Virus record (IMG/VR): IMGVR_UViG_2645727821_000018
DNA: 35,836 nucleotides
Origin: a virus
Taxonomy: Duplodnaviria; Heunggongvirae; Uroviricota; Caudoviricetes
Direction: 5' to 3' (one strand)
Part shown: one piece after another, positions 1 to 35,836 of the stretch
How positions within the stretch are numbered: position 1 is the stretch's first letter
How the letters are laid out: the number at the start of each line of letters is the position of its first letter
Notes under the pieces: generated by a model
Told to the model about the DNA's origin: nothing
Databases searched by the model: none
What the model saw: only the letters and a program-made list of their open reading frames with translations
Position numbers and translations under genes: made by a program

Positions 1-327
1 ATGAGAAATATCGTCATAGCGAAGGAGTTCTCCAGAACACCTTTCGGACGTTACACAACGGATAGCCCACACAGTGCGGAAAGATTTCGTAGAGAGTTTT
101 TGGTGCCTGCGCTGAAGGGTACTGAACAGGAGATTGTGGTTGATTTTCGCGGTATAGCACTGGGTGTTGGTTCCTCTTTCTTAGAAGAGGCGTTTGGAGG
201 TCTCATCCGTAAGGAAGGGATACCTAAAGCCAACGTTAAAGCACGTTTGATTATAAAAAGTGATGTTCCGTTCTACAAAGAACAGATTGATAAATTTATT
301 GATTTAGCACAACCAGAAAGAGTATAA
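1..327 (+). CDS. Small STAS-like protein (resembles DUF4325-type proteins); ATG is at the window edge so the true N-terminus is not certain
   Basis: 108-aa ORF; the motif pattern GRY...F...L.PAL......VD..G......SFLEEAFGGL matches my recollection of STAS-like DUF4325 proteins. Stop codon lies 10 bp before the next gene, whose likely SD overlaps it. Lies outside the integrase, at the prophage edge. Confidence 0.45.
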   Translation: MRNIVIAKEFSRTPFGRYTTDSPHSAERFRREFLVPALKGTEQEIVVDFRGIALGVGSSFLEEAFGGLIRKEGIPKANVKARLIIKSDVPFYKEQIDKFIDLAQPERV

Positions 328-337
328 GAGGCGATAG

Positions 338-955
338 TTGATCAGTACGGAACCAATGTCATTAGTAGCACAAATAGGACAGTATTCGTGGTGTATCACA
401 GTAGTTAGCGTCTGCTTAGTTTTCATTGGATGGCGAGTTGCGTACAATAATTCTGTAAAACTGGCGACACGTTCTGAATCGAAATCAATTATTGATGCTA
501 TTTCAAAGTTAGTTATTGAAATTTCTGATATTTCTTCTAACTATTGGCTCAGTCAGACAACTCAACCTAAAATTAGAGCATCAAAGCATCGATTGTTAAG
601 GTTGCAAAAGGATAGAACAAAGGCTTCTGTTTCATACTTGTTAACTATCTTGGCTAAAGCTCAACAAGTTTCCAAACTGATTTGCATTTTGGAAAGCAGA
701 GGACTGTATATACCTGACGAGGTGTTCTCATCTGTACTAGAGAAAGCAACTCTGGATTGTGAGGTCGCTCACAAGCTTTCAGATGCCGATCGCCCGGTTA
801 AAGCACAAGAAGTAATTGATGCTTGTATGGGAGTTATCGAAGCGTTACATACTTCTTTTCAAAGGTACCACCCTCCCAAAAAGGATCGTACCTTTATGCA
901 AAGGTTAAAAATTTGGTTTCAAACAGTAGACGATTGGCATAATGACTTAAAATAA
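338..955 (+). CDS. Hypothetical membrane-anchored protein (one N-terminal TM helix, about 165-aa helical soluble domain)
   Basis: 205-aa ORF with a TTG start at 338 preceded by AAGAGG (325-330); an alternative ATG is at 356. Hydrophobic stretch CITVVSVCLVFIGW near the N-terminus. The 3' end overlaps the integrase stop convergently (947-955). No family recognised. Confidence 0.5.
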   Translation: MISTEPMSLVAQIGQYSWCITVVSVCLVFIGWRVAYNNSVKLATRSESKSIIDAISKLVIEISDISSNYWLSQTTQPKIRASKHRLLRLQKDRTKASVSYLLTILAKAQQVSKLICILESRGLYIPDEVFSSVLEKATLDCEVAHKLSDADRPVKAQEVIDACMGVIEALHTSFQRYHPPKKDRTFMQRLKIWFQTVDDWHNDLK

Positions 956-2119
956 AGCCTTTTTATCCTTGATACTTGCCCTCCCATCATACTCTTTCAA
1001 GTATTGTCCATAGTGCCTGAATAACATTTCAGGCCCTTTATGGCCCATTTGAGCCGCAAGCCAAAACAGGTTTGCTCCCCGGCTGATATGGCTGGTGGCG
1101 AATGTATGCCTGGTTTGATATGGGTTTCTGTAACGAATACCTGCTTTTCGCAATGTTGGCACCCATGCTTTTTTCCTAATTGCATCAGCACTTGCCCAGG
1201 GTTTATTGGTCTTTGGATCTTCAAAGACAGTAGCATCCTTCATGAATGTAAATGGCTTCTGGTTTATCAACGCCAACATTGCTTCTTCAGTCAGTTCAAC
1301 TTTACGGGTACCGGCTTTTGTCTTTGTTCCTTTGATAACTCCGACAACACTTGCGCTCTGAACATGGGCTGTTTTTCCAACAAAGTCGATATCATGCCAT
1401 CGTAGGGCACATAATTCAGAACTACGCAGGCCTGTATGTATGGCGAACCGGAACAGATTTTCCCATTGTTTGTTTCCGGCTGCTGCTAGTAATGCATCAA
1501 CTTCTGCTGGTGATAGCGGATCAACCACATAGCTGCTTTCTGCTTCTGACTTATCACTTTGGTAGCGCGAAGCTGTTACTAACGATACGGGGTTAATTTG
1601 AAGTACCCCATCGGTCACGGCTTCATCAAGTGCTGACCGTAGGAAAGATAACTGGTTGCGAATGGTTTTTAAGGTTGTTTTCTGGCTTTGAATCCACGCT
1701 TTCAGGGTTGCTGGTGTTAATTCACTTGCAGGGCAAATGTGAAGTGAGGCTAACGCACTACGGCATTTTTTATAGCCACCAATCGTAGAGGGTGAAAGTT
1801 TTCTTGTTTCGCAGATTTCAAGATATTCGTCCAGGTACATCTTTACCGTTTTGCTTGCAGCAGCATTACCAAAAATTTTCAAACGAGCAGAACGGGGAAA
1901 ATATTCTGCATAAATGAATGTTCCCCTTTCGATCTTATTATGGATTTCGCCGAGTGTACGCTCGGCGTATTTAATGTTCTTTGGTGTTACTTCCAGATTG
2001 GAAAGCGGCTCACGACATCTAACTCCTTTGTAGGTGAAAGTTATATTGATCGTTTCTCCCTGGTGGTGTTTCCTGATTGTTACGCCGCGCGGTAGTTTGA
2101 GCAGTTTTGTCTGGCCCAT
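947..2119 (-). CDS. int: Tyrosine site-specific integrase (phage integrase family)
   Basis: 390 aa; C-terminal catalytic region with conserved RHTFATS...GHK...RHY signature of tyrosine recombinases; followed upstream by an excisionase-like gene in the same orientation. Confidence 0.95.
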   Translation of the reverse strand: MGQTKLLKLPRGVTIRKHHQGETINITFTYKGVRCREPLSNLEVTPKNIKYAERTLGEIHNKIERGTFIYAEYFPRSARLKIFGNAAASKTVKMYLDEYLEICETRKLSPSTIGGYKKCRSALASLHICPASELTPATLKAWIQSQKTTLKTIRNQLSFLRSALDEAVTDGVLQINPVSLVTASRYQSDKSEAESSYVVDPLSPAEVDALLAAAGNKQWENLFRFAIHTGLRSSELCALRWHDIDFVGKTAHVQSASVVGVIKGTKTKAGTRKVELTEEAMLALINQKPFTFMKDATVFEDPKTNKPWASADAIRKKAWVPTLRKAGIRYRNPYQTRHTFATSHISRGANLFWLAAQMGHKGPEMLFRHYGQYLKEYDGRASIKDKKALF

Positions 2120-2286
2120 TTTGCAACCTCACTAAGATCAATCCACCTCTCCTTAACGCCTTCAACCTTTAAAACCTGAACACCTTCACGCCAAACACCG
2201 CGCTGTACACGTTTGTTTATTGCTTCAGGAGTTTCGCCAGTTTCTTTGCAATAAGTTGAGATAGGAACACAATCGAGGTTCAGCAT
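2080..2286 (-). CDS. xis: Excisionase-like small DNA-binding protein
   Basis: Small basic ORF immediately upstream of and overlapping int, as in lambdoid int-xis pairs. Start chosen at the ATG at 2286 (GGAGA 5 nt upstream); the ORF track extends to 2325. Confidence 0.7.
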   Translation of the reverse strand: MLNLDCVPISTYCKETGETPEAINKRVQRGVWREGVQVLKVEGVKERWIDLSEVAKWARQNCSNYRAA

Positions 2287-2327
2287 ACGTTTCTCCATTA
2301 TCCCGTCTGCACACGGGAGCAACATTA

Positions 2328-3218
2328 TTAACGAATAGTGTCGTTACTTTGAAGTACAGCAAATGCCATTAATACTTCTAAAGTATATCTTCTATAAAAT
2401 TTAACAAAACCAACATAGAAAACATAGACGAAGAAAAAGCTAAGCATTATTGAAAGTAAACTATAAAGATAATCACTATGAGTACATAATCGATAAATAA
2501 AGGTTGGAACTGATACCCAAAATGAAATTATAAAGATTAAACATATGTTTCTGCAAAAACCATATAATGCAACATAGTTTTGAATTTTTGTTTGATGTTG
2601 TTTTGAAAACTCATAAACATAATGATATGCCAATCTGAAGAGATCATCATCAAGTCCGTTTTTATCTTGTAATAATTGGCGATTTGTTATGAACTTTTTC
2701 TCATAACCTTCTTTGATCATTAACCATGTTGTATTAGCTAAATGAAATGGTAGAGATTGAGAATAACATAGTTTTTGTGTTATAAAATCCCATAGTATTA
2801 TTGGACATAATACGCATTTGATTATGCGATTCTTTATTTTTGTTTTTTTATCAGCGCTTCTCTCATCGCATGATGGGCTACAAATGCTTTCTGAGGTATC
2901 TATCAATTTTTTAAATAGATATTTGGAAGGATATCCTAATTCTTTATTCATGTATTTTTCGATAAAAAATGCTGACGTGATAGAAATAAAATGTCCAGCT
3001 ATATAAGATATAATAACTATTGAAGCGTAGTTCAAAATGCCAAAGATTTGACTTTGACCTCTGAGCAATTCACTTAAGTCAATAACAATATCTAGATCGA
3101 ATGTCAAACCACAGAAATACATTAATAGGATAAAAAAACCACCTGGTATTAAATATCCAAGAAAGTCATAGAATGAGAATGGATTTTGATTCATTGTTGC
3201 TCTCCAATAATTTTTCAA
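2328..3218 (-). CDS. Hypothetical polytopic inner-membrane protein (AT-rich accessory gene)
   Basis: 296-aa ORF with several hydrophobic segments (for example FFILLMYFCGLTF, IVIISYIAGHFISITSAFF, ICLIFIISFWVSVPTFIY). Strongly AT-rich compared with flanking phage DNA. Sits directly downstream of xis in the leftward operon. Confidence 0.6.
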   Translation of the reverse strand: MKNYWRATMNQNPFSFYDFLGYLIPGGFFILLMYFCGLTFDLDIVIDLSELLRGQSQIFGILNYASIVIISYIAGHFISITSAFFIEKYMNKELGYPSKYLFKKLIDTSESICSPSCDERSADKKTKIKNRIIKCVLCPIILWDFITQKLCYSQSLPFHLANTTWLMIKEGYEKKFITNRQLLQDKNGLDDDLFRLAYHYVYEFSKQHQTKIQNYVALYGFCRNICLIFIISFWVSVPTFIYRLCTHSDYLYSLLSIMLSFFFVYVFYVGFVKFYRRYTLEVLMAFAVLQSNDTIR

Positions 3219-3302
3219 TTTGTAATATAACCTATATCTATATGTTAATAAATTACTTATATGTTCTTTTATGGCAGAGTTTGAATTCGTACGTGCTGAT
3301 TT

Positions 3303-3827
3303 TTACGACTCAGTTAACTCTTTAAAGCGTTCCATAAACATCCCATAGGTATGGCCTGGCGACAGTGGAATAACTTTGAACATCTCTGTTGCCGGGATAC
3401 CTTCCAGTACGGGCCAGAAAGAGCCATCATCAAGCCCGAGATCGCGGCGTTCGGTTGCCAGCATGATGAGATCGGCATATTTCACGGGCGTACTCATAAC
3501 CGGGGGTAACCCGTATTTCTCACGGATTACGGCGTCTATTTTTTCTTCCATCCGTTTATAGTCAGGAAGAAGGCGTTTCAGTGGCGCCGGGATGTCCTGG
3601 CAATACGCTTCTGTTGCATCATGCATTAACGCTTCAAAAGCAAATTCCTGCGGTACCAGTTGGCTGCAAAGCACCGCATGTTGGGCGACGCTGTAGAAAT
3701 GTGAAAGATGTCCTGCAAAGCGACAGATATTTGAAAGAGAAACCGCGATATCGTTAATAACGATGTCGTCTTTATTTATCCTGTCATAATAAAAATGCTT
3801 CCCGGAAAAAGTTTTAATAAATGACAT
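3303..3827 (-). CDS. HD-domain phosphohydrolase (YfbR/YfdR-like 5'-deoxynucleotidase family)
   Basis: H...HD metal-binding pattern (SVAQHAV ... LMHDATEAY). Start placed at the internal ATG at 3827 with GGAGA upstream, about 174 aa; the ORF track extends to 3854. Confidence 0.8.
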   Translation of the reverse strand: MSFIKTFSGKHFYYDRINKDDIVINDIAVSLSNICRFAGHLSHFYSVAQHAVLCSQLVPQEFAFEALMHDATEAYCQDIPAPLKRLLPDYKRMEEKIDAVIREKYGLPPVMSTPVKYADLIMLATERRDLGLDDGSFWPVLEGIPATEMFKVIPLSPGHTYGMFMERFKELTES

Positions 3828-3954
3828 TTTGTTCTCCACGTATATGCGCTGCACCGCGCTGAATTCTGGTAAAAGAAAGCCCTCACCATCCGGCGATTAT
3901 TGAGTCAATTACGTTTCCATAAATGCCCCCGCAGGGGCATTTGCAGTAATGAAA

Positions 3955-4779
3955 TCAGGCGGTAAAAGTACCAATAAAGGTTTCTACTTTGCTGTCCTTG
4001 AATTTCTCAACAAGCAGATCACGAAATTCGTTAGCCATTTCTTCCTGCACTGCTTCCAGCTGAATAATGCGCAGAACCAGTACAGGACGATCGCCAGTGA
4101 TAATGCTGAGGCGTAATTTAAACGGACGTTCTTTCAGGCCTTCAAACGGAACGCATTTAAATTCAAATGCCACTGGCATAATATCTTTGGTCTTCGCTTC
4201 GACAGACTCCATCAGGGAGCGTTTGCCGCTGAAGTCATTGTCTTCAAAATCAGCGGTCTGGTTTGCTTCAATCGTGATTTTACGGACTGCCGCAGCCGCT
4301 TTTGTTGCCTGAATGGCATCACCATTAGCATCAAAGCCCACAAGGTAGTCGGCCCAGTCTTCAATCCATTCTGCCAGTGACTTCTGGGAGTTACGCTCGC
4401 CGTTAACAGACAACAGAGCAGAGAACGGTGCTGTCTTTTTCAGTTTGAGAGTGGCGGTGTTATCTGCGTGACCAGGCTCATCAATAGTACCCAGGTTAAG
4501 CACACTGACGGCACGCATATTATCGGCATCGATAAAGCAGCGGGTGCCTTCATCCGCAAGATCTTTAGAATAACGGGTAAAGTCATCGATGCTGGCAGTG
4601 GAAAGCGCACCACGGAAACGGAAGCGATTTAAATTAAATTTTTCCAGATCATGAATGCGGAAATTTTCAGGTAATGCCACTGCGTCGGCACCAATCTTAC
4701 TGATAATTTCATTAACACCCTGAGCAGAAATAAGGGCATGGATTTGATTAATTGCGGTTGCGTCTAAGTTCTGAGACAT
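3955..4779 (-). CDS. Prophage protein of the YfdQ-like (DUF2303) family
   Basis: 274-aa ORF; same size and gene neighbourhood (YfdP-like, YfdQ-like, HD-domain YfdR-like) as the E. coli CPS-53 prophage genes. Recognition-level assignment. Confidence 0.7.
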
Positions 4780-4844
4780 AATAAGTCCTCACTATATAAA
4801 GATATTCAGTGATGAGATAAATAATCAGTTAATTAAGAACGATA

Positions 4845-5207
4845 TTAATGACCTGCTGCGCGGAGTTTTCCGTCAGGTTCACCGGCAAGAGTCAGTAATT
4901 GTCCCTGGTCTTCCTGCAGAATAGTCAGGCGACCACCGCGATTGACATACATCGGCGTTTCGGTGGTGTCTTCTTCGGAAATTTTCCCGCGGTTAGTCGG
5001 ACGAACATATGAGAGTTTGTGTTTTATTTTCACACGGTTCTCATCAAACGGTTCGATTTCCAGGTTGAGCGAGACCTTACCTTTGGTTTTCGTGTTCATC
5101 ACACCGGAAGCGACTTCACTGAGAACTGCGCCGATTTTGGTTTCAAATACGCCGCCGTCCAGCTCCCCGATAAATTCCTGCACGTTGGTACTGCGTTCGC
5201 TAGCCAT
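4845..5207 (-). CDS. Prophage protein, YfdP-like (about 120 aa)
   Basis: The ORF track gives 226 aa, but the ATG at 5205-5207 has a GAGGAG SD 8 nt upstream and the upstream extension reads like non-coding GC-rich sequence, so the short form is preferred. Confidence 0.65.
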   Translation of the reverse strand: MASERSTNVQEFIGELDGGVFETKIGAVLSEVASGVMNTKTKGKVSLNLEIEPFDENRVKIKHKLSYVRPTNRGKISEEDTTETPMYVNRGGRLTILQEDQGQLLTLAGEPDGKLRAAGH

Positions 5208-5257
5208 TTTGCTGCTCCTCATCATATCGACCCTGCAAGGTCGGTTGGTTTCTCCAC

Positions 5258-5390
5258 AAAACAGAGAAGAACACCTGCGGTGGCAGCCGCCCGGGTGGAT
5301 TGGGTTATGAGCCCGTCGTCCGGTGATGCTCTTCTCTGTTTTGTAAAAAGAGCGGTACCAGCCGGAAGCAAGGGTACAAGCTGGTACCGC
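5258..5390. promoter_or_regulatory. Dyad-symmetry cluster in a 470-bp untranslated region; candidate leftward operator/promoter and structured leader
   Basis: 15-bp inverted repeat arms (about 5258-5272 and 5329-5343, 14/15 complementary) around a 56-bp GC-rich spacer. An 11-bp perfect inverted repeat GCGGTACCAGC / GCTGGTACCGC (5352-5362 and 5380-5390). GTAC-core motifs recur as in the cI-cro intergenic region. Confidence 0.4.
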
Positions 5391-5675
5391 CAGGACTACA
5401 CACAGCATAAAGTTGTGGTGCCGGGTGCCTCCCGGTGCCTGGCGAAGGTTGCACACCAGGCGGGTGGGTATCCACAGAAGGTCGACTGTCAGCCTCAACC
5501 TTAACCCGCGTGCGCTGAGCCGCATTCACCACAACGCTAAGGATTCTCTCTGGTTGAAAATACTTAGCTGTTATGTGCCTGCTTTTAGCCACATCAGGCG
5601 AGGTGGGCCTGGTTATTCCCCAACAACAAGGATTCGGCTAATCTGGATGACTCTGTTCTTAGAGGGGATAATTAA

Positions 5676-6188
5676 ATGGGAGCGATTTATGTTAAACGTT
5701 TGATTCTGTCGGTAGCACTGATAATACCGATAGCATCCAATGCTTCTGATGCTTTGAACCAGCCGAGCAGTAGTCTAAATGATGGTGTTGAGACTTTTTT
5801 TATTTCCTGCTTTGATATGCCTCAGGAAACAACTACTGATATGGACGCTTGTCAGAGAGTTCAGTTAGCTCAGGTTAGTTGGGTTAAGAATAAGTATTCG
5901 GTGGCCGCCCTGAATCGTTTGAAACAAGACAACAAGGATGATCCACAGCGTCTGCAGGAATTAACTGCTTCTTTTAACGCGGAAAGTGAAGCTTGGACAG
6001 AATTAATTGAGAAAGCGTCAAAGTCCGTCCAGGTTGATTATGCAGGAGGAACTATAGCTGGCACTGCAGTTGCATCACGTCAAATTGGTCTTCTGGAATT
6101 ACAATCCCACGATATCTGGGAGCACTGGCTACGATTCGAGGACTCAACTCCTCCTCTTTTGCCAGAACCAAAGTTCAAATCTGAGTAA
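5676..6188 (+). CDS. Secreted or periplasmic accessory protein with N-terminal signal peptide (possibly DUF1311 / LprI-like fold)
   Basis: SD AGAGGGG 8 nt upstream of the ATG. N-terminus LILSVALIIPIASNASDA looks like a Sec signal peptide. Followed by an intrinsic terminator. Convergent with the repressor gene. Confidence 0.6.
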   Translation: MGAIYVKRLILSVALIIPIASNASDALNQPSSSLNDGVETFFISCFDMPQETTTDMDACQRVQLAQVSWVKNKYSVAALNRLKQDNKDDPQRLQELTASFNAESEAWTELIEKASKSVQVDYAGGTIAGTAVASRQIGLLELQSHDIWEHWLRFEDSTPPLLPEPKFKSE

Positions 6189-6215
6189 TAAGTCATCCAG
6201 ATTGTTAAAGAGCGA

Positions 6216-6239
6216 AGCGTCCTATAGGGCGCTTTTTTG
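6216..6239 (+). terminator. Rho-independent terminator downstream of the exported-protein gene
   Basis: Stem AGCGUCC / GGGCGCU with loop UAUA, followed by a run of six T (6234-6239). Confidence 0.6.
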
Positions 6240-6353
6240 TTGCTAACGAATCATCCTGGACTTCATATGCCCCAGGCGGCTACTTCGTGGGCGTCCTGCC
6301 TGTTTGTTGTTTCTCTTGGGTACATTATGTATCTCAAAGGTACATTGTCAAGT

Positions 6354-6379
6354 ATAAAAAAACCTGCCGAAGCAGGTTC
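6354..6379 (-). terminator. Rho-independent terminator downstream of the repressor gene (minus strand)
   Basis: On the minus strand: hairpin AACCTGC-TTCG-GCAGGTT followed by a run of eight T (plus-strand A-run 6355-6362), immediately 3' of the cI stop. Confidence 0.55.
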
Positions 6380-6390
6380 ATAAACATTGA

Positions 6391-7065
6391 TTAGGCTTTG
6401 ATTTTGTATCTTCTTGGTTTTCCTGAGAAAATCACAGTACCAATTATAGAGCAATTACCGTTGATCTTAATGTAAGGCTCAGGCCAGTTTGGGTTTAACG
6501 CTTTGAGATAACGCTGTGTCCCATCTTCTATCAACCTTTTGAAGGTGGTTTCACCTGTATCGTGCATCAATGCAATAACGTCGTCACCGTGGCAGGCAGG
6601 TACTTCAGGATCGACAAAAATCATGTCTCCCGGGCGGTACTCATCAATCATTGAATCACCTATCACCCGCAAGATATAAGTCATTTCCCCACAGGGTACA
6701 GGGCAGGGATACGTTTCTGCTGTGCTCAAATCAACCTCAGAATATCCAACTTCTTTCCATGCTCCGGCCTGTACCCATGATATGACAGGGACTAATGTGA
6801 TTTGTTTATTAGTGATTGAAACATCAGGTTTTTTTGTGATGTTCGTTGTCTGGTGTTCTTGATCGAGCCATCCGACAGGCAGGTCGAAACATTTTTCGAT
6901 GTGTCGTGCCATGCTGTCACCGATATTTTTAGTAGCACCATCTCCCATAAACCTGCTGGTCTGGGTTGGCTCGCGATCAATCATAGTGGCAAAGGAAGAA
7001 TTCCCGCCAACACCATCTCTCAGTTTTCTGGCGTTAGACCGCCGGATGTCATGGATTGTTTTCAT
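6391..7065 (-). CDS. cI: CI-type prophage repressor (N-terminal HTH, C-terminal S24 LexA-like autopeptidase)
   Basis: 224 aa; C-terminal GDSM motif (RVIGDSM) typical of S24 peptidase and LexA-like repressors; divergent from a cro-like gene across an operator-bearing intergenic region. Confidence 0.9.
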   Translation of the reverse strand: MKTIHDIRRSNARKLRDGVGGNSSFATMIDREPTQTSRFMGDGATKNIGDSMARHIEKCFDLPVGWLDQEHQTTNITKKPDVSITNKQITLVPVISWVQAGAWKEVGYSEVDLSTAETYPCPVPCGEMTYILRVIGDSMIDEYRPGDMIFVDPEVPACHGDDVIALMHDTGETTFKRLIEDGTQRYLKALNPNWPEPYIKINGNCSIIGTVIFSGKPRRYKIKA

Positions 7066-7078
7066 AACGAAATTAAAA

Positions 7079-7148
7079 CCCTTGTACCGTTAAGGTACAA
7101 GTATCTTGAAGGTTCATTTCAATCATGTAATATGTACACCGGAGGTAC
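7079..7148. promoter_or_regulatory. Immunity-region operator/promoter (OR/PR-like) between cI and cro
   Basis: Perfect inverted repeat CTTGTACC-gttaa-GGTACAAG (7079-7099). Candidate -35 TTGAAG (7104-7109) and -10 TAATAT (7126-7131) with a 16-nt spacer. A second GTACA-cc-gg-ag-GTACA element (7132-7148) overlaps the cro SD. Confidence 0.5.
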
Positions 7149-7155
7149 ACATTGT

Positions 7156-7356
7156 ATGAAAGCGTATTGGGACTCTTTAACCAAAGAACAGCAGGGCGAG
7201 TTGGCCGGAAAAGTTGGCTCAACACCTGGCTACTTACGGCTGGTTTTCAATGGCTATAAAAAAGCCAGTTTTGTGCTGGCTAAAAAACTTGAGCAATGCA
7301 CGTCAGGTGCAATTACGAAATCTGACTTAAGACCGGATATCTATCCGAAAGATTAG
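7156..7356 (+). CDS. cro: Cro-like small HTH regulator
   Basis: 66-aa product from the ATG at 7156 with GGAGG 10 nt upstream; divergent from cI. The ORF track gives a longer antisense-overlapping form (6853-7356), which is rejected. Confidence 0.75.
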   Translation: MKAYWDSLTKEQQGELAGKVGSTPGYLRLVFNGYKKASFVLAKKLEQCTSGAITKSDLRPDIYPKD

Positions 7357-7387
7357 CAGAACACTTTCAATTTTTAACCACAGAACG

Positions 7388-7951
7388 ATGAGGCTAATCG
7401 TGGGTAAGCATCACTGGAAAATAGAAAAACAGCCTGAGTGGTACGTGAAAGCTGTCAGAAAAACGATCGCGGCGTTGCCGGGTGGTTACGCTGAAGCGGC
7501 TGACTGGCTCGATGTAACAGAAAACGCTTTATTCAACCGCCTTCGTGCAGATGGCGATCAGATTTTCCCGCTGGGATGGGCAATGGTTTTACAGCGTGCT
7601 GGTGGCACTCACTTCATTGCTGATGCTGTGGCGCAGTCTGCAAATGGCGTCTTTGTGTCTCTTCCTGACGTCGAGGATGTGGACAACGCCGATATCAACC
7701 AACGCCTGCTGGAGGTCATTGAACAGATCGGCAGTTATTCAAAACAGATTCGTTCAGCAATTGAAGACGGTGTAGTGGAACCGCATGAGAAGACAGCAAT
7801 TAACGATGAGCTGTACCTCTCAATTTCGAAGCTGCAGGAGCATGCAGCACTGGTCTACAAAATCTTTTGCGTTTCAGAAAGTAGTGACGCCCGCGAGTGT
7901 GCAGCTCCGGGCGCCGTGGCGTGTCGTGACTGTGGAGAAACTAACGCATGA
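7388..7951 (+). CDS. CII-like phage regulatory protein (e14 YmfL-like)
   Basis: 187 aa, directly after cro; size and position match the CII-family regulator of e14-like prophages. Start codon uncertain (ATG at 7388 or GTG at 7400). The stop overlaps the next start as ATGA. Confidence 0.55.
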
Positions 7952-16516: not shown

Positions 16517-16867
16517 ATGCCCCCACGAACCCCAAAAGCCTGCCGCGTTCGCGGCTGCCGCCAAACCACCACTGATCCGTCAGGCTATTGTGAAAGCCAC
16601 AAAAGCGAAGGCTGGAAACAATACAAGCCAGGACAATCCCGTCACCAGCGCGGCTACGGTTCGAAGTGGGATGTTATCCGCGCGCGCGTGCTGAAGCGTG
16701 ACAAAGGCCTGTGTCAGTTGTGCCTGCATGTCGGTGTGGTGCGTGAGGCGAAAACCGTTGACCACATCATCCCTAAAGCGCATGGCGGCACTGATGCAGA
16801 CTGCAATCTGCAGAGCCTGTGCTGGCCGTGTCATAAGGCGAAGACGGCCCGTGAACGACTGAAGTGA
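16517..16867 (+). CDS. HNH endonuclease (terminase-associated)
   Basis: Cys/His-rich HNH motif (CQLCLHVGVV ... VDHIIPKAHGG ... CWPCHKAKT); sits immediately upstream of the terminase genes. Confidence 0.85.
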   Translation: MPPRTPKACRVRGCRQTTTDPSGYCESHKSEGWKQYKPGQSRHQRGYGSKWDVIRARVLKRDKGLCQLCLHVGVVREAKTVDHIIPKAHGGTDADCNLQSLCWPCHKAKTARERLK

Positions 16868-16887
16868 TAATAATTCTCAACTTTCTG

Positions 16888-16952
16888 AGGGGAGGGGCGG
16901 GTCAAATCCCTGTGACCTGACGTCTTCCGGACTGCCCGCCCCATCGTTTTTT
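16888..16952 (+). other. GC-rich stem-loop with T-run between HNH and the terminase small subunit (terminator-like; candidate packaging region)
   Basis: GGGGCGGG (16893-16900) pairs with CCCGCCCC (16934-16941) around a structured loop, followed by TTTTTTTA. Confidence 0.35.
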
Positions 16953-16992
16953 TATACCCGCGAAAAATGAAATTTAACCAGGAGTGCCGCAT

Positions 16993-17487
16993 ATGGCTGG
17001 AACGGCGGGGCGTTCCGGGCGTCGCCCCAAGCCAACGGCGCGCAAGGCGCTGGCCGGAAACCCCGGCAAGCGAGCCCTGAACAAAGATGAACCTGTTTTT
17101 ACGCCCATCAAAGGTGTTGAGCCACCGGAGTGGTTCGCTGAAGAAGATCTCCCTCTCGCCACGATCATGTGGCAACTGACAACCAAAGAACTCTGCGGTC
17201 AGGGCCTGCTGTGCGTGACTGACCTCGCGGTGCTTGAGCGGTGGTGCGTGGCCTATGAGTTCTGGCGACGTGCTGTGAAAAATATTGCCATACAGGGCAA
17301 TACCATCACCGGCGCAATGGGCGGCAGGGTCAAAAATCCGGAGCTGACAGCCAAAAAAGAACAGGAGTCCGAGATGAGCAGCACGGGGGCAATGCTCGGA
17401 CTCGACCCCAGCAGCCGTCAGCGTCTGATTGGCCTGGCGGGGCAGAAGAAAGCCACTAACCCGTTTCTGAAAATCATCGAATCATGA
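16993..17487 (+). CDS. Terminase small subunit (P27 family)
   Basis: N-terminus [30 protein letters not shown] typical of P27-family TerS; AGGAG SD 8 nt upstream of the ATG at 16993. Confidence 0.85.
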
Positions 17488-19217
17488 GCCGGAAATCTTA
17501 CCCCAACGTAAATGCTGCCAATCAGTATGCCCGGGATGTCGTGCGCGGAAAGATTGTGGCCTGCCAGTTTGTGATTCAGGCCTGCCAGCGCCATCTTGAT
17601 GACCTGATGGCGGAAAAAAGTAAGTCGTTTCGTTACCGCTTCGACAAGGACCTGGCTGAACGGGCCGCCAAATTTATTCAGCTGTTGCCGCACACCAAGG
17701 GTGAGTGGGCATTTAAGAGGATGCCCATCACGCTGGAGCCGTGGCAGCTCTTTGTGATCTGCTGCGCGTTTGGCTGGGTCAATAAAGGCTCCCGGCTGCG
17801 CCGCTTCCGGGAGGTGTATACCGAAATCCCCCGTAAGAACGGCAAATCGGCAATCTCTGCCGGTGTTGCCCTGTATTGTTTTGCCTGTGATAACGAGTTT
17901 GGCGCGGAAGTGTATTCCGGTGCCACGACAGAGAAACAGGCGTGGGAAGTCTTTCGCCCGGCTCGACTGATGTGTAAACGCACACCCATGCTGACGGAAG
18001 CGTTCGGGATTGAGGTTAACGCCTCAAACATGAACCGTCCGGAGGATGGCGCGCGGTTTGAACCGCTGATCGGTAACCCCGGTGATGGTTCATCACCCCA
18101 CTGTGCGGTGGTGGATGAATATCACGAGCACGCCACCGATGCGCTTTACACCACGATGCTTACCGGGATGGGGGCGCGACGTCAGCCACTGATGTGGGCT
18201 ATCACCACCGCCGGGTACAACATTGAGGGGCCGTGCTACGACAAGCGGCGGGAAGTCATCGAGATGCTCAATGGCTCGGTGCCTAACGATGAACTGTTCG
18301 GGATCATCTATACCGTTGATGAAGGTGACGACTGGACCGACCCGCAGGTGCTGGAAAAAGCCAATCCAAATATTGGCGTGTCGGTTTATCGCGAATTTTT
18401 GTTAAGTCAGCAGCAGCGTGCGAAAAATAACGCCCGTCTGGCAAACGTCTTTAAAACAAAACACCTCAATATCTGGGTGTCGGCGCGTTCGGCGTATTTC
18501 AACCTGGTGAGCTGGCAGAGCTGCGAGGATAAATCACTGACCCTTGAGCAGTTCGAGGGGCAGCCGTGCATTCTGGCCTTTGACCTGGCGCGTAAGCTGG
18601 ATATGAACAGCATGGCGCGACTTTATACCCGCGAGATTGACGGTAAAACGCATTACTACAGTGTGGCCCCGCGTTTCTGGGTACCGTATGACACGGTGTA
18701 CAGCGTCGAGAAAAATGAAGATCGACGGACAGCCGAACGCTTTCAGAAATGGGTGGAAATGGGCGTTCTGACCGTTACCGATGGTGCGGAGGTGGATTAT
18801 CGCTACATCCTCGAGGAGGCCAAAGCGGCGAACAAAATCAGCCCGGTCAGTGAGTCACCCATCGACCCCTTCGGGGCGACCGGGTTGTCACATGACCTTG
18901 CTGATGAAGACCTGAACCCCATCACTATCATTCAGAACTACACCAACATGTCCGACCCGATGAAAGAGCTGGAAGCGGCAATTGAATCGGGGCGCTTTCA
19001 TCATGATGGCAATCCCATCATGACCTGGTGTATCGGCAACGTGGTCGGCAAAACCATTCCGGGTAACGATGATGTGGTGAAACCCGTCAAAGAGCAGGCG
19101 GAAAACAAAATCGATGGTGCAGTTGCGCTGATTATGGCGGTTGGCAGAGCCATGTTGTACGAGAAAGAAGACACGCTGTCTGACCACATTGAGTCCTACG
19201 GGATCCGCTCGCTTTAA
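17484..19217 (+). CDS. Terminase large subunit
   Basis: 577 aa; ATPase P-loop-like segment (PRKNGKS); canonical position between TerS and portal. Confidence 0.9.
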
Positions 19218-19228
19218 CTGAGGTAATT

Positions 19229-19411
19229 ATGATCATGCTGATTCTCGCGCCTCTGGTGGGCGTGCTGGGTGCGCTTTTGCTGGCATATGGTGCCTGGCTG
19301 ATTTATCCCCCGGCGGGTTTTGTTGTTGCCGGGGCGCTGTGCCTGTTCTGGTCGTGGCTGGTGGCGCGATATCTCGATCGTACACAGCTGTCTGTCGGCG
19401 GAGGTAAATAG
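19229..19411 (+). CDS. Small hydrophobic protein (two predicted TM helices)
   Basis: 60-aa ORF with SD, between terminase and portal; almost entirely hydrophobic. Confidence 0.45.
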
Positions 19412-20652
19412 TGTTCTTTTCGGGATTATTTCAACGAAAAAGTGACGCGCCGGTGACCACGCCAGCAGAGCTGGCGGAGGCTATCGGGCTGTCATACGAC
19501 ACCTATACCGGAAAGCAGATCAGCAGCCAGCGGGCCATGCGACTGACGGCGGTTTTTTCCTGCGTCAGGGTGCTGGCAGAGTCGGTCGGGATGTTGCCCT
19601 GCAATCTGTATCACCTGAACGGCAGCCTGAAACAGAGGGCCACCGGCGAACGTCTGCATAAGCTGATCTCCACGCATCCCAATGGCTATATGACGCCGCA
19701 GGAGTTCTGGGAGCTGGTGGTCACCTGTCTGTGCCTGCGGGGAAACTTTTACGCCTACAAAGTGAAAGCATTTGGCGAAGTGGCTGAACTGCTGCCCGTC
19801 GATCCTGGCTGTGTGGTACCGAAGCTTAACAGTAGCTGGGAGCCGGTCTATCAGGTCACATTCTCGGACGGCTCCACGGATGTGCTGAGCCAGGAAGATA
19901 TCTGGCATGTGCGCACGCTGACGCTGGACGGTCTGGTGGGGCTGAATCCCATCGCCTATGCCCGCGAGGCAATATCGCTGGCAGCTGCGACCGAAGAGCA
20001 CGGGGCCAGACTGTTCAGCAATGGTGCGGTGACGTCGGGTGTGTTGCGTACAGAGCAGACGCTGTCAGATCAGGCTTACGAGCGCCTGAAGAAAGATTTT
20101 GAGGAGCGTCACACCGGGCTTGGTAATGCTCACCGCCCGATGATCCTTGAGATGGGGCTGGACTGGAAGTCGATGGCGCTGAACGCCGAGGACAGCCAGT
20201 TCCTGGAAACCCGCAAGTTTCAGCTTGAAGAAATCTGTCGTCTGTTCCGGGTGCCGTTGCACATGGTGCAGAACACCGATCGCGCCACCTTCAACAATAT
20301 TGAAGAGCTGGGGCTGGGATTTATCAACTATTCACTGGTGCCGTATCTGACCCGCATCGAGCAGCGGATCAACACCGGACTGGTTCGAAAAAGTAAGCAG
20401 GGCGTTTATTACGCCAAATTTAACGCCGGGGCGTTACTGCGCGGGGATATGAAGTCCCGTTTTGAAGCCTACGCCACCGGGATTAACTGGGGAATTTACT
20501 CTCCCAATGACTGCCGCGACCTGGAAGATATGAATCCCCGTCCCGGTGGGGATGTCTATCTCACACCGATGAACATGACCACGAAACCCTCCGATGGCAG
20601 TAAAGCCGGTAAGCAGAAGGATAACGCCAATGCAGACGAAACAACGTCTTGA
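19411..20652 (+). CDS. Portal protein (HK97 family)
   Basis: 413 aa; matches the HK97-type portal in sequence features and in gene order with the downstream protease and capsid genes. GTG start after GGAGG. Confidence 0.9.
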   Translation: MFFSGLFQRKSDAPVTTPAELAEAIGLSYDTYTGKQISSQRAMRLTAVFSCVRVLAESVGMLPCNLYHLNGSLKQRATGERLHKLISTHPNGYMTPQEFWELVVTCLCLRGNFYAYKVKAFGEVAELLPVDPGCVVPKLNSSWEPVYQVTFSDGSTDVLSQEDIWHVRTLTLDGLVGLNPIAYAREAISLAAATEEHGARLFSNGAVTSGVLRTEQTLSDQAYERLKKDFEERHTGLGNAHRPMILEMGLDWKSMALNAEDSQFLETRKFQLEEICRLFRVPLHMVQNTDRATFNNIEELGLGFINYSLVPYLTRIEQRINTGLVRKSKQGVYYAKFNAGALLRGDMKSRFEAYATGINWGIYSPNDCRDLEDMNPRPGGDVYLTPMNMTTKPSDGSKAGKQKDNANADETTS

Positions 20653-21280
20653 TGTACCGCTGAGTCTGAAATCTGTCAGTGACTCCGGTGAGTTTGAAGG
20701 GTATGGCTCCGTCTTTGGTGTAAAGGACAGCCACGATGATGTGGTGATGTCCGGGGCATTTGCTGCTTCCCTGCGGGCGTGGAGTGACAGAAAAGCGTTA
20801 CCTGCGCTGCTCTGGCAGCACCGCATGGATGAACCCATCGGTGTTTACACCGAAATGAAGGAAGACGATGTCGGGCTTTACGTCAGGGGACGGTTGCTTA
20901 TTGATGATGATCCCCTCGCAAAACGCGCACATGCACACATGAAGGCCGGTTCGTTAACCGGCCTTTCTATTGGGTACGTCCTGAAAGACTGGGAATACGA
21001 CCGGAGCAAAGAAGCCTTTCTGCTGAAAGAAATCGACCTCTGGGAAGTCAGCCTGGTGACGTTCCCGTCTAACGACGAGGCGCGGATCAGCGACGTCAAG
21101 AACGCACTGGCCCGCGGGGAAATCCCCGAACAGAAAAAAATCGAAAGAGTCCTGCGTGATGTCGGACTCTCCCGTACCCAGGCCAAAGCATTCATGGCCG
21201 GGGGCTATGGCGCACTGTCCCTGCGCGACGCTGAGGATGTGGGCTCTGCACTGAATGCACTGAAAAATCTGAACTTCTAA
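20630..21280 (+). CDS. Prohead maturation protease (HK97 family)
   Basis: About 216 aa from the ATG at 20630; canonical position between portal and major capsid protein. Confidence 0.85.
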   Translation: MQTKQRLDVPLSLKSVSDSGEFEGYGSVFGVKDSHDDVVMSGAFAASLRAWSDRKALPALLWQHRMDEPIGVYTEMKEDDVGLYVRGRLLIDDDPLAKRAHAHMKAGSLTGLSIGYVLKDWEYDRSKEAFLLKEIDLWEVSLVTFPSNDEARISDVKNALARGEIPEQKKIERVLRDVGLSRTQAKAFMAGGYGALSLRDAEDVGSALNALKNLNF

Positions 21281-21294
21281 TCAGGAGAAATACG

Positions 21295-22500
21295 ATGGCG
21301 GTTGATATTAAAGATGTCGAACAGGTCGCGCAGGAGCTGCAGCAGAAGTTTGACGACTTCAAAGCAAAGAACGACAAGCGCGTGGATGCGATTGAGCAGG
21401 AAAAAGGCAAACTTGCCGGGCAGGTGGAAACCCTGAACGGGAAACTCAGCGAGCTGGAAAACCTCAAAAGCGATCTTGAAAAAGAGCTGCTTGAGCTGAA
21501 ACGTCCGGCAGGTGGTGCGCAAAATAAACTGGCCACCGAGCATAAAGAAGCGTTTGTGGGCTTCCTGCGTAAAGGCCGTGAAGATGGTCTGCGCGATCTG
21601 GAGCGCAAGGCATTGCAGGTGGGCACCGATGAAGACGGCGGCTATGCCGTGCCGGAAGCACTGGATCGCAACATTCTCACCCTGCTGAAAGATGAAGTGG
21701 TGATGCGCCAGGAAGCCACGGTGATCACCGTTGGTGGTTCCGACTACAAAAAACTGGTGAATCTGGGCGGCACGGCTTCCGGATGGGTTGGCGAGACTGA
21801 CGCGCGCTCCCAGACTGCCACCTCAAAACTGGGCCTGATTGAACCTTTCATGGGGGAAATCTACGGTAACCCGCAGGCCACCCAGAAAATGCTGGATGAT
21901 GCCTTTTTCAACGTGGAAGCATGGATCAACAGCGAGCTGGCAACCGAATTTGCCGAACAGGAAGAAATTGCCTTTACCACCGGCGATGGTACCAAGAAGC
22001 CGAAAGGGTTCCTGGCGTATGAATCCACTGATGAAACCGATAAGGTCCGGGCGTTCGGCAAACTTCAGCATATTGTATCCGGCGAAGCGACGGCGGTGAC
22101 CGCAGACGCCATTATCAAACTGATTTACACGCTGCGTAAGGCACACCGCACTGGCGCGAAGTTCATGATGAACAACAACAGCCTGTTTGCCATCCGTCTG
22201 CTTAAAGACAGCGAGGGTAACTATCTGTGGCGTCCGGGGCTGGAACTGGGGCAGCCGTCCTCTCTGGCGGGTTACGGTATCGCTGAAAACGAACAGATGC
22301 CGGATATCGCCGCTGATGCGAAAGCCATTGCATTTGGTAACTTCAAACGGGGTTACACCATCGTTGACCGTATCGGCACCCGCATTCTGCGTGACCCGTA
22401 CACCAATAAACCGTTTGTCGGTTTTTATACCACCAAGCGCACCGGCGGGATGCTGGTCGATTCGCAGGCCATCAAACTGCTGAAGATTGCAGCGGCGTAA
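21295..22500 (+). CDS. Major capsid protein (HK97 fold) with N-terminal coiled-coil delta domain
   Basis: 401 aa; N-terminal heptad-rich region (KLAGQVETLNGKLSELENLKSDLEKELLELK) followed by the capsid domain. Confidence 0.95.
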   Translation: MAVDIKDVEQVAQELQQKFDDFKAKNDKRVDAIEQEKGKLAGQVETLNGKLSELENLKSDLEKELLELKRPAGGAQNKLATEHKEAFVGFLRKGREDGLRDLERKALQVGTDEDGGYAVPEALDRNILTLLKDEVVMRQEATVITVGGSDYKKLVNLGGTASGWVGETDARSQTATSKLGLIEPFMGEIYGNPQATQKMLDDAFFNVEAWINSELATEFAEQEEIAFTTGDGTKKPKGFLAYESTDETDKVRAFGKLQHIVSGEATAVTADAIIKLIYTLRKAHRTGAKFMMNNNSLFAIRLLKDSEGNYLWRPGLELGQPSSLAGYGIAENEQMPDIAADAKAIAFGNFKRGYTIVDRIGTRILRDPYTNKPFVGFYTTKRTGGMLVDSQAIKLLKIAAA

Positions 22501-22507
22501 TCACTCA

Positions 22508-22527
22508 GGGGCGCGGAACCGCGCCCC
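22508..22527 (+). terminator. Stable hairpin directly after the capsid gene (attenuator or weak terminator)
   Basis: 8-bp GC stem GGGGCGCG / CGCGCCCC with a GAAC loop; the downstream U-tract is weak. Confidence 0.4.
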
Positions 22528-22549
22528 CTGTTCTGACGGGTGAAGAATC

Positions 22550-22750
22550 ATGATCCTGAAACAAGATCTGAAATGGTCACCGGACGGTATGCGTGTTGAG
22601 GTCATTCGGGCCGGTGAGTATGACGATGGGGCGCTTCCTGCCCGGGTGCAGGAGATTGCACTTCAGGCCGGGTTAGCAGAGCGCGGAATCAGTGCAAAAA
22701 GCAGTAAAGCGGCAAAAGAGAAAAAAGCCACGACCAGTAAAGAGGGCTGA
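22550..22750 (+). CDS. Hypothetical small head-module protein
   Basis: 66-aa ORF between the capsid and connector genes; lysine-rich C-terminus. Confidence 0.4.
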   Translation: MILKQDLKWSPDGMRVEVIRAGEYDDGALPARVQEIALQAGLAERGISAKSSKAAKEKKATTSKEG

Positions 22751-22752
22751 GT

Positions 22753-23076
22753 ATGCTTCTGACAATGGAAGAGATTAAAGCCCAACTCCGGCTGGATGAG
22801 GATTTCGATGCTGATGACCGCCATCTGCAACTGCTGGCCTGTGCGGCACAAAAGCGGACGGAAACGTATCTGAACCGGAAGCTCTATGCACCGGATGAAA
22901 CCATTCCGGACAGCGATCCGGACGGGCTGCACCTGCCGGATGATATTCGTCTGGGGATGCTGATGCTTATCAGCCATTTTTACGAAAACCGCTCGTCGGT
23001 TACGGAAGTGGAGAAACTCGACATGCCGCAGAGTTTTGGCTGGCTTGTCGGCCCGTACAGGTACTTTCCGCAATGA
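22753..23076 (+). CDS. Head-tail connector protein (gp6-like)
   Basis: 107 aa; size, position and sequence character of the gp6-like head-tail connector family; AGAGGG SD. Confidence 0.75.
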   Translation: MLLTMEEIKAQLRLDEDFDADDRHLQLLACAAQKRTETYLNRKLYAPDETIPDSDPDGLHLPDDIRLGMLMLISHFYENRSSVTEVEKLDMPQSFGWLVGPYRYFPQ

Positions 23077-23483
23077 AAATTCGTCAGGCGCAGACCAGCG
23101 CAACCTACATTCTGCCGGACCCCGGTGAACTGAATAAACGCGTCCTGATCCGCCTGCGGGTGGATATGCCCGCGGATAACTTTGGCGTGGAGCCTCAATA
23201 CCTGATTACGTTCCGGACATGGGCGAAGGTTATCCAGACCAGTGCCACCACCTGGCAGGAAACCGCGCAGACCGGGGACGCCATCACCCATTACATCACC
23301 ATTCGTTACCGCCGGGGGATTACCGCTGATTATGAGGTGGTCTGCGGTGACAGTGTGTACCGGGTGAAACGTCAGCGCGATCTGAACGGGGCGCGGCGCT
23401 TTCTGCTGCTGGAGTGTACGGAGCTGGGCGAATGTAGGCAGAGTCACGGAGGCAACAATGACGACTTCCTTTTTGCACGTTGA
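23073..23483 (+). CDS. Head closure / head-tail adaptor protein
   Basis: 136-aa ORF overlapping its neighbours in the head-completion block. Confidence 0.7.
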   Translation: MKIRQAQTSATYILPDPGELNKRVLIRLRVDMPADNFGVEPQYLITFRTWAKVIQTSATTWQETAQTGDAITHYITIRYRRGITADYEVVCGDSVYRVKRQRDLNGARRFLLLECTELGECRQSHGGNNDDFLFAR

Positions 23484-23964
23484 TTTTCAGCAGCCCGCGG
23501 AGATGCGCTTTAACCGCGCCCGTGTCCGGCGGGCGTTTGTCACGATTGGTCAGCGTCATATGCGTGATGCCCGTCGGCTGGTGATGCGCCGTGCGCGGTC
23601 GGCACCGGGTGAAAACCCCGGTTATCAGACCGGACGCCTGGCTCGTTCGATTGGTTACATGGTACCCAGAGCCAGTAAACATCGCCCTGGTTTTATGGCA
23701 CGTATAGCCCCTAACCAGCGTAATGGAGAGGGAAACCGCCGTATCACCGGTGATTTTTATCCGGCTTTTTTGTTCTATGGCGTGAGGCGAGGGGCAAAGC
23801 GTCGTCGCAGCCATCATCGTGGTGCATCCGGTGGCAGCGGCTGGCGACTGGCTCCACGTAATAACTTTATGGTGGAAACGCTTGAAAAGAACCGCAGCTG
23901 GACACGCTATTTTCTGGCGCGGGAATTACGTAAATCACTGAAGCCGGAGCGACGACGCAGATGA
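23458..23964 (+). CDS. HK97 gp10-family head-tail joining protein
   Basis: 168 aa, basic, with arginine-rich segments; position after the head closure gene. Confidence 0.7.
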   Translation: MTTSFLHVDFQQPAEMRFNRARVRRAFVTIGQRHMRDARRLVMRRARSAPGENPGYQTGRLARSIGYMVPRASKHRPGFMARIAPNQRNGEGNRRITGDFYPAFLFYGVRRGAKRRRSHHRGASGGSGWRLAPRNNFMVETLEKNRSWTRYFLARELRKSLKPERRRR

Positions 23965-24521
23965 AACTGACGCCTGTTATTGCTGCGCTGCGTGCCCGCT
24001 GCCCGTATTTTGAAAACCGGGTGGCAGGCGCGGCACAGTTCAAAAATCTGCCGGAGGTCGGAAAGCTGAGACTCCCGGCGGCATATGTGGTACCGGGTGA
24101 TGACTCTCCGGGAGAAAACAAAAGCCAGACCGACTACTGGCAGGAGCTGAAAGAGGGCTTCTCCGTGGTTGTCATACTGAGTAACGGACGTGATGAGCGC
24201 GGTCAGTTTGCCTCGTATGATGTGGTGGACGATGTCCGGCAGATGCTCTTTAAGGCCCTGCTGGGCTGGAACCCGGAAGCGTGCGGTAACCCGATTACCT
24301 ATGACGGCGGCACGCTGCTGGATCTGAATCGTCATGAGCTGATTTATCAGTTCGATTTTTCGGTCATCAGAGAGCTGACCGAAGACGATACCCGCCAGCA
24401 GGATGACCTGAACAGTCTGGATGAACTGCGAACGCTGGCGATTGATGTTGATTATCTCGATCCCGGTAACGGGTCTGACGGCGATATCGAACATCACACC
24501 GAAATACCCCTTCCTTCCTGA
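23961..24521 (+). CDS. Tail protein preceding the sheath gene (tail terminator or sheath-stabiliser-like; position-inferred)
   Basis: 186-aa ORF immediately upstream of the sheath/tube genes. Confidence 0.5.
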   Translation: MKLTPVIAALRARCPYFENRVAGAAQFKNLPEVGKLRLPAAYVVPGDDSPGENKSQTDYWQELKEGFSVVVILSNGRDERGQFASYDVVDDVRQMLFKALLGWNPEACGNPITYDGGTLLDLNRHELIYQFDFSVIRELTEDDTRQQDDLNSLDELRTLAIDVDYLDPGNGSDGDIEHHTEIPLPS

Positions 24522-24529
24522 GGATCATC

Positions 24530-24700
24530 ATGTTTGTGAAACCTGTTAAAGGGCGGTCAGTGCCTGACCCTGCCCGCGGCGACCTTTTGCCCGCCGAAGG
24601 GCGAAATGTTGATGAGAACAACTACTGGCTGCGCCGTGAAGCAGCGGGTGATATCCGGCGCGTGAATAAAAAGGTGAACACCGATGACGATAAGCTTTAA
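24530..24700 (+). CDS. Small conserved tail-module protein (DUF2635-like), absent from the ORF track
   Basis: 56-aa ORF found by reading the DNA (MFVKPVKGRSVPDPARGDLLPAEGRNVDENNYWLRREAAGDIRRVNKKVNTDDDKL); SD GAGGA 5 nt upstream of the ATG at 24530; overlaps the sheath start. Confidence 0.55.
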   Translation: MFVKPVKGRSVPDPARGDLLPAEGRNVDENNYWLRREAAGDIRRVNKKVNTDDDKL

Positions 24701-26180
24701 CACCATTCCGTCGAATACGCTGGTTCCGCTGTTTTATGCGGAAATGGATAACCAGGCTGCGAATACTGCACAGGACAGCGGAGCATCGCTGCTGATTGGT
24801 CATGCCAATAACGGTGCAGAGATTGTTGCCAACAGTCTGGTACTGATGCCGTCGGCAGACTATGCACGCCAGATTTGTGGTGCGGGAAGTCAGCTGGCGC
24901 GTATGGTCGAGGCTTATCGCCAGACTGACCCGTTTGGCGAGCTGTATGTGATTGCCGTTCCTGAATCCACAGGCGCGGCGGCAACGGTTACGCTGACGGT
25001 GACCGGGGCGGCAACCGAAACCGGCACGGTGAATGTGTATGTGGGACGTACCCGCGTGCAGGTACCGGTGACTAACGGCGATAACGTTACGATGATTGCC
25101 AGCAGTATCCAGGATGCCATCAATGCCGTTCCGACCCTGCCGTTTACGGCTTCATCTTCGGCAGGCGTGGTCACACTGACCGCGCGTCATAAGGGGCTTT
25201 GCGGGAATGAAATTCCTGTCAGCCTCAATTACTACGGCTTTGGTGGGGGCGAAGTGCTGCCAGCGGGCGTACAGATTGCCGTGGTGACGGGTACCGCCGG
25301 AACGGGTGCTCCGGTTCTCACCGGCGCTGTGGCTGCAATGGCGGATGAGCCGTTTGATTATATCGGCCTGCCGTTCAACGACACGGCCTCCGTTAACACG
25401 CTGGTGACCGAGATGAACGATACCAGCGGTCGCTGGAGCTATGCGCGTCAGCTGTATGGTCATGTGTATACGGCAAAGACCGGCACGCTGTCAGAACTGG
25501 TGACCGCAGGTGACCAGTTTAACCAGCAGCACATTACCCTGGCGGGGTACGAAAAAGACACCCAGACGCCTGCCGACGAGCTGGCGGCAAGCCGTACCGC
25601 CCGCGCAGCGGTGTTTATCCGCAACGATCCGGCACGTCCCACGCAGACCGGTGAGCTGGTGGGTATGCTGCCTGCGCCGAAGGGGAAACGGTTCACGATG
25701 ACCGAACAAAAGACCCTGCTGTCTCATGGCGTGGCAACGGCGTATGTCGAAAGCGGGGTACTGCGCATTCAGCGTGATGTCACCACGTACAGGAAAAACG
25801 CTTACGGGGTTGCGGATAACAGCTACCTCGACAGCGAGACGCTGCATACCAGTGCGTATGTACTGCGCAAACTGAAATCCGTCATTACCAGTAAGTACGG
25901 GCGTCACAAGCTTGCCAGCGACGGTACCCGCTTTGGTCCCGGTCAGGCGATTGTCACCCCGGCGGTGATCAAAGGGGAACTGCTGGCAACCTACCGTCAG
26001 CTTGAGCGTGCGGGGATCGTGGAAAACTACGAACTTTTTAAGCAGTACCTGGTTGTGGAGCGTGATGCCAGCGATCCGAACCGCCTGAACACGCTGTTCC
26101 CGCCTGACTATGTTAACCAGTTGCGTGTCTTTGCCGTGGTTAACCAGTTCCGTCTTCAGTATTCAGAGGAGTCCGCATAA
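24684..26180 (+). CDS. Contractile tail sheath protein
   Basis: 498 aa; followed by a 118-aa tube gene, a frameshifted chaperone pair and the tape measure, the canonical myovirus order. Confidence 0.85.
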   Translation: MTISFNTIPSNTLVPLFYAEMDNQAANTAQDSGASLLIGHANNGAEIVANSLVLMPSADYARQICGAGSQLARMVEAYRQTDPFGELYVIAVPESTGAAATVTLTVTGAATETGTVNVYVGRTRVQVPVTNGDNVTMIASSIQDAINAVPTLPFTASSSAGVVTLTARHKGLCGNEIPVSLNYYGFGGGEVLPAGVQIAVVTGTAGTGAPVLTGAVAAMADEPFDYIGLPFNDTASVNTLVTEMNDTSGRWSYARQLYGHVYTAKTGTLSELVTAGDQFNQQHITLAGYEKDTQTPADELAASRTARAAVFIRNDPARPTQTGELVGMLPAPKGKRFTMTEQKTLLSHGVATAYVESGVLRIQRDVTTYRKNAYGVADNSYLDSETLHTSAYVLRKLKSVITSKYGRHKLASDGTRFGPGQAIVTPAVIKGELLATYRQLERAGIVENYELFKQYLVVERDASDPNRLNTLFPPDYVNQLRVFAVVNQFRLQYSEESA

Positions 26181-26536
26181 TGGCCCGTATCGGGGGAACC
26201 TGTTATTTCAAAATTGACGGTCAGCAGCTATCGCTGACCGGCGGCATTGAGGTGCCCATGAACAGGACGGTCAATGATGACATCATCGGCCTGGACGGTT
26301 CAGTGGACCGCAAGGAAACTCACCGTGCGCCTTATGTTAAAGGGACCTTCAAGGTGCCGAAGAATTTTCCGGTGAGCAAAATCACCTCGTCTGATGAGAT
26401 GACCATCACTGCCGAGCTGGCGAACGGTCAGGTCTATGTACTGTCGTCTGCCTGGCTGCACGGCGAAGCGAACCATAATGCCGAAGAAGGGACGGTTGAT
26501 CTTGAGTTCCACGGTGAAGAAGGGGATTACCAGTAA
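26180..26536 (+). CDS. Tail tube protein
   Basis: 118 aa, directly after the sheath gene. Confidence 0.85.
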   Translation: MARIGGTCYFKIDGQQLSLTGGIEVPMNRTVNDDIIGLDGSVDRKETHRAPYVKGTFKVPKNFPVSKITSSDEMTITAELANGQVYVLSSAWLHGEANHNAEEGTVDLEFHGEEGDYQ

Positions 26537-26805
26537 TGAAAGAGCTTGAGTTAAAGAAACCGATTACCGCTCATGGCGAGACACTCTCCGTACTGGAGTT
26601 TGATGAGCCCACCGGGAAAGATGTCCGCGAGCTGGGGTATCCCTACCAGATGAATCAGGATGAGTCCGTCAGACTTCTGGCGCATGTGGTATCGAAATAC
26701 ATTGTGCGGCTGGCGAAAGTGCCGCAAAACTCTGTCGACCAGATGTCTCCGGCAGACCTGAATGCTGCGGCGTGGCTTGTGGCTGGTTTTTTCCTCCAGG
26801 CCTGA
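26536..26805 (+). CDS. Tail assembly chaperone (G-like, short form)
   Basis: 89 aa upstream of the tape measure; contains a slippery heptamer near its 3' end. Confidence 0.7.
   Translation: MKELELKKPITAHGETLSVLEFDEPTGKDVRELGYPYQMNQDESVRLLAHVVSKYIVRLAKVPQNSVDQMSPADLNAAAWLVAGFFLQA

Positions 26806-35836: not shown

Follow-up and report, generated by a model that had tools for sequence, protein, structure and literature searches.

The window analysed here, a stretch of 35,836 nucleotides of viral DNA (IMGVR_UViG_2645727821_000018), begins with two genes, B and C, that run towards the convergent integrase gene of a prophage (Table 1). Its sequence is found with 100% identity in E. coli chromosomes of the B2 type, among them those of ATCC 11775, UTI89, APEC O1, S88 and IHE3034 as well as others. 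The original prediction, made from the window alone, described a two-gene cassette: two open reading frames on the plus strand separated by 10 bp, the Shine-Dalgarno sequence of the second lying on the stop of the first, and the second converging on int with an overlap of 9 bp at the stop end of int. All of these features are present. The overlap of the AAGAGG with the stop of B indicates that B and C are translationally coupled, and at other loci too A and B, and B and C, abut or overlap. B and C are genuine genes and not chance reading frames, since homologues of both are conserved across many genera. RefSeq places the start of C at the ATG at 356, giving a protein of 199 aa; homologues of C at ~50% identity begin ('MI...') at the position that aligns with the TTG at 338, and for this reason we prefer the earlier start, as had been proposed.

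Table 1 Genes and sequence features of the locus, in order along the prophage (positions are those of the window unless another sequence is named)
Feature	Position	Strand	Details
Left copy of the direct repeat	L001:7755-7933		Outside the window
Gene A	L001:8085-8996 = NZ_CP033092.2 1217498-1218409	+	912 bp, 303 aa, WP_000154253.1; outside the window
Gene B	1-327	+	108 aa, ATG start, DUF4325 STAS-like, WP_001244589.1
Shine-Dalgarno sequence AAGAGG of gene C	326-331	+	Read from the sequence; overlaps the TAA stop of B
Gene C	338-955	+	205 aa, TTG start; predicted membrane-anchored protein, proposed effector
Prophage tyrosine integrase gene, int	947-2119	-	Pfam Arm-DNA-bind_2 and Phage_integrase; convergent with C
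Right copy of the direct repeat	L002:31287-31471		Outside the window

The cassette does not end at the first base of the window. In the chromosome of E. coli ATCC 11775/UTI89, a third gene, A, ends ~4-5 bp before that base, and the unit thus has three genes and not two, with a kinase gene just upstream. A further partner upstream, possibly a GHKL kinase-like protein, had been allowed for in the original prediction and this is what is found there, a protein with STAS and GHKL domains. The concern that the first reading frame might be the 3' end of a larger gene is also answered by the upstream sequence: B is a separate reading frame, in a frame other than that of A. Scans for promoters and terminators gave no more than chance would; a promoter-like site 33 bp upstream of A is no evidence on its own.

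The ssrA attachment site and the att-int slot

A direct repeat of 185 bp (91% identity, BLAST), consisting of the 3' end of ssrA and the region downstream of it, is present at both ends of the prophage. Rfam identifies a 3' tmRNA fragment at L001:7914-7928, and the tRNA and Rfam scans returned nothing beyond this 3' fragment of ssrA, which marks the att site; the intact ssrA is ~43 kb away, past the end of the window. In the left copy of the repeat, the homology to ssrA ends at L001:7933, with the att core at L001:~7909-7933. The left flank continues straight into ssrA in ST131 genomes. The end of the repeat and the ST131 junction together position the start of the prophage at about L001:7934, with the start codon of A 151 bp inside an element of ~43 kb. 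The prophage is e14/phiNP-like and the cassette lies in its att-to-int cargo slot, next to the att site in ssrA, in agreement with the location that had been proposed for it in an e14-type element. The GC content of the cassette is 36-46%, compared with ~54-56% in the flanking host genes on the glaH side. The repeat itself reaches ~150 bp downstream of ssrA and exceeds the usual length of an att core. Part of the tmRNA 3' terminus is missing from its left copy owing to a deletion of 5 nt.

This cassette is present in 118 of the 5426 complete E. coli genomes (~2%). In ~295 further E. coli genomes, the integrase is 93-98% identical and the homology to the window breaks at ~984, that is, within the last codons of int. 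The same slot is occupied in E. coli MY1-8 (L028:2199-4911) by an ABC-type ATPase (AAA_15/AAA_21) together with a methylase that matches PD-Lambda-5_B at 1e-123, in the Citrobacter phage phiNP (L027:1087-2874) by a related AAA ATPase, and at two other loci by an orphan of 259 aa (L029:4141-4920) and by ParA with two orphan genes (L030:2785-4707). A second allele of the triad occupies it in 10 E. coli genomes, with identities of 52, 70 and 42% for A, B and C, respectively. This allele (L003-L006:7001-8889, for example NZ_CP083478.1 2164426-2166314) is found in E. coli and Salmonella beside an integrase that is ~96% identical, and the combination of a divergent cassette with so similar an integrase points to replacement of the cassette and not to gradual divergence. 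Judged by location, the att-int slot of the ssrA prophages behaves as a hotspot for defence cargo.

Two other parts of the element should be mentioned. Between xis and yfdR, on the minus strand of the window at 2328-3218, there is a gene of low GC content (27-32%) for a multi-pass membrane protein of 288/296 aa. The protein belongs to phrog_12528, a family of unknown function, and gives a weak match in PADLOC (E 1.4e-5) to Csx27, an accessory protein of type VI-B CRISPR; against the NCBIfam Csx27 model, it scores 14.9 bits where the cut-off is 65. Different small genes are found at this position in sibling prophages, so that it looks like a second cargo slot. At the right end of the element, past the end of the window, the genes between the tail-fibre invertible region and ssrA (L002:25542-30860) comprise a truncated recombinase, a DUF262 (GmrSD-like) gene, a DinI-like pseudogene, a gene for a LEM-3-like GIY-YIG protein and two orphans. 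This stretch may represent a second region of cargo or defence genes, or what is left of another island.

Linkage of the three genes and properties of their products

The order kinase (A), STAS protein (B) and membrane protein (C) is intact in 27 of 27 related loci, of which 24 were checked by tblastn and three (L031, L032 and L034) were read from gene tables. The loci were recovered through homologues of A, and only those with enough downstream DNA are counted. They come from 16 genera or lineages: Escherichia, Salmonella, Klebsiella, Yersinia, Providencia, Pectobacterium, Enterobacter, Rouxiella, Serratia, Budvicia, Pluralibacter, Photobacterium, Rheinheimera, Oceanospirillaceae, Haemophilus and Colwellia. 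The triad thus spans the Enterobacterales to the Vibrionaceae, Pasteurellaceae and Colwellia, and it is still complete in Haemophilus and Colwellia, where the identity of A is as low as ~30%. The co-occurrence of B and C, and their association with a GHKL kinase, had been put forward as a point to be checked in the neighbourhoods of homologues; in these loci, B and C are always accompanied by the STAS-GHKL kinase A.

Most of the loci are accessory slots of prophages, with at least four further accessory positions of prophages in other genera, and the remainder include chromosomal islets. In E. coli and Salmonella, the triad is in the att-int slot of prophages with an Arm-DNA-bind_2 integrase, and in Klebsiella it is again in the att-int slot, beside an unrelated lambdoid integrase. 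A Providencia prophage carries it directly between the lysis and terminase genes. In Yersinia and Pectobacterium, the triad follows the tail-fibre genes and precedes the gene of a polyvalent MuF/LPD protein, and in an Enterobacter prophage it is at the tail-fibre end. The chromosomal islets are found in Photobacterium, beside an IS4 fragment, and in Rheinheimera, between NERD-domain genes. Two neighbourhoods contain other genes of note: in Pectobacterium (L034:2097-3826), the triad is next to a pore-forming colicin and its immunity gene, and in Enterobacter (L032:8981-10671), it adjoins a umuDC-like pair. The recurrence of the triad in differing accessory positions of prophages makes it a mobile unit. 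Homologues that behave as housekeeping genes with fixed synteny were looked for, as these would have spoken against a mobile cassette, and several different prophage slots were found instead. The triad is a real, conserved and mobile three-gene module. A search of 50,697 sequenced phage genomes by tblastn with A and C gave no match, and a plasmid search gave only two weak A-like matches, in Pasteurella and Acinetobacter. PHROGs holds families for all three proteins, each of unknown function; PADLOC-DB v2.0 (5027 models) has no family that matches A, B or C at E<=1, and an NCBIfam scan of the three gave no match.

A is annotated as a 'hypothetical protein'. It has a match to HATPase_c_2 that is below threshold (22.9 bits), and the alignment of its homologues contains the invariant GHKL motifs (N box, E155...N159; G1, D201xGxG205; G2, G243xG245). 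From the match and the motifs together, we conclude that A is a STAS domain fused to a serine kinase domain of the anti-sigma type. The protein begins directly with the STAS fold and has no HTH at its N-terminus. Its best structural matches are the anti-sigma factors SpoIIAB, RsbW and UsfX, and its profile searched against PDB sequences gave one marginal match, to RsbW, at E 0.38.

B consists of a STAS domain only. Its profile match to Pfam PF14213 (DUF4325) is 51.9 bits (E 6.2e-14) over positions 1-58 of 64, well above the gathering threshold of 23 bits for this family, and on this sequence evidence B is a STAS-like member of PF14213, in line with the original prediction. A TPFGR motif near its N-terminus is invariant, as is the GSSF motif in 12 homologues, and the candidate phospho-acceptor, Ser58, is within the invariant motif GSSFLEEAFGGL. 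A search of PDB sequences with B gave chance matches only. DUF4325 receives only incidental mentions in the literature; a 2017 paper describes one PIN clade that is transcriptionally coupled to DUF4325 genes.

The predicted structure of C (pLDDT 80) has a single N-terminal transmembrane helix, at residues ~15-35, which is continuous with a bundle of four helices. This agrees with the earlier description of the second protein as having one transmembrane helix and a helical domain of no recognisable family, and searches of Pfam, NCBIfam and PADLOC with C were indeed all blank. The topology prediction is N-out/C-in with a positive-inside bias, and the bias together with the single transmembrane helix would put the four-helix bundle on the cytoplasmic side, that of A and B. 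The signature motifs of the family are GW..Y.N...ATRSESK..D, TLDCE and F..HPP. Its profile finds nothing among PDB sequences at E<=10, and the fold resembles only generic four-helix bundles, including the sensor domains of histidine kinases and chemoreceptors. No domain fusions of C were found in 151 representatives of the family, which is small and unannotated, and C is not a PIN nuclease. We also considered C as a Cys-His enzyme and rejected this: C141 is invariant, yet the Yersinia and Photobacterium homologues have Y in place of H178.

The three proteins differ in their conservation. Across 12 loci, the mean identities are 40% for A, 50% for B and 28% for C; in each of the 66 locus pairs, C is the least conserved of the three, and in 61 of them B is the most conserved. 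The usual pattern in toxin-antitoxin systems is the reverse of this, the toxin not usually being the component that evolves fastest. The fast evolution of C would suit a sensor or a determinant of specificity no less well than a toxin.

Comparison with VapKSC, CapK-CapS and other known systems

VapKSC is made up of VapK, a STAS-GHKL kinase, VapS, a STAS antitoxin, and VapC, a PIN toxin (Chambers et al., EMBO J 2026, PMC13373217). The operon gives ~2-log protection against phage Bas42, and VapK is proposed to phosphorylate VapS on Ser48 and so release VapC. The S48A substitution in VapS abolishes phage protection, and the phosphomimetic S48E abolishes the binding and neutralisation of VapC (PMC13373217). 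CapK, a kinase with HTH, STAS and GHKL domains, is activated by ssDNA from DNA damage and forms with CapS a transcriptional controller of immune operons (PMC13373217).

Using the VapK and VapS sequences in Appendix Table S2 of PMC13373217, we find that VapS matches PF14213 at 62.7 bits and is therefore of the same Pfam family as B. In a profile of 12 B homologues, the GSSF of B aligns with the ASPF of VapS, so that Ser58 falls at the position of Ser48 in VapS. B is accordingly proposed, by analogy with VapS, to be the kinase substrate and the switch, with Ser58 as the candidate phospho-site. The relationship of A to VapK is more distant. The A profile gives a weak match of 14.8 bits to the single VapK sequence, and alignment of the A family with 26 proteins of the VapK family by hhalign is collinear over 267 columns, covering both domains, with E 1e-4 and a probability of 58%. 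The same alignment pairs the region of F58, an invariant aromatic residue in the STAS helix of A, with a conserved F of the VapK family; this is the one feature of A that would speak for an activation by ssDNA. A and B share their architecture with VapK and VapS and, judging from the sequences, probably a distant common ancestry; because the similarity between A and VapK is weak (14.8 bits; 58%), their common architecture could have arisen by distant or parallel assembly. The STAS domain of A was also considered as a phospho-acceptor in its own right and rejected, since A has S, T or G at the aligned position, with G in the Salmonella allele, and VapK has R, P or N.

Like VapKSC, the triad is a three-gene operon ordered kinase, STAS protein and effector (in the triad a proposed one), and it sits on mobile or defence-associated DNA. 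A, like VapK, combines a STAS domain at the N-terminus with a SpoIIAB-like GHKL domain and is without an HTH, and B, like VapS, is a DUF4325 protein of ~110 aa with a conserved serine at the aligned phospho-site. The differences are equally clear. A is only distantly related to VapK, is placed in a different PHROG (phrog_3364) and has invariant motifs of its own, RWWQC and GRGNGSEDIK; B lacks the long C-terminal helix of VapS and has the invariant TPFGR. Above all, the third protein of the triad is a membrane-anchored four-helix-bundle protein, where VapKSC is defined by a PIN nuclease. The triad is for this reason not to be filed as VapKSC, despite the agreement in the kinase, in the STAS serine and in gene order. 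Formally, it is an unnamed sister design of VapKSC with a new family of putative effectors, which by analogy would work like a kinase-gated toxin-antitoxin system. A literature search, which included PMC13373217, found no membrane-effector version of a kinase-STAS system.

The resemblance to CapK-CapS lies in the combination of a STAS-bearing GHKL kinase with a STAS substrate that has a conserved phospho-serine (in B a candidate only) and in the association with immunity loci. Unlike CapK, A has no N-terminal HTH, and unlike CapS, B has no C-terminal wHTH; nor is there an immune operon downstream, where only C and then the convergent int are found. The triad also differs from SpoIIAB-SpoIIAA and RsbW-RsbV in that A carries a fused STAS domain and the module is found on prophages with a membrane protein, and among the Pfam families listed for the neighbourhoods studied there is neither a Sigma70 nor a PP2C/SpoIIE family. 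In its position between att and int, and in the variability of this slot, the triad is like the att-int cargo of e14 (lit and its neighbours) and the P2/P4-type hotspots, and one sibling prophage has the methylase that matches PD-Lambda-5_B in the very slot of the triad. The proteins are unrelated to e14 lit, to the P2/P4 cargo and to PD-λ-5, so that here the likeness is one of location and logic only.

Proposed mechanism and alternative readings

The gene order and linkage, the folds, the catalytic and acceptor motifs, the predicted topology of C and the mobile, variable slots are the observations that an explanation of the triad has to accommodate. Our preferred reading, to which we would give a probability of about 0.5, is that of a membrane effector under the control of a kinase, which serves defence or abortive infection and acts in the manner of VapKSC. 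In the resting lysogen, unphosphorylated B would be bound to C and would keep it inactive. A cue from infection or DNA damage would activate A, possibly through ssDNA bound between its STAS and kinase domains, and A would then phosphorylate B on Ser58. Phospho-B would let go of C, and C, once free, would perturb the inner membrane by oligomerisation, depolarisation or leakage; the resulting growth stop or cell death would abort the infection by the superinfecting phage. From the likeness to VapKSC we thus infer an anti-phage function, the toxicity of C, the trigger, a kinase activity of A on B and the binding of B to C. It counts against this reading that the similarity of A to VapK is weak, that C has no recognisable toxin domain and is the least conserved of the three, that PADLOC v2 has no match for A, B or C and that none was found in the 50,697 phage genomes. 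A trigger based on DNA damage would, moreover, fire at the prophage's own induction too, which complicates a purely host-defence reading.

A different role for C has to be weighed, that of sensor or anchor in a partner-switching module, where it would signal membrane stress, the injection of phage DNA or a similar event at the envelope. In that case, the output would come either from A as an anti-sigma-like binder or from B through a host or phage factor whose gene lies elsewhere. C is the fastest evolving of the three, as would be expected of a part that contacts variable features of the phage or envelope; the four-helix sensor domains of histidine kinases and chemoreceptors are among the many generic bundles that its own resembles, and the best structural matches of A are true anti-sigma factors. 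However, the bundle of C is predicted to be cytoplasmic and not periplasmic, which leaves few residues outside the cell and is poorly suited to envelope sensing. None of the neighbourhood gene tables has a gene for a sigma factor, a PP2C phosphatase or any other output alongside the triad, and the fact that the triad moves between genera and unrelated slots as a self-contained unit argues for an output that is built in. On balance, we regard a sensor role for C as unlikely.

The triad could also serve the life cycle of the prophage itself, with a DNA-damage kinase freeing a holin- or antiholin-like C to time lysis or induction or, alternatively, with the triad killing cells that fail to complete induction and playing no part in host defence. 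The ssDNA from DNA damage that activates CapK (PMC13373217) arises from a stimulus that also induces prophage repressors of the LexA type, such as the one carried here; C is predicted to be a small inner-membrane protein, and in Providencia the triad directly separates the lysis and terminase genes. At most loci the triad and the lysis cassette are well apart, the triad being in att-proximal or tail-distal slots, and it is also found in chromosomal islets that have no phage genes. Sibling prophages lack the triad and have cargo of defence type in its slot, and the present prophage already has a holin, an endolysin and a lysis protein of its own. Taken together, these points make a role in lysis or induction improbable.

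We consider it slightly more improbable still that C brings about superinfection exclusion, blocking genome injection or another step at the envelope without death of the host, with A and B merely tuning it. A small single-pass inner-membrane protein encoded by a prophage is a common design for proteins of the Sie/Imm type, and C is such a protein by prediction, encoded next to int. To our knowledge, however, the known exclusion proteins act constitutively and need no kinase and STAS switch, whereas the strict linkage of the three genes and the precedent of VapKSC point to an activity that is triggered and normally restrained. A decaying or functionless hitch-hiker, as might be suggested by the lack of an assigned function and the presence of the cassette in only about 2% of complete E. 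coli genomes, is very hard to reconcile with three reading frames that are intact at every locus across genera, down to 20-30% identity, with catalytic and signature motifs that are invariant and with a sequence that is 100% identical in many B2 lineages.

Returning to the kinase-gated effector, we suggest tentatively that the triad is an undescribed anti-phage or abortive-infection system in which single-pass membrane effectors of a new family are controlled by a STAS-GHKL kinase of the CapK/VapK type together with a DUF4325 STAS switch. Descriptions of the kinase and STAS trigger go back no further than 2026 and give it two outputs, namely a transcriptional repressor and a PIN toxin; a third output that acts on the membrane would make the kinase-STAS pair a modular sensor in bacterial immunity. 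It would in that case be a general plug-in trigger for at least three unrelated outputs: repressor, PIN nuclease and membrane protein. The ExPEC/APEC prophages (UTI89, APEC O1, S88 and the E. coli type strain) would be using the triad as exchangeable cargo between the ssrA att site and int, and a function would be gained for DUF4325, for phrog_3364/phrog_30059 and for 'hypothetical' genes of UTI89, APEC O1, S88, IHE3034 and ATCC 11775. The triad is small (1.9 kb) and is present in tractable strains, and the predictions made for point mutants (S58A/E in B, N159A and D201A in A) make the scheme directly testable.

A last observation concerns the wider DUF4325 family in phages. B matches only positions 341-439 of the 441-position profile of phrog_5816, and from this partial match it follows that phage proteins exist in which DUF4325 is the C-terminal part of a much longer protein. 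These long proteins are possibly fusions of a kinase with a STAS domain.

Follow-up and report, generated by a model that had tools for sequence, protein, structure and literature searches.

The locus raises the question of what a sharply AT-rich open reading frame, set between the early-left genes and the excision and integration genes of a lambdoid prophage, encodes and does. The frame occupies positions 2328-3218 on the minus strand of the window (the whole 35,836-nucleotide stretch of viral DNA that was analysed), in a prophage carried by E. coli UTI89, S88 and ATCC 11775. Its product, for which we use the working name X, is listed in RefSeq as "hypothetical" (WP_001075212.1). All features located below lie on the minus strand.

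A conserved AT-rich gene between yfdR and xis

The frame claimed by the sequence-only reading is present on the minus strand, and X is a real, conserved gene. Its conservation in 957 clusters at 50% identity marks it as genuine, and the chance of so long an open frame at its composition is about 2e-11. The coding sequence, at 2328-3194, specifies a Csx27-like protein of 288 residues plus stop with four predicted transmembrane (TM) helices; the length of 296 residues given earlier counts from an upstream TTG and has to be shortened. The ATG at 3194 is the probable start because a GGAG Shine-Dalgarno site at 3202-3205 precedes it by 7 nt, RefSeq places the start there, and all homologues begin with MxxQNPFS at the position of MNQNPF in X. 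The in-frame 5' extension of eight codons from the TTG (3195-3218) is thus probably untranslated.

The description of the gene as part of a sharply AT-rich block was borne out. X has a GC content of 28.4%, with 21% at third codon positions; the mean for the window is 51%, and no other part of it falls as low (z = -3.4). The block extends from the stop of yfdR (about 3300) to the stop of X (2328). AT-rich DNA of this kind is typically silenced by H-NS in E. coli.

Profiles and annotation identify the preceding gene, yfdR (3303-3827), as encoding an HD-domain 5'-deoxynucleotidase; it is the last conserved gene of the yfdP-yfdQ-yfdR early-left module. Beyond X lie the genes for a 68-residue excisionase matching phrog_2917 (2080-2286), which starts 41 nt past the stop of X, and for a tyrosine integrase with Arm-DNA-bind_2 and Phage_integrase matches (947-2119). 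The minus-strand order is yfdR > X > xis > int, so that in transcription X is upstream of xis rather than downstream of it, as had been worded. The slot between xis and yfdR is variable among related E. coli prophages and homologues occupy cargo and defence positions in phages, in keeping with the suggestion of a horizontally acquired accessory gene. The placement of X at the lambda sieB and kil position did not hold. On the lambda map sieB has N as its neighbour and kil has cIII/gam, and it is the non-essential ea8.5/ea22 region, immediately upstream of xis, to which the slot of X corresponds. An analogy to SieB, Kil or RexB was rejected, given this difference in lambda position, the lack of any Pfam match at E <= 0.1 and a sole PHROG match to family 12528.

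A spacer of 108 nt (3195-3302), itself AT-rich, separates the stop of yfdR from the start of X. It is identical in a second E. coli allele of X, at 78% identity, and its last ~85 nt are partly conserved in Salmonella. A putative promoter of X's own, a weak candidate, lies within it at 3224-3252, with a -35-like TTTATT (3252-3247), a 17-nt gap and a -10-like TATATT (3229-3224); a strict consensus promoter scan did not call it, and the hexamer positions are retained in the Salmonella copy (TTTATA / TACATT), where the upstream gene differs. After the stop of X the sequence scan found a short hairpin, CCCGT-GTGCAG-ACGGG (2302-2317), which lacks a T-run and is not a convincing terminator, and read-through into xis is likely. 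X reads in the same direction as its neighbours and fits closely between them in the early-left operon; as it lacks a terminator and its candidate promoter is weak, its expression may come with induction and not in the lysogenic state.

The intact frame is found at 99-100% identity in more than 200 E. coli genomes, among them ExPEC and APEC genomes (carriers include UTI89, S88, APEC O1 and the E. coli type strain), and the 78% allele in more than 2,000 assemblies of E. coli and Salmonella. Comparison of the two alleles places an approximate mosaic recombination joint within X at 3000-3060: upstream of it the DNA is 97-100% identical, and downstream 55-90%. We considered whether selection had diversified the two E. 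coli alleles, and rejected this in favour of the joint near 3060, beyond which the xis and int genes are unrelated. The junction between yfdR and X is conserved in two prophage lineages.

Predicted topology and a distant relationship to Csx27

The earlier description of X as a polytopic membrane protein agrees with TM prediction. Four hydrophobic segments, at residues 10-34, 48-78, 207-238 and 241-267, coincide with long helices of a confident, all-helical AlphaFold model (pLDDT 89). In the predicted topology these segments are TM1 to TM4 and both termini are cytoplasmic; TM2 and TM3 are joined by a helical cytoplasmic domain of ~130 residues (79-206), and a C-terminal helix in the cytoplasm reaches residue 287. 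The family alignment, laid on this topology, shows four conserved blocks, all membrane-proximal on the predicted cytoplasmic side; the conserved residues are D10, H68, S74, E79, Y88-P89-S90, H191, E195, H200, K203, N206, R215, K265 and E273, and about 38 alignment columns are under strong purifying conservation across phyla. Conservation is lowest on the periplasmic side, in the short loops and in the adjoining halves of the TM helices, and the distal cytoplasmic domain (residues ~96-180) is poorly conserved. A structural search returned no solved counterpart of X in the PDB, and the sole PDB sequence-profile match, to growth hormone (E = 0.02), was dismissed as spurious.

Although no family had been recognised from the sequence at first, profile searches found two relationships, one close and one remote. 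X matches PHROG 12528, a phage protein family without assigned function, over its full length (E = 8.9e-174; residues 9-296 of the long frame on profile positions 1-288 of 288). The clusters of the X family are spread across many phyla, including Gram-negative, Gram-positive and wall-less lineages; most members are chromosomal and outside phages, and plasmid carriage is negligible (4 of 72,556 records). The phage GenBank records contained no DNA near-identical to X and only nine distant matches at the protein level. Longer members carry no fused domains, their extra length consisting of additional TM helices, insertions or tails.

The remote relationship is to Csx27. In a profile sample of 73 diverse family members, the PADLOC Csx27 model was matched by 60 (best 2.2e-10), the PADLOC tm_4 model by 19 and the independent NCBIfam Csx27 model, NF040557, by 13 (best 2e-6). 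The PADLOC alignment is collinear, running from residues 6-268 of X onto positions 4-188 of the 206 in the model, and thus points to an insertion of about 80 residues in X, an expanded cytoplasmic domain. The likeness is strongest at the N-terminal NPFSxYDFLGYxxPG motif and TM1. Against NF040557, X itself scores 14.9 bits (E = 0.02) over residues 5-43 only, where the curated cut-off is 65 bits, and the similarity of the family to Csx27 is far below orthologue cut-offs throughout. Pfam has no family for X, and no other TM family matched consistently among members; X matches no PADLOC defence model besides this weak Csx27 match, and no enzyme family in Pfam or NCBIfam. Scores so far below the cut-off, together with the absence of Cas13b and of CRISPR arrays from 77 family loci, led us to reject true orthology to Csx27 or a hidden type VI-B locus. 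By profile similarity, the X family appears to comprise distantly related, longer, non-CRISPR relatives of this type VI-B1 accessory protein.

X resembles Csx27 (Smargon et al., 2017) in its four predicted TM helices, in the collinear remote similarity and in being encoded at an immunity-related genomic position. It differs in size, at 288 residues against about 200-220, and in its neighbours, which are yfdR and xis where Csx27 adjoins cas13b and a CRISPR array; Csx27 is moreover confined to Bacteroidota VI-B loci, whereas the X family is pan-bacterial and standalone. Expression of Csx27 in E. coli lowered, rather than raised, Cas13b interference.

If a broad Csx27-like superfamily is defined by Csx27-profile similarity and four TM helices, X shows both. 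Makarova, Gao, Zhang and Koonin reportedly described, in 2019, an expansive Csx27 family of four-TM proteins with a proposed membrane role involving foreign nucleic acid, whose operon partners are said to be natural-transformation components, ubiquitin-system proteins and WYL-HTH regulators. X shares the four-TM architecture and the Csx27-profile similarity of that family; the reported partners, however, are absent from the neighbours of the X family (77 loci; the 25 most frequent Pfam families of 142 genes).

Genomic contexts of the family

No shared neighbour gene was found in the 77 loci, which were drawn from species-representative genomes, and the 142 flanking genes represent 132 Pfam families; X is a self-contained, single-gene module without a conserved partner. 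The family gene has a lower GC content than its flanks in 76 of the 77 loci, by 23 points in E. coli. The family gene stands directly before xis-int with four unrelated xis/int types, and further homologues occur in Mu-like and Serratia prophages and as cargo of an integrative element alongside NYN, Halo_RE and CyanoTRADDas_TM. One homologue is part of a type I restriction-modification operon, HsdM-HsdS-X-HTH/IrrE-HsdR (locus L032), and another (L024) lies beside type IIG restriction-modification and SIR2-STAND genes. Restriction-modification-like genes are found within 8 kb in 4 of the 77 loci and an integrase in 8, as raw counts in species-representative genomes, and the association of the family with defence islands outside enterobacterial phages is only modest. 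Many loci look ordinary, for example where the gene follows nrdAB, separates urease from other operons or is part of a polysaccharide cluster; several sit among glycosyltransferase, epimerase and WecG genes. Neighbours of ~1000 residues that we checked were HsdR, NrdA or SIR2-STAND proteins, and none was Cas13b-like. One weak three-copy repeat was seen near a homologue (L073). An integron cassette context, considered for locus L105, was rejected on the lack of attC-like sites.

A connection to a known defence context is provided by phage P2, in which the region between gpA and gpQ has been defined as a defence hotspot (PMC9122126). System #3 of this hotspot, a DUF4760 protein with a four-TM protein, is its third most frequent cargo, at 1,102 of 18,150 loci (Rousset et al., 2022, Table S5B). 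The four-TM protein, to which that table assigns four TM helices by Phobius, is a full-length homologue of X (42% identity over 287 aligned columns, E = 2e-64) that shares its motifs and its Csx27 match. X differs from system #3 in having no DUF4760 partner and in occupying a lambdoid, xis-proximal slot rather than one between gpA and gpQ. DUF4760 was found neither in the window nor among the neighbours in the 77 loci, and the partner is restricted to P2-like phages; as the loci share no neighbour gene either, a two-component system, or any conserved partner for X, was rejected. In P2-like phages the homologue of X is a separate unit at the old/tin locus and runs opposite to the neighbouring parM-like and gpA genes. 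Rousset et al. did not clone system #3, and neither the accession of X nor Csx27 appears in the supplements of two screens for E. coli defence genes (DefensePredictor and Vassallo et al.). We found no published phage test of X or of its P2-hotspot homologue, and no family member with a phenotype.

The pairing in P2 also brings to mind the stator proteins MotA, ExbB, TolQ and ZorA, which like X have four TM helices, a large cytoplasmic domain between TM2 and TM3 and a cytoplasmic C-terminus, and whose one-TM partners, MotB and ExbD, would be matched by the P2 DUF4760 protein. A MotA/ExbB-like stator was nevertheless rejected: Foldseek gave E > 0.6 and TM-scores <= 0.25, there is no Pfam MotA_ExbB match, and the TM helix of DUF4760 has no acidic residue.

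A candidate phage-exclusion function and its alternatives

X sits where phages keep anti-phage cargo and is therefore a good candidate for a single-gene phage-exclusion factor; the cargo and defence positions of its homologues and its variable slot likewise make the label of candidate exclusion or abortive-infection gene a reasonable hypothesis. We propose that X excludes phages, acting at the inner membrane from its cytoplasmic side and with an abortive-infection outcome, a reading to which we assign a probability of roughly 45%. According to this model, X would serve in defence from the variable position that it occupies as cargo, past the yfdPQR early-left genes and before xis-int. Its four conserved cytoplasmic-side blocks would form an effector or gating site, and the variable distal domain (~96-180) may supply trigger specificity by sensing in the cytoplasm. 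On infection X, probably as an oligomer, would compromise the membrane barrier or its energetics, and the outcome would be an abortive infection analogous to that of RexB or Csx28. Weighing against defence are the ordinary look of many loci, the low counts of restriction-modification and integrase neighbours, the packing of X in the early-left operon, the H-NS silencing typical of such DNA and the lowering of Cas13b interference by Csx27. Lambda RexB and the type VI-B2 protein Csx28 share with X a small size, an inner-membrane location and an origin in phage or defence loci, and RexB has four TM helices too; the functional analogy we suggest is membrane depolarisation on infection. They differ from X in showing no sequence or fold similarity to it and in their dependence on partners, RexA for RexB and Cas13b for Csx28, where X has no conserved one.

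A related possibility is that X blocks injection, stopping DNA entry without killing, as do the superinfection-exclusion proteins P22 SieA, T4 Imm and HK97 gp15. X is a prophage-encoded polytopic inner-membrane protein in an accessory slot, exclusion genes reside in the P2 hotspot, and papers that cite Makarova et al. (2019) report a proposal that Csx27-family proteins make up or influence DNA channels in the membrane. However, the periplasmic parts are short and the least conserved, every invariant polar residue faces the cytoplasm, the taxonomic breadth of the family is unlike that of the narrow, phage-specific exclusion proteins, and X has no similarity to SieA, SieB or Imm profiles. We consider an injection blocker unlikely, and an abortive-infection type of exclusion remains our best reading of the two. 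The same cytoplasmic-face residues could instead belong to a membrane-embedded enzyme or carrier for a lipid or lipid-linked envelope precursor in the cytoplasmic leaflet, serving lysogenic conversion or housekeeping. The density of invariant His, Glu, Asp, Lys, Arg, Ser and Tyr at the membrane-cytoplasm interface is unusual and recalls many intramembrane hydrolases and transferases, some loci adjoin envelope-polysaccharide genes, and many have no mobile-element or defence hallmark. Yet neither the enzyme-family nor the structural searches returned a match, no single pathway is recurrently associated, and polysaccharide clusters are themselves hotspots of horizontal transfer, so that an enzyme or carrier has in our estimate an equally low probability.

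The tight packing of X within yfdPQR-X-xis-int, its weak promoter, the yfdR junction kept in two lineages and the repression of Cas13b interference by Csx27 would all suit a function that benefits the phage, in which X, made from the early-left transcript, acts in early lytic growth or counter-defence by modulating host membrane physiology or immunity. Against this stand the lack of type VI-B systems in E. coli and of Cas13b or CRISPR arrays in the family loci (0 of 77), the mostly chromosomal rather than phage-borne distribution, and the separate, oppositely oriented unit in the P2-like old/tin locus; such a role is less likely still. The extreme AT-richness and the joint inside X would be expected of a selfish or neutral hitch-hiker, for example one silenced by H-NS, with no consequential phenotype in E. 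coli. This is very improbable in view of a frame kept intact in so many E. coli genomes, the wide occurrence of the 78% allele and the purifying conservation of some 38 columns across phyla.

Beyond the exclusion factor proposed here for the prophage, one may speculate that the ~950-cluster family consists of immunity effectors of a new kind, spread across bacteria, each a single membrane protein with an undescribed fold, and that it is the ancestral stock that gave Csx27 to type VI-B1. A conserved site of His, Glu, Asp, Lys and Arg where the membrane meets the cytoplasm would then gate or catalyse membrane damage once the variable domain senses infection, and Csx27 would gain a mechanistic context; we regard this wider proposal as possible but doubtful. 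The function of X is directly testable because it is a small, single-gene system with few invariant residues and a confidently predicted fold without solved relatives. Were X a defence or exclusion factor, a function would be given to a gene of hundreds of ExPEC/APEC genomes and to its 78% allele, and a role to the cargo that ranks third in the P2 defence hotspot. Csx27 would then be linked to a much larger standalone family, which would suggest that CRISPR systems did not invent Csx27 but recruited it as a membrane effector or regulator.

The X gene and its predicted product

Our analysis shows that X, the AT-rich membrane-protein gene at 2328-3194 on the minus strand, encodes a conserved, mobile and partner-less protein with four transmembrane (TM) helices and a conserved site at its cytoplasmic face, and that this protein is a remote relative of Csx27. 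The frame is open over 2328-3218, which gives 296 codons counted from a TTG in a six-frame listing; a stop-free frame of this length has a chance probability of ~2e-11 at the composition of X. An in-frame ATG at 3194 has a GGAG seven bases upstream (3205-3202), it is the start chosen in RefSeq (WP_001075212.1, 288 aa, "hypothetical protein"), and every homologue begins with MxxQNPFS at the equivalent position. Because of this agreement the product is most probably 288 residues long, and the sequence-only reading, which had the frame right, erred in counting 296 aa from the TTG. The coding sequence has a G+C content of 28.4% (GC3 21%) against a window average of 51%, with a z score of -3.4 that is the lowest among all equal-sized stretches of the window; the sharply AT-rich block described earlier is thus borne out, and extends from the stop codon of yfdR to that of X.

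The several hydrophobic segments reported for the protein number four (10-34, 48-78, 207-238 and 241-267) and coincide with the long helices of an AlphaFold2 model (pLDDT 89.1, pTM 0.88). This model is entirely helical and comprises TM1 (8-27), a short periplasmic helix (35-43), TM2 running on into the cytoplasm (48-86), a bundle of short helices (89-196), TM3 (198-237), and TM4 running on into a long cytoplasmic helix (243-287). There are 21 Lys and Arg residues in 79-208, four in the C-terminal tail, one in the first loop, which is acidic, and none in residues 1-10. Read with the positive-inside rule, this distribution suggests an N-in/C-in topology, in which the C-terminal helix and a helical domain of 130 residues would be cytoplasmic. 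Homology to MotA, PomA or ExbB was rejected, as the Foldseek matches are weak (TM-scores of 0.25 or below) and reflect a common topology of four TM helices with a cytoplasmic domain between TM2 and TM3.

Family relationships and conservation

X has no match in Pfam at E <= 0.1 and matches phrog_12528 (function unknown) of PHROGs over its full length (E = 9e-174). A word-indexed search of 5.8 billion proteins returned 593 relatives, all "hypothetical", with the enterobacterial ones grouping at about 95%, 78% and 50% identity, and among 1.84 billion cluster representatives, searched exhaustively by HMM, 957 clusters matched (485 at E <= 1e-10), nearly all of them full-length proteins of about 270-300 aa; the long members have no recognisable additional domains. 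Among species-representative genomes the family occurs in Gamma-, Beta- and Deltaproteobacteria and many Bacteroidota, and also in Bacillota, Chloroflexota, Acidobacteriota, Gemmatimonadota, Spirochaetota, Verrucomicrobiota and an Acholeplasmataceae MAG.

The sole known family touched by X is Csx27, a membrane accessory protein of type VI-B1 CRISPR-Cas. The PADLOC Csx27 model matches X collinearly across residues 6-268 (E = 1.4e-5) and 60 of 73 diverse family members (best 2.2e-10), and tm_4, a second VI-B-associated TM model, matches 19 of the 73. The NCBIfam Csx27 model, which was built independently of the PADLOC model, covers the N-terminal motif and TM1 of X (E = 0.02) and matches 13 of these proteins (best 2e-6). 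Pfam TM families give scattered single matches at most across the same set, so the similarity is not a generic likeness of TM helices, and from these profile comparisons we take the homology to Csx27 to be real, though remote. Earlier, no family had been recognisable; the full-length PHROG match and this homology now provide one. X is ruled out as a Csx27 orthologue by its NCBIfam score of 14.9 bits against a cut-off of 65 bits.

Csx27 represses Cas13b interference according to Smargon et al., who found none outside VI-B loci. Neither a CRISPR array nor a Cas13b-like neighbour is present in any of the X-family loci examined. A broad Csx27-like family has an earlier computational description: a 2019 account by Makarova and colleagues reportedly places Csx27 within an "expansive" family of 4-TM proteins, associated with genes for competence, ubiquitin-like and DNA-modification functions, and is said to propose that these proteins form DNA channels. 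X itself is already catalogued as hypothetical in RefSeq and as PHROG 12528, and its P2 homologue is listed as system #3 in Table S5B of Rousset et al. What appears to be new is the placement of an abundant prophage cargo gene in a standalone, longer Csx27-related family and, for X, a predicted cytoplasm-facing conserved site and a confident model without a solved-structure match. X is a straightforward candidate for plaque assays, and not yet a discovery.

An alignment of the 73 sequences (mean identity 34%) contains 38 columns that are at least 90% conserved. These make up an N-terminal block (N4-P5-F6-S7-x-Y9-D10-F11-L12-G13-Y14-xx-P17-G18), a second where TM2 ends on the cytoplasmic side (Y64/G67/H68/S74/E79/Y88-P89-S90), a third that runs into TM3 (H191/E195/H200/K203/N206-Y207-V208-A209-L210/G212/R215) and a fourth at the exit of TM4 (F263/K265/F266/E273/M276). 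The proposed topology puts all four at the cytoplasmic membrane interface. Variability is high (about 3 bits of entropy) in the periplasm-facing halves (21-47 and 217-255) and in the distal cytoplasmic domain (96-180). The conserved site is thus on the cytoplasmic face, and the exposed periplasmic parts are unconstrained. A gating or catalytic site linked to a variable sensing region in the cytoplasm would fit such a pattern.

Genomic settings and possible function

The window is a lambdoid prophage beside glaH(csiD)-lhgO-gabDT in ATCC 11775, UTI89, S88, APEC O1, IHE3034 and other E. coli, and at least 80% of the prophage region is present in 205 of 5,426 complete genomes. The minus-strand order is yfdP, yfdQ (DUF2303), yfdR (HD 5'-deoxynucleotidase), a 108-nt AT-rich spacer, X, 41 nt, xis (phrog_2917) and int, so that X is transcriptionally upstream of xis and not, as first read, downstream. 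In lambda, sieB lies beside N and kil beside cIII/gam; the counterpart of the xis-adjacent position is the non-essential ea8.5/ea22 region, and the positional analogy drawn with sieB and kil is accordingly inexact. No convincing terminator was found between X and xis, and a consensus scan gave no strong promoter before X. A weak candidate (TTTATT, 17 nt, TATATT; 3252-3224, minus strand) could serve as its promoter, and the Salmonella copy keeps both hexamer positions despite a different upstream gene. X is packed into the early-left operon, with only this weak candidate for a promoter of its own; in the lysogen it is likely H-NS-silenced, and its expression there is uncertain.

Compared with the common E. 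coli allele of 78% identity, the window DNA is 97-100% identical from yfdQ up to about codon 45 of X and 55-90% identical over the remainder of the gene, after which xis and int are unrelated. The break at ~3000-3060, within X, reads as a phage-mosaic crossover, and an arms race was rejected as the cause of the divergence. The most divergent patches between alleles coincide with the unconstrained regions of the family.

A partner search by crude gene calling and all-against-all clustering found no conserved partner gene in 77 loci, the commonest neighbour cluster occurring in eight, and the 142 genes immediately flanking X homologues match 132 different Pfam families. G+C is lower than in the flanks in 76 of the 77 loci (median -8.5 points), and the family is found on 4 of 72,556 plasmid records. 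The absence of a partner or fusion, the low GC, the lack of a CRISPR link and the rarity on plasmids argue that X is a self-contained, mobile cargo gene of chromosomes and prophages. Its proposed horizontal acquisition agrees with the GC difference and with the variable xis-yfdR slot, which holds two small ORFs in further E. coli prophages whose int, xis and yfdR are the same; prophages sharing yfdR only have beside it a methyltransferase and exonuclease, or an MFS/hydrolase/LysR cassette.

The family is repeatedly placed in phage accessory and defence slots. X directly precedes xis-int in lambdoid prophages whose recombination modules are of at least four unrelated kinds: that of the window (Arm-DNA-bind_2 integrase and 68-aa xis), that of the very common 78% E. 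coli allele beside zur/dinF/lexA (PrtN-type excisionase), that of Salmonella beside fljAB, and those of Enterobacter (DUF4224 and Phage_int_M) and Klebsiella phage P7641. In the Salmonella element X is essentially the sole gene between a cI-like repressor and xis-int, one assembly calling an additional 47-aa ORF between repressor and xis. This element is very common (1,282 collection blocks), and the ~740-nt gap upstream of its X means that an own promoter would be needed for expression in the lysogen. In P2-like coliphages the interval from gpA to gpQ, the anti-phage hotspot that holds old and tin (Rousset et al.), contains a DUF4760 gene followed by an X homologue. System #3 of that study's Table S5B, "DUF4760 + 4-TM protein" (1,102 of 18,150 loci), is an entry without a functional note and not among the systems cloned; its protein 2 aligns with X from end to end at 42% identity (E = 2e-64) and shares the Csx27 match of X. 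The partner in two extracted P2-like loci (L002/L004, 4464-5843) is a DUF4760 protein with one TM helix (Pfam E = 1.8e-34), and two GenBank records differ on this stretch, one annotating DUF4760 and the other opposite-strand small ORFs. The P2 DUF4760 protein matches no PADLOC model; other, longer DUF4760 proteins, related to PD-Lambda-6, are predicted defence genes in the DefensePredictor supplement.

Elsewhere, X homologues occur in defence islands of Aliifodinibius (HsdM-HsdS-X-HTH/ImmA(IrrE)-HsdR) and Salinimicrobium (a type IIG R-M protein, E = 3e-283, then a SIR2-STAND NTPase, then X), as integrative-element cargo adjoining NYN, Halo_RE and CyanoTRADDas_TM genes, and in a Mu-like and a Serratia prophage. 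Many loci seem ordinary, such as those that follow nrdAB in Pseudomonas, lie in polysaccharide clusters, or separate a urease operon from an unrelated cluster. Within 8 kb of X, R-M-like genes are found in 4 and an integrase in 8 of the 77 loci, as raw counts for local seeds. Defence context is a real but not overwhelming signal, and the association with defence islands outside enterobacterial phages is modest. In one metagenome-assembled genome X stands among about a dozen small, co-oriented, mostly unannotated ORFs (locus L105, 4100-10500), including NADAR, RraB and NTP_transf_6, that look like a cassette array; a regex search of both strands found no attC-like sites, and an integron reading is unsupported.

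We infer that X is a phage-exclusion determinant. Its candidacy for superinfection exclusion or abortive infection, proposed from the sequence, gains from the recurrent accessory and defence slots and loses the lambda position as an argument. X may be an injection-blocking Sie function, but the variable periplasmic parts argue against periplasmic recognition of phage components, and the phylogenetic breadth points to something universal as the target, for instance the membrane itself, and away from the entry apparatus of one phage. We favour a reading in which X would act as an abortive-infection-type membrane effector, because its conserved part is cytoplasmic, because the family spans Gram-negative, Gram-positive and wall-less bacteria, and because RexB and the VI-B2 accessory Csx28, its nearest functional analogues among small defence-linked membrane proteins, work by membrane depolarisation. 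The uncertain expression in the lysogen and the modest link to defence islands beyond enterobacterial phages are weak points of this reading. X may also be a lipid or envelope enzyme, or have an early-lytic or counter-defence role.

Further cargo and annotation in the window

A second AT-rich cargo block (35-40% GC), in 1-955 of the window and 5886-7756 of the extracted locus L001, separates host glaH/csiD from the integrase. Just outside the window it encodes a 303-aa protein that matches HATPase_c_2 weakly; inside are a STAS-like DUF4325 protein (1-327) and a phrog_30059 protein of 199/205 aa (338/356-955, plus strand). PADLOC gave no match in this block. The DUF4325 protein matches the C-terminal 100 residues only of the 441-aa phrog_5816 profile, suggesting that it and the 303-aa gene are fused in other phages, and the two are possibly a kinase/anti-sigma-antagonist-like pair. 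The gene at 338-955 and the minus-strand integrase gene are convergent, with 3' ends overlapping by 9 nt (947-955), and the cargo gene is therefore inside the prophage and not beyond attL. As E. coli NWU_4 has an AAA ATPase gene on the same side of the integrase, the region may be a further slot of variable content.

Two ORFs, of 111 aa (13857-14192) and 83 aa (15617-15868), make up the remaining low-GC islands of the window (31-33% GC) and look like further morons; they flank the lysis cassette of holin-like (14245-14649), lysozyme (14636-15112) and Rz-like (15109-15546) genes. The plus-strand gene at 5676-6188 encodes a protein of 170 aa that matches LprI (lysozyme inhibitor) weakly and has a hydrophobic N-terminus, possibly a signal peptide. 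It runs opposite to its two neighbours, the early-left operon and the LexA/cI-like repressor gene (6391-7065, minus strand), and lies between them in another typical moron position. The 226-aa mechanical ORF at 4845-5525 (minus strand) over-extends yfdP, which in RefSeq is 120 aa (4845-5207), followed by a frameshifted pseudogene.

Follow-up and report, generated by a model that had tools for sequence, protein, structure and literature searches.

A divergent STnc100/PasD-type RNA, a terminator and a second conserved hairpin element in the early-left leader of a lambdoid prophage

Positions 5208–5675 of a 35,836-nt stretch of viral DNA (IMG/VR record IMGVR_UViG_2645727821_000018; this whole stretch is referred to as the window) hold, on the minus strand, a divergent member of the STnc100/PasD RNA family, followed by a terminator and by a second conserved hairpin element, I1, that stands before the first gene of the leftward operon, yfdP (Table 1). 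We consider it moderately probable that these parts act as an operon-derived sRNA and a transcriptional barrier in the leader of the leftward early operon, with I1 carried on read-through transcripts.

Table 1. Features of the leftward leader, in the order of leftward transcription (window coordinates)
Feature	Position	Strand	Basis
PL-like early-left promoter, operator 6328-6344 in spacer	6324..6351	-	TTGACA-16-CATAAT, 11/12
PL-leader element (PLE), conserved 73-nt RNA, 5'-terminal in the leftward transcript	6239..6311	-	22-mer, covariation
Spacer separating the RNA modules from a divergent moron gene on the plus strand	5569..5675	.	no operator, no convincing promoter found
5' accessory hairpin (GCUAAG...CUUAGC) directly upstream of core	5536..5568	-	in MFE and centroid folds
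STnc100/PasD-type structured core	5412..5535	-	Rfam match, 22-mer, covariation
Closing helix P1 of core	5527-5535 / 5412-5420	-	hairpins P2 to P5 inside
Single-stranded linker with conserved UGCUGUGUGUAG, candidate seed	5393..5411	-	conserved position before terminator
Rho-independent terminator GGCGGUACCAGC...GCUGGUACCGC + UCUUUUU	5343..5392	-	perfect 11-bp repeat, dG, U-tract
I1 element, in yfdP 5' UTR	5256..5344	-	inverted repeat, conserved 24-mer, covariation
Proximal yfdP 5' UTR: conserved GUGGAGAAACC, small hairpin 5226-5245, Shine-Dalgarno GAGGAG 5215-5220	5208..5255	-	

The region is rich in inverted repeats, and those reported in an initial annotation of the same DNA were all recovered where it had placed them. 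Its 15-bp repeat is the core of the longer I1 arms (5256–5280 / 5320–5344; 25 nt each, with 84% complementarity at the DNA level), its perfect 11-bp repeat is GCGGTACCAGC / GCTGGTACCGC (5352–5362 / 5380–5390), and what it called further GC hairpins are enclosed by a third pair that it had not listed, GTTGTGGTG / CACCACAAC (5412–5420 / 5527–5535). Folding of both strands, proposed there as a check, supports structure on the minus strand: positions 5208–5600 fold at −168.5 kcal/mol, as compared to −133.1 ± 6.9 for shuffled sequences (z −5.1, with none of 100 shuffles as good), and the plus strand reaches a z of only −2.7. Together with the covariation described below, in helices P1, P2 and P4, the pseudoknot and I1, this bears out the suggestion of a long structured leader, and the anticipated structured non-coding RNA is found on the leftward strand, with an Rfam match and compensatory stem changes among homologues.

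That match is to STnc100 (RF02076), which aligns over its full model (1–206) with 5343–5565 on the minus strand, at 45.4 bits and an E-value of 3.3e-8. It appears in the E-value scan only, lying 1.6 bits under the curated gathering threshold of 47 bits; at gathering thresholds an Rfam scan of the whole window returns no match, and a tRNA/tmRNA scan is likewise empty. The STnc100/PasD relative PasD1 scores 37.7 bits against the same model, and the phage HK639 copy 52.6 bits. The core contains the 22-mer CACCGGGAGGCACCCGGCACCA, of which the window has a single copy and which is shared by more than 120 viral contigs, although the invariance of such words says nothing about conservation, because the seed sets were gathered by exact-match words.

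Evidence for the fold comes from diverged relatives. The window core aligns with 31 diverged family members, with conserved sequence and a conserved order of helices. Helices P1 and P2 covary, with 92% of cells paired, a value reached by none of 500 shuffles. Pairs could not be counted by column around P3/P4, where the MAFFT alignment of the core is of low quality, so P4 and the pseudoknot were scored with a script that compares own with cross complementarity. By this measure P4 covaries, and the pseudoknot, in which the linker AAGGUUG pairs with the P4 loop CAACCUU, forms at least 6 bp in 78% of own linker/loop pairs versus 25% of cross pairs; the partners in phage phiES15 have changed in a compensatory manner (AAGGCUG / CAGCCUU). 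At the place of the 5' accessory hairpin, phage ST64B has a different sequence that is nonetheless capable of forming a hairpin (UAAGAG/CUCUUA, as read from the sequence).

The setting of this copy is unusual for the family. Stand-alone STnc100/PasD members have promoters resembling TTGAC(A/T)-17-TAAATT that end about 7 nt before helix P1, but a promoter scan finds no sigma-70 promoter at helix P1 of the window copy, and a conserved, transcribed-looking flank occupies the place of the canonical promoter here and in phages SfV, ST64B, sal3, phiES15 and P1. The window copy is located not in the late region but in the early operon transcribed leftward, with the repressor gene on one side and yfdP on the other; the copies in SfV, ST64B, 118970_sal3 and phiES15 have the same orientation and are also downstream of the repressor gene, and in phage P1 the ban operon contains an STnc100-like core as well as a dicF-like region. 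The window copy thus belongs to a subfamily, with members in SfV, ST64B, phiES15 and P1, that is located inside early operons and lacks a promoter of its own. Homology to SfV stops at about position 5606. Several canonical loci, by our reading, have an opposite-strand terminator hairpin directly after the RNA, which suggests a convergent neighbour.

The perfect 11-bp repeat, which contains GGTACC, is the stem of an intrinsic terminator. It extends to 13 bp in the fold, has a dG of −23.7 kcal/mol and is followed by CUCUUUUU; a simple terminator scan missed it only because its 17-nt loop exceeds the limit of 8 set in that tool. Terminators are found in 27 of 31 family representatives, in most of them 32–66 nt after the core, and the terminator in the window lies 66 nt beyond the end of the 22-nt core motif. 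The repeat is common to phage mEp460 at about 97% identity, and the ST64B stem keeps the structure with an entirely different sequence. We predict from these sequence features that the STnc100-like RNA ends at this terminator, which would also stand as a barrier before yfdP. Its tail has only five consecutive U residues, fewer than expected if the tail bound Hfq strongly. In the window, ST64B, phiES15 and two further loci (L016 and L064), UUGCUGUGU directly precedes the terminator; a search of the window for a phage-internal target of the candidate seed motif gives only the self match and no complementary site.

Beyond the terminator, I1 consists of a stem of 20–25 bp that closes a conserved apical domain (GGGCUCAUAACCCAAUCCACCCGG and a variable hairpin). 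Its apical 24-mer is present in more than 120 viral contigs, and in nearly all of about 50 distinct loci listed the element is found after a T-tract or terminator, 25–45 nt upstream of the first early-left gene, with the identity of that gene varying among these loci. The stem covaries (94% paired, five pairs changed on both sides, matched by none of 500 shuffles), and its U·G pairs would be A·C on the opposite strand, which identifies the minus strand as the one that folds. I1 has no Rfam match in the scan of the window. In all loci examined it is followed by GGAGAAA and a small hairpin of variable sequence. The yfdP start at 5207, as given in the initial annotation, is also that of RefSeq, with GAGGAG upstream.

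We propose that 5208–5675 is the promoter-distal leader of the leftward early operon, whose transcription would start at the PL-like promoter (6351–6324), under repressor control, and proceed leftward. The first module of this leader would consist, in order, of a 5' hairpin, a multi-helix junction of about 125 nt locked by the pseudoknot, the single-stranded UGCUGUGUGUAG and a strong terminator. An RNA that stops at the terminator would have the architecture of an Hfq-type sRNA, with its 5' domain structured, a seed placed just ahead of the terminator hairpin and a tail of U residues, and by homology with PasD it most likely acts in trans by base pairing. Lacking a private promoter, unlike canonical family members, it would be produced chiefly on induction, when PL fires. 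The terminator would also be a barrier before yfdP-yfdQ-yfdR, such that these genes would be reached only by read-through, through either leakage or antitermination. Read-through transcripts would carry I1 about 45 nt ahead of the yfdP start, where, by analogy with the RNase III site of the lambda N leader, it may be a site of processing or translation control.

Published expression data for Salmonella prophage ST64B bear on this arrangement. The leader non-coding RNA STnc1310 and two genes downstream of cI rise together upon peroxide or nitric-oxide shock, which its authors read as prophage induction, and the TPM values fall stepwise, from about 2300 to 1200 and then 200 (PMC7067206). The Salmonella transcriptome annotation that we retrieved has an entry for STnc1310 in the ST64B leader; no entry for a separate sRNA corresponding to the STnc100-like core was found in it.

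Two observations sit less easily with a purely trans-acting RNA. The pseudoknotted junction is intricate and highly conserved, more so than a base-pairing sRNA requires, and in the phage P1 homologue no terminator separates the RNA from the tciA ribosome-binding site, which follows directly, so that a role in cis fits P1 better than a role as an sRNA. The core could accordingly be a cis-acting riboswitch or attenuator leader, and the 'sRNA' merely the terminated leader. In this scheme the junction would sense a ligand, a protein or the state of RNA polymerase and set read-through of the terminator, or, in phage P1, the accessibility of the ribosome-binding site. It would account for the early-operon subfamily having no promoter of its own and being always in the sense orientation inside the operon, for the complexity and conservation of the junction and its pseudoknot, and for a variable expression platform, with a terminator in the window, ST64B and phiES15 and none in phage P1, where AACCUUAUU appears by eye to be pairable with AAUGAGGUU, sequestering the Shine-Dalgarno sequence right after helix P1. 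The 5' arm of P4 recurs in the window as CCUGGCG at the terminator foot, as read from the sequence, and this copy could therefore compete for the P4 3' arm. However, neither ST64B nor phiES15 preserves this possible pairing, and the core and the terminator are both formed in the MFE fold. Canonical members are stand-alone units, with a promoter at helix P1 and a terminator; PasD is an abundant Hfq-dependent RNA with partners in trans; and the downstream genes (yfdP, kil, tciA) are mutually unrelated, unlike those of a metabolite riboswitch. We therefore regard a riboswitch or attenuator as unlikely, and retain the operon-derived sRNA and barrier as the preferred reading.

The region might instead be, as the initial annotation had raised, an RNA-based antitermination element; like the put RNAs of phage HK022, it would act processively, modifying RNA polymerase so that a phage without N can pass the terminators of its left operon. 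There is no N-like protein ORF on the leftward strand between PL and yfdP, terminators are present in the operon, and antiterminator RNAs of the EAR and put types are structured, EAR with a pseudoknot. Similarity to put is nevertheless absent: nothing in the window resembles HK022 putL, HK022 putR or HK639 putL in sequence or profile (the last taken from the annotation of the HK639 record itself), with blastn-short returning chance words only and an nhmmer profile of the three put RNAs giving no hits, and the STnc100 model has no match on the HK022 put region. Nor is the position that of put, as the element begins about 750 nt beyond the PL −10 (5568 versus 6324) rather than at the start of the transcript, and it is followed immediately by its own efficient-looking terminator, so that the region ends in a terminator and suppresses none. 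HK639 has a put RNA plus a canonical STnc100 elsewhere in its genome, canonical STnc100 members are independent genes, and a better-placed candidate exists at 6239–6311. For 5208–5675 itself, antitermination of the put kind thus appears quite improbable.

The better-placed candidate, the PL-leader element (PLE), lies outside the coordinates considered in the initial annotation and is the better candidate for RNA-based antitermination. Its 22-mer is shared by more than 120 viral contigs, where the promoters preceding it differ widely in operator type. Its two helices covary, with 94.5% paired, eight of 11 pairs changed on both sides and none of 500 shuffles doing as well, and a covariance model built for it (R1) scores 90 bits in the window and finds one copy per locus. 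The Rfam scan of the window has no match to PLE, and with model R1 no second, PR-side copy analogous to putR is found in the window or in 60 related loci. HK022 and HK639 put were considered as members of the PLE family, but R1 finds neither; put and PLE have only short strings in common (CGAAC.GGC and GGAUGA), too little for homology. A more elaborate possibility, which we advance tentatively and as rather less than probable, is that PLE represents a new class of put-like, cis-acting processive antiterminator, unrelated to HK022 put in sequence, that licenses passage of RNA polymerase through the terminator, with the STnc100-type domain and I1 as further leader RNAs, the one an induction-specific sRNA and the other a processing or translation switch. 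No part of such a three-part leader system of SfV/ST64B-type N-less lambdoid phages is annotated, and if this is correct the STnc100/PasD core would be more than the scaffold of a base-pairing sRNA.

The primary proposal of the initial annotation was that the region contains the leftward operator and promoter (oL/PL), with GTAC-core repressor sites. GTAC motifs are indeed present, GGTACC occurring twice and GGTACAAG once in 5352–5390, and GGTACAAG, as read from the sequence, equals one of the oR half-sites. None of these motifs fits the full operator consensus, though: a search of the window for TGTAC-N7-GTACA with at most one mismatch finds it only at 6328–6344, 7083–7099 and 7133–7149, with none in the region. 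The only strong leftward sigma-70 promoter in the promoter scan is that at 6351..6324, directly after the terminator of the repressor gene (6360–6379) and with an embedded operator, and the sole promoter-like hit near the region is a 9/12 site at its far edge (5695..5668). The GGTACC hairpin is also present in mEp460, whose annotated repressor resembles that of ST64B and not that of this phage, and the hairpin of ST64B itself is unrelated in sequence although it keeps the terminator structure. The oL/PL reading of 5208–5675 is therefore largely refuted and can be given very little weight; PL and oL adjoin the repressor gene, outside this region.

Least probable of all is that the region codes for protein: PGAP (a 'frameshifted hypothetical protein' at 5222–5532) and several phage records place hypothetical ORFs here, but a Pfam search of four ORF translations spanning the region matches no family, no frame is consistently open across 32 diverged homologues (the best-kept is open in at most 13 of them and over only about 40 codons), length differences among these homologues have no period of three, and the substitutions are compensatory for RNA helices. 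The absence of a credible ORF noted in the initial annotation thus holds, and on these sequence grounds the PGAP pseudogene is very likely an annotation artefact.

These findings correct the immunity-left map of a prophage type that is widespread in Escherichia coli, in which the 470-bp 'gap' is RNA and not a pseudogene. Some part of a 571-bp query (5150–5720) is matched in 2,888 of 5,426 complete genomes, and at least 80% of it in 1,156 of them. The STnc100/PasD family gains an early-operon subfamily, in SfV-, ST64B-, phiES15- and P1-like phages, that the Rfam threshold had missed, and a pseudoknot backed by many independent compensatory changes, from which we argue for a separate function of the conserved 5' domain. 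I1 and PLE are exposed as two further widespread RNA motifs without an Rfam match, and with the terminators they provide a testable model of left-operon control in N-less lambdoid phages.

Among known systems, the lambda PL leader offers a likeness of position, in that the tL1 terminator blocks the left operon at an early point and a long hairpin separates the leader from the ribosome-binding site of the first gene. The window differs in having neither a nut site nor an N gene, and the conserved apical domain of I1 has no counterpart known from lambda. The put elements of HK022 and HK639 are likewise early-operon leader RNAs of phages without an N protein, but put is a two-stem RNA of about 70 nt right after the promoter, whereas the window element is about 750 nt downstream and ends in a terminator; covariance-model, BLAST and profile searches find no similarity between them, and only PLE has the position of put. 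DicF of the Qin prophage resembles the window RNA, as proposed here, in being a prophage sRNA within a repressor-controlled early operon, released from the operon transcript and with a terminator-type 3' end. The two have no sequence relationship (the Rfam DicF hit on the window terminator is 15.9 bits, E 2.6), and DicF is a short RNA with an unstructured seed, lacking the multi-helix 5' domain of the window copy.

The closest relatives are STnc100 and PasD. STnc100 is a gammaproteobacterial prophage sRNA. The window copy aligns with its full model, has an identical 22-nt core (CACCGGGAGGCACCCGGCACCA) and keeps its elements in the same order: the closing helix comes first, then the P2 hairpin with its U-N-N-G-C loop, a variable hairpin, P4 and P5, and last the linker and the terminator. 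The two differ in the P2 stem, GCGGC/GCaCGC in the window as opposed to CCCCC/GGaGGG in STnc100. The window copy further has an extra 5' hairpin and a conserved 5' flank, lacks a private promoter and is placed in the early-left (PL) operon, in contrast to the canonical position between Q/stx and the lysis genes.

PasD1 and PasD2 were described in enteropathogenic E. coli E2348/69 (Pearl Mizrahi et al. 2021; Zhu, Shabalina and Storz 2026 preprint); PasD1 depends on Hfq for its stability, and Hfq dependence and targets have been shown for PasD only. PasB was considered as the identity of any part of the window and rejected, since the window lacks the probe sequence published for it. PasD is transcribed from its own promoter, the mapped 5' end of PasD1 being the first nucleotide of helix P1; it has lost a clean P5 and adjoins holin/lysozyme genes, and the seed of PasD1 is UGUGAG as opposed to UGCUGUGUGUAG in the window. 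PasD1 is nonetheless, like the window copy, a sub-threshold relative of STnc100; it has a pseudoknot between linker and P4 loop (AUGAUC / GAUCAU, read from the sequence), and its mapped seed lies just 5' of the terminator, in the same position as UGCUGUGUGUAG.

The segment between 5208 and 5675 is real, non-coding and heavily structured, and the 571 bp tested (5150-5720) show full identity with a prophage carried by E. coli ATCC 11775, UTI89 and APEC O1, among many others; the window has close relatives in the Shigella phages SfV, SfII and SfIV. The inverted repeats of the initial annotation are confirmed in the sequence, and folding of 5208-5600 favours the minus strand (z = -5.1 against dinucleotide shuffles, versus a weaker -2.7 for the plus strand). 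Its view that there is no credible ORF is likewise upheld, because four translations spanning the region match no Pfam family, and frame comparison is negative, with an open frame anchored on the conserved motif in at most 13 of 32 diverged core homologues and length differences among these lacking a period of three. The RefSeq/PGAP pseudogene and the phage hypothetical proteins located there – several phage records also annotate such proteins over the RNA modules – are indicated by this evidence to be annotation artefacts.

Coordinates of features in the window and in comparison phages (L numbers, comparison loci)
Feature	Coordinates	Strand or direction	Remarks
yfdR, yfdQ, yfdP	yfdP start 5207	leftward	RefSeq
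'Frameshifted hypothetical protein'	5222-5532	(-)	RefSeq/PGAP pseudogene overlying RNA modules
I1 element	5256-5344	(-)	25-bp stem around conserved apical sequence
Inverted repeat, 25-nt arms	5256-5280 / 5320-5344		includes 15-bp core noted initially
Inverted repeat, perfect 11-mer	5352-5362 / 5380-5390		
Inverted repeat, third pair	5412-5420 / 5527-5535		
Gene	5676-6188	(+)	RefSeq
Terminator	6214-6235		belongs with plus-strand gene 5676-6188
PL-leader element	6239-6311	(-)	73 nt; starts about a dozen nt past predicted PL start
PL-like promoter, TTGACA-16-CATAAT	6351..6324	leftward	only strong leftward promoter; directly past repressor gene's terminator
LexA-family repressor (ymfK)	6391-7065		RefSeq
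cro-like gene	after ymfK	rightward	RefSeq
Extra intrinsic terminator, ST64B (L004)	about 2874-2950		CUGGCGG...CCGCCAG + UUUUU; between PL-leader element and core
C4 antisense RNA and isrK	ST64B (L004) 409-496, 521-597; 118970_sal3 (L006) 48-124		rightward side of ST64B-type immunity region
STnc100-like core, phage P1 (AF234172, L003)	2504-2623 (record 70080-70199)		upl/tciA intergenic; 33.4 bits
HK639 (L235)	44281-44985		Q-holin interval; tRNA, isrJ-like match (34.6 bits, below threshold), canonical STnc100 (52.6 bits), terminator each

The structured non-coding RNA proposed initially is recognizable in an Rfam E-value scan as a full-length minus-strand match to STnc100 (RF02076) at 5343-5565, with 45.4 bits (E 3.3e-8) and thus below the gathering score of 47; 4800-6400 contains no other meaningful Rfam match. 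STnc100 and its relative PasD are known from lambdoid prophages, where they lie close to Q, stx and the lysis genes, and PasD is an Hfq-dependent sRNA demonstrated by Northern blot and with RIL-seq partners (Pearl Mizrahi et al. 2021; Zhu, Shabalina and Storz 2026 preprint). PasD1 is 173 nt long, with its seed UGUGAG immediately 5′ of the terminator and its mapped 5′ end at the first nucleotide of the closing helix P1, and scores only 37.7 bits with the Rfam model. The family and its Hfq-sRNA behaviour are already known, and the segment is ordinary in kind, consisting of a prophage sRNA-family member, a terminator and a 5′ UTR element. The window's STnc100-like RNA may act in trans as an sRNA, and its terminator may serve as a barrier.

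The 22-mer CACCGGGAGGCACCCGGCACCA has a single copy in the window and recurs in over 120 IMG/VR contigs, which form 30-31 clusters below 80-85% identity. In an alignment of 32 representatives, pairing in helices P1 and P2 is kept at 92%, both partners have changed at eight pairs, and none of 500 shuffles attains the observed value; the compensatory changes suggested initially as a check are evident both here and in the I1 stem. P2 is GCGGC/GCaCGC in the window and CCCCC/GGaGGG in most members. The invariance of P5 and of part of P1 stems solely from collecting the sequences by an exact word and is uninformative. Pairing in the P4 hairpin is always kept though its sequence varies across nearly all clusters, and its loop is complementary to the linker 3′ of P2, as in AAGGUUG/CAACCUU (window), AAGGCUG/CAGCCUU (phiES15), CCAGUC/GACUGG, CCAGAC/GUCUGG, GCCAGGUC/GACCUGGC, AUCAGC/GCUGAU and ACUGGAU/AUCCAGU. 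Complementarity of at least 6 bp is seen for 78% of own linker/loop pairs versus 25% of cross pairs. This pseudoknot is new, and the printed structure line of the Rfam model does not show it.

An intrinsic terminator is present in 27 of 31 representatives, mostly 32-66 nt past the core. Where P2 is of the CCCCC type, a sigma-70 promoter ends about 7 nt ahead of P1, and these members are independent genes; by our reading, an opposite-strand terminator hairpin follows directly in several loci, suggesting a convergent neighbour. The GCGGC-type subfamily (the window, SfV, ST64B, 118970_sal3, phiES15, phage P1 and three metagenomic contigs) lacks a promoter adjacent to helix P1 and instead has a conserved flank, GAAUGCUCUyyCGUUG. 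Its members, all below the Rfam threshold at 33-45 bits, lie in sense orientation within early operons under repressor control: in lambdoid phages on the downstream side of cI, and in phage P1 in the upl-tciA interval of the ban operon, which C1 controls. They share UUGCUGUGU directly 5′ of the terminator, a place equivalent to that of the PasD seed. The phage P1 core – without annotation in its record – is the subfamily exception in having no terminator, has its own covarying pseudoknot (UGGUUAU/AUAACCA), and is followed by a hairpin that, judged by eye, could sequester the tciA Shine-Dalgarno sequence. This promoter-less early-operon subfamily of STnc100/PasD is new. Seven IMG/VR contigs (L014, L021, L038, L052, L061, L072 and L077) have two STnc100-type cores, of different sequence clusters, spaced 484 nt apart in L021, L038, L052 and L072, and 267, 922 or ~4,000 nt in the others.

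I1, in the yfdP 5′ UTR, is a new motif without an Rfam match. Over 120 viral contigs have its apical 24-mer GGGCTCATWACCCAATCCACCCGG, and of about 50 distinct versions of the element nearly all are preceded by a terminator U-tract; 3′ of it come GGAGAAA, a small sequence-variable hairpin, a Shine-Dalgarno sequence and then, whatever its identity, the first early-left gene. Pairing is 94% over the outer 20 pairs of the stem, five of which have changed on both sides (one position is G-C in 15 and C-G in 12), with a score reached by none of 500 shuffles, and conserved U.G pairs identify the minus strand as the folded one. I1 may have a role in processing.

The leftward operator and promoter initially placed in 5208-5675 are located elsewhere. 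The operator consensus TGTAC-N7-GTACA, derived from the pair of palindromes in the repressor-cro interval, has three window sites with at most one mismatch (7083-7099, 7133-7149 and 6328-6344), the last within the spacer of the PL-like promoter; 5208-5675 contains no operator or promoter like those at 6324-6351. As for the 11-bp repeat containing GGTACC, it is a terminator rather than an operator: it is shared at ~97% identity with mEp460, whose annotated repressor is like that of ST64B and unlike that of the window phage, and ST64B has in its place an unrelated hairpin and then a U-tract. Because the plus-strand gene at 5676-6188 lies between PL and the structured leader, PL transcription must cross it antisense. 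The position is a variable moron slot, occupied by an unrelated sense-strand ORF (orf33) in SfV and by other ORFs on the opposite strand in sal3 and mEp460. The N terminus of the 170-aa product in the window resembles a signal peptide, and the protein weakly matches LprI (lysozyme inhibitor; 17.3 bits, below cut-off).

Under peroxide and nitric-oxide shock, S. Typhimurium ST64B prophages show a joint rise of the ncRNA STnc1310 and the two genes that follow cI (PMC7067206). By our coordinate conversion, STnc1310 (74 nt) maps between the PL-leader element and the core with its 3′ end at the extra ST64B terminator, and so resembles the 3′ end of a first terminated PL leader transcript. With TPM decreasing along the operon (~2300, then 1200, then 200), the pattern agrees with a leftward transcript from the repressor side attenuated stepwise, and is compatible with antitermination being present or absent. 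C4 antisense RNA (79.7 bits) and isrK (64-67 bits) exceed their Rfam thresholds in the ST64B-type region, and neither is in the window.

The PL-leader element, outside the region initially described, is a better candidate for the antitermination proposed there. It has no Rfam match and is kept in SfV and ST64B though their operators differ; over 120 viral contigs have its 22-mer GGACGCCCACGAAGTAGCCGCC, in each case a short way 3′ of a promoter and with many operator types overall. The 22-mer also turns up in 49 cultured phages of Escherichia, Salmonella, Shigella, Klebsiella, Yersinia, Pectobacterium and Pantoea, for most of which no feature is annotated at the match. The two helices of the element covary strongly (94.5% paired; both sides changed in 8 of 11 pairs; 0/500 shuffles), and it has an invariant GGAUGA. 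A covariance model finds a single copy per locus and none on the PR side; of 112 loci, 48 have I1 and about half are followed within 2 kb by a strong terminator on the same strand. HK022-type put RNA is absent from the window, and the model misses the put RNAs of HK022 and HK639. The HK639 record annotates an HK022-type putL, and with put RNA in its left operon and a canonical STnc100 by Q, these are two separate coexisting elements. Although the two have no detectable homology, HK022 putL occupies the same position as the PL-leader element.

Follow-up and report, generated by a model that had tools for sequence, protein, structure and literature searches.

A DUF1311-family cargo gene, predicted to encode a secreted protein, beside the repressor of e14/SfV-type Escherichia coli prophages

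Introduction

Proteins of the DUF1311 family (PF07007; COG3755, YecT) share a signal peptide and a three-helix bundle, as represented by Pseudomonas putida PP0307 (PDB 3GI7). The name-giving LprI domain of the family is that of Mycobacterium tuberculosis LprI (Rv1541c), which is described as a lysozyme inhibitor in papers that cite the original report (as cited in PMC7933661, PMC12981562). This protein is described as a lipoprotein that also carries an MliC domain, which has been shown to suffice for lysozyme resistance; for the LprI domain itself there is no experimental evidence of lysozyme inhibition (PMC7933661). The one functionally studied soluble periplasmic LprI-domain protein of enterobacteria is Salmonella ScwA (SL1344_0490), a horizontally acquired, chromosomally encoded protein; its 275 aa include four cysteines and, at the C-terminus, the LprI domain. 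ScwA positively controls the levels of the lytic transglycosylase MltD and needs its disulfides, and its deletion leaves lysozyme sensitivity unchanged (PMC7933661).

Other members of the family are associated with type VI secretion. Co-expression of enterohaemorrhagic E. coli (EHEC) Etsi4 (Z0245) rescued the toxicity of periplasmic Etse4 (PMC12981562), and in Salmonella Dublin, SED_RS06230 forms a pair with a transglycosylase/LysM effector (PMC8867033). Pantoea genomes contain LprI-domain orphan immunity genes as well as Psi15, which adjoins the pesticin-domain effector Pse15 (PMC9796082; bioRxiv 10.64898/2026.08.01.741415), and LprI-domain genes are neighbours of WHIX effectors (PMC12135965). 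Signal-peptide-bearing LprI-domain proteins recur as immunity partners of type VI effectors that target the cell wall; these immunity proteins are periplasmic, about 145–170 aa long and equipped with a Sec signal, and some are “orphans” that have no adjacent effector.

Among phages, lambda rexAB and lambda/P22 sieB are non-essential genes near the repressor that alter the phenotype of the lysogen; the rexAB genes are located between cI and PL, and PRM drives their transcription together with that of cI. T4 encodes Spackle, a small helical periplasmic protein with a signal peptide that blocks the lysozyme of superinfecting phages.

Here we describe a gene from a Caudoviricetes record (IMGVR_UViG_2645727821_000018), the whole 35,836-nt stretch of which is called the window hereafter. 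The gene very probably encodes a DUF1311-family protein that is secreted, as judged from its predicted signal peptide, and is carried as prophage cargo. It does not constitute a new kind of system, and re-annotation of the product, hitherto a “hypothetical protein”, as a “secreted DUF1311-family prophage cargo protein” is well supported.

Results and Discussion

The cargo gene and its product

The features of the locus, listed in window coordinates, are as follows.

5569–5648, no strand assigned: conserved junction block of about 80 nt immediately 5′ of the cargo gene, from comparison with related phages
5662–5667, plus strand: Shine-Dalgarno sequence GAGGGG, 8 nt 5′ of the ATG, read directly
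5676–5744, plus strand: signal-peptide coding part, residues 1–23, predicted cleavage SNA|SD
5745–6188, plus strand: mature DUF1311/LprI-fold domain of about 147 aa, stop codon included, from homologues, profiles and model
6214–6241, plus strand: cargo-gene terminator, intrinsic, with a 9-bp stem, a UAUA loop and a U-run, top-ranked site of the scan
6308–6351, minus strand: PL-like early-left promoter TTGACA-16-CATAAT (11/12), overlapped by two operator-like 17-mers
6360–6379, minus strand: terminator of the repressor gene, from the scan; an equivalent site is annotated in SfV
6391–7065, minus strand: repressor gene, CI-type, LexA-family, same accession as e14 CohE/YmfK (WP_000848748.1)

As read from the sequence, the open reading frame (ORF) at 5676–6188 on the plus strand begins with ATG and encodes 170 aa. 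It is a real protein gene under purifying selection rather than a chance reading frame: its product matches phrog_7681 over the full length (E 1.2e-120), is annotated in UTI89 as WP_000500990.1, and gives a dN/dS of 0.11 against a Klebsiella prophage homologue that is 71% identical. The GC content of the gene is 43.5%, compared with 50.8% across the window. Searches against NCBIfam and PADLOC gave no meaningful match to the protein, and a literature search with the protein accessions and the PHROG identifier returned no paper on it.

The N-terminus is predicted to be a classical Sec/SPase-I signal. It comprises MGAIYVKR (with K7 and R8), the hydrophobic stretch LILSVALIIPIA with a core of 12 residues and a Kyte-Doolittle peak of 2.8, and SNA|SD, in which small residues occupy positions −3 and −1 of the predicted cut after residue 23. 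An equivalent x-A| cut site is present in every homologue (SHA|A, SLA|S, SYA|E, GHA|D), and the signal-peptide residues have low pLDDT in the AlphaFold model, as expected for a signal peptide. Residues 1–44 contain zero cysteines and no twin-arginine motif was found there; there is no lipobox, because the first cysteine occurs only at residue 45. The predicted Sec signal corresponds to the periplasmic targeting signal of the DUF1311-type type VI immunity proteins.

Fold and family assignment

Taken alone, the cargo protein matches the Pfam LprI model PF07007 at 17.3 bits (E 0.0062; residues 50–137 against model positions 8–96 of 106), below the gathering threshold of 22 bits; Etsi4 likewise falls under this threshold, at 18.7 bits. 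Homology was established through intermediates. A profile of close homologues retrieves 244 proteins, and 59 of 60 sampled relatives match PF07007 (best E 7.9e-20). The 60-sequence family profile matches the DUF1311 crystal structure 3GI7 at 2.5e-6, and hhalign to YecT of E. coli returns a probability of 92.5% (E 5e-7). Direct searches of PDB sequences returned noise only, whether the query was the protein by itself or the profile of close homologues.

The AlphaFold2 model built from 60 sequences has a pLDDT of 90.8 and a pTM of 0.81 (a first model, from 10 close homologues, had a pLDDT of 58.6). Its top Foldseek match in the PDB is 3GI7, with a probability of 0.99 and a TM-score of 0.69 on the target over 102 columns; the E-value is weak (0.24), and 3GI7 was also the top match of the weaker first model. 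The Spackle structure was not among the listed Foldseek matches, and a Foldseek search against viral predicted structures gave no match. The mature domain is modelled as an N-terminal beta-hairpin, three long helices (residues 53–85, 90–121 and 128–152) and a conserved C-terminal tail, HDIWEHWLRFEDSTPPLLPEPKFK, and is acidic (pI 4.6). Together, profiles and model indicate that the cargo protein has the DUF1311/LprI three-helix fold by real homology, and it is assigned to a YecT-related subfamily marked by the C-terminal tail W..WL.Y.DSTPP.LPEP. The loose resemblance to DUF1311/LprI proteins proposed in the initial annotation is thus confirmed as homology, and the structure prediction suggested there as a check agrees with it. 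The label “lysozyme-inhibitor fold” is sustained as to the fold; the inhibitor part derives from the family name, and a Pfam scan at E up to 10 recovered PF07007 alone, with no MliC (PF09864).

With the DUF1311 family the cargo protein shares the first cysteine pair, the Y, the W and the GG(T/S) motif; it differs in being prophage-borne and in the replacement of the second cysteine pair. C45 and C59 are invariant and form the only cysteine pair of the cargo protein, and the second pair of the family aligns to S115 and R135 in the cargo clade, leaving two of the four cysteines. Compared with YecT, the cargo protein adds the beta-hairpin and the conserved DSTPPxLPEP tail. It resembles ScwA in being a soluble (by prediction) periplasmic enterobacterial protein with an LprI domain on horizontally acquired DNA, but it is single-domain and has 170 aa and two cysteines. 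Unlike M. tuberculosis LprI, it has neither a lipobox nor an MliC domain. A mention of DUF1311 in a paper on T4-like phages concerns a non-significant match (E 0.2) and was set aside.

A polymorphic cargo slot

The gene lies between yfdP and cI. Homology to phages PhiR29_1, SfV, SfIV, SfII, Kati and ST64B ends at 5606–5648 and restarts at 6195–6247. More than 10 different slot lengths occur in the sampled E. coli genomes; the e14 slot is occupied by ymfI/ymfJ, and the alternative occupants in related phages are unrelated proteins of unknown function. Conversely, the same DUF1311 cassette adjoins three different repressors, in UTI89, CFT073 and Klebsiella. The locus is therefore a swappable single-gene prophage cargo module (“moron”) in a polymorphic slot, variably present between conserved flanks, replaced by unrelated genes and provided with its own terminator. 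The slot belongs to lambdoid prophages of the e14/SfV/CPS-53 type, where it separates the PL-like promoter/operators from the early-left operon leader.

The cargo gene is present in 142 of 5426 complete E. coli genomes, in single copy and at no less than 99% identity, with ORF, Shine-Dalgarno sequence and terminator intact. Carriers among extraintestinal pathogenic E. coli include UTI89, CFT073, IHE3034 and APEC O18. In a tblastn search, the cargo protein had no hit among 50,697 phage records, and the gene is absent from sequenced phage isolates.

Members of the subfamily occur widely in Alpha- and Gammaproteobacteria, each as a singleton in a stable neighbourhood of housekeeping genes, among them sucC-like, ETF-beta-like and rlmN-like ones (identified by eye from sequence), and the Enterobacterales relatives adjoin mobile-element genes or unrelated genes. 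No toxin or peptidoglycan-hydrolase partner is adjacent to the cargo gene or was found in 80 loci of the wider subfamily, nor did these loci share a conserved neighbour. This pattern is as compatible with a conserved housekeeping function in the periplasm as with an immunity function.

Regulatory layout

The terminator of the cargo gene (GAAGCGUCC-UAUA-GGGCGCUUU, followed by UUUUG, at 6214–6235) ranks best among 12 sites in a 2.7-kb scan, compared with 2.1 ± 1.9 sites in shuffles. Its hairpin is stable on the plus strand only: the centroid structure of that strand retains it, whereas the minus strand is no more stably folded than shuffled sequence (z = +0.26) and lacks a U-run. The terminator is predicted to be one-directional, and it is common to the plus-strand cassettes of PhiR29_1, SfIV and Kati, in which homology restarts at 6195–6197.

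Outward from cI, the order is cI terminator, PL-like promoter/operators, then the cargo gene on the opposite strand. The operator-like 17-mers (TGTAYC-N5-GGTACA) lie at 6308–6324 and 6328–6344, and three further copies are present at 7083–7149, between cI and cro. The PL-like promoter is directed toward the cargo gene, which is antisense to early-left transcription because it lies beyond this promoter on the opposite strand. The initial annotation had described a stand-alone accessory module, with its own ribosome-binding site, a signal peptide and a dedicated terminator, convergent with cI in the position equivalent to rexAB. Each element of the module was recovered, the signal peptide as a prediction; low GC and the slot beside the repressor accord with it, and the minus-strand repressor gene does converge with the plus-strand ORF. 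The likeness of the position to rexAB is loose: the gene lies beside the repressor in a slot that hosts varied genes, but in regulatory terms the position is not equivalent, as the gene does not share the PRM transcript of cI and, instead of being placed between cI and PL, lies past the PL-like promoter on the opposite strand and has a terminator of its own.

A plus-strand scan for promoters of the cargo gene found no sigma-70 site matching at least 9 of 12 positions. The best candidate of a relaxed scan, TGGATG-17-GATAAT, ends 4 nt before the ATG and is unusable for the cargo gene, because transcription would begin inside the ORF. The 80-nt junction block may contain a cargo promoter or be a recombination joint, and is the sole candidate promoter region. 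It is near-invariant ahead of unrelated plus-strand cargo genes in PhiR29_1 and SfIV, and it accompanies the DUF1311 gene in the Klebsiella prophage, the left flank of which differs. The block has no canonical sigma-70 match and no significant RNA structure on either strand (z-scores +0.5 and +1.0). A sigma-E-like GGATTC-N16-TCTGT noted by eye within it was rejected, as its −10 part is unconserved in PhiR29_1 and SfIV. From the layout, expression of the cargo gene in the lysogen is plausible.

Proposed function and alternatives

By analogy with characterized LprI-domain proteins, we tentatively propose that the cargo protein is a periplasmic binder of lysozyme-like enzymes. It would be made in the lysogen, while cI silences the opposing PL-like promoter, and exported to the periplasm as a soluble protein of about 16 kDa with one disulfide (C45–C59). 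There it would bind, without catalysis, an enzyme of muramidase or lytic-transglycosylase fold. The target would most likely be exogenous (a type VI effector, a pesticin-like bacteriocin or the lysozyme of a superinfecting phage), and the protein would act as an orphan immunity protein that hardens the cell wall of the lysogen. After induction, the PL-like promoter would transcribe against the cargo gene. Against binding of such enzymes stand the missing partner, the lack of specific similarity to Etsi4, the missing second disulfide, the lack of a recognised promoter, and the absence of NCBIfam or PADLOC matches, of phage isolates with the gene and of papers that mention it.

The more specific form of this proposal, in which the phage carries an orphan “immunity” factor, exported by the lysogen, that neutralises lysozyme-like weapons delivered to the periplasm and is switched off by the PL-like promoter upon induction, is unlikely as a complete account. 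The weapons envisaged are type VI effectors resembling Etse4 or Pse15, bacteriocins similar to pesticin and, as for T4 Spackle, the tail lysozyme of superinfecting phages; the proposed logic is the same as that of Spackle. In contrast to the type VI immunity genes, the cargo gene lies in a prophage immunity region rather than a type VI island, and, like its relatives, it is effector-less. No effector adjoins it, and the reading as an orphan copy of EHEC Etsi4, the single experimentally tested DUF1311 immunity protein, was dismissed for want of specific similarity (BLASTP E 1.8; hhalign probability 5.8%).

A periplasmic role that does not involve peptidoglycan hydrolases, for instance in stress, as a chaperone or in ligand binding in the manner of YecT, for a gene picked up from a chromosome, is possible if somewhat doubtful. 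It suits the singleton distribution of the subfamily in housekeeping neighbourhoods, the K-12 record of the core-genome relative YecT, which is named just “protein YecT”, and the deposition of 3GI7 as a protein of unknown function. Yet all functional data found for the fold involve enzymes that target the cell wall, and a gene that moves as single-gene cargo (in prophages, close to a relaxase gene and close to a transposase) points to a trait of conditional use rather than to housekeeping. Those same toxin-less singletons would also suit an endogenous target, and the cargo protein might, like ScwA, alter the abundance or stability of peptidoglycan enzymes that belong to the host (e.g., lytic transglycosylases) and shift wall homeostasis in the lysogen. 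ScwA raises MltD, and lysozyme sensitivity is unchanged by its deletion (PMC7933661); however, the architecture of ScwA differs, with its LprI domain at the C-terminus of 275 aa, and there is no clear reason for a phage to carry such a regulator in a cargo-swapping slot, which leaves this alternative rather improbable.

We consider it very unlikely that the protein inhibits animal (c-type or g-type) lysozyme and so shields lysogens of extraintestinal pathogenic E. coli inside the host, as lysogenic conversion toward virulence. The family name, the inhibitor activity attributed to M. tuberculosis LprI in citing papers and the carriers UTI89, CFT073, IHE3034 and APEC O18 would be in keeping with such a role, but lysozyme resistance is attributed to MliC rather than to the LprI domain, the cargo protein lacks both MliC and a lipobox, and the scwA deletion did not alter lysozyme sensitivity (PMC7933661); moreover, the strain distribution could reflect one prophage inherited by descent. 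That the gene is a passenger, silent or in decay and of no use to the lysogen, is least credible of all. The plus-strand scans found no promoter and the gene is absent from the 50,697 phage records, as a passenger might be; against this, the dN/dS between the E. coli and Klebsiella prophage copies is low (0.11), the signal peptide is conserved, and the reading frame and its signals are intact throughout the 142 genomes.

If binding of lysozyme-like enzymes by the cargo protein is correct, a common E. coli prophage family would spread protection against cell-wall-degrading toxins or phage lysozymes, and prophage carriage, including that of several extraintestinal pathogenic strains with this cargo, would be linked to fitness in bacterial competition. 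Under the orphan-immunity proposal, temperate phages would trade resistance to bacterial warfare in a slot used for other cargo. The locus would also offer a tractable soluble DUF1311 protein for finding what this widespread periplasmic fold binds. The YecT protein of E. coli belongs to the same fold family as the cargo protein.

Cargo gene: reading frame and signals

The cargo gene (5676-6188, + strand) starts with ATG and, as read from the sequence, encodes a 170-aa protein (the window protein); it is convergent with the repressor gene cI (6391-7065, - strand) and has its own Shine-Dalgarno sequence. The convergent orientation and the Shine-Dalgarno sequence, together with a predicted signal peptide and a dedicated terminator, were claimed in the initial annotation, and all are upheld. 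The elements 5′ of the coding sequence are:

5662-5667, + strand: Shine-Dalgarno sequence GAGGGG, 8 nt 5′ of the cargo-gene ATG
5569-5648: conserved block of ~80 nt, the only conserved element upstream of the cargo gene

The predicted signal peptide opens with a short basic n-region containing K7 and R8, continues with a hydrophobic core of 12 residues (LILSVALIIPIA; Kyte-Doolittle peak 2.8), and closes with the c-region SNA↓SD, in which positions -3 and -1 hold small residues; an N-terminal hydrophobic segment ending in an x-A↓ site is kept by all homologues. By sequence inspection, the N-terminus lacks a twin-arginine motif and, because no cysteine occurs before residue 45, the protein also lacks a lipobox. 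The predicted mature protein would have ~147 aa (16.5 kDa, pI 4.6) and two cysteines. The terminator (6214-6235) starts 26 nt past the stop codon with the hairpin GAAGCGUCC-UAUA-GGGCGCUUU followed by a U-run, and is the top-ranked terminator-like site of the region (12 sites in a scan of 2.7 kb, vs 2.1 ± 1.9 in shuffles). RNA folding gives a stable hairpin for the + strand alone; the minus strand folds no better than shuffles and has no U-run, and the terminator therefore works one way.

The window protein has a full-length match to phrog_7681 (E 1.2e-120) and corresponds to WP_000500990.1 in E. coli UTI89. Comparison with a 71%-identical Klebsiella prophage copy gave a dN/dS of 0.11; the ORF is a real gene under purifying selection, with a GC content of 43.5% vs 50.8% for the whole window.

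A promoter scan of the region listed no + strand promoter for the cargo gene, and the sole candidate 5′ of the ATG in a relaxed + strand scan was TGGATG-17-GATAAT, the -10 of which ends at 5672, so that transcription would begin within the cargo ORF. In PhiR29_1 and SfIV the 5569-5648 block directly precedes + strand cargo genes unrelated to this one, and the block/cargo junction there contains a direct repeat of the motif TCCCCAACAAC; in Klebsiella the block accompanies the DUF1311 gene; blocks of this type lie at ~3270-3365 and ~1770-1865 in comparison loci L002 and L004, respectively. Folding of the block gave no significant RNA structure on either strand, and a canonical sigma-70 match is absent from it. 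The block may be a promoter common to these cargo genes, a site bound by a regulator, or a recombination joint (the scar or target of cargo swapping).

Position beside the repressor

The window belongs to the lambdoid prophages of e14/SfV/CPS-53 type, and the query stretch is 100% identical in UTI89, NU14, IHE3034, APEC O18 and others. In lambda, rexAB occupies the interval between cI and PL and is transcribed together with cI, whereas the cargo gene, reading leftward from cI, lies beyond a PL-like promoter and on the opposite strand. The rexAB-equivalent position proposed initially is thus only a loose analogy, given the elements that intervene:

6379..6360, - strand: cI terminator, from the terminator scan
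6351..6324, - strand: strong, near-consensus promoter-like site TTGACA-16-CATAAT, just 3′ of the cI terminator
6308-6324 and 6328-6344: two 17-mers, TGTAYC-N5-GGTACA, overlapping the minus-strand promoter-like site
7083-7149: three related 17-mer copies between cI and cro

The 6308-6351 site is probably the early-left promoter with its operators (PL/OL) and the 7083-7149 copies are probably OR, both of the e14 immunity type, because the repressor protein shares its accession with e14 CohE/YmfK. Since the cargo gene lies past the PL-like promoter on the other strand, early-left transcripts would cross it in antisense orientation; plausibly, the gene could be expressed only while cI silences that promoter. 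To the left of the cargo gene is a GC-rich conserved non-coding stretch, followed by yfdP, yfdQ, yfdR, and int on the minus strand.

Fold and family membership

On its own, the window protein scores 17.3 bits against Pfam LprI (PF07007), below the cut-off of 22 bits, and an indexed protein search returned only 21 matches, those named by organism being from E. coli, E. albertii, and Klebsiella, with one marginal match (E 9e-4) annotated as YecT/DUF1311. An exhaustive search with a profile built from ten close homologues returned 244 proteins, mostly of ~140 aa and aligning to residues ~50-166; PF07007 matched 59 of 60 sampled relatives, query included (best E 7.9e-20). The 60-sequence profile matched the DUF1311 crystal structure 3GI7 (E 2.5e-6) and E. 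coli K-12 YecT (hhalign probability 92.5%). AlphaFold2, run on the 60-sequence alignment, gave a confident model (pLDDT 90.8, pTM 0.81) in which a disordered signal peptide precedes a beta-hairpin (31-43), three long helices (53-85, 90-121, and 128-152), and a C-terminal strand (164-169). Foldseek against the PDB placed 3GI7 first (probability 0.99, TM 0.69 on target), also for a weaker first model; the remaining matches were generic helical bundles. Thus, what was initially described as a loose resemblance to DUF1311 is true homology.

The subfamily has an almost invariant C-terminal tail (W..WL.Y.DSTPP.LPEP) that is absent from YecT, and the enterobacterial clade has lost the second DUF1311 cysteine pair (aligned to S115 and R135) and kept C45 and C59. 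The window protein is a new, divergent member of the DUF1311/LprI/YecT family borne as prophage cargo, and its gene is not a new kind of system.

A slot with exchangeable contents

The cargo gene occupies a polymorphic slot of e14/SfV-type prophages, between the PL-like promoter/operators and the leader of the early-left operon. In local BLAST, homology to PhiR29_1, SfIV, and Kati ends at 5646-5648 and restarts at 6195-6197; the breaks vs SfV and SfII are at 5606 and 6245. Other slot occupants are:

PhiR29_1: a 242-aa protein
SfIV and Kati: two ORFs
SfV: orf33, on the opposite strand
SfII: a 63-aa ORF
ST64B: no annotated gene
e14: ymfI and ymfJ

These occupants are unrelated to the cargo gene and all belong to PHROG families of unknown function; searches of them gave no significant Pfam domain (one sub-threshold match only) and no PADLOC match. 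More than 10 different slot lengths were found in a spread sample of E. coli genomes. Slot-flank sequence is present in 2815 of 5426 complete E. coli genomes and the DUF1311 cassette in 142 (single copy, at least 99% identity). The cassette adjoins a different repressor in CFT073, and in a prophage of Klebsiella variicola it adjoins a third one (an HTH_3/S24 protein); there, homology extends over 742 nt (5569-6310; 78% identity) and includes the gene, 107 nt upstream, and the terminator. None of the 50,697 phage genome records searched encodes the window protein. Sequence comparison indicates that the cargo gene is swappable cargo in a slot that keeps exchanging its contents.

Genomic neighbourhoods of relatives

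All neighbouring ORFs were clustered for 80 loci from Alpha- and Gammaproteobacteria; beyond lineage-level synteny no neighbour is common to these loci, the largest neighbour cluster covering 12. Recurrent neighbours are housekeeping-like (succinyl-CoA ligase beta, ETF-beta, RlmN, and an EAL-domain protein, with representative sequences judged by eye). The closest non-phage enterobacterial copies (40-66% identity) occupy a different site in each genus, with no type VI secretion gene or peptidoglycan hydrolase beside them; their neighbours are:

Erwinia: relaxase gene
Sodalis: integrase fragment
Klebsiella sp. WOUb02: IS1595-type transposase
Elsewhere: mutS or other unrelated genes

A sister clade (L013-L016, from Erwinia, Lonsdalea, Enterobacter soli, and Sodalis; 163-170 aa, 40-46% identical to the window protein) has a near-identical N-terminal sequence across the four genera in different genomic places, which suggests recent horizontal spread; in Erwinia the relaxase gene is ~3 kb off.

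Possible function

The lysozyme-inhibitor label of the initial annotation lacks support as stated: for the LprI domain in this role there is "yet no experimental evidence", and M. tuberculosis LprI also bears an MliC domain that is itself enough for lysozyme resistance (PMC7933661). ScwA, a periplasmic LprI-domain protein of Salmonella, leaves lysozyme sensitivity unaffected and raises levels of the lytic transglycosylase MltD in a manner dependent on its disulfides (PMC7933661). Inhibition of animal lysozyme by the window protein is very unlikely. Across papers, LprI-domain proteins with signal peptides turn up repeatedly as immunity partners of type VI effectors that attack the cell wall: in EHEC, the toxicity of periplasmic Etse4 was relieved by Etsi4 (PMC12981562), Salmonella Dublin SED_RS06230 adjoins a LysM/transglycosylase effector (PMC8867033), Pantoea has orphan LprI-domain genes whose homologues come after lysozyme-like effectors (PMC9796082), Pantoea Psi15 adjoins the pesticin-domain Pse15 (bioRxiv 10.64898/2026.08.01.741415), and WHIX effectors have LprI-domain neighbours (PMC12135965). 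Etsi4 (ECs_0213 in the Sakai genome) is also sub-threshold on PF07007 (18.7 bits). Neither BLASTP (E 1.8) nor hhalign (probability 5.8%) indicates a specific resemblance of Etsi4 to the window protein.

We tentatively propose that the window protein would be expressed in the lysogen, exported by Sec, cleaved after A23, and soluble in the periplasm with one disulfide, where, by analogy, it would bind a lysozyme-like enzyme of muramidase or lytic-transglycosylase fold. An exogenous target is favoured because the gene is mobile and sits in a slot whose contents keep changing. It may be an effector of type VI secretion, a bacteriocin resembling pesticin, or lysozyme from a superinfecting phage; the last of these would parallel T4 Spackle. 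Our confidence in this mechanism is low, because the singleton, housekeeping-like distribution of the subfamily and the absence of a partner gene fit other roles about as well, whether on an endogenous target, as for ScwA (rather improbable), or in the periplasm but unrelated to peptidoglycan hydrolases (doubtful). The window protein is unlikely to be an orphan immunity factor that the phage carries against lysozyme-like weapons, and that a gene under purifying selection is a silent passenger is highly improbable.

Other features of the prophage

The conserved GC-rich stretch that separates the cargo gene from yfdP has a counterpart of 78% identity in Salmonella phage ST64B. Within this stretch, positions 5343-5565 (- strand) match STnc100 (RF02076), a family of prophage sRNAs, over its full length (45.4 bits, E 2.6e-8), just below the gathering score of 47. 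The element ends in a strong intrinsic terminator (5392..5347; -27 kcal/mol, z = -3.9), which a transcript from the PL-like promoter would reach before the first early-left gene, implying antitermination or a terminated leader RNA. RefSeq annotates the stretch as a frameshifted hypothetical protein or pseudogene (ymfH in e14, SfIV_34/35 in SfIV); given the STnc100 match, it is probably an RNA mis-annotated as protein. A preprint treats STnc100 as a PasD-related prophage sRNA (bioRxiv 10.64898/2026.05.13.724894).

Between the integrase/excisionase end and yfdR, the gene at 2328-3218 (- strand) encodes a predicted multi-pass membrane protein of 296 aa (WP_001075212.1, phrog_12528). This protein lacks a Pfam domain and is weakly matched in PADLOC by Csx27, a type VI-B CRISPR membrane accessory protein (E 1.4e-5); its gene may be a further piece of cargo. 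Three small + strand genes at 1-955 (1786-3656 in comparison locus L001) lie between the integrase gene and glaH; they have no PADLOC match, one is annotated as a STAS-like domain-containing protein, and together they may form a small island at the attachment site.
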